Assembly: GCA_031362565.1 (NCBI GenBank)
Contig: JANLSU010000069.1
Span: forward strand, 1 to 64,000
DNA from: a bacterium
Lineage (GTDB): Bacteria > Krumholzibacteriota > Krumholzibacteriia > G020349025
DNA length: 64,000 nucleotides
Direction of reading: 5' to 3'
Shown: piece by piece, positions 1-64,000 of the stretch
Layout: each line of letters starts with the position of its first letter
How positions within the stretch are numbered: position 1 is the first letter of the stretch
Made by a program: the position numbers and the translations under genes
Notes under the pieces: generated by a model
Told to the model about the DNA's origin: nothing
Database searches by the model: none
What the model saw: the letters and a program-made list of their open reading frames with translations, nothing else

Positions 1-207
1 GGTGGCAGGCAAAACCCCGCACGGAGCAAGGCCAAATAGGGGAGCGCGTCCGCTCGCAGGAGTGGGCAACAGACGGCCCGTCTGAGGCTTCCGGGTAGGC
101 TGCTTGATCCCGTCAGTAATGACGGGGCTAGAGGAATGATCGTCGTCTCGCCGAAGCGCCGCAAGGCGCGAAGGCGAGGAACAGGATTCGGCTTACGGCG
201 CTCTGCG
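1..207 (+). ncRNA. rnpB: RNase P RNA (type A), 3' portion; 5' part lies outside the window
   Basis: Conserved blocks GGAGCAAGGCCAAATAGGGG, CCGGGTAGGCTGCTTGA, P18 (CCCGTCA-GTAA-TGACGGG), CTAGAGGAATGAT and terminal ACAGGATTCGGCTTAC are colinear with bacterial rnpB. 3' end approximate. Confidence 0.95.
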
Positions 208-220
208 ACACTTCTCCGCC

Positions 221-739
221 ATGCCTTTTGACCTGCAACCCGTTCTGCGCGGGGAGCTGATCAGCCTCAGGCCCCTCCGGCCTGACGACTGGGACGCGCT
301 CTACGCCGTCGCCAGTGATCCGCTCATCTGGGAGCAGCATCCGTGCTCCGATCGCTACACGGAAGACGTGTTCCGGACGTTCTTCGCCGAGGCGCTGGAA
401 TCCGGCGGCGCCTTCGTCGTGACGGAGGCCACGGACGGCCGCGTCATCGGATCGTCGCGCTACCACGGCTACGACGAGGCGAAAAGCGAAATTGAGATCG
501 GCTGGACGTTCCTGGCCAGGCCCTACTGGGGCGGCGTCTATAACGGGGAACTGAAGCGGCTGATGCTGCGGCACGCCTTCGGATTCGTGGCGCGCGTGAT
601 CTTTCTCGTAGGGCCGGGCAACCTGCGGTCGCAACGGGCGCTGGAGAAGATTGGCGCGGGGCGGGCGGGGTCGCGGATCAACGGACGCGGCGAGGAAAGC
701 TTCGCCTACGAGATGCGCGCGGTTTCCCCTTCCTGCTGA
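221..739 (+). CDS. GNAT acetyltransferase (RimJ/RimL-like)
   Basis: LRPL..DD, EIGWTFL..YWG, N.RSQRALEKIGA motifs. Confidence 0.9.
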   Translation: MPFDLQPVLRGELISLRPLRPDDWDALYAVASDPLIWEQHPCSDRYTEDVFRTFFAEALESGGAFVVTEATDGRVIGSSRYHGYDEAKSEIEIGWTFLARPYWGGVYNGELKRLMLRHAFGFVARVIFLVGPGNLRSQRALEKIGAGRAGSRINGRGEESFAYEMRAVSPSC

Positions 740-2325
740 AGCCGCAACCGTTCCAGCCGCGACTCTTCCATCACATAGTTGAGCCTGTCATCCGACATCT
801 GGGTCAGCTCCGCCGCGGCGTCCTTCAGCTCGGCATGTTCGACCGCCCGCGACAGCACTTCCGCCTTGGTGGCCCCTTTTCCCTTACCCAGGAACGGCTT
901 GACGATCAGGTAGCCCACGTCCCGGAACGGCATGAAGCGGAGGAACCGCCGCAGCAAGCGGTACGTCTGGAGCGGATAGTGGCGGAACTTGTAGAGGAAC
1001 AGCCGCTTGAGCCCCTGCCGGCGAACCTCGTTGATCACCTCGCCGGACAGGCAGGTCGGATCGATCTCCGAGCACTTGAAGTACTTGTACCAATCGGTGA
1101 CGTCGTTCACGAGCCCGCGCTGCACGTATTCCTGCCAGAGTGGCGTGCCGCGATAGACGCACAGGCGGTTGAACCCGAAGGTGTCGAGCCGCAGCTTTGC
1201 CGCGAAGCGAAACGTCTTCCGCATGTCCTCTTCGGTCTCGTCGGGGCTGCCGACGACGAAGAACCCGTGCACGACTTCGATGCCGGCGCGCTTGGCCGCC
1301 GTCACCGCCGCCGTTGTCTCTTCGAGCGTCTGTTCCTTCTTCAGGCGGTCGAGGATGCGCTGCGAGCCCGATTCCATGCCGAACATGATGGTCCGGCAAC
1401 CCGAGCGCGCGAGCTTGGGAAACAGGTGCTGCGCCTGCGAATCGACGCGTCCTTCGAGTCCATACTTGATCGTGTTCTTCTGCGCCACCAGGCCATCGCA
1501 GATCGCCTCGATGCGTTTCGGTTGCAGAAGGAAATGGTCGTCGACGAAATAGATCGACCCGTAACCGTCGTTTTGCAGTTGGCGGAACTCGGCCAGGACG
1601 TGCTCGGGGCTTCGCGATCGCCACTTGCCTTCGTTGAAGACGGGAATGTCGCAAAACACACACGGCCACGGACAGCCGCGCGAAGTCTGCATCGTCGTGA
1701 AGCGATCGAGCGACAGCACCGCGGGCACGTCCAGCGGCATGGATTCGATGAAGTCGAGCGGCAATCCCTCGCGGTCGGGGAATGGCCAGCGGTCGAGATC
1801 GCGCGACAGCGGCCGGTTCGGATTGTGGTGGTCGTGGCCGTGCCGGTCGGTCCAGGTCACGCCCAGCACCCCATCGGGCTCGTCGAGCCGTTCGACGAGC
1901 TCGAGCAGGGTTTCCTCGCCATCGCCGCGGCACACGAAGTTGACTTCGGGCACCTGCATTTTGACGAGCTGCGCGTTGAGGCTCGCGAAGACCCCTCCGA
2001 AGGCGATTTTGACCTGCGAGTCGGCGGCACGAATCTGCCGGGCGAGGATCTTGGCGTATGGATAGCTGGTGGTGGAAAGGAAGCTCAGGCCGACCAGGCC
2101 GGGCCGCTGCGCGAGAATGTCTTGGATGATGACGTCGTTGGGCGTTGCCGGATTGGCCTGGTCGTACTGCTGAACCTCATGGCCGGCGCGTTTGAGCACG
2201 GAGGCCAGCGACATGATGCCGATGGGTGGGAAGCCCATGATCCGGAGGCGGCCGTTGCTCGCACGCCGCTTGGCCGGAATCGCGTAGAACTGGGGATCGC
2301 GGATGTGCACCAAGAAAACACGCAT
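706..2325 (-). CDS. B12-binding-domain radical SAM protein (class B methyltransferase-like)
   Basis: N-terminal cobalamin-binding domain (PPIG..SLA, VGLS, FGGVFA, GDGE); SRGCPWPCVFC CxxxCxxC motif; GMESGS. Start moved to ATG 2325 after GGAGG RBS. Confidence 0.9.
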   Translation of the reverse strand: MRVFLVHIRDPQFYAIPAKRRASNGRLRIMGFPPIGIMSLASVLKRAGHEVQQYDQANPATPNDVIIQDILAQRPGLVGLSFLSTTSYPYAKILARQIRAADSQVKIAFGGVFASLNAQLVKMQVPEVNFVCRGDGEETLLELVERLDEPDGVLGVTWTDRHGHDHHNPNRPLSRDLDRWPFPDREGLPLDFIESMPLDVPAVLSLDRFTTMQTSRGCPWPCVFCDIPVFNEGKWRSRSPEHVLAEFRQLQNDGYGSIYFVDDHFLLQPKRIEAICDGLVAQKNTIKYGLEGRVDSQAQHLFPKLARSGCRTIMFGMESGSQRILDRLKKEQTLEETTAAVTAAKRAGIEVVHGFFVVGSPDETEEDMRKTFRFAAKLRLDTFGFNRLCVYRGTPLWQEYVQRGLVNDVTDWYKYFKCSEIDPTCLSGEVINEVRRQGLKRLFLYKFRHYPLQTYRLLRRFLRFMPFRDVGYLIVKPFLGKGKGATKAEVLSRAVEHAELKDAAAELTQMSDDRLNYVMEESRLERLRLQQEGETARIS

Positions 2326-2621
2326 GAAACCTCCGAAGGGCGCGGCCTCGCCTGGCGTTGACGGCGGCCGGATCGTATCACCAGGCGCCCGGGACCGGAA
2401 ATCGAAACCGTGACCGATCGAGGCAGGACAAACCGGGCATCCGCTCGTCCACACACCCACAGGCCAAAACGACAACGCCGTGACGTTCGCGGCGGGGACC
2501 CAAGCCCTTTTTTGAGGCCCGCCGCGGACGCCGCGCACCGCGAGCCGAGGCCGCGGGGAGGGTAGAAGGCGTTCGGCACCTACCCGTTCCGCCCCGTACG
2601 CCGCAGGGTTGCGAGGCGTGC

Positions 2622-2840
2622 TTGAAGTCGGGCTCGCGCTGGGTTCACCTCCGCTACTGCTTGAGCTGTGGCCTCGTCGGCTGCTGTGACAGCTCGCCGA
2701 ATCGGCATGCGACGCGGCATTTTCACGCAGTGCAGCACCCGGTGATGGCGTCCATCGAGCCCGGTGAGCGCTGGGCGTGGTGCTACGTCCACGAGGCCGA
2801 ACTGCCCGTACCAGCGCCGTTCATGCCTTACATGCGCTAG
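2622..2840 (+). CDS. Stand-alone UBP-type zinc-finger protein (true start uncertain)
   Basis: WVHLRYCLSCGLVGCCDSSPNRHATRHF..HP....EPGE.W.WCY; the first Cys pair (GCEAC) lies in frame just upstream of the TTG. Confidence 0.75.
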   Translation: MKSGSRWVHLRYCLSCGLVGCCDSSPNRHATRHFHAVQHPVMASIEPGERWAWCYVHEAELPVPAPFMPYMR

Positions 2841-2964
2841 AGGCGGATTCTGTCGACATTCGAGTGAGCGCCATGTAACCTTGCGAGTGGTGACGCTTGC
2901 CACCAAGTCCGCTGGCGCGATTTCCGGCACCCTCCCTTCAACTGTCGCGCGGATGCAGAGACGC

Positions 2965-3627
2965 ATGAACGGGACCCACACGAAACGCCGGTTTTCCACC
3001 CGCGCTGTTCCCCCGCAACGCGCCGGCCGCGCGGCTTTCCTGCTGCTCGGCGCCTTGGGACTGGGTCTTCCCGCACCCTGCTGGGCCGCGAACGACGGGC
3101 ACGTGGCCGTCCGGATCGACGAATTGGCGGGCGTGTTCCAGCTGCACGGCACTTTCGCTACCGACGCCGGTCCCGGTGTCGCCTGGCAAGTGTTGACCGA
3201 CTACGACCACATCGGCGATTTTGTCCGCCAGCTGAAACGCAGCGACGTCGAGCGACGTCCGGACGGGCAACTGGTGTTGAACCAGGTTGTCGGTGCCGGG
3301 AGTTTTCCGTTCCGGCGCACTCTGCACGTCGCGCTCGAGCTGCACGACGAAGTGGTCGGACGAATCGGTTTTCGAGACATTCTCGGCAAGGACTTCAAGG
3401 TCTACGTCGGCGAGTGGCAAATGGCGCCGGATTCGACCGGCACCGTCGTTCAGTACACCCTCGCGGTTCAACCGCGCACGCGGGTGCCGCACCGGCTCAT
3501 CCGGGGCGCAATGAGTGGCGGGATCCGCAGCTATTTGTCGCAGATGCAGACCGAGATGGAACGCCGCGCCGCCGTCTGCCCCGCAAAAGACGCGCTCCGC
3601 GTCGTCGGTTCCGCGCCGCCACCCTGA
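2965..3627 (+). CDS. Secreted SRPBCC/START-fold (polyketide cyclase-like) protein
   Basis: Signal peptide; AWQVLTDYD and GKDFKVYVGEW motifs; start approximate. Confidence 0.75.
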   Translation: MNGTHTKRRFSTRAVPPQRAGRAAFLLLGALGLGLPAPCWAANDGHVAVRIDELAGVFQLHGTFATDAGPGVAWQVLTDYDHIGDFVRQLKRSDVERRPDGQLVLNQVVGAGSFPFRRTLHVALELHDEVVGRIGFRDILGKDFKVYVGEWQMAPDSTGTVVQYTLAVQPRTRVPHRLIRGAMSGGIRSYLSQMQTEMERRAAVCPAKDALRVVGSAPPP

Positions 3628-3744
3628 TGAACCACGCACGCTGGAGCCGGTCAACCGACGCCGCGCCCCGTCTGCCTTTCGGACCTATCGAGATCGGCGG
3701 CGGGTTGTGCTATCGTGCGCCGTCTTCAAGATGGAGGGTCGGGA

Positions 3745-4158
3745 ATGCATCGATCGAGCTGGTTGGCGATTGGGATTCTTGCGGCAGGGTTCCCCTGCGT
3801 CGCGTTGGCGCAGTCGGCGCCCGTCGGCGATCGAGAACACGGGCGCTATCTGGCCGAGCGCGTCGCCATGTGCGTGCAATGTCACACACCGCGCGACATG
3901 AACGGCAACCTGATCGCGTCGGAGCTGTTCATGGGCGCGCCGGTGCCCGTCTCGCCGCCCTCCTGGTTGACGGAATGGGCGCTCCGGGCGCCGCGGATCG
4001 CCGGGATGCCGGGCTATACCGAAGTGGATTTCGTGCGCTTGCTGACGCAAGGGACCCCGCGCGCCGGCCAGGTGCCGATCCGCCGGCCGATGCCGCCGTT
4101 CCGCATGAGTGAACAGGATGCGAAGGACATCTACTCGTACCTCGCATCGCTGCGCTGA
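3745..4158 (+). CDS. Periplasmic monoheme cytochrome c
   Basis: Signal peptide, CVQCH heme motif, distal PMP, IYSYLASL. Confidence 0.9.
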   Translation: MHRSSWLAIGILAAGFPCVALAQSAPVGDREHGRYLAERVAMCVQCHTPRDMNGNLIASELFMGAPVPVSPPSWLTEWALRAPRIAGMPGYTEVDFVRLLTQGTPRAGQVPIRRPMPPFRMSEQDAKDIYSYLASLR

Positions 4159-4388
4159 ATTCGCCGGCGCTTCGCAAACGCCGCAACGATTTGCGCGTCG
4201 ACCGCAGTCCGGCGTTCCCGCAACCCAAGAGAATTCGTGTTAGATTCGGCCCGGTTGCGGCGCACAGAACCGGGGCATTGCGGCTCCGTCGAACCACGCC
4301 GCGGCCGGAGTGAATGGATGGCCGTCCAGCTGGCGCAGAGCGTCTCGCCGCCACACTCCGTGTCCTTCCACAGGCACGCGAAGGCGGC

Positions 4389-5966
4389 ATGTCCCATCCC
4401 AGAGTGATCTGCCCGGCCGGCAGCACGCCGGCGGTACTCAAGACTGTCCGGCTCCGGCGCCGCGCGCTTCCGGACGACGTTCTCCGGCAGGCATCGCGCC
4501 GGCTGGGAGCGCTGTCGCTGGTGGGGGCGGCGCTTTGGGTCATCGCCTTGGTTGAGTACCGCCTCGTTCTGGGACCGATGATGCGCGGCGGTGCGGATTG
4601 GCGCGCTCTACAACCCACCGACGCCATCGCGGCAGTGAGCGTGGCGATCTCGATCGGGTTGTTCTTCTACACCCGTAAGGGCAGCCGCGACCCGCGATTG
4701 GTGATGGATCTCGGCCTCGTCTATATGGTGGTCACGGCGTTGGGGATCGGTCTGACCGGCCATTGGGAACACGTCCCGCCCGGTACATCCACCATGCCGA
4801 TGATCAGCTGGGTCGGCGCCGTGGTGTTGATGTTCGCGGCGATCGTGCCGAGTACGCCTGGGAAGACGTTGGTCGCGGGACTCATCGCCGCGTCCATGAA
4901 TCCCGCTGCGATGCTGGTGGCGCGGGCTCGAGGCACCTGGGACTTTGGTCCCGCGAGTGGTGCGCTGATGATGCACTACCCCGACTATCTGCTGGTGGGA
5001 GTCGCGGTGGTGATTTCGCACGTCGTCACGGAACTGGGCGGCCAGATCACCAAAGCGCGTGAGATGGGAAGCTACCAACTGGGGGAGTTGCTCGGTCGTG
5101 GCGGCATGGGCGAGGTCTACAGGGCGACGCATCGAATGCTGGCGCGGCCCGCGGCGATCAAGCTGATCCGCCCCGAGATGATCGTCGCCGCGCAAGGCGA
5201 GGGGGCCCAAGTCGCGGTGAAACGCTTCCGGCGCGAGGCGGAGGTGGCGGCGAACCTCCGCTCGCCGCACACGGTTGAACTCTACGATTTTGGTGTTACA
5301 GAAGACGAGACACTCTATTTCGTGATGGAACTGCTGGAAGGGATGGATCTCGAGTCGCTGGTGCGCGACACCGGCCCCGTGCCGCCGGCCCGCGCGATCC
5401 ACATCCTGCGCCAAGTCTGCGAATCCTTGGAGGAGGCCCATGCCTCGGGGCTCGTGCACCGTGACATCAAACCGGCGAACATTCACGTCGGGCGGCTTGG
5501 GCTCCAGCACGACTTCGTCAAAGTGCTCGACTTCGGACTCGTGAAATCCATCCGCGGCGACAACACCGAAGAATCGCTCGCAACTGCCGCGGGAGTCGCA
5601 GCGGGGACACCGGCCTATATGGCGCCCGAGATGGCATTGGGAGAACCGTTCGACGGCCGCAGCGACCTGTATGCGCTGGGTTGCGTCGCGTACTACATGC
5701 TCACCGGCCAGCGCGTGTTCGAGGCCTCCAACCACCTGCAGGTTCTGGCGAAGCACTTGCGCGACGCGCCGGACCCCTTTGCGAAACGGGTCGCGTTCCA
5801 CGTGCCGGCCGAGCTCGAGCAACTCGTGCTCGCTTGCGTCGCGAAGAAACCCGCGGATCGGCCCCAGAGTGCAGCCGATCTGTCGCGCTCACTCGCGGCA
5901 ATCGAGATCACGGCCTGGGACGAAGCACAGGCGAAGACGTGGTGGCAGCTCGAACGTCCCGCGTGA
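4389..5966 (+). CDS. Membrane-anchored Hanks-type Ser/Thr kinase (multi-TM N-terminus, C-terminal kinase)
   Basis: About 6 hydrophobic helices, then GRGGMGEVY, AIK, HRDIKPAN, DFG, GTPAYMAPE. Confidence 0.92.
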   Translation: MSHPRVICPAGSTPAVLKTVRLRRRALPDDVLRQASRRLGALSLVGAALWVIALVEYRLVLGPMMRGGADWRALQPTDAIAAVSVAISIGLFFYTRKGSRDPRLVMDLGLVYMVVTALGIGLTGHWEHVPPGTSTMPMISWVGAVVLMFAAIVPSTPGKTLVAGLIAASMNPAAMLVARARGTWDFGPASGALMMHYPDYLLVGVAVVISHVVTELGGQITKAREMGSYQLGELLGRGGMGEVYRATHRMLARPAAIKLIRPEMIVAAQGEGAQVAVKRFRREAEVAANLRSPHTVELYDFGVTEDETLYFVMELLEGMDLESLVRDTGPVPPARAIHILRQVCESLEEAHASGLVHRDIKPANIHVGRLGLQHDFVKVLDFGLVKSIRGDNTEESLATAAGVAAGTPAYMAPEMALGEPFDGRSDLYALGCVAYYMLTGQRVFEASNHLQVLAKHLRDAPDPFAKRVAFHVPAELEQLVLACVAKKPADRPQSAADLSRSLAAIEITAWDEAQAKTWWQLERPA

Positions 5967-6094
5967 GACCTCCGGCGCCCTGGCGTTGGAGACCATGCTC
6001 GAGCTGATCCAGAGAGTGCTACACTTGCCGGCCGGGTTGTGAAGGACCGGTGCGAACGGCGCCCGCCCACGACGAATCGCCGAGGAGCAAGGCC

Positions 6095-6931
6095 ATGAAC
6101 TACATCCAGGTCGGCAAGGAGAACTCCGGGAACATCGATCTCTACTACGAAGATCATGGAACGGGGAAACCTGTTGTGTTGATCCACGGTTGGCCGCTCA
6201 GCGGCGACGCTTGGGAAAAACAGGTCCCGGCGCTGATGCAAGGCGGCTATCGTGTCATCACGTACGACCGCCGGGGATTCGGCAAATCGAGCCGCCCGAC
6301 GACGGGGTACGACTACGACACGTTCGCCGCCGATCTGCAGACGTTGTTGACGAAACTCGAACTCCGCGATGTCACCTTGGTCGGCTTTTCGATGGGTGGC
6401 GGCGAGGTGGCGCGCTATCTTGGGAAGTACGGCAGCGAACGGGTGAGCAAGGCGGTGTTCATGGCGGCGATTCCACCGTTCCTGTTGCAGACTCCCGCCA
6501 ACCCGGCGGGCGTCGATGGCAAACTCTTCGATGGCATCAAGCAGGCGATTGCCGCCGACCGTCCGGCCTTCCTCACCAGCTTCCTCGCCAATTTCTACAA
6601 CCTCGACGTTCTCGGCGGGAAAAGCATCAGCGACGAGGCCGTGCGTCAGAGTTGGAACATCGCCGCCGGCGCGTCTCCCCAAGGCACCTTGGATTGCGTG
6701 CAGGCCTGGCTGACCGATTTTCGCGACGACCTCGCACGCATCAAGGTGCCGACGCTGGTCATTCACGGCGATGCGGACCGGATCCTGCCGCTTGCCGCGA
6801 CCGGCAATCGCACGCATGAGTTGGTGAAGGGGAGCCGCCTCGTGGTCGTGGAAGGCGGGCCGCACGGGTTGAACTGGACCCATGCGGACCAAGTCAACCG
6901 CGCGCTCCGCGAATTTCTCGCGGAGAACTGA
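6095..6931 (+). CDS. Alpha/beta hydrolase, non-heme haloperoxidase/perhydrolase family
   Basis: LIHGWPL, YDRRGFG, GFSMGG nucleophile elbow, HGDAD, GGPHG. Confidence 0.92.
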   Translation: MNYIQVGKENSGNIDLYYEDHGTGKPVVLIHGWPLSGDAWEKQVPALMQGGYRVITYDRRGFGKSSRPTTGYDYDTFAADLQTLLTKLELRDVTLVGFSMGGGEVARYLGKYGSERVSKAVFMAAIPPFLLQTPANPAGVDGKLFDGIKQAIAADRPAFLTSFLANFYNLDVLGGKSISDEAVRQSWNIAAGASPQGTLDCVQAWLTDFRDDLARIKVPTLVIHGDADRILPLAATGNRTHELVKGSRLVVVEGGPHGLNWTHADQVNRALREFLAEN

Positions 6932-7039
6932 GGGTTCCCGTTCCGGGCGCGTTCGGACTATCCTGCGGCGACGGCGCACTCGAGTCCATCTGGGACCAAG
7001 GCGAGCGGCGTCGGCTCGAAGGAAGGATCCGGACTGCCG

Positions 7040-7846
7040 ATGAACGCACGAGCGCTCCAAAGTCCCGTCGGTGCGGCCGGCGAGGCGATCCTCGAGTTCA
7101 TCGCGGGTGCCGGCCGTCTGGCGCTTTTCTTGGCGCGCTTTGCCGCCGAGTTGCCGGGCGGATTGCGTTATCGGCGCTTGATCCTGCGGCAATGCTTTCA
7201 AATCGGCAATCAGTCGATGCCGCTCGTCGTCCTCACGTCGATTTTCGTGGGTGGAGTGGCGGCGCTGCAAAGCTCGTATCAGTTTCAAGGCGCGATTCCG
7301 CTCATCTATGTCGGCACCGTGCTGGCGAAATCGGTGTTCATCGAATTGGGGCCGGTGCTGACGGCGCTCGTCGTCGGGTCGCGCGTCGGAGCTTCGATCG
7401 CGGCCGAGATCGGCACGATGAGGGTCACCGAACAGCTGGACGCCCTCGAGACGCTGGCGATCCGGCCGGTCCGCTATCTCGCCATTCCGCGCTTCGTCGC
7501 CGCCGTCGTCATGCTGCCCGTCATCACGGTCTTCGCCAACGCCATCGCAATCGTCGGCGGCATGGTCGTGGCGGTGGCGCGCGTCGGCATCTCGGTACAC
7601 ACGTTCACGCGTGGCATGCGACTCTTGTTCGATGCCCACGACATCTACGGTGGGTTGATCAAATCGTTTGTCTTTGGCGCCGTGATCGCCCTTGCCGGAT
7701 GCTATTTTGGCTTTACGACGGCCGGCGGGGCCGAAGGGGTCGGCACCGCAACCATGAAGGCCGTCGTCGCTTGCTGCGTCATGATTCTCGTCGCGGATTA
7801 CTTCCTTGCGGAAGTCATCTTTCGTATTCTGTTCGCCCCGAAGTGA
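7040..7846 (+). CDS. mlaE: MlaE-family ABC permease
   Basis: ELGPVLTAL..GSRVGASIAAEIGTMRVTEQLDAL; GGAEGVG. Confidence 0.93.
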   Translation: MNARALQSPVGAAGEAILEFIAGAGRLALFLARFAAELPGGLRYRRLILRQCFQIGNQSMPLVVLTSIFVGGVAALQSSYQFQGAIPLIYVGTVLAKSVFIELGPVLTALVVGSRVGASIAAEIGTMRVTEQLDALETLAIRPVRYLAIPRFVAAVVMLPVITVFANAIAIVGGMVVAVARVGISVHTFTRGMRLLFDAHDIYGGLIKSFVFGAVIALAGCYFGFTTAGGAEGVGTATMKAVVACCVMILVADYFLAEVIFRILFAPK

Positions 7847-7853
7847 GCTCCCG

Positions 7854-8630
7854 ATGATCGAGATCCAAGGCCTCACCAAGCGCTTCGGAAGCACCACGAT
7901 CCTGGACGGACTCGATCTGGAGATTCCGACCGGCCAGTGCACGGTGATTCTCGGCCGGTCCGGCTGCGGCAAGAGTGTGCTCTTGAAGCACATCATCGGC
8001 TTGATCCGGCCGGATGCCGGCTCGATCCGGATCGACTCGGTGGAGGTCGGGAGTCTGGGGTACGACGACTTGGCGAATTTGCGACGGCGGTTCGGCATGC
8101 TCTTTCAAATGGCCGCGCTCTTCGATTCGATGACGGTCGGCGAGAATGTCGGGCTGGCGCTCCGGGAGCACACCAAGAAGAGCGAAGCGGAAATCCGGCG
8201 GATCTGCGAAGAGAAACTCACCCTCGTCGGCCTGGCCGGGATTCAGGACAAGAAACCGTCCGACCTTTCCGGGGGCATGCGTAAACGCGTCGGCTTGGCG
8301 CGGGCGATCGCCATGGACCCCGACTACGTTCTGTATGACGAGCCGACGACGGGCCTGGACCCGATCACCGCCGAGCAGATCAACCTGTTGATTCGGGATC
8401 TGCAACGGCGCCTGCATCTGACTTCGGTCGCGGTGACGCATGACATGAAGAGTGCGTACGCCATCGGTGACCGGCTCTGTCTGCTCTACAAGGGCAAGAT
8501 CCAATTCATCGGCACGCCGGATGAAATCCGCTCGACGGGCGATCCGACCGTGCAGCAGTTCATCCATGGGGAAGCATCGGGACCGCTTACCGACGAGGTC
8601 GGAGCGGTACGAGCGGGCCGCAAGGCCTGA
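7854..8630 (+). CDS. mlaF: MlaF-family ABC ATPase
   Basis: Walker A GRSGCGKS, LSGGMRKRVGLARA, YDEPTTGLDP. Confidence 0.93.
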   Translation: MIEIQGLTKRFGSTTILDGLDLEIPTGQCTVILGRSGCGKSVLLKHIIGLIRPDAGSIRIDSVEVGSLGYDDLANLRRRFGMLFQMAALFDSMTVGENVGLALREHTKKSEAEIRRICEEKLTLVGLAGIQDKKPSDLSGGMRKRVGLARAIAMDPDYVLYDEPTTGLDPITAEQINLLIRDLQRRLHLTSVAVTHDMKSAYAIGDRLCLLYKGKIQFIGTPDEIRSTGDPTVQQFIHGEASGPLTDEVGAVRAGRKA

Positions 8631-8648
8631 AGGCTGGAGGAGGCAAGG

Positions 8649-9554
8649 ATGTCCGAGCGAGGCCAGCAGATCCGGGTCGGAATGATCTTCATCGTTTCCG
8701 TTGTCATCCTGGTGGCGGGGGTCCTCTGGTTCAAGAATTTCAAGTTCGGCGGCGCGAACAACAAGGTGACGGTCGAGTTCGCCACCACGAGCGGCTTGGT
8801 GCGCGGCGATCCGGTCGAGGTGCGCGGTGTACCGTCCGGCCAGGTGTCGCTGATTCGTTTCGAGGCGGGCCGGGCGCTCGTCACGCTGGATCTCGACAAG
8901 AGCGTTCAGCTCTATTCCGACACGCGTTTCGCGATCGAGAATGTCGGGATCATGGGGCAGAAACTCGTGGCCGTGTATCCCGGCAAAGACACGGTGCCGG
9001 TGGATCCCGGCACGCAGTCCTTCAAGGGCGACTACCAGCCGGGAATCCCGGAATTCATGTCGAACCTGGAGGTCGTGCTCGAGTCCTTCAACCACCTGAC
9101 GAATCGACTCGATGCGCTGTTGGGCGCGTTCGACGAGTCCGATCAAGGTTCATTGCGGCATACGCTCAAGAACACGGAAGCGATCAGCGACGACGTCGCG
9201 CGGTTCACGAAGGAAACGCAGGGTGAACTCGCGAAGTCGGTTCGCAATTTCAGCCTGGCCATGGATGACCTGCACCATACGTTGAGCGGCCGCGATCCGC
9301 AGATCGACGCGCTCTTGCAGAATACGACGCGCGCCACCGCGCGGGCCGACACCGCACTGGCGGTGTTGCAGGCGGCAGCCATTCGAGCCGACTCCCTCAT
9401 GGCCGGTCTCAACCGGGGCCAAGGGTCGATGGGCAAGATGATGCAAGATGAAACATTGTACCGGGAACTGACGGCAACCCTCAGCGAGACGCGTACGCTC
9501 CTCGCCGACATCAAGGCGCATCCGAAGAAGTACTTCAAAGTCAGCGTGTTTTAG
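8649..9554 (+). CDS. mlaD: MlaD/MCE-domain protein with long helical C-terminus
   Basis: N-terminal TM, GL..GDPV..RGV..GQV MCE motif, C-terminal DIKAHPKKY; operonic with mlaEF. Confidence 0.9.
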   Translation: MSERGQQIRVGMIFIVSVVILVAGVLWFKNFKFGGANNKVTVEFATTSGLVRGDPVEVRGVPSGQVSLIRFEAGRALVTLDLDKSVQLYSDTRFAIENVGIMGQKLVAVYPGKDTVPVDPGTQSFKGDYQPGIPEFMSNLEVVLESFNHLTNRLDALLGAFDESDQGSLRHTLKNTEAISDDVARFTKETQGELAKSVRNFSLAMDDLHHTLSGRDPQIDALLQNTTRATARADTALAVLQAAAIRADSLMAGLNRGQGSMGKMMQDETLYRELTATLSETRTLLADIKAHPKKYFKVSVF

Positions 9555-9606
9555 GCGCCTGGGTGCCCGCGCGTCCGAGGCAACCGCTGCAGAAAGCCAG
9601 GACCCG

Positions 9607-10167
9607 ATGCCGCATCTCGTCGCACTTTCCGGCAGTCTCCGCGCCGCGTCGATCAATACGATGTTGCTCCATGCGGCTGTCGACGCGGCTCCGCCCGGAA
9701 CGAACGTCGAGGTTGCGTCGATCCAAGGGATTCCACTCTACGATGGCGACGTCGAAGCGGCGTCGGGGTCGCCGCCGGCAGTGCAGGCTCTGAAGGATCG
9801 AATCGCGCGCGCCGACGGGTTGCTTCTCGCCACGCCCGAGTACAACAGTTCGATTCCGGGAGTGTTCAAGAACGCGATCGACTGGTTGTCGCGCCCCAGT
9901 AGCGATATCGGCCGCGTGTTCGGCGGCCGCCCGGTCGGCGTCATCGGCGCGACACCGGGTCCGGGTGGCACGAGCCTGGCGCAAGCCGCGTGGTTGCCCG
10001 TACTGCGAACCCTCGGGACACTGCCGTACTTCGGCGCCCGGCTCCAGGTGTCGAACGCCGGCAAGGTGTTCGACGCCCAAGGAAAGCTTATCGATCCGGC
10101 AGTGCGGGCCCAAGTCGAGAAGTACATGGCCGGTTTTGCGGAGTTTGTTGCACGTCACAAGCCTTGA
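9607..10167 (+). CDS. NADPH-dependent FMN reductase (ChrR/SsuE-like)
   Basis: SGSLRAASIN, TPEYNSSIPGVFKNAIDWLSR. Confidence 0.92.
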   Translation: MPHLVALSGSLRAASINTMLLHAAVDAAPPGTNVEVASIQGIPLYDGDVEAASGSPPAVQALKDRIARADGLLLATPEYNSSIPGVFKNAIDWLSRPSSDIGRVFGGRPVGVIGATPGPGGTSLAQAAWLPVLRTLGTLPYFGARLQVSNAGKVFDAQGKLIDPAVRAQVEKYMAGFAEFVARHKP

Positions 10168-10204
10168 ATGACATGTCCGCCAAAGGCGAAAGGATGGCTC
10201 GAAC

Positions 10205-10669
10205 ATGGCGCTGCTCTTGGCATTTCTCCTCGGATGCTTTGCGGGCTTGCGCGCAATGACGGCGCCCGCCGTGACCGCGTGGGCTATGCACCTGGGTTGG
10301 CTCAAGCTCGAGCGCCCGCTCGCTCTCATCGGTGCCTTGCCGTCCGTCGTGACTTTGACGGTGCTCGCGCTCGGCGAGCTCGTGCACGACAAGCGCCCGA
10401 CGGCGCCGAACCGCACCGCCCCCATGGGCGTCATCGCCCGGGTTCTGACCGGCGGACTGACGGGCGCTTGCGTCACTGCAAGCGCTGCACAGTCCGCCCT
10501 CGTGGGTGCGCTGCTGGGTGCAGCGGGCGGCGTCGTCGGTTGTTTCGGCGGCTACCAAGTGCGCCGGCGCGTCGTCAAAGCGCTCAACGTGCCGGACATC
10601 TACATCGCATTGGTCGAGGATCTGGTTGCCGTCGGCGGCTCGCTCTGGGTCGTGTCGCGCTCGGTCTGA
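10205..10669 (+). CDS. DUF4126-like membrane protein
   Basis: AGLRAMTAPA, GELVHDK.P.APNRT, ALVED; hydrophobic. Confidence 0.7.
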   Translation: MALLLAFLLGCFAGLRAMTAPAVTAWAMHLGWLKLERPLALIGALPSVVTLTVLALGELVHDKRPTAPNRTAPMGVIARVLTGGLTGACVTASAAQSALVGALLGAAGGVVGCFGGYQVRRRVVKALNVPDIYIALVEDLVAVGGSLWVVSRSV

Positions 10670-10732
10670 CCCGAGTCTCGGGGCGCTCAACGCGGCCGAC
10701 AAGCACGAAACCGCGTCGCAACGCCGATGGAA

Positions 10733-11404
10733 TCATTTCGCCTCGTAGGTGAAGTCGTCGAAGAGCGTGTGACTGTCCGCCTTCGTCCACACACCCACGG
10801 CGCCGGGCCCGCGGAAGGTGGCATCCTGCCATTCGAGCGCCGGCTTGCCGTCGAACGTGACGCGAAAGCGATTGGCCTCGAAATCGACGCGCAGAGTGTG
10901 CCAAATGCCCGGTGCGACCTTGATGTCGGCGCGCTTCTTCTCGGACCGTTTGCCGGCGACCGTGTAGTAAATCGCGACATTGTCTTCGAGAGCGTTGGCG
11001 CGGGCGACGTAGTAGTTGTCGGCATCCAGCGCCCGCCACAGAACGCCGCCGGCTTGGTCCTCACGGCCGCTCACGGTCTTGAACTTGACCTCCACGAAGC
11101 CATCCCGGAGGTGGGTGCCGTTGAGAATGCACACTGGATAGGTAGCGTCGCCGGACTGTTGCAGCACATTCGGCCCACTCGGTGCGCCGGGGGACTGCTC
11201 GACGCTCCAATTGGGACCCCCCTTGCCCGTCTTGCCCGCGGTCCAGCCGGCCGGCGGAGCGCCGCAGGTTGACGCATCGAAATTCACGACGGTGGCGAAC
11301 GAAGTGCCGGCGGCCAAGCACTGCATCAGGGCGATGGCGCCCAAAACCAACGGCCCTACGGTTCGCGGGTCAGGCGGCCGATCTGAAAACAACCGGGCTT
11401 TCAC
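10733..11404 (-). CDS. Exported ConA-like beta-sandwich protein (DUF1080/3-keto-disaccharide hydrolase-like)
   Basis: DQAGGVLWR..D.DNYYVARANALE.N and G.VGVWTKADS.T.FDDF; GGGAG RBS before GTG. Confidence 0.7.
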   Translation of the reverse strand: MKARLFSDRPPDPRTVGPLVLGAIALMQCLAAGTSFATVVNFDASTCGAPPAGWTAGKTGKGGPNWSVEQSPGAPSGPNVLQQSGDATYPVCILNGTHLRDGFVEVKFKTVSGREDQAGGVLWRALDADNYYVARANALEDNVAIYYTVAGKRSEKKRADIKVAPGIWHTLRVDFEANRFRVTFDGKPALEWQDATFRGPGAVGVWTKADSHTLFDDFTYEAK

Positions 11405-11499
11405 GTCTGTCTCCCTCGTTCGAGGTGCTGCCCGCCTGGCCGGGGCCGGACATTAGCACGAGGACGCCTCCGTAACACGCGCGATCCAACGCCCGTTGT

Positions 11500-11610
11500 G
11501 AGATCGGGACGGTTGAAAAGGGCAAGGCCGCCGATCTCGTCGTGCTCGTTGCGAACGCGCTCGAGGACATCTCGAGCATGGCAATTGCACGTACGTTCAA
11601 GAGCGTATTT
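11500..11610 (+). pseudogene. C-terminal remnant of an amidohydrolase-family gene
   Basis: Reads EIGTVEKGKAADLVVLVANALEDIS, matching the G(T/S)xExGKxADLVVLxxxPLEDI terminal motif; no upstream catalytic domain. Confidence 0.65.
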
Positions 11611-11695
11611 CAGTCTTCGTTGGCGGTGACTATACTCGACAAGAGTCGCCCCTCGAAACGATTCACTTCCCGAACCCTCTCTGGGAGGTATCGCT

Positions 11696-12334
11696 TTGGG
11701 GGCTATTCGAGTCGTACTTGCCGATCCCGATCCGTATGCCCTTGCCGGCGTGCAGCAAGAGCTCGAACGTGCCGTCGATGTCGAAGTCGTTGCGGCCGCG
11801 CACGACATTGGGAGCCTGCGCGCGGCCCAGCTCGACGCCGGTGCCGACGCGTTGTTGTTCGATCCCGTCATCGCCGGGGATCGCGCCGACGCGCTCGCCA
11901 TCTTGCTGCGAAACTTCCCGCCAACGATGCAGCTTGTCGCATTGAGCCAGCAACACAGCCCAACCGATGTCCGCGCCGCCGGTCGAGCCGGTGTGGTTAG
12001 CTTCATTTTAAAGTCGGACGGCTATGGCAAGCTTGCGGAGATTCTGCGGACCGTGGCCGGTGGAACGCGGTACGTGAGTCCGTTGCTGAATCAATCACCG
12101 ATCGGCTCGTCGCCCGACCGCGATGCGTCGAGCCGTTGCCTGACGCCGCGTGAGACCGAGATCCTCCTGTTTGTTGCCGACGATATCCCGACCAGGGAAA
12201 TTGCCCGCCGGCTTGGCGTCAAGCCGCGGACGATCGATGCCCATCGCCTGAATATCATGCGCAAGCTGAACATCCATACCGGCATCGGTTTGACGCGGCA
12301 TGTCTTGCAATACCGGATCGCGACGTCAGCCTGA
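11696..12334 (+). CDS. NarL/LuxR-type response regulator
   Basis: REC (VVLAD, LLFD, FILK) plus LTPRETEIL...IARRL...TIDAHR.NIMRKL HTH; GGGAGG RBS before TTG. Confidence 0.85.
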   Translation: MGAIRVVLADPDPYALAGVQQELERAVDVEVVAAAHDIGSLRAAQLDAGADALLFDPVIAGDRADALAILLRNFPPTMQLVALSQQHSPTDVRAAGRAGVVSFILKSDGYGKLAEILRTVAGGTRYVSPLLNQSPIGSSPDRDASSRCLTPRETEILLFVADDIPTREIARRLGVKPRTIDAHRLNIMRKLNIHTGIGLTRHVLQYRIATSA

Positions 12335-12484
12335 ACAGGCTCGATCGACGGCGGCGCGATCGGGGCATATTGCAGTTCTAAACACGCGGCAGACCGCTCC
12401 GCAGGCCACCGCGGGCTCCCGCCTTGAGACCGTCTGGTTCGAGGCGTAGGATGCTCGGAGGTGACCCTACGAGGCGGCATCTGA

Positions 12485-13567
12485 ATGCTCCTGGACTTCA
12501 TTTCCAAGCACCGGCAGGAGCTCCTCGAGCGAGCGCGAGCCAAGGTCGCGCTTCGGGCCGTGCCACGGGCGACGACCGAGGAGCTTGCCAACGGTGTGCC
12601 GCTCTTTCTCAGCCAGCTGAGCCACATCCTGCAACAGGAAGCCAACCAAACGGCCCCGGATGGCGCGGCGATGGGAACGACCGCCCCCCAGCACGGCAGC
12701 GACCTCCTCAAGCAGGGATTCACGATCGCCCAGGTTGTGCACGACTACGGCGATGTCTGCCAGGCGATCACCGAACTCGCGTTGGACCTTCGCGTTCCGC
12801 TCGGCACCGATGACTTTCACATTCTGAATCGGTGCGTCGACAATGCGATTGCTAGTGCCGTAACGGAATATTCACGGCAGCGCGACGTGGACCGGTCGGG
12901 TGCCGCGATCCGTCGCCAGGGTTTCTTTGCCCACGAGCTTCGGAATCACCTGCAAACCGCGTTGCTGGCCTTGCAAGTCGTGAAAAGCGGGCGGGTGGGG
13001 GTGTCCGGAAGCACAATCGAAGTGCTGGAGCGCAGCCTGCACCGTTTGCGCGATCTCGTCGACCGCTCGGTGTCGGAGGTGCGGCTCGACTCGGGAACGC
13101 ATCGGCGCGAGCGGCTCCGGATGGCGCAGATCGTCGAAGAGATGGAGATCGACGCTTCGATTACCGCAACGGAACACGGCATTCAATTCAGCGTCGAGCC
13201 GGTCGATCACGCACTGTCGGTCGAAGTCGACCGGCACCTTTTTGCGGCGGCCATTTCCAATATCCTACAGAACGCATTCAAGTTCTCGCGGCCAGCCGGC
13301 CATGTGTGGCTCCGTACCCGCTCGACGGCGACTGTCGTCTCGATCGAAGTCGAGGACGAGTGCGGCGGCCTGCCGCCCGGAGCGGCGGCAGCGATTTTCC
13401 GGCCATTGGAACCGCAGAGTGCCGGCCGCGTTGGCTTGGGATTGGGCCTGGCGATCAGCCGGCAGGCCATCGAGGCCGACGGTGGCAGGATCTCGCTGCG
13501 GGACGTCCCGGGCAAAGGCTGCATCTTCATTGTCGAGATGCCGCGGGCCCAGAGCTCCGTCCACTAG
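12485..13567 (+). CDS. Cytoplasmic sensor histidine kinase (RsbRD-like N-terminus)
   Basis: QVVHDYGDVCQAITELA, H-box AHELRN, N-box NILQNAFKF, DECGG, GLGLGL. Confidence 0.9.
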   Translation: MLLDFISKHRQELLERARAKVALRAVPRATTEELANGVPLFLSQLSHILQQEANQTAPDGAAMGTTAPQHGSDLLKQGFTIAQVVHDYGDVCQAITELALDLRVPLGTDDFHILNRCVDNAIASAVTEYSRQRDVDRSGAAIRRQGFFAHELRNHLQTALLALQVVKSGRVGVSGSTIEVLERSLHRLRDLVDRSVSEVRLDSGTHRRERLRMAQIVEEMEIDASITATEHGIQFSVEPVDHALSVEVDRHLFAAAISNILQNAFKFSRPAGHVWLRTRSTATVVSIEVEDECGGLPPGAAAAIFRPLEPQSAGRVGLGLGLAISRQAIEADGGRISLRDVPGKGCIFIVEMPRAQSSVH

Positions 13568-13569
13568 GC

Positions 13570-15864
13570 TCAGAACCGCCACGCGTATTGCAGCTTGACC
13601 GGCAGTTCGTTCGACCGCAGCTCCCAACGCTTGTCCGGGCGCCGCTTCAGGTTGTGGTTGTACACCACGAAGAGTTCGCCCATCGGCCGGAACGTCCAGC
13701 GCAGCCGGTTGTTGGCGCCCAGTTCCTTGCTTTGCGTGTCGTACTGGGTCAAGCTGCTGAATTGCAGGTCGGACGAGAAGTTGAGTTGCAGGCGAACACC
13801 GTACAACTGTTCCTTGAACGACTTCGCGACGACGGCGGTCGAATGCAGCTCCTCGTAGTCGTCCACGAGCGCGGTCACTCTGCCGATGCTCCGTTCGCCG
13901 GTCAGCTCCAGCAACCAGAAGTTCGAAGGCCGGATTCCCAGACGGGCTTCGATCGTGTGGAGGTGCCCCTCATAGTAGGTTCCCGAATCCCAGGTGATCT
14001 CGCCGGCAAGGCGGCGCTTCTCGGCGGAATGCGCCGTGAGGAAGTAGCGGGTCCACTCGTACTTGCCGCCGCGAACATCGATGTCGGCGCTGATCTCGAA
14101 GGGCCTGGGAGGCCGGTCGCCCTCGGGCTCGATGCCGGCGGTGAACCGATCGCCGCTCTCCAAGAGCCAGTCGAACGGCTTCAGCGTCATGCTGTAGCTC
14201 TCCCAGTTGGTGTTGTCGAGTTTGTTGAACACGACGAACGAGACTTCATGGAACATCTGACGGATCCACGGCCAGGACGGGCGGGGATTGATTTCGCAAC
14301 CGAAGTCCCAGATTTGCACATTGTTGCGCGGCACGAAGCCCAACGAGGGACTGAAACCATCGCCGATGCGAATCGTCGACAGATTCAGGTCCAGGAGGTC
14401 GTTGGGGTATTCGAAGCGGATGCCGGTCGCGGATTTGTCGCCGTGCAGATCGGAGCGATCGTCGCGCAGGCCCCAGACGCCCATGAGGAGGTTCTTGTCG
14501 CCGCGGAAACTCGAGGTGCCGAGCACCGCGTCGACGCCGGCGGACCAACTTCCCGACCGGCCTTCCTGATCGCCGAACGTTGCGAGTATCCCGATCGATG
14601 ATTCTTCCATGATGTTCTGGCTGAGCCGCACGGCGCCCATGGTGGTCTGCGGCACGTCGAACGAGAAATCATCCGGTGTCTCCGCTTTGTGATTCACCTT
14701 GCGAGTGTTCACAACCAGCGCACCAACGTTGGTGTTGTCGGTGCGGCCCTGGATCTTGGCACCGGCGTTGATGGGGATCGAAGCTTGATCGTCTTCGTCG
14801 CGGCCGACCAGCCCGATGCGGCGGCTGTGGAACGGCAGGAGATTCTCCTCGTCCAGCCCCAGGCCGAACTCGAAGATGTCCGAACCCTCCAAGAAAAAGG
14901 AGCGCTTTTCCGGGAAGAAGACCGGAAACCGCGTCAAGTTGATCTGCCGGACGTCGACATCGGTTTCCGCAAAGTCGGTGTTCACGGTCAGCGCCGAGAG
15001 AAAGTTGGGTCCGAGTTTTTGGGTCACATCGAGGCTCAGATCGAGATCGTACTTGGTCTCCAAGTCCGGCCCGGGAGTGCGCGCGCGGCCGACTACAGCG
15101 GGGCGGACGCTCAATCCAATGCCGAGATCGAAGTGCGGCAGGTTCGTCAGGAGCCCGGCGCGGCTCGTCTTGTAGATCTCGTAGTCGACGTTGGCGCCCG
15201 CCCAACGGCTCGTCTCCTGCAAGCGTTGGATGCGCCGCTGCACGTTGAATCCCCACGAGTCCAAATCGGGCTTGAAACTGAGACTCTTGATCGGGATGCG
15301 GATCTCGGCCGACCAGCCCTTGTCGTCGCGGCTCGTCTTGGCTTCCCAAATGGCGTCCCATTCGGGATTCACGGCGGCGCCCTGCGTCGCGACCAGGCCA
15401 TCGAACCGGGCGCCGCTCGGGTTGACCGCGAAGACATAACCGGATCGCGAATCGAGAAACGTGTCGAACACGAGGACCACGTGGTCTTCCTCGGCGAGCT
15501 CCGAATCACGCGCTTTCGAATATGAAACGATCCCCCTGGGGTCCGGGTCGTAACAGCGCACGCCCACCACGATGGCGTCGCTGTTCGCCAGAACCCGGAC
15601 GAGCGTCCGGCCCGCGGACACGCCGCCCTCTTCGGGCTCGATGACGGTCAAGTTGGGGATCGAGTCGACGCCGCCCCACCACTTTTGTCCATCGGGGCGT
15701 CCGTCGAGTCTGAAATCGGCCGGCAGGACGCCAACCCGCAGGCTGGGCCGGTCGTTCTTGGCGGATTGCGCCTGCGCCTGGCCGGCGAGTGCAACAACCG
15801 CCGCCATGAACAGGCACAAGCAGGTGGATCGGTGACGCTGCACGATAGACCCCAGTCGCATCAT
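13570..15864 (-). CDS. CBM9-like + DUF5916 outer-membrane beta-barrel protein
   Basis: W.AEIRIP.KSL.F, NTDFAET.VD.RQINLTRFP.FFPEKR.FFLEG; C-terminal LQYAWRF beta-signal; start uncertain. Confidence 0.85.
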   Translation of the reverse strand: MMRLGSIVQRHRSTCLCLFMAAVVALAGQAQAQSAKNDRPSLRVGVLPADFRLDGRPDGQKWWGGVDSIPNLTVIEPEEGGVSAGRTLVRVLANSDAIVVGVRCYDPDPRGIVSYSKARDSELAEEDHVVLVFDTFLDSRSGYVFAVNPSGARFDGLVATQGAAVNPEWDAIWEAKTSRDDKGWSAEIRIPIKSLSFKPDLDSWGFNVQRRIQRLQETSRWAGANVDYEIYKTSRAGLLTNLPHFDLGIGLSVRPAVVGRARTPGPDLETKYDLDLSLDVTQKLGPNFLSALTVNTDFAETDVDVRQINLTRFPVFFPEKRSFFLEGSDIFEFGLGLDEENLLPFHSRRIGLVGRDEDDQASIPINAGAKIQGRTDNTNVGALVVNTRKVNHKAETPDDFSFDVPQTTMGAVRLSQNIMEESSIGILATFGDQEGRSGSWSAGVDAVLGTSSFRGDKNLLMGVWGLRDDRSDLHGDKSATGIRFEYPNDLLDLNLSTIRIGDGFSPSLGFVPRNNVQIWDFGCEINPRPSWPWIRQMFHEVSFVVFNKLDNTNWESYSMTLKPFDWLLESGDRFTAGIEPEGDRPPRPFEISADIDVRGGKYEWTRYFLTAHSAEKRRLAGEITWDSGTYYEGHLHTIEARLGIRPSNFWLLELTGERSIGRVTALVDDYEELHSTAVVAKSFKEQLYGVRLQLNFSSDLQFSSLTQYDTQSKELGANNRLRWTFRPMGELFVVYNHNLKRRPDKRWELRSNELPVKLQYAWRF

Positions 15865-16272
15865 TGGGTGGTTGTGAGGTGGGCCGTGGCCGCGCCCGGA
15901 CCGTCTTGGGTCCTTGGGCGCGCACGCCAGCCAGAGGTCTGGACCTCGGACAGTACTCGAGATGCATGGGGGGCGGTCCTGTCTCGACCGGCCCCCCGTA
16001 ACCCCGGAGCATTCTCGGGTATCAGTCGCAGGGAACCGGCTCACGTCCCCATTTTACCATCGCGAGCCCAACGCTGCCCACGCAAATGAGCGGCCGGGGC
16101 GGGGCCGGGTTCTTTTTGCACGGTTGGTACACAACGAGAACCTCCCTGCGACATTCGCGCCGCGCTCCGGCGCTACTATCTATTCACCTGAAGGTCTAGA
16201 GCCCCAAGCTCTCGCGCAGCTGGTCCCGATTCCGGGTTGAATTGCGACCGAGCTTCGCGGCGATTCGGAGCA

Positions 16273-17379
16273 TCAGAAGTCCAGCTGGGCTTGCAGACGC
16301 GCGCCGTCAACCGCCCGATGCGTCCCCGACTCCAGGCGGATGTCCCCCTGGAATTTCAAGAGATGCTCGTTCCGGTAGAAGTTCGCGCCCAAATAGGTGA
16401 TGTCCTTGACCCCGCCGCCCGCCGCGACGTCCAGCCGAACCTCATCGAAGCGCACGATCGGTTGGAAGCGCTGATTGAACAGGCTGATGCCCGCCCCCAG
16501 CATCAAGGCGGTCGTATCGATCGGGTTGCCGCCGGCCGGCGCAACGACCTTGATGACGTTGATTTCGCCCCGGCCGATGAGACGCGTGGATCCCATCGGT
16601 ACATCGACCATGCCGTCGATGCCACCGATGGCGTTTGATCCGTCGCGTTGGCCCGCCGCGTTCTCGATCGAACCCTGGTAACCGCCGTTCACGGCGAACG
16701 AGTACCAGGAGTCCTTGCCGAAGTGGGCATCGCGGAAAATGTCTTTGGTCGCGCCGAGGTTCAGGTCCAAGCGGCCGACGAACATCGGCGTGCCTTGCAA
16801 GTTGCTGCCGATGAACCGATTGTCGAACATGCCGAGGGTATACTCGGCGTGGCCGCCCGGCAGTTTGCCGCGGAAGTCGAATCCCACCGCGTTGTCGGCG
16901 AGGCCGAGCGCGTCCGGGACGTTCGACACGGCGCCACGATCGACGGCAAGTTGCTTGGAGTCCGACGTCAGCCGGTCGCGCGAAAAGGGCTGGTCGTAGA
17001 GCCCGGCGCGGATTTTGACGCCGGCTCCGAGCGGATACTGCACGTAGGCGTTCTCGACCGATGCAGATGGGCTCGCGGTGTACCCATCGGTGCGATCAAT
17101 CTTCCACTCGAAGTTGAAATCGGCCTCACGCGCCTCACCGGTGACCTTGAGCCGCGTCCGCCGGATCACGAAGTCGTGCAACCATTCCTTGCTCGAGACG
17201 GTGCCAGCTACACGTTCCAAGTCGAGGCGCGATTGCAGCCGCAACCCCAATTCCAACTTCATATCATCGGCGTCGAAGATCTTTAGGCCGGCTTGCGCCG
17301 GCGTTGCGAGCATCTGAGCTGTAGCCAGAGTCAGTACTCCGGCTGTCAATCGGCGGAAGCCGAAATGTTTCGCTTTCAC
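16273..17379 (-). CDS. Outer-membrane porin (OprO/OprP-like)
   Basis: Signal peptide, IRRTRLK..G, IRAG...PFSRD.LTSD, ends QAQLDF; GGGAG RBS before GTG. Confidence 0.75.
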   Translation of the reverse strand: MKAKHFGFRRLTAGVLTLATAQMLATPAQAGLKIFDADDMKLELGLRLQSRLDLERVAGTVSSKEWLHDFVIRRTRLKVTGEAREADFNFEWKIDRTDGYTASPSASVENAYVQYPLGAGVKIRAGLYDQPFSRDRLTSDSKQLAVDRGAVSNVPDALGLADNAVGFDFRGKLPGGHAEYTLGMFDNRFIGSNLQGTPMFVGRLDLNLGATKDIFRDAHFGKDSWYSFAVNGGYQGSIENAAGQRDGSNAIGGIDGMVDVPMGSTRLIGRGEINVIKVVAPAGGNPIDTTALMLGAGISLFNQRFQPIVRFDEVRLDVAAGGGVKDITYLGANFYRNEHLLKFQGDIRLESGTHRAVDGARLQAQLDF

Positions 17380-17621
17380 GGTACGCCTCTCCCTTTGGGT
17401 TTGCAGAGCGAACGCCTGACCCCGAACCGCTGGAGAGCAAGGTGCGGCTTGCGTAGCGTCGCGCTCCGCTTCAGTGTTCACGCCGATGCGAACCTCGATC
17501 GCTGCCTTGGCCGTGGGGATGCACAAAAACGTGGCCGCCCCATCGGCCGGGTCGCAGTGTTCGCCACTGCAACTCGGGAATGGGGCGGTTTCTGTCACAA
17601 GGCTCGTCGTGAAGTAAGCTG

Positions 17622-17651
17622 ATTATACACACAGACCGGAACGCGAGTCTA
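17622..17651 (-). promoter_or_regulatory. Putative sigma70 promoter of the porin gene
   Basis: Minus strand TAGACT-N18-TATAAT. Confidence 0.5.
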
Positions 17652-18225
17652 TTGTTTCACGCGTCGAGAAACATCCTTCGTGCGTCGGTTCGGTTGCGAT
17701 TTTTCACCCAATTCGCGGTCGTCCGAAACACTGCGAGTCGCAGCGTCGCGACGCAACTCGCAAGAAACCGTTGCGCCTGCGAACGCGCTGCTGGTACACT
17801 TCTGGTACTTGACGGTTTTGATGAGGGATTCTCGGACGCCCCACCCGAGTCCTGAAAAGGGCAAGGTCGGAGCGATTTCGTGTTTGCACGACGTTTAGGC
17901 GCCGGAGCGTGTCGCGTGTATAAGGTGTGCAGCCATTCGGCGCGGAATCGCACACTCGAGCCTCAGCGCCACCGTGCTTCTCGTTGTGCATGCCGGAGGC
18001 TCGGTGCCCGCGTTCCCCCAAGCTGGCCGAGTTCCTGGACCTCCCTCTCTTGAACGTCGAGTATTCCGAATCCACCCTGGATTCATCGTCGGACGAGTTC
18101 ACCTTGAAGTGCCGGTCGGCTGCGAGATTGCAGTGGGCGCACCCGCAAGGGAATGGTCGGGCAAAGTTGCGTAACACTGGAGTCTCGCACGGTGCGGGGA
18201 CGATCCCGCGAGGAGGTCTCAGATT

Positions 18226-21200
18226 ATGATTCGTTCAATCGTAGAATCGAGCCTGCGGTTCCGACCCCTAGTGGTCGGGCTTGCGGCCGTCGTCATGGCA
18301 GTGGGCATCGCCCGGCTCGATGACATGCCAGTGGACGTCTTCCCGGAAGTTCTTCCAGTCACAGTGAACGTGCAGACCGAAGCCCTCGGTTTGTCGGCGG
18401 CTGAGGTCGAGCAGCTGATCACGGTCCCGATCGAAGCGGACCTGCTGTCCGGCACGCCGTGGGTTGACGTCATGCGTTCCGAATCGGTTCCTGGGCTGTC
18501 GTCCATCGAGCTGACCTTCAAGCGTGGGACGGATCCCATGCAGGCGCGCCAGGTCGTGCAAGAGCGTCTGACCCAGGCGCACGCGTTGCCGAACGTGTCC
18601 CAGCCGCCGCAGATGCTGCAGCCGCTCTCATCCACCAACCGCATCATGCTGATCGGGATGGCTTCCGAGAACCAGTCCTTGATCGATATGTCGGTGTTGG
18701 CGCGCTGGACGATTCGGCCGCGTTTGATGGGCATTCCTGGCGTGGCCAACGTTGCCATTTGGGGCCAGCGTGAGCGCCAGTTGCAAGTGCTCGTCGATCC
18801 GAAGCGGTTGGCCGAACACAAGGTCTCGCTGCTCGACATCATCAAGACCACCGGCAACTCGCTGTGGTATTCGCCGTTGAGCTTTCTAGAGTCTTCGGTG
18901 GCTGGTACGGGTGGTTTCATCGAGACACCAAACCAGCGAATCGGAGTGCGTCACGTGTTCCCGATCACGACGGCATCGGACCTGGCCAAGGTGCCAGTCG
19001 AAGGCGGGTCCATGCGCCTCGACGACGTGGCAACGGTCGTCGAGGATCATCAGCCGCTGATCGGCGATGCGATAAACGGCCATGGACCCGGACTCCTGCT
19101 CGTCGTCGAGAAGCAACCGGGTGTGAACACGCTCGAAGTGTCGGACGATATCCTCGAAGCGCTCGACAATCTCAAGCCGGGCCTCGGTGGAATCGTTTTC
19201 GATCCGACCATCTACCAGCCAGCGAACTACATTCGCAGCGCAATCGGTAATATCGGGAGCGCTCTGCTGATCGCCTTGATTCTGGTCGCGGTGGCGCTTC
19301 TGGCGCTTTCCTACGACTGGCGCGCCGCGCTCGTCGGGGTGGTCGCGATTCCGCTGTCGTTGATGGTGGCTGTGATCCTCATCAACGCCACCGGCGCCAC
19401 GATCAACGTGATGGCGATCGCGGGGTTGGTCATCGCACTCGGTGTCGTCATCGACGACTCGATCATCGATGCCGACAACTTCTTGCGGCGTTTGCGCAAG
19501 GGCACCGGGAAGTCCACAGCGCGCACCATTCTCGATGCCTCGTTCGAGATGCGGAGCCCGCTGCTGTTCGGGACCGCGATCGTGCTGCTGGCCGCGCTGC
19601 CGATGCTGTTCGTCACCGGTAGCACCGGGGCGTTCGTGAAACCGGTGGCTTGGGCATATGGGCTCGCGGTGCTTGCGTCGCTGCTGGTCGCGACCACCGT
19701 CACGCCGGCGCTGAGCCTGATCCTCATGCGGAAGACGGCGCTCGATCGCCGGGAATCACCCTTCGCCGGCTGGCTGCATCGGCGGTACGCCCGCATGTCG
19801 CCGCGGGCGATCGCGGCGCCGCGCGCCGCATTTGCGGTGGCCGTCATCGCCACCGTGGCCGGCATCGCCATGTTGCCCCAACTGCGCGTCGCGACCGCGC
19901 CGACGTTCAAGGAGCCCGATCTGCTGGTGCAGTGGGATGCCGAGCCCGGTACCTCACGCCAGGAGATGAACCGCGTCCTCGATCGGGTCAGTCACGAGCT
20001 CCGATCGGTTCCGGGAGTGCAGAACGTGGGCGCACACGTGGGCCGCGCGCTGCTGTCGGACCAAGTCGTCGGTATCAACTCGAGCGAGCTGTGGATCACC
20101 CTGGATCCAGAGGCTGACTACGCTGCTACGACGACCGCCGTCGAAGCCGTAGTCCAAGGCTATCCGGGACTCGACTGCGATGTGATGACGTATCTGCGTT
20201 CACGGTTTGGCGAGGAGTTTTCCGGCGTCGACGAGCCAATCGTCGTGCGGCTGTATGGCCAGGAACTCGACGTCCTGCGCAGCGAGGCCGAAAAGCTCAA
20301 GCAGTCGCTGGCCGGAGTCCAAGGTCTCGTCGACCCGCGCATTGAACTCGAGTCCGAAGAGCCGGTCGTAGAGATCAAGGTCGATCTCGACCGGGCCAAG
20401 AACTACGGGGTCAAGCCGGGCGACGTGCGTCGCGCCGCTGCCACGCTCCTGGCCGGCACCCAGGTCGGCAACCTCTTCGAGGAGCAGAAACTATTCCAGG
20501 TTGTTGTCTGGGGCGTGCCCCAGATCCGGCACAGCGTGGCTGGGCTGAACGATCTCCTGATCGACACGCCAAGTGGCGGTCACGTGCGGCTGGGCGATGT
20601 GGCGTCGGTCAATGTGACGTCGGCGCCCGACATCATCCGGCGCGAAAACGTCGCCCGCAGGCTGGATGTCGTCGCGAATATCCACGGGCGTGACCTCGAT
20701 GCCGTGGCTGCCGATGTCAACAGTCGGATTCATGCAACCAAGTTCCCGATCGAGTACCATGCCGAACTACTCGGCGGTTTCGCAAATCAACAGATGGAAC
20801 GTCAGCGCCTCGTCTGGGTGGCAGTCGCTGCCGCCGTCGGGATGCTGCTGCTCTTGCAAGCGGTCTTCGGAAGCTGGCCGCTGGCGTTCGCAGTGCTGCT
20901 GACCCTACCGATTGCACTCGCCGGCGGCGTCATCACGGCCGCGGCCACTGGTGCGACTCTGTCGATCGGCGCGATTGCTGGTTTCTTGACCGTTCTCGGC
21001 ATCGCCGTGCGGCAAGCCATCCTGATGATCAATCGTTACCGGGACCTGCGGCACGACGAAGGTCTGGGCTTTGGCTCCGAGCTGACGCTGCGTGGAACCC
21101 AGGAACGTGCGACCCCAATCTTGACCGTGGCGATCGTCACCGGGCTGGCGGTGCTCCCATTTGCGGTGCTCGGCGCGCGCGCCGGTCAAGAGATCTTGAA

Positions 21201-21354
21201 TCCGATGGCGATCGTGATCCTGGGCGGGCTGTTCACAGCGACGTTGTATTCGCTGTGCGTCGTGCCGGCTCTGTACTCGCGGTTCGGAGCGAGTGCGATG
21301 CCAGAAGCGGTCGAAGAAGACGATCTCAATGCCGCACATCAAATGGCGGTCTGA
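18226..21354 (+). CDS. RND permease 1 (CusA/CzcA heavy-metal-type)
   Basis: 1042 aa, MPVDVFPE, AEVEQLITVPIE, TM4 GVVIDDSII, 12-TM RND layout; AGGAGG RBS. Confidence 0.93.
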   Translation: MIRSIVESSLRFRPLVVGLAAVVMAVGIARLDDMPVDVFPEVLPVTVNVQTEALGLSAAEVEQLITVPIEADLLSGTPWVDVMRSESVPGLSSIELTFKRGTDPMQARQVVQERLTQAHALPNVSQPPQMLQPLSSTNRIMLIGMASENQSLIDMSVLARWTIRPRLMGIPGVANVAIWGQRERQLQVLVDPKRLAEHKVSLLDIIKTTGNSLWYSPLSFLESSVAGTGGFIETPNQRIGVRHVFPITTASDLAKVPVEGGSMRLDDVATVVEDHQPLIGDAINGHGPGLLLVVEKQPGVNTLEVSDDILEALDNLKPGLGGIVFDPTIYQPANYIRSAIGNIGSALLIALILVAVALLALSYDWRAALVGVVAIPLSLMVAVILINATGATINVMAIAGLVIALGVVIDDSIIDADNFLRRLRKGTGKSTARTILDASFEMRSPLLFGTAIVLLAALPMLFVTGSTGAFVKPVAWAYGLAVLASLLVATTVTPALSLILMRKTALDRRESPFAGWLHRRYARMSPRAIAAPRAAFAVAVIATVAGIAMLPQLRVATAPTFKEPDLLVQWDAEPGTSRQEMNRVLDRVSHELRSVPGVQNVGAHVGRALLSDQVVGINSSELWITLDPEADYAATTTAVEAVVQGYPGLDCDVMTYLRSRFGEEFSGVDEPIVVRLYGQELDVLRSEAEKLKQSLAGVQGLVDPRIELESEEPVVEIKVDLDRAKNYGVKPGDVRRAAATLLAGTQVGNLFEEQKLFQVVVWGVPQIRHSVAGLNDLLIDTPSGGHVRLGDVASVNVTSAPDIIRRENVARRLDVVANIHGRDLDAVAADVNSRIHATKFPIEYHAELLGGFANQQMERQRLVWVAVAAAVGMLLLLQAVFGSWPLAFAVLLTLPIALAGGVITAAATGATLSIGAIAGFLTVLGIAVRQAILMINRYRDLRHDEGLGFGSELTLRGTQERATPILTVAIVTGLAVLPFAVLGARAGQEILNPMAIVILGGLFTATLYSLCVVPALYSRFGASAMPEAVEEDDLNAAHQMAV

Positions 21355-21392
21355 ACATGAATCCCATGAGCTTTGAACCAGGAGGAAACAAG

Positions 21393-21839
21393 ATGCTCCG
21401 CGCACGACTCGCAATGGTGGCATTGATCGCGATCGGTCTGCCGCTGATGGGTTGCAAGAAGGACAAAGTGGCAGAGAAGCACCACCCCGCGAAGGTGGAA
21501 GAAAGCGGCACGAAGGGCATCATGAAGGTGACCCTCGAGGCGCGTGCGGCCGAACGAATCGGTCTCGAGACGGCTCCGATCCGCGAAGAGCAAGTGACGC
21601 TTGCGGGCGGTACCGTGATGCGCAAGGTCGTGCCGTATGGCGCCCTCATGTACGACAAGAAGGGCGACACGTGGACGTTCACGAACCCTGAGCCGCTGGT
21701 GTTCGTCCGGCAACACGTCGTTGTCGAACGCATCGACGGCAATCGTGTGATCTTGGCGGAAGGCCCGCCCACTGGCACTGTCGTCGCAACGGTCGGCAGC
21801 GCGTTGCTGATGGGCGCCGAACACAAGTACGGCCACTGA
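21393..21839 (+). CDS. 148-aa lipoprotein resembling only the membrane-proximal part of an RND adaptor
   Basis: Lipobox LMGC; TLEARAAERIGLET and VPYGAL...FVRQHV...ILAEGPPTGTVVATVG; AGGAGG RBS. Confidence 0.75.
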   Translation: MLRARLAMVALIAIGLPLMGCKKDKVAEKHHPAKVEESGTKGIMKVTLEARAAERIGLETAPIREEQVTLAGGTVMRKVVPYGALMYDKKGDTWTFTNPEPLVFVRQHVVVERIDGNRVILAEGPPTGTVVATVGSALLMGAEHKYGH

Positions 21840-21863
21840 GGTCGATCCAGGAGGTCTTCGGCC

Positions 21864-24800
21864 ATGTTTCGCTGGATCGTAGGATCGAGCCTCAAGTACC
21901 GCTTCATCGTGGTCGCGATTGCTGCGGCGATGATGATCGTCGGTGTGGACCAGATGCGGCACATGCCGGTGGACGTGTTCCCCGAGTTTGCGCCGCCCAT
22001 CGTGGAAATCCAGACCCCGTGCATCGGCCTCTCGCCCACCGAGGTCGAGGCGCTGGTGACCATTCCCATGGAGCAGTCGCTCGCGGGCCTGCCTGACATC
22101 GACGTCCTGCGCTCGAAGTCGGTCACTGACCTATCGTCGGTCAAGATGATCTTCAAGAGAGGCACGGATCCGATGCTTGCGCGGCAGCACGTGCAAGAGG
22201 GGCTCGCGCTGGTCATCGGCGTGATCCCCAAGGACGTGGGTCCGCCCCAAATGCTGCAACCGCTGTCGGCAACCGCCCGGTTCATGAAGATCGGCGTGTC
22301 GTCGAAAACGGTATCGTTGGTCGATCAGTCGATGATCGCCTATTGGACGATCCGGCCGCGGCTCTTGGCCGTGCCGGGTGTGGCCAACGTGGCGATCTGG
22401 GGCGAACGGATCAAGATGCCCCAAGTGCAACTGGAGCCCGAGCGGTTGCGCGAGAACGGCGTGACCGTTCAAGCCGTCATGGAGGCGACCTCCGACGCCC
22501 TGGAAGCGGGGCTCATGTCGAGCTCCGACGGTGCGATGATCGGCACCGGAGGCTTCATCGATACCCCGAATCAGAGATTCGGAGTGCGGCATGTCCTGCC
22601 GATCATCGATCCCGCCACCCTTGGTGAGGTCGCGATCAGCGAGCGCGACGGCAAGCCCGTGCGCTTGAAGGACGTGGCACAGGTCGTCGAGGGTCACCAG
22701 CCGCTAGTCGGCGACGCCGTGATCAACGGCGGCCCGGGTCTACTGCTCATCATCGAGAAGTTCCCGTGGGCCAACACGTTGCAAGTGACGGACGGAGTCG
22801 ACAAGGCGTTGGATTCCATGCGTCCGGGCCTTCCGGCGCTGGACATCGACGCGACGATCTTCCGCCCGGCGAGCTTTGTTCAAACGTCGATCGAGAACCT
22901 GCGGAACTCGCTCTTGCTGGGTTGCCTGCTGCTGGTCGTCGTTCTCGCCATCTTCCTGTTCGAGTGGCGCATTGCCTTGATTACGTGCACGGCGATTCCG
23001 CTGGCACTGGTCACCGCAATGCTAGTGCTGTATGTGCGGCACACCACGATCAACACGATGATCCTGGCTGGGTTCGTCATCGCGCTCGGCGCGCTGGTGG
23101 ACGACGCCATCATCGACATCGAGAACGTGGTGCGGCGCCTGCGACAACACCGCCGCGAAGGCAGTCGCAAGCCGATGGCACGCATCATCCTCGAGGCCTC
23201 GCTCGAAGTTCGACATGCCATCGTCTACGCGACGTTGATCGACGTGTTGGCGCTCTTGCCGGTGTTCTTCCTGGGCGGTCTGTCCGGGGCGTTCTTCCGG
23301 CCGCTGGCCGTGTCGTACTCGCTAGCCATGCTCGCGTCCATGGCGGTGGCGTTGACCGTAACCCCCGCTCTGGCTTACATCGTGTTCTCGCGAGCCAAGC
23401 TTTCCGAGCGTGAGTCACCGTTCGTGCGGTGGTTGCACCGCGTCTACACGGCGGCTCTCACCCGGATCGTCGTTCGTCCGCGCACCATGTACGGCACTGT
23501 GATCGTCATCACCCTGGCTGGGGTCCTCGTGGTCCCGCACCTGGGGCAGTCGTTGCTCCCTGATTTCAAGGAGCGCGATTTCCTGATGCACTGGGTCACC
23601 GAGCCCGGGACTTCGTGTGGGGAAGAGGTCCGAGTCACGGCTCGGGCGTACGATGAACTCAGCAAGATCCCCGGCGTGCGGAACTTCGGTTCCCACATTG
23701 GGCAGGCGCTGATCATGGACGAGGTGTACGGGGTCTACTTCGGAGAGAACTGGATCAGCATCGATCCGAAAGTGGACTATGACAAGACGCTGGCGGCTGT
23801 CCAAACGGCTGTGGACGGGTACCCAGGTCTCGTCCGCGACGTGCAGACGTACCTCAAGGAGAGAATCCGCGAGGTGCTGACTGGTTCTCCGACAGCGATT
23901 ACCGTCCGTATTTTCGGCGAGGATCTCGCGATCCTGCGCGCCAAGGCGGACGAAGTCAAGAAATCGATGGAGGACATTCCCGGCATCGTGGATCTCAAGG
24001 TCGAGTCGCTGAAGGAGATTCCGCAGATCGACGTCAAAGTGGATCTCGAGAAGGCCAACTATTACGGGGTCAAGCCCGGCGACGTGCGGCGTACGGCCGC
24101 AGCGCTGGTCGCGGGCACCGAAGTCGGCGATATCTTCCGCGACGGTAAGGCCTACGACGTGAACGTGTGGAGCACACCGGAGAACCGGAACAGCGTTGGT
24201 GCGATCCGCGATCTGCGCATCGACACCGATAAGCAGGGACAGGTGCGCCTGGCGGACCTGGCCGATGTCCGGGTGAATCCGGCACCCAACGCGGTCGAAC
24301 GCTGGCAAATGAAGCGCAAGATCGACGTCCGGGCCAACGTTCGCGGCAGAGATCTTGGGTCGGTTGTGAAGGACGTCAAGGCGCAAGTCGCCAAGGTGGG
24401 GTTCCCGGCCGAGTACCATCCCGAGTTGCTCGGAGAGTACGCGGAGCGCCAGGCAGCTCAGAAGAAGATGCGGGTTACGATGCTCATCTCGGCGATCGGG
24501 ATCCTGCTGATGCTGCAAGCGTCCTTCTCGAGCTGGCGTCTGGCAATTGGCGGCTTCCTGTCATTGCCTGCGGCGCTCGTGGGTGGGCTCTTGGCGGCCT
24601 ACCTGGGTGATGGCGTGGTTTCGTTGGGTACGATCGTCGGGTTCCTCACGGTTCTCGGGATCGCCGCCCGTAACGGCATCATGCTCATCAATCACTACCA
24701 GCATCTCGAGCGGGTGGAGGGTGTGCCCTTTGGTATGGGGCTCGTGATTCGCGGGGCGCGGGAGCGCATCTCGCCGATCATGATGACGGTGTCTTGCACG

Positions 24801-24986
24801 GCGTTGGGGCTTGCGCCGCTACTGATCGCCGGCACCATCCCGGGCCACGAGATCGAACATCCAATGGCGGTTGTCATCCTTGGCGGTCTGATCACCTCGA
24901 CGCTGCTCAATCTATTCGTGGTCCCGACGCTGTACCTGCGCTTTGGGCGGAATCAGGGTCGGCAAGGCAACCCGGCGATGGCTTGA
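21864..24986 (+). CDS. RND permease 2 (CusA/CzcA heavy-metal-type), paralog of permease 1
   Basis: 1040 aa, MPVDVFPEF, TM4 GALVDDAIIDIEN, GIAARNGIML, RERISPIMMT. Confidence 0.93.
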   Translation: MFRWIVGSSLKYRFIVVAIAAAMMIVGVDQMRHMPVDVFPEFAPPIVEIQTPCIGLSPTEVEALVTIPMEQSLAGLPDIDVLRSKSVTDLSSVKMIFKRGTDPMLARQHVQEGLALVIGVIPKDVGPPQMLQPLSATARFMKIGVSSKTVSLVDQSMIAYWTIRPRLLAVPGVANVAIWGERIKMPQVQLEPERLRENGVTVQAVMEATSDALEAGLMSSSDGAMIGTGGFIDTPNQRFGVRHVLPIIDPATLGEVAISERDGKPVRLKDVAQVVEGHQPLVGDAVINGGPGLLLIIEKFPWANTLQVTDGVDKALDSMRPGLPALDIDATIFRPASFVQTSIENLRNSLLLGCLLLVVVLAIFLFEWRIALITCTAIPLALVTAMLVLYVRHTTINTMILAGFVIALGALVDDAIIDIENVVRRLRQHRREGSRKPMARIILEASLEVRHAIVYATLIDVLALLPVFFLGGLSGAFFRPLAVSYSLAMLASMAVALTVTPALAYIVFSRAKLSERESPFVRWLHRVYTAALTRIVVRPRTMYGTVIVITLAGVLVVPHLGQSLLPDFKERDFLMHWVTEPGTSCGEEVRVTARAYDELSKIPGVRNFGSHIGQALIMDEVYGVYFGENWISIDPKVDYDKTLAAVQTAVDGYPGLVRDVQTYLKERIREVLTGSPTAITVRIFGEDLAILRAKADEVKKSMEDIPGIVDLKVESLKEIPQIDVKVDLEKANYYGVKPGDVRRTAAALVAGTEVGDIFRDGKAYDVNVWSTPENRNSVGAIRDLRIDTDKQGQVRLADLADVRVNPAPNAVERWQMKRKIDVRANVRGRDLGSVVKDVKAQVAKVGFPAEYHPELLGEYAERQAAQKKMRVTMLISAIGILLMLQASFSSWRLAIGGFLSLPAALVGGLLAAYLGDGVVSLGTIVGFLTVLGIAARNGIMLINHYQHLERVEGVPFGMGLVIRGARERISPIMMTVSCTALGLAPLLIAGTIPGHEIEHPMAVVILGGLITSTLLNLFVVPTLYLRFGRNQGRQGNPAMA

Positions 24987-25098
24987 GCTGGTGGGTGAAA
25001 AGTACATCGACCCCGGCGCCTGTGGGCGGATACGGCGGCCAAGGCGCTGGGGCGGGGCGGGTGCGGAGTTGGCTCAGAAGAAGAGTCTGTCAGTGGAT

Positions 25099-25765
25099 CA
25101 GGTGCGACGCCCGGGTACTGGGCGGAAGCGGATGACCGTGCTGGTCCCGGGCCTGGCTTCGGCCTTGCAAGGACTGGTAGAGCCGGTGACGCGCGGCGAT
25201 TCAGAATCGCCACTGCGCTGGACGAGCAAAAGTACGCGTCACTTGGCCGCGGCACGAGCGGGTCAAAACCCAGTTGAACCGTGGCCAACCGGCCATCTCC
25301 GTGGACACCAAGCAGAAGGAACTGGTCGGGTGATTCAAGAACGCGGGGCAGGCGTGGCGGCCGCAGGGGAAAGCCAGAAAAGGTGCGGGTACATGGCTTT
25401 CTGGATCGCGAGAAGGGCAAGGCGATCCCGTATGGCGTGTACGATCTCGGCCGCAACCTCGGCTGGGTCAGCGTCGGGGGGGACCACGACACGGCTGCCT
25501 TTGCCGCCGCCACGATCCGACGCTGGTGGCGCGAGCTGGGACGCAAGCACTACCCTCGCGCCACGTCGGTGCTCATCACTGCCGACAGTGGCGGCAGTAA
25601 TGGGTCCCGCCGACGCCTTTGGAAATGGGAGCTTCAGAAGCTGCCGCAGCATTCATCTCGCAGAACTGGCGCGGGCAACCGCTGCTGACACACGCCGCCA
25701 TCGTCAGCCTCATCGCTGCGACGCGAACCAAGACGGGCCTCAAGGTGCGTTGCGTCCTCGACACT
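25099..25765 (+). mobile_element. Degraded ISAzo13-family transposase
   Basis: Fragments in different frames: RRPG.GRK..LVEPVTRGD.ESPLRWTSKSTR; PAISVDTK.KELVG*FKNAG; KAIPYGVYD..DHDTA.FA..TIRRWW..ITADSGGSNG; FISQNWRGQPL..TKTGLKVRC. Internal stop, frameshifts and deletions. Confidence 0.88.
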
Positions 25766-25769
25766 CACG

Positions 25770-25885
25770 CTCGAGCGCTTATCGCCGAATCTGATGACCG
25801 CACTGGCGACAGGCCTGGCACTCGTGCCATTGGTGAACCTGTTTGTCGTACCGTCTCTCTACCTGCGTTTAGGCAAGAGCCGGGT
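25770..25885 (+). pseudogene. Remnant 3' end of a further RND permease
   Basis: LERLSPNLMTALATGLALVPL-VNLFVVPSLYLRLG aligns to the TM11 and TM12 ends of permease 2 with an internal deletion. Confidence 0.75.
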
Positions 25886-26390
25886 TCGTGCACCTCTCGA
25901 CCTGCGCGTCGGTGTTCTTCGGGGCCGGGCGCCGTTCGGGAGCTCTCGGGGCGGAAGCGGTGTGAGTGGTGATCGGGTCCGGGCGGCCCTGTGGCCCGGA
26001 TCTGCCATCCGCGCCGCAACCGTAGGACACGGCGAGGGTCCCCTCGGCTGCACGTCCAACCAAGCCCGCACGTCATTCGTCGATGCGGTTGACGCCGAAT
26101 CCGAGCCCACCCTCGAGCCAGCCATTCAAGGCCACGACCGGATCGTCGGCGCGCGAAGCGGAACGAGCCGCGGGCCGCTCGTTGCGTTGGCCGCCGCGTG
26201 ATCGGGCGGGGATCCAGAACGAGTCTTTTCGAGGTTTTTCGCAGGCTTACCCCGCGCCCTCACGGCAGCGCACGGGAAATGGCTCCATGGGTGGATTTTC
26301 CACCGAGCGGCAGCGACCGCCTGTCAACGGGAGTGACGGGGGAAGTGTCGCTGACGTTGGCACCCGGGCTGGCCGTGCCGTCACGCTGGG

Positions 26391-26834
26391 CTACGGGTTG
26401 GCAGCCGCGAGCGGCGCCGTGAAGAACTTGACGCCGACCACCTGCAGGCTTTCGACGGGCGTATACGTAACCCACCGGTACATGGTGACCCGGTACGTGT
26501 GGCCCCGCGCCAGCGGCCGGGCTTGCTCTTCGAGCGTTGTGCAGGGCGGGTTTGAGTTGAAGACGATTGGCGTGTGGTAGCAGTTTTGGCCCGGCGCCTC
26601 GGTACCCCAATACTCGTCGATGCCTTCCTCGACCAAGAGCCGGCCGATGGTGCAGTCCGGGGTCCAGGAGAAAGTGGGGATCGTGTCGGCGATCGTGACC
26701 GTGATCTGAATGCTGTCGGTGCACTCGGGTGTCTCCGGCAGCGGCTTCACCGTGCCACCCCCGCCGCAACGCAGCAGCGTCCAGGAGCCCAAAGCCAGAG
26801 CCAACACAAGCACGGTCCGTCGGCGTTCGATCAT
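26391..26834 (-). CDS. Putative exported or lipoprotein, Cys-containing, unknown function
   Basis: RRR + hydrophobic stretch + CGGG; GGAGG RBS before ATG. Confidence 0.65.
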   Translation of the reverse strand: MIERRRTVLVLALALGSWTLLRCGGGGTVKPLPETPECTDSIQITVTIADTIPTFSWTPDCTIGRLLVEEGIDEYWGTEAPGQNCYHTPIVFNSNPPCTTLEEQARPLARGHTYRVTMYRWVTYTPVESLQVVGVKFFTAPLAAANP

Positions 26835-26974
26835 CGCTGCAGCCTCCACCAGGTCCTAGGATTCGGGCGCTGGAGTCTACTTGGGCTCGTTCGTTTGCGA
26901 CAACGCGATACGGCAGGGCTCCTGGGGCCGAGGATGCCTGGAATCGGTGCTGTATTCGCCTTGCCGCAAGCCCC

Positions 26975-27868
26975 TCACCGGCAAGGTGCCGTATGACGGT
27001 ACACGTCGTTGATCTCGTAGGCGCGCGCCTCGAGCTTGAGCGTTTCCTTACGGGCCTCGGCCAATTCCTCAGGCGTCAAACGCAAGATGTTGACCAAAAC
27101 CAGGGTCTCGCCTTCCGGATCGTCCACGGCACCGATCGACACGTTGCCGACCCCGGGCGCGTAGTACTTCCGTTGGTGGGCGGCCGCGACATCGAGGGGG
27201 CTCCACTCGTCGATGACGACCGCGTTTTCGTAGCAACTGTAGGGCACACAGACCGTCCCACCGCGCGAAAACACCCGCCCACAGTCCAAGAAGTTGACGT
27301 CCGGGGCCCAGCCTTGCAGGAAGGGCGAGGTGGATTCCAGTTTCTTGCGGCCGGGTAGGATAATGCCGGCATCGGCGCCCGAGTATGTTGCGATCCAGGT
27401 GCTGGGGGCCCCAATGAAGACGTCGTTCTCGTACTCCTCCGGATATTCGCCCATGACCCAGACGCTGCCCTCATCGTCCTGCGCGAAGAAGGCGAGTTCG
27501 GCCTCCTGCAGGTGCCCATCGGTGTAGTCGCGGTCCCACAGGACCACGGTGTTCACGCCGCCGATGTCCTTGGTCAGGTTGGTGACTGTGAAGATCACGC
27601 GGTGCGGCAGCAGCCCGCCGCCGCGGTTCGCGACCCCGTCCAGGATGAAAGCCGTGCCGGGGATGAGCGGCATCCAGCGGTTGTCGATCATCGTCGAGGC
27701 GGGGGAGAAGTCCCGGCGATCGAAGACGTTAGAGCCACCACATTCCGTCAACCCGGGCGAGATCGTCGCAACGGGGCCGGTCGTCTCATCGCACCCGACC
27801 CACACAAGGCCGAGTAGCGTGGCGAGAATGACCGGCGGGAATGACGATCGTGGACGATGGGTACGCAT
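26975..27868 (-). CDS. Conserved-looking acidic lipoprotein of unknown function
   Basis: Lipobox-like WVGC; IDNRWMPLIPGT, FFAQDDEGSVWVMGE, KYYAPGVG; GGAGG RBS. Confidence 0.75.
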   Translation of the reverse strand: MRTHRPRSSFPPVILATLLGLVWVGCDETTGPVATISPGLTECGGSNVFDRRDFSPASTMIDNRWMPLIPGTAFILDGVANRGGGLLPHRVIFTVTNLTKDIGGVNTVVLWDRDYTDGHLQEAELAFFAQDDEGSVWVMGEYPEEYENDVFIGAPSTWIATYSGADAGIILPGRKKLESTSPFLQGWAPDVNFLDCGRVFSRGGTVCVPYSCYENAVVIDEWSPLDVAAAHQRKYYAPGVGNVSIGAVDDPEGETLVLVNILRLTPEELAEARKETLKLEARAYEINDVYRHTAPCR

Positions 27869-28052
27869 GAGTCCTCCGGAGCGAAAAAGCCCTGCGACGA
27901 CCTTCGCGAGTCTCCCGGCGCGTCCGACGGCAGACAATTCCGTGGCGCGGACTCGCGATTGGGGTTTCTTGCGCAGTGTCAGCGACGCAACCAGCCGCCG
28001 GATCATCGCCGTCGGCGTTTGATGTAGGAATCTCGCAGGGGGCGCTGTCCTG

Positions 28053-28123
28053 AAGATACCGGACGTCGATAGGGGAGGTCAACAGTCGTAGCAGTTGACG
28101 GCTTTCGTGCACACTGTTAGCAT
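28053..28123. promoter_or_regulatory. Back-to-back divergent sigma70 promoters
   Basis: Plus: TTGACG(28095)-N17-TAGCAT(28118) with TGn extension. Minus: TTGACC(28082)-N18-TATCTT(28058). Confidence 0.6.
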
Positions 28124-28174
28124 TTAAGACACGCCCCCCCAGAATGTGTGGTTTCACAACCGCGTGGGGTTTGC

Positions 28175-29860
28175 ATGCGCATCAAAAGCCCAAGAGTTCT
28201 TGCTCTGCTGCTGACGGGGGCTGTCGTCCTTGTGGGCGCCGGCGCTCCCGCCTGGTCACAAGTCGGCACGGTCGTGTCCCATCAGAAACTAAGCGACCTC
28301 GCCGGCAACTTTACCGCCGTGATCGACAACGCCGACGAATTTGGCGGAGCCGTGGCCCGTCTGGGCGACCTGGACGGGAAGGGTCCGTCCGTCGTCGCTC
28401 TGGCGGTCGGGACCACGGGCGACGACGATGGCGGCCCCAATCGTGGCGCCGTGTACATTCTGTTCCTGGACCGAACGGGAAACACGCTTTCGTATCAGAA
28501 AATCAGCAACACGGCCGGTGGTTTTACCGGCGTCCTGGAGAACGCTGACGACTTCGGGAGCTCGGTCGCATTTCTGGGCGACCTGGATGGCGCCGGGCCC
28601 AGCGTCGCTGCACTGGCGGTGGGCACCGCGGGCGACGACGACGGTGGCCTGGATCGCGGCGCCGTGTACATCCTGTTCCTGAAAGCGGATGGAACGGTGC
28701 TCTCGAATCAAAAAATCAGCGACACGGCCGGCAACTTCACGGCCGTGATCGACAGTGCCGACGAGCTCGGCGGCACGTGCTTCGGTCTGGGAGACTTGGA
28801 CGGGGCCGGGCCGAGCGTCGCGGCGCTGGCGGTGGGTGCCATCGGCGACGACGATGGCGGCATCAATCGCGGCTGTGTGTACGTGCTCTTCCTGCAGAGC
28901 AACGGCAATGTCCTGTCGTTTCAGAAGATCAGCAACACGACCGGAGGATTCACCGCAACGCTCGACAACGCGGACGAGTTCGGCAGCTCGGTCACGGGTC
29001 TAGGCGACTTGGATGGCGTGGGTGGGAGTGCCGGCGCGTTGGCGGTCGGTGCGATCGGCGACGACGACGGGGGAACCGACCGCGGCGCCGTGTACGTCTT
29101 GTTCTTGAACACCACGGGAATCGTGGCTGCACACCAGAAGATCAGCGACACCGCAGGGAATTTCACCGCGCCGCTCCTCAACCTCGACGAATTGGGCGGT
29201 GCGGTCGCGAGTCTCGGCAAGCTCGACCGGAACGGCGCGGCCGTCTGCGCGCTGGCAGTGGGCGCCGCAGGCGACGACGATGGCGGCCCGAGTCACGGCG
29301 CGGTGTACATCATGCAGCTCAACAGCGCCGGAAGCGTGCTGTCCTATCAAAAGATCAGCGATACCGCCGGCAATTTTACCGGAGTCCTCCACGACGCCGA
29401 CGAATTCGGTGGCGCGCTCTGTGCCATGGGCGACATCAACACGGGGCTTGATGCCGCCGAAACGACACTCGTCACGGGCGCCAGCTTTGACGACGATGGC
29501 GGGCCCGATCGCGGTGCGGCCTGGATTCTCTTCATCGAAGGGACGCAACCGGTCGACGCAGGTGCACCTGGCGCCCCCCGGAACATGCTGGGCAGTGCGT
29601 CGCCCAACCCTTTCAACCCCACGACCACGATCCCGTTCACGATGGCCGAGACCGGCTGGGTTGAAATCCACATCTCCAACGTGCAAGGCCGCATCGTGCG
29701 CGAGTTGGTCCTTGGGCGAACCGGGCCCGGGGCCCACGCGGTTGTTTGGGATGGCCGCGATCGCGCTGGGAACTTGGTGGCGTCCGGGGCGTACGTGTAT
29801 AAGCTGCAGGTCAACCAACGGTCGGTGGCCGCGCCGGGCAAAGCAGTGCTCTTGAAGTAG
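28175..29860 (+). CDS. Secreted FG-GAP (integrin-alpha-like) repeat protein with T9SS-A/FlgD-Ig C-terminal domain
   Basis: Signal peptide, six FG..V..LGDLDG...LAVG..GDDDGG..RGAVY repeats, C-terminal PNPFNP...WDGRD..G..VASG.Y...KAVLLK. Confidence 0.9.
   Translation: MRIKSPRVLALLLTGAVVLVGAGAPAWSQVGTVVSHQKLSDLAGNFTAVIDNADEFGGAVARLGDLDGKGPSVVALAVGTTGDDDGGPNRGAVYILFLDRTGNTLSYQKISNTAGGFTGVLENADDFGSSVAFLGDLDGAGPSVAALAVGTAGDDDGGLDRGAVYILFLKADGTVLSNQKISDTAGNFTAVIDSADELGGTCFGLGDLDGAGPSVAALAVGAIGDDDGGINRGCVYVLFLQSNGNVLSFQKISNTTGGFTATLDNADEFGSSVTGLGDLDGVGGSAGALAVGAIGDDDGGTDRGAVYVLFLNTTGIVAAHQKISDTAGNFTAPLLNLDELGGAVASLGKLDRNGAAVCALAVGAAGDDDGGPSHGAVYIMQLNSAGSVLSYQKISDTAGNFTGVLHDADEFGGALCAMGDINTGLDAAETTLVTGASFDDDGGPDRGAAWILFIEGTQPVDAGAPGAPRNMLGSASPNPFNPTTTIPFTMAETGWVEIHISNVQGRIVRELVLGRTGPGAHAVVWDGRDRAGNLVASGAYVYKLQVNQRSVAAPGKAVLLK
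28283..29540 (+). repeat. Six intragenic 213-bp (71-aa) repeats
   Basis: QK(I/L)S codons at 28283, 28496, 28709, 28922, 29135, 29348. Confidence 0.9.
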
Positions 29861-29960
29861 CGGCAGCGGGAATTCTGCCGAAAAGCACGCCGTGGGGCGG
29901 CACATGCCCCCGTGGCCAGTCAAATCGCTGTGCATGAGGTCGAAGTTGGAGGAGTATAGA

Positions 29961-30470
29961 ATGCAGACGTCAATCAGTTGGGTCGGAGCCGGGATTGCCA
30001 CCGTGGCGTTGAGTCTGGGCACGATCGCTCAGGCGGCCGAGTTGGCCTTGGACAAGTTGCCGAAGTCCGTGGCCGAAACCGTCGCGGCGCGCTTTGCCGA
30101 CGCCAAGCTTCTTGCTGCGGCGGAAGAGAAGAACGCCGAGGGAAAACAAATCTACGAAGTCTCGCTGGACCGCGGCGGGTTGAACATCGACGCGACGCTG
30201 ACGCCCGACGGTGCCTTGACCCTGATCGAGCAGGAAGTCACCCGCAAGGACTTGCCGGAGCTGATCGCCAAGACTCTCGAGGACAAGTACCCGAAGGCCC
30301 GGTACCGGCTGTCCGAGCAGGTCATCAACGTGAAGGACAAAGAGGAGACTCTGGCGCACTACGAGGTCCTCCTCGTGACGCCTCAGAAACAGATTCGCGC
30401 CGTCGAAGTCGGGCTCGATGGCAAGATCCTTAAAATCGAGAAGAAGACCTCGGAAACAGAAGAGGACTGA
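29961..30470 (+). CDS. Periplasmic PepSY-like (BLIP-like) acidic protein
   Basis: Signal peptide; two LP..V/I...F/YP.A....E.....YEV units; GGAGG RBS. Confidence 0.8.
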   Translation: MQTSISWVGAGIATVALSLGTIAQAAELALDKLPKSVAETVAARFADAKLLAAAEEKNAEGKQIYEVSLDRGGLNIDATLTPDGALTLIEQEVTRKDLPELIAKTLEDKYPKARYRLSEQVINVKDKEETLAHYEVLLVTPQKQIRAVEVGLDGKILKIEKKTSETEED

Positions 30471-30739
30471 GCCGCTTCGGACCGCCGCGTTGCACGGTGT
30501 TTCCCAAACCGTCGCGGCCTTCCGAACCTCGAGGACATTGTTACGCAGGGATTACACAATCCGGACTTGTGCGTGACAATCGCTCTGAACAACAAGTGTA
30601 CATTGAACAGGCATCGAGAGCTCGCACCGCCTAACGGGGCGATCCCGACTCCCGGCCGAGTCGCGATCGCCTCCAGCGGGCGGGTGCCTCCCTAGCCCAT
30701 CGCCCTCCTGAATCTCTGACACTTGGAAGGACTGTGTCG

Positions 30740-32041
30740 ATGCCGTTCGCGATTCATAGGAAATTACCGCCGCGCACCTCGGTCGCCGCGATCTTGTTCT
30801 GCTCAGTGCTTTTTTCCACGGTGTTGGCTTTTGCAATCGACGATGACGAGGACGAAGACTCGGGATCGGGCGCTCGCACGAAGTCCGCGTCCTTGGCCGA
30901 ACTCGCGCCGGGTTATCTGCGCGCACCGTATCTGCAGGGACTCGGCCAAGACTCTGTTCTCGTGGCCTGGATGGCCAGTGATCCTGCGGCGCCGGCCGTC
31001 GACTTCGGAACCACCGCCGAGTTCGGCAGCACCGTCGCCGCTCGCGTCGATGGCAACCGGCGCTACGCTGTTCTGAAACACCTGGCGCCCGGTACTCATT
31101 ACTTCTACCAAGTTCGCGCCGGTGCCCGCGTGTTGGCGACGGGCCCGACCTGTTCGTTCCGCACCGACGAGGGCCCCGGCGACCGCACGTTCACGTTCTT
31201 CGTGACCGGGGATATCGGCGACGGCAACGGCCAACAGGCCGTGACCGCGCGTTCCATCCTGCGCGCTTCGCCGCGTCCGGAAATGGGCATCGTGTGCGGC
31301 GATGTCGTGTACCAAAAAGGGCGCTCGAGCGACTACGACCGCCATCTCATGCGGCCGTGGCAGGATCTCTTCTCGGTCATGCCCGTGTGGCCGGCGCTTG
31401 GGAATCACGACTGGAAGAGCCCGCCCGATGCGAACTGGGAACAAGAATGGTATCTGCCCAACAACGAGCACTACTACTCGTTCGACTACGCCGACGCGCA
31501 TTTCATCGCTCTGGACAGCCGGGACGGCGATCTGTACGACGTCAAAAACCAAGTGGCTTGGCTGGAAAAGGACTTGCAGGCGCACGCGAGTGCGGCTTGG
31601 ACATTCGTCTACTTCCATCACCCAGGCATCACGTGCACCTACAAGAAGAACAATAAGGCGGTCATCGAACACTTCTTGCCGGTGTTCGACCGCTACAAGG
31701 TGGATGTTGTCTTCACCGGTCACGCCCATACGTACGAGCGGCTGTATCCGATTCGCGACGGCAAGCCTACGAATCTCGATCAAGACCCGCACTACACCAA
31801 CCCGGACGGCACGATCTACATCGTTTCCGGCGCGGGTGGCAAGGTCAAGACGGGGAGTCCGACCGGCCACTGCGGTCCCACCGCGTTCAGCCGCGACGAG
31901 ACGGTTCTGTGGACTCGGGTGGTCATCGATGGATCGCGCTGCACGATCCGTTCGTGCGAGAGCGAAAACGACAAGCTTGTCGATGAAATCTCGATCACGA
32001 AATCGCGCCTCGGAACCCCGGCGACCGGCGCATCGCGCTGA
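30740..32041 (+). CDS. Secreted purple acid phosphatase-family metallophosphoesterase (Fn3-like + MPP)
   Basis: All five PAP motifs: GDIG, GDVVY, GNHD, YFHH, GHAH; signal peptide. Confidence 0.9.
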   Translation: MPFAIHRKLPPRTSVAAILFCSVLFSTVLAFAIDDDEDEDSGSGARTKSASLAELAPGYLRAPYLQGLGQDSVLVAWMASDPAAPAVDFGTTAEFGSTVAARVDGNRRYAVLKHLAPGTHYFYQVRAGARVLATGPTCSFRTDEGPGDRTFTFFVTGDIGDGNGQQAVTARSILRASPRPEMGIVCGDVVYQKGRSSDYDRHLMRPWQDLFSVMPVWPALGNHDWKSPPDANWEQEWYLPNNEHYYSFDYADAHFIALDSRDGDLYDVKNQVAWLEKDLQAHASAAWTFVYFHHPGITCTYKKNNKAVIEHFLPVFDRYKVDVVFTGHAHTYERLYPIRDGKPTNLDQDPHYTNPDGTIYIVSGAGGKVKTGSPTGHCGPTAFSRDETVLWTRVVIDGSRCTIRSCESENDKLVDEISITKSRLGTPATGASR

Positions 32042-32234
32042 GCCGGTTGGGCATTCGCTCCACGACCGCCAGGGGTGTTCGCAGCACCCCTGGCGCCCGG
32101 CCGCCCCTACCCTGACAGCCTCCCCAAAACGCCCCCGGCCGCGAGTTGGCTTGATCGATGCGTTCTGCGCTCCTGGCAGGGCCGCGACTCCGTGGTCCTG
32201 CATCCAGACCCACGGAGGCAGGGAGGATGCGCGG

Positions 32235-32489
32235 ATGACAAGCTCCAACACCATGACCGAGGTTGCGGCACCAACGCTGGCGCAACCAACACGGATACAA
32301 CAACCTACGCCCACGACCAGTCCGGTCACCTCAACGGAGCCGCACCGGCTCTTGGCCGACTGGCCGATCCTGATCATGATCGTCTGCTCGTGTCTGCTGG
32401 CCGGCGCGTTCGCGAACTACGTTCTGGTCCCGGCCGCGAGGACTGCCACAGCCGCTTCGACCCACCAGCAAGTGGACTCGGGTCCGTAA
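32235..32489 (+). CDS. Small single-TM hypothetical protein, Pro/Thr-rich N-terminus
   Basis: GGAGG RBS before ATG; one hydrophobic helix. Confidence 0.45.
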   Translation: MTSSNTMTEVAAPTLAQPTRIQQPTPTTSPVTSTEPHRLLADWPILIMIVCSCLLAGAFANYVLVPAARTATAASTHQQVDSGP

Positions 32490-32807
32490 CCGACCTCGCG
32501 GGGCAAGGGGTCGAGCGCCGTGTACTGTGTCACGCGCGGCCCACGTTCGACCGCGTGAGTGTCAATTTCCACGCAGCGGGCCCGGATCGGTGGCCCTCTT
32601 GCACCACACCCGGCGCGTGCGCCGGCGCCAGGGGCGCTTTTACAAACTTGGTACTGAGAACGGACCCGCGGGTGACGTTCCGTACGGCGACTTTCGCTAC
32701 CATCGCACGATGCGCTGGTAGCCCCCGACTCCGACGTCGTACTGTCGTCCAGAGAGTCACCTTCGCACCGCGCCCCGGTTCTGTTGACGAGCACAAGGAG
32801 ATCGAGA

Positions 32808-33359
32808 ATGGTACGCAGTCGTTTGGCGATGCTTTTGGCGAGCGCTTTCACAGGTGTGGTGCTCGTCGCAGCGACGAGCCGCTCCGAAGAGACCGCAACG
32901 AAGACCAAGCTGCCGGATCCGGTCGCCGCCACCTTCAAGGCGACGTTCCCCAACGGCGAGATTCAGAAGGTGGACGCCGAAGTCGAGAATGGCGTCACGA
33001 TCTACGACTTTGAGTTCAAAGACGGCGACACGGAAAAGGAAACCGACATTGCCGCCGATGGCACTCTGTTGGAGTACACCGTTGTCGTCACCGCCGACGC
33101 CGTGCCGGAAGCGGCGCTCAAGTCCATCAACACTCACGCCAAGGGCGCGAAGCTCGGCCGGCTCGAGCACATCGAGGGCACATACGAAACCAAGGATGGC
33201 AAGAACATCAAGCTGGCCGCGCCTCTGACCCGCTACGCTGCGGAGATGACGAAAGGCAAGATGTCAGCCGAAATCATCGTCAACGCCGACGGCACCGTGG
33301 CTGAGGCACCCGAGTGGGTGAAGGCGACTCCGACGCCCAAGGCCAAAGACGCCAAGTAA
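32808..33359 (+). CDS. Second periplasmic PepSY-like protein
   Basis: Signal peptide; LPDPVAATFKATFP...E.ENG..IYDFEF...ADGTLL; AAGGAG RBS. Confidence 0.8.
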   Translation: MVRSRLAMLLASAFTGVVLVAATSRSEETATKTKLPDPVAATFKATFPNGEIQKVDAEVENGVTIYDFEFKDGDTEKETDIAADGTLLEYTVVVTADAVPEAALKSINTHAKGAKLGRLEHIEGTYETKDGKNIKLAAPLTRYAAEMTKGKMSAEIIVNADGTVAEAPEWVKATPTPKAKDAK

Positions 33360-33366
33360 TCGCAGC

Positions 33367-35790
33367 TCAGAAGGTCTTGCTCCAAGCCACGCCCATCGAT
33401 GGCAGGATCGTGAACCACGTTTCTTCGTCGCGGTCGAGCGTCATGTTGCCGGCCGGATCGAAGCGGCGGAAGTAGTCGTAGCCGAAAACGTTGGCGTGGT
33501 TGGTGAGGTTCACCATCTCCACGAAGAAGCGTAGGTCGCCGCGGCGCGTCGTCCAACGGCGCGTCGCGCGCACGTCGAAGCGGTAGTAGGCCGGTAGGCG
33601 GGCGCCGTAGATCTTCAGCGGCCGCACGGCCACGTCGGGCTCGCCGTCCTCGTCGAGCACCGGGACCAGCGCCTCGAGTGTCGCGGGCCAGCCCGAGTGC
33701 AGCGCCAACGACCCGTTCAGCGACCACTTCTGCCGCCAGTGGTACGTGAAATCCACGTTGGCAGCGTGGCGTTGATCCTGTGGGATCTCGTGCTTGCGGT
33801 CGAACGTCACGGCCCAATCGGTGTTGACGCTCTCGATCCGGTCGACTTCCTCTTCGGCGAGCGACAGCGCGTAGTTGGCGCGCATCGACAGCCGTTTCCC
33901 GAGCCGGTGATCGAAATACAACTCGAGCCCCTTGGATGTGGTCCGGCTCGGGGTGACGAGGATCCGGTCCTCGTTGGTTTCCGGGAACGTGTCGATTCCA
34001 CTCTTCCAGTTGCGGTACACGGGCCGCAGGTCCCGGCCCGACTTGTAGTAGACCTCGGCCCGCAAGAGGGCGCCGTTGTGAAAGTCTTGTTCGAGTCCCG
34101 CCGTCCACTGTTGTGAGCGCTCCGAATCGAAGTAGCGGTTGTCGTTGTTGAGCGCCGCAACGTCATCGATCCCCTGCATTTGACGGTAGATGCCCCAGCC
34201 GGCCCGCAACGTCCGGCCGCCGCCGATACTCAACGCGGCGCCGACGCGCGGGCTGAAGTCACGGTCCTTGGTGTACGAAGCCTGGTCGTACCGCGCGCCG
34301 GTCTCCAGAACGAGCGGACTCGCGACGCGCCAGCGATTCGAGGCGTAGACGCCGAGCCGCGTTCCGATCCGGCCGGACCTGGCATTGGTGACGATGGGGT
34401 AGACGGCGTTCGGATCTTGCGCCGGATCGTTTGGATCCTGCGCGACGATGCTGGTGAAGGAATCGGTGTTGCGCAGCCGCCGCAGATCGACGCCATAGCT
34501 CAGGATATCGGCCTCCGAAAGTCCCGTTGTCCAATCCTGCTTGAAGCCCAGAATCGAGAAATCGCGATTGTTGGTCAGCGTGTAGAGCGGCAGGGAGCTG
34601 AAGTAGTAGCGCTCGAACCCATCGCGGTGCCGGGTGACCAGGCCGGCGGACAACAGGGTGCGGACCGCGGTTCGAGGCCCGAGCACCGACTGCAATGTGC
34701 TCCACACGTAGGCGTTGCCATAGCGATTGCGGGCGTTCTCGCGCGTCTTCAGCGAGTCCTGGAAGCCGGTCGTCGACGGCGCGTTGAACTTGTACTTGTC
34801 GCCCGCATAGAGAGCATCGAATGTGAGCTTGTGGTTCGCATTCAACCGGACCTGGAGTTTGGCGAAGACGTCGTGGTAGCGCGGCGACGGCAGTTCGTCC
34901 TGTTGGATCATTTTGAACACGAGATCCATGAAGCCGCTGCGGGCCGATACCAGCCAGGAGCCCCGGCCATTCCAAAGCGGCCCGCGCCCCATGGCGCGCG
35001 CGTTCATGAAGCTGAGCCCGACGCTGTACGTCGTGTGATCCGGTTCCGGCGTCCGCGACGTGATGTCGAAGACCCCACTGCGCTTGTTGCCGTACTGCGC
35101 CGGGAAACCGCCCGTCATGAGTTGGACGCCGTCGATGGTCTCGGCATCGACGATGCTGAGGGCGCCTTCGTCGAAATCCTTCAGATGGTACGGCTCGTAG
35201 AGTTCGAGCCCATCGAGAAGGATGAGCGTTTCGTCGTGCCGGCCGCCGCGAATCGAGAAATGGGCGCCGTAGTCGCCGGAAGACAGCCCCGGCAGCCGGT
35301 TGACCGCCCGGAACACGTCTTCGCCAAGCTGTGGCACGGACTCGATGTCCTCGCGCGACATCGTTTGCCGGGTGGCGGGGTTCTTCTTCATGAACGAGTA
35401 CGTGCCGGGCGTCACGGTGACAGCCTTGAGACGCAGGTAGCGCTGGCTCATCGACAGGTCAAGAACCAGATCCGCGCCGCTCACGACCTCGACGGAGTCG
35501 CGAACCATGTCCTGGTAGCCGACGCGCTTGGCGCGCAGCGTAAAGGTGCCGGGCGCGACACCGTTCAGCACGAAGCGCCCATTGGGATCGGTGCTGGAGT
35601 GGAATTCGGTCCCGGCCAGCGAGACCTCGACTCGAGCGACGGGGTCGCCGGACTCCGAGTCGACGACGCGGCCGCGGATCGAAGCCGGTGTCACTGTGGC
35701 GCCGGGTGCTATGGGCGATTGCGTCGAGTCTGCGAGCGGATTCTGGGCGCGCGCGGTCGCGACCAGACAAACCAGGATGCCGAACAGCAT
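33367..35790 (-). CDS. TonB-dependent receptor with N-terminal carboxypeptidase-regulatory-like domain
   Basis: IRGRVVD...G.F.L..V.PG; plug SIRGG..DE.LILLDG...TGGFPAQYG; C-terminal SKTF; start uncertain. Confidence 0.9.
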   Translation of the reverse strand: MLFGILVCLVATARAQNPLADSTQSPIAPGATVTPASIRGRVVDSESGDPVARVEVSLAGTEFHSSTDPNGRFVLNGVAPGTFTLRAKRVGYQDMVRDSVEVVSGADLVLDLSMSQRYLRLKAVTVTPGTYSFMKKNPATRQTMSREDIESVPQLGEDVFRAVNRLPGLSSGDYGAHFSIRGGRHDETLILLDGLELYEPYHLKDFDEGALSIVDAETIDGVQLMTGGFPAQYGNKRSGVFDITSRTPEPDHTTYSVGLSFMNARAMGRGPLWNGRGSWLVSARSGFMDLVFKMIQQDELPSPRYHDVFAKLQVRLNANHKLTFDALYAGDKYKFNAPSTTGFQDSLKTRENARNRYGNAYVWSTLQSVLGPRTAVRTLLSAGLVTRHRDGFERYYFSSLPLYTLTNNRDFSILGFKQDWTTGLSEADILSYGVDLRRLRNTDSFTSIVAQDPNDPAQDPNAVYPIVTNARSGRIGTRLGVYASNRWRVASPLVLETGARYDQASYTKDRDFSPRVGAALSIGGGRTLRAGWGIYRQMQGIDDVAALNNDNRYFDSERSQQWTAGLEQDFHNGALLRAEVYYKSGRDLRPVYRNWKSGIDTFPETNEDRILVTPSRTTSKGLELYFDHRLGKRLSMRANYALSLAEEEVDRIESVNTDWAVTFDRKHEIPQDQRHAANVDFTYHWRQKWSLNGSLALHSGWPATLEALVPVLDEDGEPDVAVRPLKIYGARLPAYYRFDVRATRRWTTRRGDLRFFVEMVNLTNHANVFGYDYFRRFDPAGNMTLDRDEETWFTILPSMGVAWSKTF

Positions 35791-35994
35791 CTTGAGCGCA
35801 TGTCGTAGCACCAGTAAGTCCCCAAGGATGTCATGCCAGCATCGAACCAAGTGTCGCACGAATACCCAACCGAACGCTAGAGCCGGGGTGAGAGGGCCGA
35901 GGGCGCCCGGACACGCGGCTGCCTCGCTGCCAAACGGGCGCGAAGAATCCACAGTGCGCCGGTGGGCGCGGCGCGATGACAGGCAACGGGATCT

Positions 35995-37263
35995 CTACCG
36001 AAGCAATAGCAGCTTTCTCTCCTGCACCCGGCCGCCCTCCGGCGTTTGCAGCCGGCAGAGGTAGACGCCGCTCGCCATGCCCGGCGCATGCCAGTGCGAC
36101 GTGTAGCGTCCCGGTTGCCGGGTCCCATCGACGAGCTCCGCCACTTCACGGCCGCACACGTCGTAGATCGCGAGCCGGATGCGCGTCGCACGCTGGACCG
36201 TGAACCCGAGCGCCGTGGCGGCCGGAAACGGATTGGGGAACGCCGGTTCGAGAACGGCGGCCGGCCGATCGAAGACGTTCGCATCCGTCGGCAGGGTCTC
36301 GGCGTCGTAGATGTAGCCGCGCGAGCCGAACGCCGTTCGCCACGTTTCGACGAGGGCCGTGAAGTCCGTCGGCACGATCATGTTCACGTCACGCCAAGCG
36401 ACGATCGGGGTGACGACCGAGTCGGCAATCGAGATGAGCCCATCCGCCCTTTGGATCACGGCCGGCCGGATCGCGTACGACGAGGTGAGCATGAACGGCG
36501 TCCCGACGGCGCCGCTTTGGTAGAGCGCCGCCAGCTCCGGAATCGCCTCGATCGTGCCTTTGTACTGGCCGATCGCAACGATATTCGCGTTCACATCGTC
36601 GACGAAATAGTGGTCGCGATCCTGCGGGCGCCAAACGCCGCTCACCACCGGATCGTTGACGTGATTGGGCGTGCCGCTGCCCATGAGAATGTCGCCCCGC
36701 CAAACGGCCCAGGGATAGTGCTCGCCCGAGACCGGTACGCGGTAGCGGTCCCACGCCTGGAATTGCGGCAGCGCCGGATCCCAAACGTGACCGCCGATCA
36801 CGGTGGTCGGCTCGACCCCAAGCGAATCGATGAGATGCGCGACATCCGTATAGTTGTAGCCGCTGCCCTCGTGGGAATGTGCGTCGATGACGCTGCCAAT
36901 ATCTTCTCTCAAATAGCGAAAGAGATTCTTACCGTTCGTCGTCTGCATGAGCGCCGCGTCCTCGTAGAGGAGCGCGCACCGCAGGATCTTCCAGTCCGGC
37001 TGCAGGGACCAGGGCAGGCCGTTGTCGTGCATCAAGTGCGCGACGCCAATGAGCCGGCTGCGCCACGTCAGGTAACTCTGCCGGTTCTGGGTCGATCCCA
37101 GCGTTCCGCCCGGGGTGTTGTCCTCGATATGGGTGAACAGCACGACCTGGACCGGTGGCGACTGGGCGCGCGAACCCAACGGAACGAAAAGGAGGGCGAG
37201 CAGGGGAATGCTCGCGGCGAGGTTGGGAAGCGTTGTCCCACGGACCAGTCGGCGCATCGGCAT
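35995..37263 (-). CDS. Secreted protein, possible metal-dependent (NodB/deacetylase-like) domain + T9SS-A/FlgD-Ig CTD
   Basis: Signal peptide; THIED, DAHSHE; C-terminal FPNPF...IYDV.GREV...ASGVY.CRL...KLLLLR. Catalytic family is a guess. Confidence 0.7.
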   Translation of the reverse strand: MPMRRLVRGTTLPNLAASIPLLALLFVPLGSRAQSPPVQVVLFTHIEDNTPGGTLGSTQNRQSYLTWRSRLIGVAHLMHDNGLPWSLQPDWKILRCALLYEDAALMQTTNGKNLFRYLREDIGSVIDAHSHEGSGYNYTDVAHLIDSLGVEPTTVIGGHVWDPALPQFQAWDRYRVPVSGEHYPWAVWRGDILMGSGTPNHVNDPVVSGVWRPQDRDHYFVDDVNANIVAIGQYKGTIEAIPELAALYQSGAVGTPFMLTSSYAIRPAVIQRADGLISIADSVVTPIVAWRDVNMIVPTDFTALVETWRTAFGSRGYIYDAETLPTDANVFDRPAAVLEPAFPNPFPAATALGFTVQRATRIRLAIYDVCGREVAELVDGTRQPGRYTSHWHAPGMASGVYLCRLQTPEGGRVQERKLLLLR

Positions 37264-37411
37264 GCCAAGAGGATAACTCTCGCCGGAGCCCCGTGCCTAC
37301 GGCTGATTCCAGCCCGACCACTCTGGCAGGCCGTCGCCAGGCGGTGTATGCTCGGCACCCGACGCATCGATCGAAGCGTACCTTCGCGCCCAATGGGGCA
37401 ATGGAGGCCGA

Positions 37412-37873
37412 ATGAGACGAAAGCCACCGCGCCCGGGCGTCACCCAATGCACCGCGGCGTTCGCAATCATGTTGTGCGCGGCTTGGGGCTCCCCATCCAG
37501 CGCCGGCGAGCGCCCAGACTCTGCAACACCATTCCTCGCCCAGGCGCCCGCGGAGTCGCCATGCGACGATTCCTTGTATATCGAACTGCGGAAAAAGTCT
37601 CTCGATCAAATGAGCCAACGCGAGTACGAGTTCTTCTTGCAGAAGGACCAGCAGTGTGGCGAATACCGCAAGTGGATCTTGACGCGCGGGGATCGACCGA
37701 CGCCAAGCGCGTCGCCCCTTCCAGGGTCGAGCCCGAAGTGGCCCCGCGATGGAGAGGGCGAGCTTGCCCAGGAGCCGGCCGTGAACGGCGCGATTAACGC
37801 CGTGGCGATCGTTGTCCTGTCCGTGTTTGCAACCATCGGAACGCTCTTGTTTCTAGTCGCCATCAGCGACTAG
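37412..37873 (+). CDS. Hypothetical exported protein with C-terminal TM anchor
   Basis: Signal-like N-terminus, PCDDSLY..L.KK.LD.MS.REY.FF.QKD..C, terminal hydrophobic helix. Confidence 0.6.
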   Translation: MRRKPPRPGVTQCTAAFAIMLCAAWGSPSSAGERPDSATPFLAQAPAESPCDDSLYIELRKKSLDQMSQREYEFFLQKDQQCGEYRKWILTRGDRPTPSASPLPGSSPKWPRDGEGELAQEPAVNGAINAVAIVVLSVFATIGTLLFLVAISD

Positions 37874-37981
37874 GGAGGTGCCCGCGATGATGCGTTCCGT
37901 GTCGCGCCTCGAAGTCGGCCGAGCGGTCCGACTGTGACACTGTAACGCCTCGCCCGTGCTCTTCCAGCTCTCGCGTCCGGC

Positions 37982-40900
37982 TCAGCGCAGCACCGCGAGC
38001 TTGCCGCGCACTTCCTGGATCGGCGCACCGGCCGGTCGCACGCCAAGCCTGTAGAGGTAGATGCCGCTCGCCACCGCATGGCCGTGAGTGCTCTTGCCAT
38101 TCCACTGGAGCAATCCCCGGCGCAGGCCGTCATGGTGTTGGCGGGTGCGGAAGACCTCCCGGCCATCGACGCTGAAAACCCGCAGCTCGATGTCGGCCGC
38201 GATGTCGAGTAGGAAGGCGAAGTCGGCGCCGGCGCGGGTCGGATTCGGACCGGCACGGAAGTCGGTGAGGCGTAGGATTGGCGCCCCGATGATCTCGAAA
38301 TCGAGGCTTGCCGATGCCGCATTCCCAAGGTTGTCGGATGCGAACAACGTGGCTTGATGCGATCCGGGTGCTAGCGCCGGAAGTGGCACGGAAACCGTTC
38401 CCGACCGGTCGGAGCCCGCGCTCGATCGATACGCCGTCGTGACTTCGATCAGGTCACCACCGTCCAGTTGAACGCGGATCGAACTCGCGGGCGTGAGTCC
38501 CGCGATCCAAATCCCGTTGTCATCGTCGAGCGTGGCTGTCAGCAACGCACCGGACACCACGCGGCGAGCATCGCCCGGGAATGTGAGGCGGATTTGCGGC
38601 GGCGCCAGCGATGAGTCCGGTGCCTCGCCGCGCCTGAGAATGACACCGTCGCGCCCGCCTTTCGCATCCAGCAGTGCGTTCCACGCGTACGCCGCGACCC
38701 GACCACCGGGAAGGAGGCGGGTGTTCTTGGCGCTCGCGCTGTCGCTGTCCAATGGCGGTGGCACGGTGAACTCGAAGGCGAAGCGGCCAGCGCGGACCGG
38801 CACCGAACCGCGATAGACCGGGGCGCCCGGAAGGACGTAGGGGATCACGAGTGGCGGCGGCTCCGTGCGTCGATAACCGCTCGCGTCGGCGTTCCCGAGG
38901 ACCTCGATCTCGGCTTGCCCGTCGAAGCTGGCCAGCGGATCCGTCTTCCCGGGCAGATGGACGATGCCCTCGATCCGGGCGCGCCGCCCGACGGCGAGCG
39001 AATCGGCTCCCGATGTAAATGTGACGGTGGCTTTTGGCACGTTCAAGACGAGCGCGGGGTCGCCAAGCAACATGAAGTGCTCGGTGCCCGTGTTCGGCCG
39101 CCCCTTGGCGAGGCGGTGGACGAGGCCGATCGGCTGCGGGGCGGCGATGCCGGCTCGGAAGAGTTGGGCGAATTGCTGTACGGCAAGCCCAAAACCTGCT
39201 CCGAGGTAGCTCGCCGTTGTCGGTCCGATCGCGGCGATGGCACCGCCGTTCGGCGACGCGACCAGGCGTTCCTCATAGCTCTGTGTCGTGGTGCGATCGA
39301 ATTCCGCTGCGTCGTCGTGGAATTGGAGGACGAGCGGCAACCGCGCGCCGTTCGTGAGCGCCGGCACGTCGCTGGCGAGCAGCAGAACCTCGTCTGCAAG
39401 CTGACTGGCGCTGCCACGTCCTTGATAGCTGAAGAGAGCACAACCCTCGTTCCAGGCTCGAATGAGCGCCGCTCGAGCCGCCGGCTTCTGGGACGCGACG
39501 AGCGGGTATTCGGTCATGTAGACCTTGTCGACGTCGAACTCCGGTGGAATCGTCGCGACCAGATCCTCGGCGTTGTCGATGAAATAGGTTTCATAGCAGC
39601 CGGCGCTCGGGTTGCACTCGTCGTCTGCTGCAATCAGAACACGGCCGCGCCACGGTCCGAATAATGGCTCACTTTCGTAGGCCAGGATCTTGTCTGCCAT
39701 CTGGTCGGCCTCGAGCAGGTCGCGCGCCGGCAACCGGCCAATCGACACGTCGGCCTGTGGAATGAAGGCAACTCCAGCGGGCGGTCGATGCATCGCGACG
39801 AACCAGTCTTCGACGGCGTAGGCGCGACCGGACCGTGGATCGGCATACAGCGGATGGACCGTTGGCACGAGCGTCGGCGGAGTATTTGGAAGAACCTGCC
39901 GGGGATCGCGCGTCGCATCGCCGAGCAGAAGGAGATATGCAAGCCGTGGCTCACTCGACAAGCCGTACAGCCACTTGATCCAGTTCCGGATCGCGAGCGG
40001 ATCTTGGCGGCCGCCAGAGAAGTTATCGTAGATGTCGCGCGTCGTCGTGACGAGAACATCGGGATTCGAAACGCCGGGAAGGTGGTTACGACGGTGTGCG
40101 GCGAGCCGTTCGGCGGCCGGCAAGAGGTCCGGGTGCGTCACAATCAGCATGTCCGGGGTTGTGGTGCGGGATCGAAGCGGTGCGACATCCCGCATCTCGA
40201 GGTCGGTTGCTGCATCCAGCCGGCGTGGCGTGGCGGTCGCGAGATAGTGGACCCGATGGCCGGCGGCGCGCGGGTCTCGGACCCGCCAGCGAGCGGAGTC
40301 GGCGACCGGCGTCAGGCCGGTGAGGCGCACCGGCCGCAGGCGATCTGTCACGTCGAGAAGGAGGGGTTCGATGGCGCCAAAGCCCCCGAACTCCTCGACG
40401 TGCGGAGCGGCTTCGGGGCGCGTGCTCCAGGCAAGTTCGCCGCGTGCGTCGGCCATCAGCGATCGAGCCCACGTCACGTCGAATTCGAAGAGGTACACGA
40501 TGCCGGAGGACGATTGGCTCGTGCGTCGCAAAATGAGTCTGTTGTGGGCGCGCAACGACGCCAGCTCGAACGTAAATGGCTCTGCCGCGTTGGGGTGGAA
40601 GTTGGTCGCGCTGCCGATCGCGATGTCGTTGAGCTGGACAGCGATCGCATTGTTGCCGGACAGATAGTAAGTGCCGATGAGCAAGCGAATCGCTCCGATT
40701 GCCGTGGAGTCGCCGCCCAGATCTAGATCGAAGTCGATGGTCGTCGGGGTCTCGCGGCGAATTTGCTGCCAAGCCAGCAGGTCTCCGAAATCTACGAAGG
40801 CGTGATCTTCCTCGAGATGCTCGCGATGCCACACGCGCGTCACGAGAGGATCCGTCACCGGCTCAGGCGCCGACGCGGAGCGCGATTCCATTCGCAGTCC

Positions 40901-41377
40901 GGGAGCGCCTCCCCAAACCAGCCAGCCGTACTCGAAACGGTCGTAGGGATGCTGCGAGTAGGCGAGCGAATCCGCTACACCGGCCAGGTCGTCCCACCCA
41001 GCCGGTCCGAGCGCGTAAAACACGACGCGATCCTCGGCGTCGAGCTTGCCGTCCTCCTGGCCAGGGACCCAAATGGCGACCTCGCTCATCTCGTAACCCG
41101 GCTGCCAGCTCGCGGGTATCGAGTCGGGGAGCAACGGCGCCGCCTTCCAACTGTCGAACACGAGGCGCAGGGTGCGCGGATCGAACCCTGGATCGTGCAC
41201 TGGTACGCCGGCAATGGCGAGATCTGCAGGTGACAACTCGTAGATGCCACGCGCGGGGATTCGGATCCGGAGCCGGGTCATGGGGAGTTCGGAGGCCTCG
41301 GCACGCGTGTTGGCAAGCACGAGAATGGCAACGCAGACGGTGAGGCGGCGAACAGCAACCGAAATGCGGTCGCGCAT
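37982..41377 (-). CDS. PorU/gingipain-like peptidase C25 protein with FlgD-Ig CTD; catalytic dyad apparently substituted
   Basis: Own signal peptide; GIYEL..., EVAIWV.G.EDG, DIYDNFSGG.QDP.AIR, YLLLLGD, IGRLP, GGAIA, LLGDPAL; same frame as the upstream DUF4403-like region with no stop. Confidence 0.88.
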   Translation of the reverse strand: MRDRISVAVRRLTVCVAILVLANTRAEASELPMTRLRIRIPARGIYELSPADLAIAGVPVHDPGFDPRTLRLVFDSWKAAPLLPDSIPASWQPGYEMSEVAIWVPGQEDGKLDAEDRVVFYALGPAGWDDLAGVADSLAYSQHPYDRFEYGWLVWGGAPGLRMESRSASAPEPVTDPLVTRVWHREHLEEDHAFVDFGDLLAWQQIRRETPTTIDFDLDLGGDSTAIGAIRLLIGTYYLSGNNAIAVQLNDIAIGSATNFHPNAAEPFTFELASLRAHNRLILRRTSQSSSGIVYLFEFDVTWARSLMADARGELAWSTRPEAAPHVEEFGGFGAIEPLLLDVTDRLRPVRLTGLTPVADSARWRVRDPRAAGHRVHYLATATPRRLDAATDLEMRDVAPLRSRTTTPDMLIVTHPDLLPAAERLAAHRRNHLPGVSNPDVLVTTTRDIYDNFSGGRQDPLAIRNWIKWLYGLSSEPRLAYLLLLGDATRDPRQVLPNTPPTLVPTVHPLYADPRSGRAYAVEDWFVAMHRPPAGVAFIPQADVSIGRLPARDLLEADQMADKILAYESEPLFGPWRGRVLIAADDECNPSAGCYETYFIDNAEDLVATIPPEFDVDKVYMTEYPLVASQKPAARAALIRAWNEGCALFSYQGRGSASQLADEVLLLASDVPALTNGARLPLVLQFHDDAAEFDRTTTQSYEERLVASPNGGAIAAIGPTTASYLGAGFGLAVQQFAQLFRAGIAAPQPIGLVHRLAKGRPNTGTEHFMLLGDPALVLNVPKATVTFTSGADSLAVGRRARIEGIVHLPGKTDPLASFDGQAEIEVLGNADASGYRRTEPPPLVIPYVLPGAPVYRGSVPVRAGRFAFEFTVPPPLDSDSASAKNTRLLPGGRVAAYAWNALLDAKGGRDGVILRRGEAPDSSLAPPQIRLTFPGDARRVVSGALLTATLDDDNGIWIAGLTPASSIRVQLDGGDLIEVTTAYRSSAGSDRSGTVSVPLPALAPGSHQATLFASDNLGNAASASLDFEIIGAPILRLTDFRAGPNPTRAGADFAFLLDIAADIELRVFSVDGREVFRTRQHHDGLRRGLLQWNGKSTHGHAVASGIYLYRLGVRPAGAPIQEVRGKLAVLR

Positions 41378-41499
41378 CGACAAACACGGGCCCAGGCGGG
41401 TGTGCATCGAGACTCTTTCTGATTGGGCAGTACTCGCGCCGGACATTGTACACCCGAACGTGGCGTGACCGGCGGAAACCCATGGACCTGTCGAGGATC

Positions 41500-42988
41500 G
41501 GATCCTGGCCCGGGCGAGTACGCGGTCGACGGCGAGCCGCGCCTGTCCTTCGGCGAGGGCGCGGACGACCAGGTGATCTTGCGTCGCCCAGACGGCCATG
41601 CCGCGCGAGCCACTCAAGGTCACCTGCAGCCGCGCGCCAGCGGTGAGCTCGCGGTTCATCCCGTTTTCGGCCAGGCGTTGCAACCGGGCGAGGGCGGACG
41701 AGTCCGGGATCACCGCGTTGGCTCGCAGGACGTCGCGCACCTTGCCGCCTTGCCACCACGAGAGGCCGCGCGCCACCAGGTGAGTGCTTCCGACGTCGAA
41801 GTCGAGGTCGGGGACCGCGAGCTGCCGCGTCGCGACGTCGAGCTGCGGGGTCCCGGTGAGAAAGATGCGCCCCTGCATCGCGCCGCTGAACGTTACACCC
41901 AGCGCGACGCGCCCGCTGCCGATGCCGCGCAACGTGATGTCCTCGATGCGCATGCGGCGCCCCGCCATGCGGATCACTCTGCCGACGAGCGATTTGCGCA
42001 TCAGGTCCGTCGCGGCGTCGTACGAGAAGACCCCCTCGAGAACGACATGCAGCCCGGCGTCAGTGCCAGTGCCGGTGCCGGCGTCGGCGCTGGGGTCGGG
42101 CGTCGTCCGGAGCGCCGGTAGGGGCGTCACGAGAGTGCTGTCCTCCAGGCGCATCTCGGTGACGATCCTCGGCCGAGCTTCGAGGCGCAGAACAGCAACC
42201 AACGTGTCGCCACCGCCGCTGAACGATGCGAGCTGCGTCGCGCCGGGCTGAATCAACAACCACACCCCATCGGTGAGCCGGATCGGCCGCTCCATCTTTT
42301 TCCAGATGCCGTCGATCCGGCGGCGCATGTCGACTCGTGCCACCTGCTGATCGAATCGTGCGAGCCGGCGGGTCATTTCCTCACCCAGCGCGCTCGCGAC
42401 CTTGCCGGTGACGTCGACGTGCAGAAAGGTCACGCTACATTGGTCGCGTGGCTCCGTGAACCGGACGATGTCAGCGTGGGTGCGCGTCCGCAGCCCCCAT
42501 TCGGTGGTGAATGACGGAGTACTCACGATGCGCAAAAGCAGCCGGGGTTTGGGATCGCTGCCCCCGCCGCAGCCGGCGCTCATCTCCGGAGCGAGCGGTG
42601 GGTCGTACCAGGCGCGTGCCTCATACTCGAGTGTTGTCTCGATGACGATCTCGGACCCCTCGACACGCACCGAAAACGGCGAGCGGCGCGCCGTGAATGC
42701 AAAGGAGGAACGTGCGGTGCTGTCGGCGCGGATTCGCTGCTCCAGCGAGCCGAAACGGCGCGGCACGTCGGCCTCGAATTGGGCGATCGCCGGCCCGAGG
42801 TCGAAGATGATTGGCGCAATCAGGATCGACGCCGGCACTCGCGGCAGAGTTTCCGCGACGTCGGGCGTCAGCGACGGCTCGGGAGCGGCGACGTGAATCG
42901 GGAGGATCCACACCCGCCAGACGAAATAAGCGGCGACCGCGAGCGCGAGGGCGGCCCCGCCGATCAACCAACCACGCTTTGCCATCAT
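41500..42988 (-). CDS. DUF4403-like protein (N-terminal TM, TULIP/AsmA-like); no stop codon, reads into the C25 gene
   Basis: IWKKMERPIRL...WL.IQP, G.IFLTGTP.LD....L.VPDLDFD; GAGG RBS; the low coordinate marks the approximate domain end. Confidence 0.7.
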
Positions 42989-43171
42989 GTCCTCGCGCGG
43001 CAAGGCGCCTTTGGCACTGGTGCTGGCGCGGGCCCGACGATTCCGCCGCGGCCCAGGATATCATAGTGGGACATGCGGGGCGCCGACGCGGTCGGCGCGC
43101 GAGCCGCCGGGGTGAATTCTGCTAAAGTGTCCGCCTTCAAAAGGCTTTGGGGGATCGGTGAGAGCAAGGTC

Positions 43172-44047
43172 ATGATCGTTCACCTGGTTGACGGCACATA
43201 CGAGCTCTTCCGCCACTTCTACGGCCTGCGCCGCATCAACGACGGCAAGGCCCGGCCTTTCGGCGCCGTGCATGGCGTCTTGCACACCGTGCTGGAAATG
43301 ATCGAGACCGGCGCGACTCACATCGGCGTCGCGACCGATCATGTCATCGAGTCCTTCCGGAATGACCTTTGGTCCGGTTACAAGACGGGTGCCGGCATCG
43401 AGCGCGGGCTGTGGATGCAGTTTCACCCTCTCGAGGAAGCCTTGAGCGCCATGGGTGTTGCGGTGTGGCCGATGGTCGAGCTGGAAGCGGACGACGCGCT
43501 CGCGTCGGCGGCACGGATCGCGTCCGCCAGCCCGGGCGTCGAGAAGACCTGCATCTGGACACCCGATAAGGATCTGGCGCAGTGCGTCCGTGGCGACCTC
43601 GTCGTGCAAGTCGACCGCAAGAGCAACAAGATCCGCGACGCGGCCGGGGTGCGCGAAAAGTTCGGGGTCGAGCCCGCCCTGATCCCCGATTTCCTCGCCC
43701 TGGTTGGCGACGCCGCGGACGGCTACCCGGGTATCGCCGGAATCGGGCGGGTCACGGCGGCGCGGCTCTTGAATCGCCACGGTGCAATCGAGGCCTTCCC
43801 AGCCGACGTGTTGGGGGATCAGCGCGAGCTCGCGCTCTTGTTCAAGGATCTGGCGACGCTTCGGACGGATGCCAGCCTCTTCAATGACGCACGAGATATC
43901 TTCTGGCACGGCCCGACCGATGCGTTCGCCGCCTGCGTGGCGCGCCTCGGTGATCCTCGACTGTTGGAGAGGAGCCTCAAAGCGCGCGGTGCAATCGGAT
44001 CAAAAAAGAAGGCCTCCCGATCACCCCGCAGCGATGGGAGGCCTTGA
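43172..44047 (+). CDS. Stand-alone 5'-3' exonuclease/flap endonuclease (PolI N-terminal-like)
   Basis: LVDG, FRNDLW.GYK, EADD, DKD, ALVGD.ADGYPG..GIG..TA. Confidence 0.92.
   Translation: MIVHLVDGTYELFRHFYGLRRINDGKARPFGAVHGVLHTVLEMIETGATHIGVATDHVIESFRNDLWSGYKTGAGIERGLWMQFHPLEEALSAMGVAVWPMVELEADDALASAARIASASPGVEKTCIWTPDKDLAQCVRGDLVVQVDRKSNKIRDAAGVREKFGVEPALIPDFLALVGDAADGYPGIAGIGRVTAARLLNRHGAIEAFPADVLGDQRELALLFKDLATLRTDASLFNDARDIFWHGPTDAFAACVARLGDPRLLERSLKARGAIGSKKKASRSPRSDGRP
44002..44045 (-). terminator. Intrinsic terminator for the histone-like gene
   Basis: AAGGCCTCCC/GGGAGGCCTT stem followed on the minus strand by CTTTTTT. Confidence 0.75.
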
Positions 44048-44065
44048 GCGGCGATCCGGCCCGAT

Positions 44066-44344
44066 CTACTTCGCGGTTGTCTTCTTCGCGCTCTTCTTGC
44101 GGCCGGCCTTCTTGCCGGCTCTCTTCGTTGCCGCTTTCTTCGTCGCGGCCTTCTTCGTGCCGGCCTTCTTCACGCTCTTCTTCTTGGCCGCCTTCTTCTT
44201 GTCGGCCTCGGCCTTGCTCTTCTTCGCCAGGTCGGCGCGATGCGCGCGCTCGTACGTCTGCATGTCGGTGATGCGGCCCTTCGCGTCGCGGACAGCGTAG
44301 AGTTTCTTCCCGGCGCTGCTGCGATGCGTCGTGCGTTTCGCCGT
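44066..44344 (-). CDS. Small Lys/Ala-rich histone H1-like protein (ACG at the expected start)
   Basis: AKRTTHRSS.GKKLYAVRD.KG core + KKAA repeats; AAGGAG 6 nt before ACG. Confidence 0.75.
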   Translation of the reverse strand, partial: TAKRTTHRSSAGKKLYAVRDAKGRITDMQTYERAHRADLAKKSKAEADKKKAAKKKSVKKAGTKKAATKKAATKRAGKKAGRKKSAKKTTAK

Positions 44345-44748
44345 GACGAACTCCTTTGAGAATGAAACGAGATTCGAGGCCACGAACTCCGACGTTGCGA
44401 GCTTCCATCTCGAGCTGAAAACGCATTCAAGCAATCGCCGCGAGTCTTGTCAACTCTCAGGTGGACGCTGCCTGACTCGTGACTCCTCCCCGTGTTCAAA
44501 CGGGCGATGCCCAACGTTGACCGTGCATGTCGCTCGGAGTACGATCCGCCCGAAGAGCAACGACGCGTCGGACTCGTGCGCAGGCTCAAGTGGGCCTCGC
44601 GATGGGAGCGTCGGCTCGGTCGCTTTCGTTCGGGGAGACGCACGTCACGCCGTGGGGCTCGGAGCAAGAGTTCGTGTATTGCTACTGATCGCATGCCGAA
44701 CTGACGAGCGTGGCGTCGTGCCATGGTCGGTATTGTGAAAGGCAAGCG

Positions 44749-45564
44749 GTGACCGATAACGCGGATGCTTCTCGCAGGCTCGCAGCCGAGTATTCGGCAA
44801 AGGCTACGGAGTATGCGCGCCGTTGGGCACCCGTACTCCACCCAATGGCTCGCGTCCTCCTCGGAGCATTGCCGCTCGAAACTGCGCGTCACGTCCTGGA
44901 CCTGGGTTGTGGCACGGGAGACCTGCTGGCCGACCTGCGCGCCGCCGCTCCCAGTGCGAGCCTGATCGGAGGCGATCGGGCGGAAGGTATGGTCCGAGTC
45001 GCGCGGCAGACCGAGTCGTGCAGTCTGCTGGTGACGGACGCCGAATTTCTGGGGTTGCGAGCCGAGACGTTCGACGTTGCGGTCCTGGCCTTCATGCTGT
45101 TTCACGTACCCGACCCGGCCGCGGCGCTGCGCGAGGTCTGGCGCGTGCTCCGGCGGAATGCGTTCGTTGGCATTGCAGTGTGGGGAACGGACCCGGGCAC
45201 CCCAGGCGCGGCGATCTGGACCGAAGAGCTGGACGCGAGTGGTGCCGCGCCGGATCCGCGCGATGCTCTCGTGATGGGGCAAGCTCGCATGAACACTGTC
45301 GAGCGGCTCGCTGTGCTGCTGCGCCAGGCGGATTTCCCGCCCCAGCGGATCTGGAGCGAGTGCTTCGCCCATCGGTGGACGGTGGAGGCCTTGTTGGGGA
45401 TGAACACGAGTTGCGGAATGCCGGCTCGAAGACTGGCCAGCTTGTCGAAGAAGGCGCAGGCGAGCTGCTGCGAGCGAGTTCGGTCGCGCATCATGACGTT
45501 CGCTGCCGACGACCTCGTCCATCGCCCCGAGATCTTGTTCGCCGTAGCCCGCCGACCGGCCTGA
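44749..45564 (+). CDS. Class I SAM-dependent methyltransferase
   Basis: VLDLGCGTG, FDVAV..FMLFHVPDP..ALRE..RVL. Confidence 0.88.
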   Translation: MTDNADASRRLAAEYSAKATEYARRWAPVLHPMARVLLGALPLETARHVLDLGCGTGDLLADLRAAAPSASLIGGDRAEGMVRVARQTESCSLLVTDAEFLGLRAETFDVAVLAFMLFHVPDPAAALREVWRVLRRNAFVGIAVWGTDPGTPGAAIWTEELDASGAAPDPRDALVMGQARMNTVERLAVLLRQADFPPQRIWSECFAHRWTVEALLGMNTSCGMPARRLASLSKKAQASCCERVRSRIMTFAADDLVHRPEILFAVARRPA

Positions 45565-46685
45565 TGCAGTTGTTCGCAACTTCGACGACCAAGGATGGCG
45601 ACGTGAGATCCAGTTCGCGACGCGGGGCTGTGCTGGGCCTTCTCGCTGCCGCCCTGTTCGGGCTGAGCGCTCCCATCTCGAAGCGCCTCTTGACGGAAGC
45701 GTCACCCCAAGTCCTCGCCGGGCTTCTATACCTGGGCGCTGGAATCGGCCTCTCCTTGTATCGCGCGGTCCGGCCCTCGACAGCCGAAGCCCAACCGCGG
45801 CGTTCGGATGCGCGAGCGCTCGTTGCCATGATCGCGCTTGGCGGCGTGATCGCACCGGTTCTCATGCTGCTCGGACTGCGTCGCGTCACCGCAGTCGCTG
45901 GCTCGCTCCTGCTCAACCTGGAAGCGCCGTTCACGATCTTGGTCGCTCTGTTCCTCTTTCACGAGCATTTGGGAAAGCGTGGATTCGTCGCGGCTGGGCT
46001 CATCATCGCTGGCGCAGTCGTTCTCGGCCTCGTTCCAGGTCCGTTCGGCACCGACCTGGTCGGCGCGTTCTGCATCTCGAGCGCGTGTTTGTGCTGGGCC
46101 CTCGACAACAACCTCACCCAACGGCTCACCGTGCGCGATCCGCTGGCGATTGTTAGGCTCAAGGCACTAACGGCGGGCGGACTGAATCTGGCGATCGGCC
46201 TTGGACTGGCCGGCCGTATTCCAGCTTTGCACGTCGTTTTGGCAGCTCTCGTACTCGGTAGCCTGAGCTACGGCGTGAGCGTGCTTCTCGACGCGTATGC
46301 GCTGCGGTTGGTAGGTGCCGCCCGAGAAGCGGCTTACTTCGCGACTGGACCCTTTATCGGGGCCATCGCATCGGCGGTGATGCTCGGCGAGCCCATTCGT
46401 GCGCGCGACACCCTGGCGATGGCGGTCATGGCGCTCGGAGTTGTGTTCTTACTACGCGAACGCCATGGACACCGGCATACGCACGAAGCGATCGAGCACG
46501 ATCACGTCCACGTGCACGACGGGCACCACCACCATGAGCATGGCGCTGGCGATCCACCCGGCGAGCCTCATGCCCATCCGCATGCGCACGTGCCGCTCGT
46601 GCACGACCATGCGCATGTGTCCGACCTACACCACCGCCACGGACACTCGAGGGTAGAGGATGCGGAAGGCGATCATCTAAGATAG
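45564..46685 (+). CDS. DMT/EamA transporter with His-rich C-terminal tail
   Basis: LAGLLYLGAG, SLLLNLE, WALDNNLT, about 10 TM, HxHxH tail; ATG overlaps upstream TGA. Confidence 0.9.
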   Translation: MQLFATSTTKDGDVRSSSRRGAVLGLLAAALFGLSAPISKRLLTEASPQVLAGLLYLGAGIGLSLYRAVRPSTAEAQPRRSDARALVAMIALGGVIAPVLMLLGLRRVTAVAGSLLLNLEAPFTILVALFLFHEHLGKRGFVAAGLIIAGAVVLGLVPGPFGTDLVGAFCISSACLCWALDNNLTQRLTVRDPLAIVRLKALTAGGLNLAIGLGLAGRIPALHVVLAALVLGSLSYGVSVLLDAYALRLVGAAREAAYFATGPFIGAIASAVMLGEPIRARDTLAMAVMALGVVFLLRERHGHRHTHEAIEHDHVHVHDGHHHHEHGAGDPPGEPHAHPHAHVPLVHDHAHVSDLHHRHGHSRVEDAEGDHLR

Positions 46686-46756
46686 GCCGTTACGACGGAA
46701 CGTCCGACTGCACAGGGCACGCGGGCAACTCGAAATGCGTTTGTGGAGGGATACGA

Positions 46757-47692
46757 ATGAGCACCGATTTGAATGCCTGGCCCAGCCTCGACTATGCGGC
46801 GTGGAGCGACACGGCGGCCACGTTGCACCTGTGGACACAGATCGTCGGCAAGATTCGCCTCATTCGATCGCCGTGGACCAATCATTCCTGGCACGTGACG
46901 CTCTACGTCACATCGACAGGGTTGAGCACCTCGACCATCGCCCACGGCGATCGCGCCTTCCAGATCGATTTCGACTTCGTCGCTCATCGCCTCGTCGTGT
47001 CCTCGAACGATGGCCGTTCGCGCCATGTGCCGCTCGAACCGCAGTCGGTCGCCGCGTTCTATGCCCGGCTCATGCAGGCGTTGGACGAGCTCGACCTTGG
47101 CGTGCACATCCACAAGACGCCGAACGAAATCGCCGACCCGATTCCGTTCGACCGGGACGAAACCCATCGGTCCTACGATCCGGAGTACGCCAACCGCTAC
47201 TGGCGGGTGCTGGTGCAGGCGGACCGCGTGTTCAAGGTGTTCCGCGCCCGGTTCTTGGGCAAGTGCAGCCCGGTGCATTTTTTCTGGGGTGCCCCGGACC
47301 TCGCGGTGACGCGATTCTCCGGGCGCCCGGCCCCGCAGCACCCGGGCGGGGTCCCGAATCTCCCCGATTGGGTGACGCGCGAAGCGTATTCGCATGAGGT
47401 GAGTAGCTGCGGGTTCTGGGCTGGCGGCGGACCGATTCCGTATCCAGTGTTCTATTCGTACGCCTATCCGGAGCCGGCGGGGTTTCCGGAACAACGCGTC
47501 GCGCCGAGTGCGGCGTTCTACAGCACCGATCTTCGGGAGTTCCTCATTCCGTACGATCAGGTGCGGCAGTCGAGTTCTCCGGATGCGACGCTTCTCGAGT
47601 TCCTGCAGACCACCTACGAGGCGGCAGCGAACTTAGCCGGCTGGGATCGAGCCGCGCTGGAGCGACAGTCGGACCCGCAGCGGGCTGTTTGA
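46757..47692 (+). CDS. DUF5996-family protein
   Basis: TLHLWTQIVGK.RL...PW.NHSWHVTLY, GKCSPVHFFWG, EAYSHEV.S.GFW. Confidence 0.85.
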   Translation: MSTDLNAWPSLDYAAWSDTAATLHLWTQIVGKIRLIRSPWTNHSWHVTLYVTSTGLSTSTIAHGDRAFQIDFDFVAHRLVVSSNDGRSRHVPLEPQSVAAFYARLMQALDELDLGVHIHKTPNEIADPIPFDRDETHRSYDPEYANRYWRVLVQADRVFKVFRARFLGKCSPVHFFWGAPDLAVTRFSGRPAPQHPGGVPNLPDWVTREAYSHEVSSCGFWAGGGPIPYPVFYSYAYPEPAGFPEQRVAPSAAFYSTDLREFLIPYDQVRQSSSPDATLLEFLQTTYEAAANLAGWDRAALERQSDPQRAV

Positions 47693-47731
47693 CCGGCGGT
47701 GATGACAAGAGCGTCTCCCGGGACCGTGGGC

Positions 47732-48421
47732 TCACCAAATCGTCGCGCCCAGCCCAACGAATGCCTGCAGATACCCAGGGTGGATCGTCACCGCACCCCG
47801 GCTGGTGAGCTGCTGCGGAACATTGAAACTCTTCAAGAACCGCGTGCCGCCTTCCACGAAAAAACGCCGGTATTGCAGGTCGCAACCGATCGTGAAATCG
47901 TACCCGAATGCCGCGTTGGATTCGGAGCCAAGGTCCTGGTGCAAAGACTGGTCGGGGTTCGCGTCGTTCGGTACCGTGAGCTGAGTGCCGATCGTGTACA
48001 TGTGCACGGCCACATTTGCACCCACGAATGGCCGGAAGAAACCGTGGCCATGCGGCCCCAGCTCCCCACCCAAGGTCACGCGGAAGAACTGCTGCGAAGT
48101 TGTTTGCTCGACGCGCAGTGGGCTTTGTGGGTCATTGACCAGTATCGTTCGATCGAGGAGATTGACGATTTCGAAGCCGGCGCCGAACCCGATGCCGTGC
48201 TGCAGGAACGATGGACTGACGACGGCGCGAATGCCGCCGCCCCAACCGGCGCTGCTGAAATCTTTGGCGTCCGCACCGCTCGGTTCGATCCGCACCCCAT
48301 AGAGTGCGATCTTGACCGGAGTGCCGGTCGCGTGCGCTGCGTGAGTTGGCGCGCAAAGAGATCCAGCCATCAGGGCCAAGCTGGTGACAATGGCCGATTG
48401 TGACGGAGACGACGTCTTCAT
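47732..48421 (-). CDS. Small outer-membrane beta-barrel protein
   Basis: Signal peptide, amphipathic strands, RPFVG, terminal aromatic (TIW). Confidence 0.7.
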   Translation of the reverse strand: MKTSSPSQSAIVTSLALMAGSLCAPTHAAHATGTPVKIALYGVRIEPSGADAKDFSSAGWGGGIRAVVSPSFLQHGIGFGAGFEIVNLLDRTILVNDPQSPLRVEQTTSQQFFRVTLGGELGPHGHGFFRPFVGANVAVHMYTIGTQLTVPNDANPDQSLHQDLGSESNAAFGYDFTIGCDLQYRRFFVEGGTRFLKSFNVPQQLTSRGAVTIHPGYLQAFVGLGATIW

Positions 48422-48534
48422 GCGTCTGCCTTTCTTCCCCATAGGTCTGGGACGCATGGCCGCGAGAAATCGCGAACGCGCGCCATCCCTGCCGAAACTG
48501 TGATCAGGGAGGAAGGTAGCAGATCCCCGTCGCT

Positions 48535-49122
48535 TCAGGGTTTGTGCTTCATCGGCACCTTGAGTTCACCCAGCTCCACGATCATGTCCTCGGCCGAGGT
48601 CGGCGGCCGGACCTGCTTGTCGATGAAGGCGATCTTGCCATTCTTGTCGATGTAGAAGGTCCAGCGGTTGGAGAAGCCGCGTGGGTTCATGACGCCGTAC
48701 GCGGTCGCGACTTCCTGGGTTGGATCGGCGAGGATGGGGAAGTCGGCCGCTGCCTTTTCGACGACCTTGGCGGTTTCTCCCTGGCCGAGCGTCACCGACG
48801 TCGCCTTTGCGAACGCCGCGTTGTCGGCGACCGAATCGACGCTCGCCATGAAGTACGCCACGTCATACTTCCGGATCTTGGCGCCGTTTTCGGCCAGTGA
48901 CTTGCATTCGATCGTGCAGCCGCCCGTGAATGCCTTGGGGAACCAGGCCACAACTACGGCCTTCTTGCCTTTGAAGTCCGCCAGCTTGTACGTCTTGCCG
49001 TCGGACGCTTGGAGCGCAAAGTCTGGGGCCTGATCGCCGACCTTGAGTTCGACGCCACGCACGGGCGCAGTCACTCCCATGGCCAGGCTTGCAGCGACTG
49101 CAATCGTCAACATCCGACGCAT
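48535..49122 (-). CDS. Exported peroxiredoxin (BCP/PrxQ-like)
   Basis: Signal peptide; APDF, WFPKAFTGGCTIEC, RWTFYID. Confidence 0.88.
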   Translation of the reverse strand: MRRMLTIAVAASLAMGVTAPVRGVELKVGDQAPDFALQASDGKTYKLADFKGKKAVVVAWFPKAFTGGCTIECKSLAENGAKIRKYDVAYFMASVDSVADNAAFAKATSVTLGQGETAKVVEKAAADFPILADPTQEVATAYGVMNPRGFSNRWTFYIDKNGKIAFIDKQVRPPTSAEDMIVELGELKVPMKHKP

Positions 49123-49158
49123 TCACGAACCTCCTGGGTCGATACGACTTCGTGGCGG

Positions 49159-50359
49159 TTAGGGCCTGGATTCGGCACCGTCGCCGCTGCCGCGGTGTGA
49201 TGGATCGAGCTCGGCGATCTTGCGCGTCAGCGCCTGGGTCAGGAACGGCAGGTGCCCGGCGACGCCGATTGCGGCGTTGCGCACCGATCGCGCTGCCGGC
49301 GACCCGAGCGTCGCCATCCGCGTCATGCGATCGGTGAACGCCACAACCTCCCCGGCAACCTTTGTGGCGGTGGCTGGCCCAAGCATCGAGCCGCTCGGTG
49401 TCGGCACCACCAATCACGTCGGCCAGCACACCGGCGAGCGACATCGCATCCTGAATGCCGGTGTTCATGCCCTGGCCGCCGGCCGGGCTGTGTACGTGGG
49501 CTGCGTCCCCACAGAGCAGCACGCGCCCTTTCCGGGGGCTCTCGGCGACCCGATGGTGGACGCGGAACCGTGACGACCAGACGCTGTCTTGGATCTGCGC
49601 CTTCTTGGCGTGCGGGCCGCGCGCGTCGAGCAGGTCCTGGATGTAGGCGGCCGAAGGCTGCTCCGGCGCATCGTCGGCCGTGGCGACGATGCGGTAGCGG
49701 TTCTCGGGCAGCGGCGCCACGACAACGAAACCTTCCGGCGCGAAGAAGAGGCTTCCCTCGTCCTGGGGGAGCGGCCAATCCATGTGCACGTCGGCCAGTA
49801 CGAAGCTCTGATCGTACACGGCGCCCGAAAACCCGATCTTGGCGTTATCCCGAACGCGGCTGTGCATGCCATCGCAGCCGACGATCCAACGCGCCCGGAC
49901 CGTTTGTGCGACGCCATCCAGAACGATGTCGGCTTCGCCGCCGTCAGGCGTGACACGCACCGCGGTCGCTTCGGCCGGGCGCACGACGTCGCCGCCCAGC
50001 GCTTGTAGCCGTGCGAGTAGGATCGCCTCGGTACAATTCTGTGGGCACATCAGAGTGAAGGCGTACTGGCTCGGAATTTCCTTGAAGTCGAGCGCCAGGA
50101 GGGTTCGATCGTGGTCGCGGACGCGAAAGATTGGCACCTTCAAACCCTGCTGCAGCATCGTTGGGACGACGCCGAGGGGCTCCAAGACTTCGAGGGTGCG
50201 GGCATGCACGACGGCGGCCCGCGAGGTGTTGGCGCCTTCGGAGAGTTTGTCGATCGTGATTGCCTCGACACCGCGCCGGCGAAGTTCAGCCGAGAGCGCC
50301 AGGCCCGTCGGGCCCGCACCGATGATCAGGATCTCCATTTGTGAAGGCATGGTTCGCAT
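49159..50359 (-). pseudogene. FAD-dependent monooxygenase, frameshifted near the 3' end
   Basis: GAGPTG, GCDG..SRVR, GDAAHVHSPAGGQGMNTGIQDA; homology continues in another frame after about 49362 (KVAGEVVAFTDRMTR...). Confidence 0.85.
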
Positions 50360-50547
50360 CTCTGTTTCTTCGGAACAGTCGACACGCGTGTGGCTCGCGG
50401 GGCGAAACGGAACTATACCGGTCAGGGCAGGGAGGCAACAACCACCGACCGGCCGCACCCGAGGCCGGGCCACGGGCGCCGTACAGGTTTGCAGCAGAGT
50501 TTTGAGCCCTCGTGATTCGAGCCCGACCTGCGTATTGCCTTCGCTGT

Positions 50548-50727
50548 TTACGTGCCGGGCGGGTCGCGGCGGCGCGTCTTGGCGACTCCACTCACGATCC
50601 CCATTCCCAGCAGGACGACAACGCCCACGCCGATCCACCGTGGCGGCAAGTGGAGCATGCTGGCGGCGACCGCCAATCCGGCGATGAGGATCATGTATCC
50701 GATGATGTAGAGAACGAACGACGACAT
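50548..50727 (-). CDS. 59-aa two-TM membrane protein
   Basis: AAGGAG RBS; MSSFVLYIIG...GVAKTRRRDP. Confidence 0.75.
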   Translation of the reverse strand: MSSFVLYIIGYMILIAGLAVAASMLHLPPRWIGVGVVVLLGMGIVSGVAKTRRRDPPGT

Positions 50728-50785
50728 GAGTTGTGCTCCTTCGACAAGGACTTCACTGAGCACGCGGCAGCGCTCCGGCGCCGCG

Positions 50786-51223
50786 TCAACCGCGGACGGT
50801 GAATCCTTTGGTTTCCTTCATTGCGCCGTTCAAGCCAATGCGTACCTGGTGCTTTCCAGCCGGCCACGGACCCGGATTGACGATGTAAAAGCTCGTGTAG
50901 CCGGTGCCGGGTTGGTTGGTCACGAGTTCCTTCTCGGAGACGACCTGTTCGGTCCCGCCCTCCGTGAAGAGCCAGCGCGCACTGATTCGAGTGCCGACGG
51001 GGGTGCTCTCGGTCTTGACCGATGCAAAGATCGTATCGCTGGGTGTAAAGGTGTCGACCGCGACGTTCACCTGCTGCGCGCTGTTGACCGCGCGCCCGAG
51101 CGAAACGTCGGTAACCATGGCGGTTGCCGGTGCTTGGTTCGCCTCTTTCTTCGCGCAGGCCACGACCAGCATCAGCGCAATAGCGGCGCATGATGCCTTG
51201 AATGCAGAAGCATTTGTACGCAC
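50786..51223 (-). CDS. Lipoprotein with Ig-like domain
   Basis: Lipobox VVAC; F.PSDTI.ASV...WP.G...V; AGGAGG RBS before GTG. Confidence 0.75.
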   Translation of the reverse strand: MRTNASAFKASCAAIALMLVVACAKKEANQAPATAMVTDVSLGRAVNSAQQVNVAVDTFTPSDTIFASVKTESTPVGTRISARWLFTEGGTEQVVSEKELVTNQPGTGYTSFYIVNPGPWPAGKHQVRIGLNGAMKETKGFTVRG

Positions 51224-51237
51224 GTCGACCCTCCTGG

Positions 51238-51543
51238 TCACGGGATGATGAATTTCTGCCCCGGGTAGATGAGATCCGGGTTCTTGATCTGATCACGATT
51301 GGCGTCGTAGATTTTCCGCCATTGGTTGGCGTTGCCGTAGAATTGGTGCGCAATCTTCGAGAGACTGTCGCCGCTCTTGACCTCATAGGTTGTTGCCGCT
51401 TTTGTTGCAGCAGCAGGCACCGCGGGTGAGGCAACCGGCTCCGTGCGGAGCGTCGAATTGCCTCCAGACCGAACGCCGGTAAAACCGCGCTCCGCAGCAT
51501 CTGGTTTCTTGTTCTTCCCGAAAATCTTGTCGAGAAAACCCAT
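51238..51543 (-). CDS. Small LysM-domain protein (YgaU/Kbp C-terminal-like)
   Basis: YEVKSGDSLSKIA..FYG....W..IY.ANRD.IKNPDLIYPGQ. Confidence 0.9.
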   Translation of the reverse strand: MGFLDKIFGKNKKPDAAERGFTGVRSGGNSTLRTEPVASPAVPAAATKAATTYEVKSGDSLSKIAHQFYGNANQWRKIYDANRDQIKNPDLIYPGQKFIIP

Positions 51544-51666
51544 GTCCTACCCCCTTTGGTGGGATTCGATTGCAGACTCTTGGATGCTCGGGCGAGCATC
51601 CCGTGACACCGAGCGAGAGTAGCCCCCGCGCACGTCACTCACAACCACGAGATAATGAACAAATCG

Positions 51667-52356
51667 TCACGCAATTCGCACCCGCGCTCCCCGGATCACG
51701 AGCCAAAGGATGATCGGGACTTCGGCAATCTCCAGAATCATCGCGAACTGGCCGACGGCATGCCCGTACCGTGGCAGAATCAGTGAAGTAAACGCACTGA
51801 CCAGATAGGCGACGCCGGCAATGAACAGCAAGACCCCGAAGATGCGCGGGATGAATCCCGATCGAATGGCAAGAATTCCGAACGGAAAAAGCCACAGCCC
51901 CCAGAAGATCGAGGCGACGGTAATACCCTGGCTGTGCAAGCGGAGGAACAGGAAGGCCAATGCATCCAGCTGAGCCGGTGTGAATACCGACAGGGAATCG
52001 GCACCGCGAACCAGGATCAGTGCGGCGACTTCGTTGAGCACGTTAAAAAACATGATCGGGACGGGAGTCAAAGATAGGATTACCATCAACACAGCATGTT
52101 TCGTGCTGACCGCCTTGAACAAGCGATAAAGTGCCAGGACCAGAAAAATACCAACCGTCTGATGGAACAATTCGCTCGCGATGCCGAGTCGAAGCAGCGA
52201 CTCGGATGCGCGGATGCGATCGGCCGTCGCCGCTGCGTCGCCCGACACGATTAGCTTGCCAGGGACATACTCCAGGCCAATGGGTGCCGTGATTCCGACC
52301 AGGAGATAGAGGAATCCAGCGACCCGGGCTTGCTTCTGGATCAAGTTCGTGGCCAT
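51667..52356 (-). CDS. DUF4386-family membrane protein
   Basis: ARVAGFLYL, IFWGLWL.P.G.L..RSGFIPR..G. Confidence 0.8.
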   Translation of the reverse strand: MATNLIQKQARVAGFLYLLVGITAPIGLEYVPGKLIVSGDAAATADRIRASESLLRLGIASELFHQTVGIFLVLALYRLFKAVSTKHAVLMVILSLTPVPIMFFNVLNEVAALILVRGADSLSVFTPAQLDALAFLFLRLHSQGITVASIFWGLWLFPFGILAIRSGFIPRIFGVLLFIAGVAYLVSAFTSLILPRYGHAVGQFAMILEIAEVPIILWLVIRGARVRIA

Positions 52357-52602
52357 GGTCCTTGCCTCGCGCTCGACTGGGCCAGGGCGATCGGGCTCGC
52401 CACGACCATGTGAGAGTGACGCGTCGTCGTACGCCCGGGCGGGGGAGAAGGTTGCACCGCGCCTGCCGCGCTCGCTCATCACCGCCCTCTGCAACCCGCC
52501 AGGCCCCTTGGTACCGGCGGTGGGCTGGTCGATTCTCTACAATATCCGCGCCCCCTCATTCGTCTAGAACGGTAGACGAAGGACGCGGCGAGCCTGGAGC
52601 AG

Positions 52603-53160
52603 ATGACACTCGAACAGGACCAGCGGATCTCTGAAGTGGTCAACCGGGAACAGTCCCGGCTGCGCAACTTCATTCGCGGGCGCGTGCCCGACCCGGGCGA
52701 CGCCGAGGACATCCTGCAGGACGTCTTCTACGAACTGGTAGAAGCAAATCGGCTGCTCATGCCGATCGACCACGTCACGGGTTGGCTGTTTCGCGTCGCG
52801 CGCAATCGCATCATCGATCTCTTCCGAAAAAAGAGACCGGTGAGCTTCAGCGACGTCGCGGTCGCCGGCGACGGGGACGAACTGCTGCGGTTGGAAGACC
52901 TGCTGCCTTCGCCCGATGCCGGACCGGAGGCGCTCTACGCCCGCCAGGTGCTTCTCGAGGAACTCGAGCTGGCGGTCGAAGAGCTGCCGGAGGATCAGCG
53001 CCGAGTCTTCATCGCGCATGAACTGGAAGGGCGCAGCTTCAAGGACATGGCGGCCGCGACAGGTCTCAGCGTCAACACGCTGCTGTCTCGTAAACGCTAT
53101 GCGGTGCTCCACCTGCGCGAGCGGTTGCAGACCTTGTTCGACGAATTCACGAAAGGATGA
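52603..53160 (+). CDS. ECF sigma-70 factor
   Basis: DAEDILQDVF, WLFRVARN..ID, LPE.QR.VF..., NTLLSRK. Confidence 0.92.
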   Translation: MTLEQDQRISEVVNREQSRLRNFIRGRVPDPGDAEDILQDVFYELVEANRLLMPIDHVTGWLFRVARNRIIDLFRKKRPVSFSDVAVAGDGDELLRLEDLLPSPDAGPEALYARQVLLEELELAVEELPEDQRRVFIAHELEGRSFKDMAAATGLSVNTLLSRKRYAVLHLRERLQTLFDEFTKG

Positions 53161-53170
53161 GGAACGGAAC

Positions 53171-53518
53171 ATGAGTATGGGACTGAAGCGAATGATGTTC
53201 ATCGCGCCGCTGGCGATTCTGGGGATGCTGCTCTTCGCCTTCCTTGGCGGCGAAATCGTGCTGCACCTGTGGAACGGGTTGCTGCCGCCGCTCTTCGGCT
53301 TCCACCAGGTCACCTTCTGGCAAGCACTCGGACTCTTGGTGCTGTGCAGGATCCTGTTCGGAGGCATTGGATTGCACGGTTCCGGCCGCTCCAACTACCG
53401 CCGTCGCATGACCGAACGCTGGGAGCGCATGACCCCGGAAGAGCGCGAGCGATTGCGACAGGGTTGGCGTGGCCGTTGGGGCTTTGTCCCTTCCGCCGCC
53501 GAGAGCAAGGAACAATGA
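53171..53518 (+). CDS. Small membrane protein co-transcribed with the ECF sigma
   Basis: LWNGLLP.LFG...TFWQALGLL.L.RILFGG; W..MTPEERE. Confidence 0.8.
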   Translation: MSMGLKRMMFIAPLAILGMLLFAFLGGEIVLHLWNGLLPPLFGFHQVTFWQALGLLVLCRILFGGIGLHGSGRSNYRRRMTERWERMTPEERERLRQGWRGRWGFVPSAAESKEQ

Positions 53519-53561
53519 GGGGAGCCATGCATCGAGGGTCGCCCGATCGCTGGTGCTTGCC

Positions 53562-54470
53562 TTAGAACGCCGCGGCGAGCGCCCGGGCAATGGCACGCTC
53601 CCGCTCGTCCGCCGGCAGGCCCCTCGAGACACTCCATCGAATGTCGTCAAACGAGCGGACGAACGCCCAGGCGCGGACGCGCTCGGGATCGAGATCCAGC
53701 TCGCCGGCCACCCGGCGCACAACGCGCGTCGCGCTCAGACGGTCCGGCCGCTCCGGGAGCAGGGTCCGGATCAGATGACCGGTGTCGAACGCCGGCTCGC
53801 CGGCGAGAGGCTTCGGGTCGATGAGAAGCCACGGCTCGCGCTCGGCCGCGAGGACATTCCCCAGGTGGAAATCGCGGTTCGCCAGAACCTCATCGCCTGG
53901 CGCGGTAGAAAAGAACGGTACACAGTTCGACCGCCTCTCGCGCCAACGCCGGATCGAGTCGAGCGCTGCCTGCCGATACGCGCGGCATGGCCGCGATCAT
54001 CTCGCCCCACCGCGCCACTTCTTCGGCGACCCGGATGAACGGATGGCCGATGGCGAGCGGCCGCCACAGTTGCCGGAGGAGTCCGCAGGCAAGGCCGATG
54101 GCTTGGTCACGATTCAGGTGGTCGAGGAGCGATGTCCCCGGCGCCAACCGCTCCAAGAGCAGCGCCCCACGGTCGGGATCGGCGTCCAGGAGGCGGACTG
54201 CACCGCGTTCCGCATCACCAGGGCATCCCCTTCGTGCCGCGTCTCGCGGTCGGCAAAGCTTACCTGCAGGACACTCTGGGTACCATCGTCCCGCTCGGCG
54301 GGTGCGGTGAACGCCACACAGCCGCCTACGAAAGCGTCGCCAACGCGGAGCGACCACTGCACAGCGAGTTCCTCGACAAGGCCCGGCAATGCGTCGAGCC
54401 AAGCTCGGCCAGCGTCGCCATGTCCTTCGAGGTTCGTCCGGACGACCGCGTCTGGTACCGCAAGTTTCAA
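53562..54470 (-). pseudogene. Aminoglycoside/hydroxyurea-resistance kinase (APH(6)-like), multiply frameshifted
   Basis: GRAWLDALP..., AVRLL.AD...GALLLERL.PG, RDFHLGNVL...WL.IDPKP..GEP.FD, LDPERVRAWA spread over several frames. Confidence 0.82.
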
Positions 54471-54605
54471 GGCCGCTCTCCGGCTTGGAGTTGAGACGAC
54501 GAACATACACGCTGCGCCTTGGGGTGGCGGCATCTTTGGACCTGTCGGCCACTCCATCACCGAAGGATGGTCGCGCCTGCGCGACCGTTGCGGTAGATTC
54601 CTTCC

Positions 54606-57600
54606 ATGCAGCTGACCCCCGGAACCCGGCTCGGCTCCTTTGAGATCGTCGCCCCGCTCGGTGCGGGGGGCATGGGCGAGGTGTATCGCGCCCGCGACTC
54701 GCGGCTCGGGCGCGAGGTGGCGCTCAAGGTGCTGCCGGCGGCCTTTGCGAGTGACTCCGAGCGGCTCGCGCGCTTTGAGCGCGAGGCGCGCACGGTCGCT
54801 GGGCTCAACCATCCCAACATCGTCGTGCTGTATTCGATCGAGGATGCGGGCGAATTGCGATTCCTCACGATGGAACTCGTCGAGGGCCAGGGCCTCGACC
54901 AGTACATCGCTCCCGGTGGCCTGCCCATTGCGCGCGTCATCGAACTCGGGATCGCGCTCGCGGAGGCACTCACCGCAGCGCATGAAAAGGGCGTCGTGCA
55001 TCGCGACTTGAAACCCGCGAACGTTATGCTGACCCGCGACGGACGTGTGAAGGTCCTCGATTTCGGGCTCGCGAAGCACGCGGTGCCGGACTGTGGTTTC
55101 GATGCGACGCAGGCCGCGACACTCGCGGCGCCGCTCTCGACCGCTGGCCACGCGATAGGCACGGTGCCGTACATGGCGCCCGAGCAATTGCGCGGCGAAG
55201 CCGTCGATGGCCGCGCGGATTTGTTCGCACTCGGTACACTGCTCTACGAATTGACGACAGGGCGGCGGCCGTTCGAAGGTGCAACCTCCGGCACGATCGG
55301 TGCCGCGATCCTGCGCGACACGCCGGCATCGGTTGCGAGCGTGCGGGCCGATGTGCCAACCGATCTCGACCGCATCATCGCGCGCTGCCTCGAAAAGGAG
55401 CCGCGCGTCCGCTTTCAGACCGCCCTCGACGTGAGCAACGAATTGCGGTGCGTGCGACAGACGCGAGAGGGCGGCTCTCTATTGAAGCCGCCGCCAACTC
55501 CATCCACGCCGCTGCTCGGGCGCGAGGTGACCCTCGAGTCGGCCGCCGAACGCCTGCGGGGCGGGGCGCGCGTGCTCACGGTCACCGGCTACGGTGGCAC
55601 CGGCAAAACGCGATTCTCGATCGAGCTCTTCCGCCGCCTGACGCCCGACTATGCCGGCGGCGCGGCCTTCGTCTCGCTCGCCTCGGTCACCGCGGCTTCC
55701 GAGGTGTTGCCGACGGTCGGCACTGCGCTCGATATCGGCGAGGCGCATGGTCGCTCGGCGCTCGACGCGCTCTGTACGGTGATCGGCGACCGCCGCATGC
55801 TCCTCGTCCTCGACAATCTCGAGCAAGTGCTCGATGCGGCCGGCGACATTGCGGCACTCGTGTCACGCTGTCCGTCGTTGCAGGTGATCGCCACGAGTCG
55901 GGCCCCGCTCAAGATCGGCGCCGAGTCGGAGTTCAGTTTGCCGCCACTCGAACTGCCGGCCCTGGATGCGACGTCGCTTGAAGCACTGAGGGCCTGCCCG
56001 TCGGTCACACTCATCGTGCAGCGGGCCGAGAAGGTGAAGCCGGGCTTCGCGCTCACCGCCGCGAATGCGGCGGCAATCGCCGCGATCTGCCGGCGTCTCG
56101 ACGGCCTGCCGCTCGCACTCGAGCTGGCCGCGGCGCGCGTTCGCATCCTTGAACCGGCGGCACTGCTGCAACGGCTCGACCATGCGCTCGACCTCTTGAC
56201 CTCGGGTGATCGCGACCTGCCCATCCGCCAACGCACGTTGAGGGCCACGATCAGTTGGAGCTATTCGCTCCTCGACGCGCCGGAGCAACTCGTACTGCGC
56301 TGTCTCTCCGTATTCCACGAAGGTTGGACGCTCGAGGCGATGGAGCAGGTGTGCTACGCCGAAGGTGAGCGCTATCGCGCGGTCGACGCACTCGACTCGC
56401 TCGTCGAGAAGGGGCTTGTGCGCGTGGTGGGATCGGGCGAGCGTTATGCGTTGCTCGAGACGATTCGCGCCTTCGCCGCCGAACAACTCCATGCTGGTGG
56501 CGAAGTGGACGCCATGCGGCATACGCATGCCGACTATTTTGTCGGATTCACGGCCGAGGTTGCCGCCGGTATCTTCGGGACGACGCAGCTCGAAGCCATG
56601 CGACGCGGCCGCGACGACAACGCGAACACGCAAGCGGCCATCCAGTGGCTTACCTCTGGGGCACAGGCGGGGGACCTCGTCGCGCTGGAGAAAGCGCTGC
56701 TGCTCTGCGGTCAACTGGACTGGTTCTGGCACATTGGCGCCCAGCACCTCACGGCGCGCCTCTGGTTGGATGCGCTGCTCGCGCTCGCTGCCGCTCGCCC
56801 GCCGAGCCGCGGCCGCGCGCTTGCATGGCTGGCCGCCGGGATGGTCTCGACGACGACCGGTGAGTGGGAGCGCTCGCGCGGCGAATGGGCGGCCGGCTTT
56901 GCGGACGGCAAAGCCGTGGGTGACGAGGCGGCAGCGGCAGAGGGGATCATGGGCGTGGGCTACTGCAACCTGAGCCTCGGGCGCATGGATGAAGCAAGAG
57001 CGGGACTCGACGAGGCCATCGCCCGCAGCGCGAACATTGGCTTCGACTTCATGCAAGCGCTCGCGCAGTCGCTGAAGGGAATGCTGCTTTTCGCGACCGG
57101 CAATCTCGCGGCCGGCATCGCCCTTGTAGAGGACGCGCGGCAGATCCATACGCGCATGAACGATCATGAGGGACGCGGCGTTGCGAACAGCCTTCTCGCC
57201 CAGATGATCTTCACAACGGGCGACCATGCTCGCGCGATCGCGCTCTATCACGACTCCCTCGCGTCGCTCGAGGCGGTGGGCGACCACCCGGAGATCGCGC
57301 GTGTGCACTGCGAGATGGGCTGGACTGCATTGGCCTCCTCCGATCCGCGTGCAGCGCAGGAGGCGTTTGTACGCGGGGTGCAAGAGTACGAGTTGGTCGG
57401 CAGCCCGCGTGGTACCGGCCTGGCTCTCTTGGGGCTTGCCGCGGTCGAGGCAGCTCTCGACCGGCCGGAGCGCGCCGTGACGATCGCGGCGGCGGCGCAA
57501 GCGTTGTCGGAGCGCGCCGGCATCGTCATCGCCCATCCCATGGATCCGGGCCTCGCGAGCCGCATCGAGGCCCTCAAGGCGTCCATTCCAAAGGGGACAC

Positions 57601-57668
57601 TCGACGGGCTTGTCGCGAACGCCGGCACGCTGACGCCGGCGGCGATTGTGGCGATGGTCGCGGAGTAG
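54606..57668 (+). CDS. Ser/Thr kinase - STAND ATPase - TPR-like fusion
   Basis: GAGGMGEVY, HRDLKPAN, DFG, APE; Walker A GYGGTGKT, Walker B LLVLDN, TSR, GLPLALELAA; helical C-terminus. Confidence 0.92.
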   Translation: MQLTPGTRLGSFEIVAPLGAGGMGEVYRARDSRLGREVALKVLPAAFASDSERLARFEREARTVAGLNHPNIVVLYSIEDAGELRFLTMELVEGQGLDQYIAPGGLPIARVIELGIALAEALTAAHEKGVVHRDLKPANVMLTRDGRVKVLDFGLAKHAVPDCGFDATQAATLAAPLSTAGHAIGTVPYMAPEQLRGEAVDGRADLFALGTLLYELTTGRRPFEGATSGTIGAAILRDTPASVASVRADVPTDLDRIIARCLEKEPRVRFQTALDVSNELRCVRQTREGGSLLKPPPTPSTPLLGREVTLESAAERLRGGARVLTVTGYGGTGKTRFSIELFRRLTPDYAGGAAFVSLASVTAASEVLPTVGTALDIGEAHGRSALDALCTVIGDRRMLLVLDNLEQVLDAAGDIAALVSRCPSLQVIATSRAPLKIGAESEFSLPPLELPALDATSLEALRACPSVTLIVQRAEKVKPGFALTAANAAAIAAICRRLDGLPLALELAAARVRILEPAALLQRLDHALDLLTSGDRDLPIRQRTLRATISWSYSLLDAPEQLVLRCLSVFHEGWTLEAMEQVCYAEGERYRAVDALDSLVEKGLVRVVGSGERYALLETIRAFAAEQLHAGGEVDAMRHTHADYFVGFTAEVAAGIFGTTQLEAMRRGRDDNANTQAAIQWLTSGAQAGDLVALEKALLLCGQLDWFWHIGAQHLTARLWLDALLALAAARPPSRGRALAWLAAGMVSTTTGEWERSRGEWAAGFADGKAVGDEAAAAEGIMGVGYCNLSLGRMDEARAGLDEAIARSANIGFDFMQALAQSLKGMLLFATGNLAAGIALVEDARQIHTRMNDHEGRGVANSLLAQMIFTTGDHARAIALYHDSLASLEAVGDHPEIARVHCEMGWTALASSDPRAAQEAFVRGVQEYELVGSPRGTGLALLGLAAVEAALDRPERAVTIAAAAQALSERAGIVIAHPMDPGLASRIEALKASIPKGTLDGLVANAGTLTPAAIVAMVAE

Positions 57669-57774
57669 GAATCGAGGGCGCCGTTCTCGCGGCGCCCAGG
57701 TGCGATGCCTTGGCATGAGCGTTCCGGGGAGAAGGCGATCCAGTACGAGGAGCAGCCCATGCGGCGCGAATGGG

Positions 57775-58185
57775 TTACGGCGAAGTCGCGACGGGCCGGA
57801 TCACCAGGAACCAAGCGCCAGACTTTACCGGCAGACGCATCTCGATCGGTTCATGTGAAATATCAACCAACCGGGCTTTGCGCTTGATGGCTTTGCCGTT
57901 CACCTCGTTCGTAGTGATGGAAAGCCGGCCCTTTTGCAGACTCCACGTGCCCTGCTCGGTGAGCGGCCGCTGCTCGGGGCTCGCGAAATGGCATACGAAC
58001 CGATGGCCGATCAAAAACTCGGCGGTGCCGATCTGTGCCATGCGGCGGCCTTCGCCCACCCCTGGCCGCTCGATGCGGCCCACCCACTTGCCGACGAGTT
58101 GGGACTGATGGATGTCTGCCGCGTGCGCCAGGCTCGCAACGACGGCCAACGCCGCAACAACGACGACGACGACGAGCCTTCTCAT
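57775..58185 (-). CDS. Small secreted protein (lipocalin-like?)
   Basis: Signal peptide AHA; LVGKW, GTWSL; GGAGG RBS. Confidence 0.6.
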   Translation of the reverse strand: MRRLVVVVVVAALAVVASLAHAADIHQSQLVGKWVGRIERPGVGEGRRMAQIGTAEFLIGHRFVCHFASPEQRPLTEQGTWSLQKGRLSITTNEVNGKAIKRKARLVDISHEPIEMRLPVKSGAWFLVIRPVATSP

Positions 58186-58297
58186 CCGCTCACCCCCTCC
58201 CGACGGCATACGTGGCCAAAAGGAACGCCCCAGGCACAATCGCTTTCGCGCTGCACCTGGGGCGTCGAGAAGCGAGCTCAGGCTCTCAACTCGTAGA

Positions 58298-59173
58298 CTA
58301 CCGATACGATGTCCACATGGAGTTCATCCGCGAGTTCTGGCCGGCGGTGAAGTTGTCCATGCAAAAGTCGTCCGTGTAGTCCATGAAGTTGGTGATCGGG
58401 TCCAGGCCCGCCTTGTTCCTGCAGGTGTCGCGGCCCGTGGGGCACCCGAACGCCGCCGATTTCTCGGCCGCCGTGTCGCTGACGCCATCGCCCGAACCGT
58501 TACAGCCACCCTGGAACGTGTGGTACAGGCCCATCCAGTGGCCGACTTCGTGGGTCGCGGTGTCACCGAGGTTGTAGGGCGCCGCGGAGCCGCCGGGCAC
58601 CGACGAGAAGAGACACACAACGCCGTCCATCTTCGGGTTGCTGGCATAGCTCGACGGGAAGGTCGCCCAGCCGAGCAAGCCACCGCCCATGTTGTTCAAG
58701 TACAAGTTCAGGGCATTCGAACCACCCTGGCGAAGGGCGTTTTTCATCGCCGTTTCGCTCGCGCCGCCAGTGCTGGTGTACCAGGACGAATTCGTGGTGT
58801 TATCGGTCGACACCAAGTTGAACGAGAATGAGGAAGCGGCATAGGCCGCGTTCAGTACCGCAATCTGGCTGGTAATTTGCGCGTCTGTCGCACTCTCCGA
58901 GGCCGCACCCGTGGCGTAGATTCGATGCACGTAGACCGGAATGACGTGCGACGCCGTGATCAACGGCTTGTACGACCGCAACCGGTCCTCCACCGCGAGC
59001 ATCGTTGCCGCGTCGAGGTCCTCTGTCGAACAGCGGACGAATGACCCTTGCACCGTCGAGATGTCTTCCTGGCCACCAGCGCTCGTAATGTCGCCCCCGC
59101 AGCCATGGATTGCCAAGGTTGCAGCGAACGATACGGCGCCAAGGGCAATGATTCGGAACGTGTTCTTCCGCAT
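58298..59173 (-). CDS. M43 (pappalysin/ulilysin-type) zinc metalloprotease lipoprotein
   Basis: [11 protein letters not shown], Met-turn NFMDY, propeptide RC, lipobox-like IHGC. Confidence 0.92.
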
Positions 59174-59307
59174 AGAACCTAATTCCTCCCCAAACGTGCG
59201 AGACATAGGGATTCTGCCGCGACAATAGATTCTGCTACGAATTTGCAGATTGAGTCAAGTCTCTTCGCCGGCCGCAAACTGGGCTGAAACACGCGATTCT
59301 GGGTGAG

Positions 59308-60240
59308 CTAGCGCCGGACCCCGATTTCCGAGAAGGGGACGAGACGCAGCATCCTGGTACCCGTGGGGTCGGGCCCCGAGAGTTCCGCAAGCGCCGGCAG
59401 GGACTGAATGTTGAGTTCCTTGGAGGTCGTTTGGTCGCCGGCGATCGAGATCAGCGCGGCTTCCGCCGGAACATCGAGCCAGGCTTGCGCTTCCGCACCC
59501 AGTGCGGCGTTCGCGGCCGCGTCCAAAAGCGCCGTGTCGGTCAATGGCGGCGCGGCCTTTTGCAGCTCGCGCCGCAGCCTTTCGAAGGCTTCGGGGCTTT
59601 TGTCGCGGGCCATTTCGAGCAGCGCGACGGCGCGGATGGAACGGTAGGTGTCGTGGGGCAGGAGAGTCCAGCGATAGAGCACGTTGAGAGGTTCGGGCTT
59701 CGCGGCCATCTGGTCTTCGACCATCCGGCAGCGTGGACATTCCGGATCGGTGAACAGCACGTACACCTTGCCGCCGGGTATCGTCTCCTGACCGCGAGGT
59801 CTAAAGATCGCGACCCCCTGCTCGGTGCCGAATCGATCCCACCCGCCGGTCGCCGCGAACACGATGGCGAGGCTGAAGAAGAGCGGGGCAAGGGCGCGCG
59901 GCTTGGGCAGGAGCGATAGGGCCGCTGAGACCACGCCGATGTGGATCAGCATGCACACCGGGCAAAGAGTGTTGTTGTGAATCATCCACCACGCGAGCGT
60001 CAGCGAGCCGAGGGCGGCGACACCCAAGGCTGCCTTTGCCCCGCGTCGCTCACTGAAGAGCGCGTACGCCAGGGCGAACAGCGCCGGAGGCCCGCCCCAG
60101 GCCAGAGCCGCACTCAGGGGGAGTTCGTTGACGAAGCTGCAACTGGCGCAGCCCCACAGGTCCAAGCCAAGGTGATGGGCGAGCGCGACCAGCGCGGCGC
60201 AGCCAGAAAAGAGGCAGAAGAAGATTCGCAAGTGTTTCAT
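59308..60240 (-). CDS. VKOR-like membrane domain fused to a DsbA/thioredoxin-like domain
   Basis: About 5 TM with CASC and CPVC; soluble FTDPECPRC and IQSLP. Confidence 0.72.
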   Translation of the reverse strand: MKHLRIFFCLFSGCAALVALAHHLGLDLWGCASCSFVNELPLSAALAWGGPPALFALAYALFSERRGAKAALGVAALGSLTLAWWMIHNNTLCPVCMLIHIGVVSAALSLLPKPRALAPLFFSLAIVFAATGGWDRFGTEQGVAIFRPRGQETIPGGKVYVLFTDPECPRCRMVEDQMAAKPEPLNVLYRWTLLPHDTYRSIRAVALLEMARDKSPEAFERLRRELQKAAPPLTDTALLDAAANAALGAEAQAWLDVPAEAALISIAGDQTTSKELNIQSLPALAELSGPDPTGTRMLRLVPFSEIGVRR

Positions 60241-60247
60241 TCGTGCC

Positions 60248-61219
60248 CTACTTCGCCCCGGGAGCAATCTCTCGATCCCAACGGTGGGCGCTGAGGGCGC
60301 CAATGAGACGCGCATCCAACTTGCCCCGATCGCTCGCGGCCAAATTGGCGCGGACGTGTTCCACCGTGCGCATGCCGGCAATCGTCGTCGACACCTGCGC
60401 ATTCGACAAGACGAACCGCATGGCCATCTCCGCGAGGTCCATGCCGTCGGGAAGAACTGCTTTGAGGGCCTCGACACGATCGACGGTCGGCCCCAGGTTC
60501 TCGGGCCCAAAATACCATGCCCGCCAGTCGTCGGCAGGGAACTCTGTGTCCTTGGTCAAAGATCCGGCCAGGCTCCCTTCATCCAGCGGAACCCGCGCAA
60601 TGACGCCGACATTGTGTTCCGCACACGCCGCGAATAGCAGATCCTCCGGTGCTTGTTCGAAGATGTTGTAGATCACCTGCACGGCGTCGACGAGCCCGGT
60701 TTTGACGGCCAAAATGCCGTTGTTTGGCTGCCACCGATTCAAGCTGATGCCAAAGGCTGCAACGATGTTGCGTCGCTTCAATTCCGCAATCGTGTCATGC
60801 CAGGCTCTGGAAACGGACCAGGAGTCGTCCCAAACATGGAGTTGCAACAGGTCGATCGTGTCGACGCCGATCGCGGTCCGGATGCGGTCGGCGAACTCGA
60901 AAACATATTCACGAGGGAAGACATCCTCGTACTGGTCACTGGACGATGCCGGCCACTGGCGATTCTTGGGCGGAACCTTGGTGCCGACGTAAATGCGTCT
61001 GGGGCGGTTGGCGCGCAACAGTTCGCCCAAGAGGCGATCGCTCCGGCCCTCCCCGTATGCCGACGCGGAATCGAAGAAATTGCAGCCCAAATCAACCGAT
61101 GCCTGCATCGCACCGAGTGAAGCGCTGTCGAGCGAACCCGACCAGGCCCCGGCGCCCCAGAGTCCGTGACCTACGTCGCTCACTTCGAACCCGGTTTTCC
61201 CGAGGACGCGATAGTTCAA
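60248..61219 (-). CDS. Aldo/keto reductase
   Basis: YRVLGKTG..VS, FFDSA..YG.G.S, IDLLQLH, QVIYN, ARVPL; TTG start. Confidence 0.92.
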   Translation of the reverse strand: MNYRVLGKTGFEVSDVGHGLWGAGAWSGSLDSASLGAMQASVDLGCNFFDSASAYGEGRSDRLLGELLRANRPRRIYVGTKVPPKNRQWPASSSDQYEDVFPREYVFEFADRIRTAIGVDTIDLLQLHVWDDSWSVSRAWHDTIAELKRRNIVAAFGISLNRWQPNNGILAVKTGLVDAVQVIYNIFEQAPEDLLFAACAEHNVGVIARVPLDEGSLAGSLTKDTEFPADDWRAWYFGPENLGPTVDRVEALKAVLPDGMDLAEMAMRFVLSNAQVSTTIAGMRTVEHVRANLAASDRGKLDARLIGALSAHRWDREIAPGAK

Positions 61220-61620
61220 TGGTGATCCCTTCACCGAAGCACCGGTCAGACCCCCATTATTGTAAGTGCATCGCGCCAGAGGGGACACACTCTGCGGACG
61301 CCGGGTGACCTCAGTACGAGCCGCGTTTCCCCGTGTTTCTGATATGAATTCCGTAACAGCTTGTGAATGGGTCGTTTGAGCCACTGCGCCTCAAGCGCCT
61401 GCGGCGCCATTGATCTTCGGCGACTGCGATGTGTCCATCAAACCACAGCTCGACCTCGAGCGCTCACTGGATGCATCGCGCCTCGCGGAGATCGTGCAGA
61501 GGGGTGACGCGAGTCGACGTTGGGCTTCATGAACAACGCTTCATGATCGAAAGGGGGATCACAGCGGAGTCGACGGGGCGTTCGTTCGGCTTGGGGAAAC
61601 GCGCATGACGACAAAGTTCA

Positions 61621-61649
61621 TTGTAAGGTGAAAAGGCGATTCCTATACT
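61621..61649 (+). promoter_or_regulatory. Putative sigma70 promoter of the repeat protein gene
   Basis: TTGTAA-N17-TATACT. Confidence 0.65.
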
Positions 61650-61789
61650 TGCCGCGCTTCAACGCTCTCGAGGTGACCAACGTGATGCACAGCGATCGAC
61701 CCTCACCATCACACGGGAATCAGCCTCCCCCGAGCAAACTCACGCCAGCCCAGCATTGTCTACAGACATGCCCAACATGGAGGTCCCAC

Positions 61790-64000
61790 GTGCGACGCCT
61801 TAGGCCACTGGCATTCTTGCTGCTTTTGCTACCCGCTCTCGCTTCGGCGCAGTCCATCGTGTCGGTCGTGCCGAACAGCGCCACCCGCGGGGCAGCAGTC
61901 GACGTTCAAATCACCGGATCTCAGACGCTCTTCCTGCAGGATTCAGAAGTGACGAGCCTTGTTTGGCTGTCGCAGGGAGGCTCGCGAATCGACGCGGACA
62001 GCGTCGATGTCTCGAGCACAACGCTCCTGAATGCCGCGTTCAACATTCCCGGCGCTGCTCCGCTCGGCCTCTGGGACGTCAACGCCCAGCAGGTGGATAG
62101 CACGGTGGTCACCCTTGTCGGGGGCTTCACGATTGTTGGTGGATGCTCGATCACCGATCTCGCAGCGGGTGCACAGACGCCTTGCAACTCGGAAGCCAAC
62201 ACGTACACGCAGGCGGTGGTTGTCACTTACGAAAGTCCGCCATCCACCGGCAACCTGGTGGTGAATGGGCAGACGTTCTCCCTCGGCACGAGTCCGCAGA
62301 CTGTCACGCTCACCGGCCTGACCGCGAATGGTGCTGCGGTCAATGTGACGGCGAGCTTCTCCGCGGATTCGGGGTGCTCGCGCACGGAGAACGCTCTGTT
62401 CACCGCTCCGGCGAGCTGCGCGGTGAGCCCGTGCTCGATCAGCGACCTCGCAGCGGGTGCTCAGACGGCCTGCAATGCGACCTCGAATACCTACACGCAG
62501 GTCGTGGTCGTGACGTTCGCGAACGCGCCGGCGTCCGGCAACCTGGTCGTGAACGGGCAGACATTCTTGATCGGCACGAGCCCGCAGAGCGTCACCCTTG
62601 TCGGTCTGAACGCCAACGGCGCTGCAGTCAATGTGACGGCGAGCTTCTCCGCGGATTCGGGGTGCTCGCGCACGGAAAATGCCCTGTTCACCGCTCCGGC
62701 GAGCTGCGCGGTGAGCCCGTGCTCGATCAGTGATCTCGCAGCGGGTGCTCAGACGGCCTGCAATGCGACCTCGAACACCTACACGCAGGTCGTGGTCGTG
62801 ACGTTCGCGAACCCGCCCACGTCCGGCAATCTGGTTGTAAATGGGCAGACGTTCGCGATCGGGACGAGCCCACGGAGCGTCACGCTCACGGGCCTAAACG
62901 CCAACGGCGCCGTGGTCAATGTGACGGCAAGCTTCTCCGCGGATTCGGGGTGCTCGCGCACGGAGAACGCTCTGTTCACCGCTCCGGCGAGCTGCGCGGC
63001 GAGCCCATGTTCGATCAGTGATCTCGCGGCGGGTGCTCAGACAGTCTGCAATGCGACCACGAACACCTACACGCAGGACGTGGTCGTGACGTTCGCAAAC
63101 CCGCCGACGTCCGGCAACCTGGTCGTGAATGGTCAGACGTTCCCGATCGGCACGAGCCCGCGGAGCGTCACGCTCACGGGCCTCAATGCGAACGGCGCTC
63201 CGGTCAACGTGACGGCGCGCTTCTCGGCCGATACCGGCTGCCAGCGGACGGCGAACGCGCTCTTCACGGCTCCGCAAAGTTGCGGGCAGGGAGGCGTGCT
63301 GGACTGCTCGGACGCCGAACCTTCGAAGGACGAGTTGTCGGCAACACGACGCCATCGATTCAAGAAGGTCCGGATCGAGGACGTCGAGGGCTCGAATGGA
63401 CGCGATGCCACGATCACGATCACGCAGGTCACCTCCGACGAACCGGTCGGCAGTACTTGCCCCGATGCGGTGATTCACAGCAACGGTACCGTGGATCTGC
63501 GCGCCGAGAGCGATAGCACCGGGAACGGACGCGTGTACACGATCCTATTCACCGCGACCGACAACACCGGCGCTTCGTGCAGCGACTCGGTGTTCGTCTG
63601 CGTGCCGCGCGCTTCGCGGCATGACGGCGATGATGACGACGATGACCACCGCCGGCCCGGCAACCGACCTGGCAACCGGACTCTTGGTGGGGATGACGAT
63701 GACGATGACGATCGTGGCGGTGATCACGACGGTGACAACGACGGGCACGGGCACAGGCCTCATTGCGTTCGTGACGCGGGCCAATACGACGCCACGGTGT
63801 GCACTGTTGGCGGGGCGGGTCAGGGACAGCCATCCACCCGACCCATCGTCACGAAGGCCACGGGCGGTCAGGTAACGATTCAGCTGACGACCGTCGGGAC
63901 GGGCCCGGTCGATGTCCGGATCTACGATTTGCGAGGACGACTCGTACGCCGCCTGGCTGCCGAGCAGATGCCGGCCGGTGCGCACGCGCTGCACTGGGAC
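61790..64000 (+). CDS. Large secreted Cys-containing tandem-repeat protein with FlgD-Ig/T9SS-like CTD (runs off the window; absent from the ORF track)
   Basis: GGAGG RBS, GTG start, signal peptide MRRLRPLAFLLLLLPALASA, IPT/TIG-like domain, four 96-aa repeats, LRAE...GNGRVY domain, IYDLRGRLVRRL...HWD. Confidence 0.88.
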   Translation, partial: MRRLRPLAFLLLLLPALASAQSIVSVVPNSATRGAAVDVQITGSQTLFLQDSEVTSLVWLSQGGSRIDADSVDVSSTTLLNAAFNIPGAAPLGLWDVNAQQVDSTVVTLVGGFTIVGGCSITDLAAGAQTPCNSEANTYTQAVVVTYESPPSTGNLVVNGQTFSLGTSPQTVTLTGLTANGAAVNVTASFSADSGCSRTENALFTAPASCAVSPCSISDLAAGAQTACNATSNTYTQVVVVTFANAPASGNLVVNGQTFLIGTSPQSVTLVGLNANGAAVNVTASFSADSGCSRTENALFTAPASCAVSPCSISDLAAGAQTACNATSNTYTQVVVVTFANPPTSGNLVVNGQTFAIGTSPRSVTLTGLNANGAVVNVTASFSADSGCSRTENALFTAPASCAASPCSISDLAAGAQTVCNATTNTYTQDVVVTFANPPTSGNLVVNGQTFPIGTSPRSVTLTGLNANGAPVNVTARFSADTGCQRTANALFTAPQSCGQGGVLDCSDAEPSKDELSATRRHRFKKVRIEDVEGSNGRDATITITQVTSDEPVGSTCPDAVIHSNGTVDLRAESDSTGNGRVYTILFTATDNTGASCSDSVFVCVPRASRHDGDDDDDDHRRPGNRPGNRTLGGDDDDDDDRGGDHDGDNDGHGHRPHCVRDAGQYDATVCTVGGAGQGQPSTRPIVTKATGGQVTIQLTTVGTGPVDVRIYDLRGRLVRRLAAEQMPAGAHALHWD
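62144..63283 (+). repeat. Four near-identical 288-bp intragenic tandem repeats
   Basis: Units start at 62144, 62432, 62720, 63008 (TGYTCGATC = CSI). Confidence 0.95.

Follow-up and report, generated by a model that had tools for sequence, protein, structure and literature searches.

A bacterium of the phylum Krumholzibacteriota carries, in addition to intact PorUs, a PorU paralog in which both catalytic residues have been replaced. Its gene lies at positions 37982..41377 on the minus strand of the window (the whole stretch of DNA that was analyzed, 64,000 nucleotides). Judging by its sequence, the protein is very probably neither a cysteine peptidase nor a sortase, and with moderate confidence we read it as a PorU paralog that is exported and, being no protease, holds a ligand from the sorting pathway without cutting it. 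The usual view of PorU is that of an essential enzyme present in one copy. Conservation of a dead paralog whose pocket has been rebuilt suggests that type IX cargo sorting includes a layer that does not depend on catalysis, and the protein would serve studies of cargo recognition as a naturally occurring PorU substrate trap. Since all four full-length proteins of this Arg type pass the NF033707 (PorU) cut-off, they would be named active sortases and thus be mislabelled in databases. The reach of the finding is limited by the small size of the clade and by its uncultured members. Literature searches that covered few subscription journals found nothing published on PorU paralogs lacking the dyad, or on type IX secretion in this phylum.

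Gene and domain organization

The gene encodes 1131 amino acids in a stop-free translation, with an alternative ATG 10 codons upstream of its start. Its extent agrees with the first-pass annotation, but the open frame that contains it is longer (43003-37982) and is in frame with an upstream DUF4403 gene. The protein scores 483 bits against the NF033707 profile (cut-off 420) and covers positions 8-1094 of the model's 1095; its relatives P0004, P0005, and P0008 also pass. The AlphaFold model (pLDDT 90.2, pTM 0.85) has the PorU fold, its top Foldseek match is PorU 6ZA2 (E 3.8e-56), and the structural alignment with 6za2_A spans residues 25-1033. A single-sequence fold of the catalytic domain was too poor for use (pLDDT 37.8).

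All domains are encoded on the minus strand. Residues 1-28 (41294..41377) make up a putative Sec-type signal peptide with a basic start, a hydrophobic core, and an AEA end; the core reaches a peak hydropathy of 3.08, and comparable cores occur in 5/5 short-clade relatives examined. The model and the 6za2_A alignment then place an N-terminal beta-domain cluster as in PorU at residues 34-400 (40178..41278). The C25 gingipain-type catalytic domain, without its dyad, occupies residues 410-778 (39044..40150). It matches PF01364 over positions 1-374 of 374 (E 3.4e-68, 231 bits against a gathering score of 23) and aligns with RgpB 4ief_D over 321 residues (Z 40.0, rmsd 2.5), so by profile and fold it belongs to family C25. 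In the model, the first Ig-like domain (38618..39037) bears a projecting hairpin at about residues 828-852, with strands at 835-837 and 843-845. This segment is retained across the Arg clade, and we take it to be the probable counterpart of the PorU latency hairpin. The PorU alignment and the model define a second Ig-like domain (residues 921-1030; 38288..38617), which is followed by a C-terminal sorting domain, or CTD, running from PNP to GKLAVLR (37985..38287).

By its putative signal peptide and its C-terminal sorting domain, the protein has the features of a type IX cargo or component. The best non-self matches of this CTD in the genome are PorU CTDs (39-40% identity), and it aligns with the CTD of PorZ 5m11 (Z 10.1). 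Of the positions that are conserved in the CTD of the local PorUs, it retains just 44-46%, and by itself it reaches no Pfam or NCBIfam CTD family. The CTD that had first been called intact is therefore present but diverged. Likewise, the PorU architecture is intact by comparison with Porphyromonas gingivalis PorU, but not with the local PorUs, whose propeptide-like N-terminal domain (~200 aa) is absent. The GC3 of the gene is 0.76, against 0.80-0.81 in the intact copies.

Loss of the catalytic dyad

The two substitutions originally read from the sequence are borne out by translation and by the register of the PorU alignments. The codons AGC TAT CAA GGA CGT GGC give SYQGRG in place of the His motif, with the CGT of Arg654 at 39416..39418 (minus strand). 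TTC CAC GAC GAC gives FHDD, so that His687-Asp688-Asp689 lie at 39311..39319 (minus strand), with the GAC of Asp688 at 39316-39314. When the paralog is aligned by phmmer with PorU 6za2_A (E 1.9e-40), R654 stands where PorU has its catalytic His (LLNYAGHGG) and D688 where it has its catalytic Cys (ITATCDF), and a pairwise alignment with an intact PorU from the same genome (46% identity) yields the identical dyad register. The AlphaFold model has R654 after strand 648-652 and D688 after strand 682-685, where the dyad normally sits in the gingipain-type fold. The His of the G-H-G motif and the Cys nucleophile that an active C25 enzyme requires are thus Arg654 and Asp688 in the paralog. Of its only four Cys (15, 588, 594, and 646), those at 588 and 594 are also found in 18/21 canonical PorUs, and position 646 is Ala in P0008; none is another conserved site Cys. 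The possibility raised in the first-pass annotation, that another His/Cys pair sits at the active site, found no backing, as no other conserved pair was found in the paralog. His and Cys are present in 239/260 aligned C25 segments, so their absence here is not due to chance. Two papers report that the C690A change in PorU abolishes cleavage (PMC4560394; PMC5121618).

The surroundings of the site are partly kept and partly new. The acidic motif Asp585-Asp586-Glu587 (39617..39625, minus strand), which aligns with ASAEGG of RgpB (1cvr), is invariant in the Arg clade, in its His/Cys sisters, and in 21/21 canonical PorUs. Arg695 (39293..39295, minus strand) is newly fixed in the Arg clade (6/6); the residue is Ile in two His/Cys sisters and variable in canonical PorU. 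The equivalent of PorU Arg722, 32 residues past the Cys, is Thr721, and because just 2/21 local canonical PorUs and 127/260 segments have Arg there, this position is not diagnostic.

It could be argued that sequencing or assembly error lies behind the loss, the source being a metagenome-assembled genome with a word depth of ~10, known from contigs. A contig assembled by Logan from run X1, which may be the source sample, spans 35000-40165 with 0 differing letters (these are assembled contigs, not reads); run X2 covered short pieces of the locus and run X3 nothing. The same Arg recurs in six further independent sequences, obtained from JGI, Logan, and elsewhere, and many substitutions are linked. 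An error, already thought unlikely at the outset, is refuted by the shared Arg, and we give it a negligible probability.

Conservation and phylogeny of the Arg clade

A clade sharing the substitutions, the search for which had been proposed as a check, does exist. It comprises the paralog and six other sequences (n=7), with 58-90% pairwise identity among members spanning 400+ residues. Four members are full-length (1127-1136 aa), are 58-74% identical, and have an intact signal peptide and CTD; P0124 is out of frame, and two further members are fragments. R654 is found in 7/7 members, H687, R695, and T697 in 6/6, and position 689 alternates between D and N (6/6). Position 656 varies (S,N,N,A,S,G), as does the Cys position in the six covering members (D,D,D,D,N,V), and the site holds no newly fixed Cys or Ser nucleophile.

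On all columns, the Arg-type sequences form a single clade (support 99/97), and when the site columns are left out, its monophyly is not rejected (p-AU 0.265 and 0.397). P0006 and P0007 nest among the Arg-type rows in two site-free trees, and a third tree does not resolve them. Since Arg-type monophyly is not rejected and P0006 is basal under a mixture model, we do not claim that these two regained the dyad. The stem of the clade measures 0.41 on the site columns alone, and there is no resolved stem without the site. Between residues 646 and 735, 0.53-0.62 of the canonical positions are retained in the Arg clade vs. 0.76-0.78 in the sisters, while outside this segment retention is about equal. 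Among the members themselves, conservation of the site segment is 0.64, against 0.51-0.75 in other segments. These alignments indicate that the active-site segment evolved fast on the stem of the clade and has been conserved since (R654, H687, D/N689, R695). Of the weakly constrained positions, 30/137 are invariant as background, so drift alone is unlikely to have fixed several new residues at a single site. The paralog appears to be under purifying selection, with a dN/dS of ~0.22 against L051 over 645 codons (dS is 1.46, near saturation, and the pair ends at residue 655). With the shared substitutions, this dN/dS, and intact PorUs beside porV, the initial description of a non-catalytic PorU paralog is upheld.

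There are at least 8 Cys/non-Cys changes on the 255-row tree, where His/Ser forms were scored as non-Cys and not as dead because they may be active. Several of the dyad changes (H/E, H/D, H/S) occur among the extra PorU copies of the host's family. The Arg clade is rare: no member was found among the 207 other genomes of the phylum that were searched (best non-self identity 51%). A PorU-type match is present in most of these, and most genomes searched have one match. The top 30 loci of this search are 29 His/Cys loci and the paralog itself. A scan of genome contigs found no member among 38 loci, one of metagenomes gave one partial locus, and the ESM Atlas held generic C25 clusters only.

Genomic context

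As the first-pass annotation had advised, we looked for an intact PorU elsewhere in the genome and found two, in a tandem porU-porU-porV locus on contig C85. His and Cys are kept in 12/13 of the genome's C25 genes, the paralog being the exception. The genome contains SprA (TIGR04189, 448.9 vs. a cut-off of 200) and seven genes over the cut-off for the PorV family (NF033709), and so it possesses both the SprA/Sov translocon and PorV. A rough count gives ~226 CTD-like ORF ends. Searching for PorZ returned matches to its CTD only, none over the cut-off, and GldM and GldN had no match in this genome or in the control genomes. The paralog is an extra PorU copy, unlinked to the porU-porV locus. There is no PorV-family match on its contig, so it does not lie directly upstream of porV, whereas canonical PorU adjoins porV in 27/29 relatives' loci. 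Its neighborhood is variable, and the promoter and terminator scan at the locus was not above chance.

The upstream DUF4403 gene (PF14356; 41480..42988, minus strand) has lost its stop, which is now TGG at 41482-41480, and it therefore reads into the paralog in frame. An evolved DUF4403-PorU fusion was considered and rejected: 21 of the 35 closest homologs listed end exactly one residue before the lost-stop codon, the linker has a GC profile of non-coding type (0.51/0.72/0.68), and there is no second DUF4403+C25 protein among the 120 matches listed. DUF4403 was not found in the six other genomes of the host's family. From the sequence, the joining is judged to be accidental, although with the stop gone the source genome could make a fused product of 1667 aa that is anchored in the membrane.

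Comparison with known systems

The paralog shares its whole domain order, length, signal peptide, and CTD with P. gingivalis PorU (PG0026; 6ZA2), but where that enzyme has His, Cys, and Arg722, it has Arg, Asp, and no Arg722 equivalent. It also differs in not being beside porV, in being additional to intact copies, and in having a host outside Bacteroidota. With the canonical PorUs of its own family (the C85 pair and P0013), it shares 46% identity over the common length, the D-D-E motif, and C588/C594. Unlike the paralog, these keep His/Cys, adjoin porV, and have the propeptide-like domain, which gives weak PF08126 matches in 3/6 cases and matches the Kgp prodomain 5mun (E 0.007). NCBI names on same-family PorU relatives are Candidatus Krumholzibacteriia or Latescibacterota. 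The gingipains RgpB and Kgp (1CVR, 4IEF, 6I9A) share the fold (Z 36.6-40.0, rmsd 2.5-2.8, ~321 residues), whereas the paralog has no dyad, a PorU-type N-terminal cluster, and no propeptide. PorU2 (NF052324) is likewise a second PorU-like C25 protein, but the paralog scores 95 bits where the cut-off is 450 and is not a member.

Possible functions

A model of binding without cutting can be proposed. After duplication, an accessory short-form PorU would have lost the propeptide-like domain and altered its pocket residues and CTD, changes that are common to the two sisters keeping His/Cys. In a second step, the dyad would have been lost once, in the Arg clade. The paralog would be exported through Sec and then the SprA translocon, and its CTD may be retained at the surface on one of the PorV-family barrels. 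There, the N-terminal cluster and the rebuilt Arg/His/Asp pocket would hold a ligand, either a cargo linker or CTD or an anionic glycan acceptor, but neither cleave it nor catalyze transpeptidation. The site is probably closed by Arg654 pairing with one of its acidic neighbors (Glu587, Asp688, or Asp689). Points against such binding are the rarity of the clade, the out-of-frame P0124, the two fragments, and the lack of a PorV-family gene nearby. Further ones are a dN/dS pair near saturation, the lower GC3, and the lost DUF4403 stop.

Caspases and gingipains both belong to clan CD. In the pseudo-caspase c-FLIP(L), the catalytic His has become Arg (R315) and the Cys Tyr360, and the protein works as a heterodimer with caspase-8 (PMC7586951). 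The paralog too has its His changed to Arg and its Cys lost, its fold kept, and active paralogs (46% identical) in the same genome, which led us to consider regulation of active PorU: the dead copy may pair with it through the hairpin and in this way set its latency or activity, or compete for PorV. PorU is reported to be inhibited by dimerization, one monomer's hairpin lying on the other's catalytic domain (PMC10202324), and the corresponding hairpin segment is retained in the Arg clade. The likeness to c-FLIP is nonetheless an analogy and not kinship, that protein being eukaryotic and DED-bearing, with Tyr for Cys and a proven heterodimer, and it may come cheaply because His-to-Arg takes one base. 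The paralog is also unlinked to the porU-porV locus, its CTD has diverged from that of PorU, most of the 207 related genomes have a PorU-type match but none has an Arg-clade member, and the residues newly fixed in the pocket speak more for ligand binding than for a dimerization surface. We therefore regard regulation as rather unlikely. The fuller analogy, a bacterial c-FLIP counterpart whose heterodimer with active PorU, formed through the latency hairpin, would control CTD cleavage and surface anchoring, is equally tentative; it would make the paralog part of a pared-down type IX-like system, with SprA, the PorV family, and PorU, in a host outside Bacteroidota.

An enzyme rewired around the new His-Asp-Asp, as first suggested, would use His687 and Asp689, perhaps with a metal or water, for new chemistry, while Arg654 and Arg695 hold an anionic substrate. 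The constancy of residues 654, 687, 695, and 697, with D or N at 689, and the retained acidic motif are consistent with it. The lack of a fixed residue at the Cys position argues against it, as do the D/N alternation, the variation at 656, and the lack of a new nucleophile, which leave this reading weakened and very doubtful. The same clade may instead be an accessory copy on its way out, if spare PorUs lose the dyad while the fold lingers. PorU duplicates often in the host's family, the repeated Cys/non-Cys changes fall partly among extra copies, the clade is rare, and it shows a variable neighborhood, a lost upstream stop, and one frameshifted member. We still hold decay to be improbable, given the four full-length members with intact ends, the low dN/dS, and a site segment that is conserved among members like the rest of the protein.

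Loss of the catalytic dyad from a conserved fold

Profile and fold both place the PorU paralog (1131 aa; 37982-41377, reverse strand) among the C25/PorU homologs. In a profile search it matches PF01364 over the whole model, and it scores above the cut-off of the PorU model NF033707. Its AlphaFold model (60-sequence alignment as input; pLDDT 90.2, pTM 0.85) has PorU as its best Foldseek match (E 3.8e-56), and residues 407-783 align with RgpB over 321 residues (Z 40.0, rmsd 2.5). The codons described in the first-pass annotation, CGT at 39418-39416 and GAC at 39316-39314 (both reverse strand), are read as such in the window, and in alignment to PorU the catalytic His falls at Arg654 and the catalytic Cys at Asp688. 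This assignment comes from alignment and secondary structure, not distances, and its register agrees for P. gingivalis PorU (6ZA2) and for the host genome's own PorU. Of the protein's four cysteines, none has the position or the conservation expected of a replacement nucleophile. While the dyad has been lost, the protein has kept its fold, its signal peptide, its N-terminal cluster and its CTD; it is real and conserved, and most likely a pseudo-peptidase.

A sequencing or assembly error is an extremely improbable source of this altered dyad, since six other sequences share the Arg. One Logan contig of sequencing run X1 is identical to the window over 35000-40165, and a second, over 40209-45000, departs from it by one letter and, outside both the PorU paralog and the adjoining DUF4403 gene, by a 15-base gap at 44187; as X1 may be the source sample, this comparison, made with contigs and not raw reads, is not independent. 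At 44187, where the sequence is repetitive and of low complexity, the X1 contig has 15 bases that the window lacks. The independent evidence against error is the Arg-type clade: the PorU paralog, P0004, P0005, P0008, P0124, P0390 and locus L051 all carry Arg at the His position. Four of the seven are full-length (1127-1136 aa), and pairs overlapping by at least 400 residues are 57-90% identical.

Intact PorUs and type IX components in the host genome

Counting the PorU paralog, there are 13 C25 matches in the host genome (5.4 Mb, 100% complete), and the 12 others keep His and Cys. As the first-pass annotation had proposed checking, intact PorUs are found elsewhere: two in tandem on contig C85 (51306-64443), 45-46% identical to the PorU paralog (dN/dS 0.15 and dS 0.31 against each other), directly upstream of porV, which is followed by an M6-like/FG-GAP/CTD gene. 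A single PorU match is found in most related genomes, and porV is present at 27 of the 29 loci of relatives' best PorU match; the two loci without it are an extra copy in another genome (G002) and one truncated by the end of its contig. SprA scores above its cut-off, as do seven PorV-family genes; of the eight strongest PorV-family genes, seven have a CTD gene nearby. About 226 CTD-like ORF ends were picked up with a rough home-made profile. A PorZ search gave CTD matches only and no full match, and GldM and GldN gave no match either here or in the control genomes. The genome possibly encodes a reduced type IX-like system outside Bacteroidota. Close homologs carry the NCBI names Candidatus Krumholzibacteriia or Latescibacterota. 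On contig C123 (23624-27964, forward strand) lies a divergent PorU-like C25 gene of 1446 codons, which has the motifs SHAS and FGCHL and a CTD that contains an insertion.

Given the intact porU-porV locus and this type IX context, the essential sortase function is provided for by other genes, and the PorU paralog is an extra copy. It has neither the defining His and Cys nor porV beside it, and should therefore not be classed as a PorU sortase, even though it and the other three full-length Arg-type members pass the NCBIfam PorU cut-off.

History of the Arg-type clade

Together with their His/Cys-keeping sisters P0006 and P0007, the Arg-type proteins form a short-form clade (support 100). The architecture had been annotated as intact; this holds for the signal peptide and the CTD, but the CTD is diverged throughout the clade, and all its members lack the ~200-aa N-terminal domain of local PorUs. 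That domain, seen at L084 (13233-13802), L053, L054 and L055, weakly resembles the C25 (gingipain) propeptide (PF08126; Kgp, 5mun); P. gingivalis PorU, like the short-form clade, is without it. The short-form pocket is also changed (His599 to Phe/Trp, Asn728 to Gly/Ala, Asn732 to Ala/Ser) at positions near-invariant in 21 canonical PorUs. P0006 and P0007, with an intact dyad in a changed pocket (TIGCN motif), are candidate PorU paralogs with new specificity and the most suitable controls for the PorU paralog described here.

With all columns, the Arg-type rows form one clade (support 99/97). Without residues 646-736, the branching order is unresolved or the sisters nest among the Arg-type rows, but tests do not reject a monophyletic Arg type (p-AU 0.265 and 0.397); a single loss of the dyad is the simplest reading. 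Canonical positions retained in 646-735 amount to 0.53-0.62 in Arg-type proteins versus 0.76-0.78 in the sisters, whereas in the other nine segments the two differ little. The Arg-type stem has a length of 0.41 on site columns alone, and the change is concentrated at the active site.

Dyad positions in 260 aligned catalytic segments, a count that omits three proteins without the segment, are His+Cys in 239, His+Ser in seven (possibly active, and not counted as dead), Arg+Asp in four, His+Glu in three, and Arg+Asn, Arg+Ser, His+Asp and His+Gly in one each, with three unaligned. A 255-row FastTree implies at least eight Cys/non-Cys and three His/Arg changes; the distant PorU P0175 is a separate Arg+Ser case (independent His to Arg plus Cys to Ser). 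Neighbouring extra PorU copies in the same family are His+Glu or His+Asp: P0016, P0017, P0028, P0269 and P0027 have a pocket of their own (His599 to Trp, Asn728 to Ser/Thr). In P0031, Cys is replaced by Ser, the second Ig domain is missing and a cargo-type CTD stands at the end.

Selection and possible function

Between the PorU paralog and L051, dN/dS is 0.22 over 645 codons, a single pair near saturation (dS 1.46) that stops at residue 655. Purifying selection, which the first-pass annotation proposed looking for in a clade with the same substitutions, is seen in this pair. Site-segment identity among the four full-length Arg-type members is 64% (other segments, 51-75%), and newly fixed residues comprise R654 (7/7), H687, R695 and T697 (6/6 each) and D/N689 (6/6), the background rate being 30 invariant columns out of 137 weakly constrained ones. 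The active site has been rebuilt and then kept.

The annotation's non-catalytic PorU paralog is supported by the lost dyad, the kept fold, the intact PorUs elsewhere and the seven-member Arg clade. As described for PorU, the Cys/His dyad cuts the CTD and moves cargo onto A-LPS, while PorU's own CTD stays bound to PorV (PMC10202324); C690A is reported to abolish cleavage (PMC4560394, PMC5121618). A role in binding without cutting has about an even chance of being correct for the PorU paralog. It would be exported through Sec and then SprA, retained on a PorV-family barrel, and bind through its N-terminal cluster and a pocket lined by Asp/Asn, one His and two Arg. The site could be shut by pairing of Arg654 with Asp688/689 or with Glu587, which is retained. 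Because specific shuttle barrels are described as serving specific CTDs in Flavobacterium (PMC12618676) and the strongest PorV-family genes here mostly have a CTD gene nearby, its diverged CTD may direct it to another barrel.

Three other roles are less probable. By analogy with c-FLIP, the protein might regulate PorU, though this is rather unlikely; it retains the hairpin segment, which is probably the equivalent of the PorU latency hairpin. A hairpin-mediated dimer is described as inhibiting PorU (PMC10202324), and c-FLIP(L) is reported to carry the same His to Arg change (PMC7586951). That the gene is a dispensable copy is somewhat more doubtful still. Counting against a kept, rebuilt site, 207 further genomes of the phylum yielded no Arg-type member (best 30 loci inspected), P0124 goes out of frame, and a search for RNA data on the Arg-type gene found none. 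New chemistry at the rebuilt site is the least probable of the three. The Cys position reads D, D, D, D, N, V across the six Arg-type members that cover it, so the Asp at 688 is not essential, and the rewired His-Asp-Asp enzyme suggested in the annotation is weakened. For a specialist, the surprise would be a selected, rebuilt dead PorU with a c-FLIP parallel, in a small, uncultured clade; our literature search found no account of dyad-less PorU paralogs, a claim on which the supplements of the PorU structure paper may bear.

Neighbourhood of the PorU paralog

At L051, a LysM/lipoprotein gene pair (296-1043) lies just upstream of the Arg-type gene. Its sole match in the host genome (76% nucleotide identity) is at 50786-51543 (reverse strand), 9.4 kb from the PorU paralog, and comparison of these two loci suggests an inherited locus.

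A DUF4403 gene (41480-42988, reverse strand) has lost its stop and is in frame with the PorU paralog: the open frame starts at 43003 and runs into it, and public annotation calls the two as one 1667-aa fusion (P0003). Against an evolved fusion stand the homolog ends (by our count, 21 of the 35 closest DUF4403 homologs listed end one residue before the TGG at 41482-41480), the non-coding base pattern of the 47 codons between the genes, and the Arg-type relatives' own signal peptides. The joint frame is read as a probable recent stop-codon loss; DUF4403 was not found in six other genomes of the family.

Downstream of the PorU paralog, on the same strand, a secreted protein of 422 aa (35995-37263), which has a CTD and whose body falls in no Pfam family, is followed by a TonB-dependent receptor (33367-35952). 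At 48863-50638 (reverse strand), the last part of an FAD-dependent monooxygenase ORF seems out of frame and overlaps a downstream peroxiredoxin-like gene.
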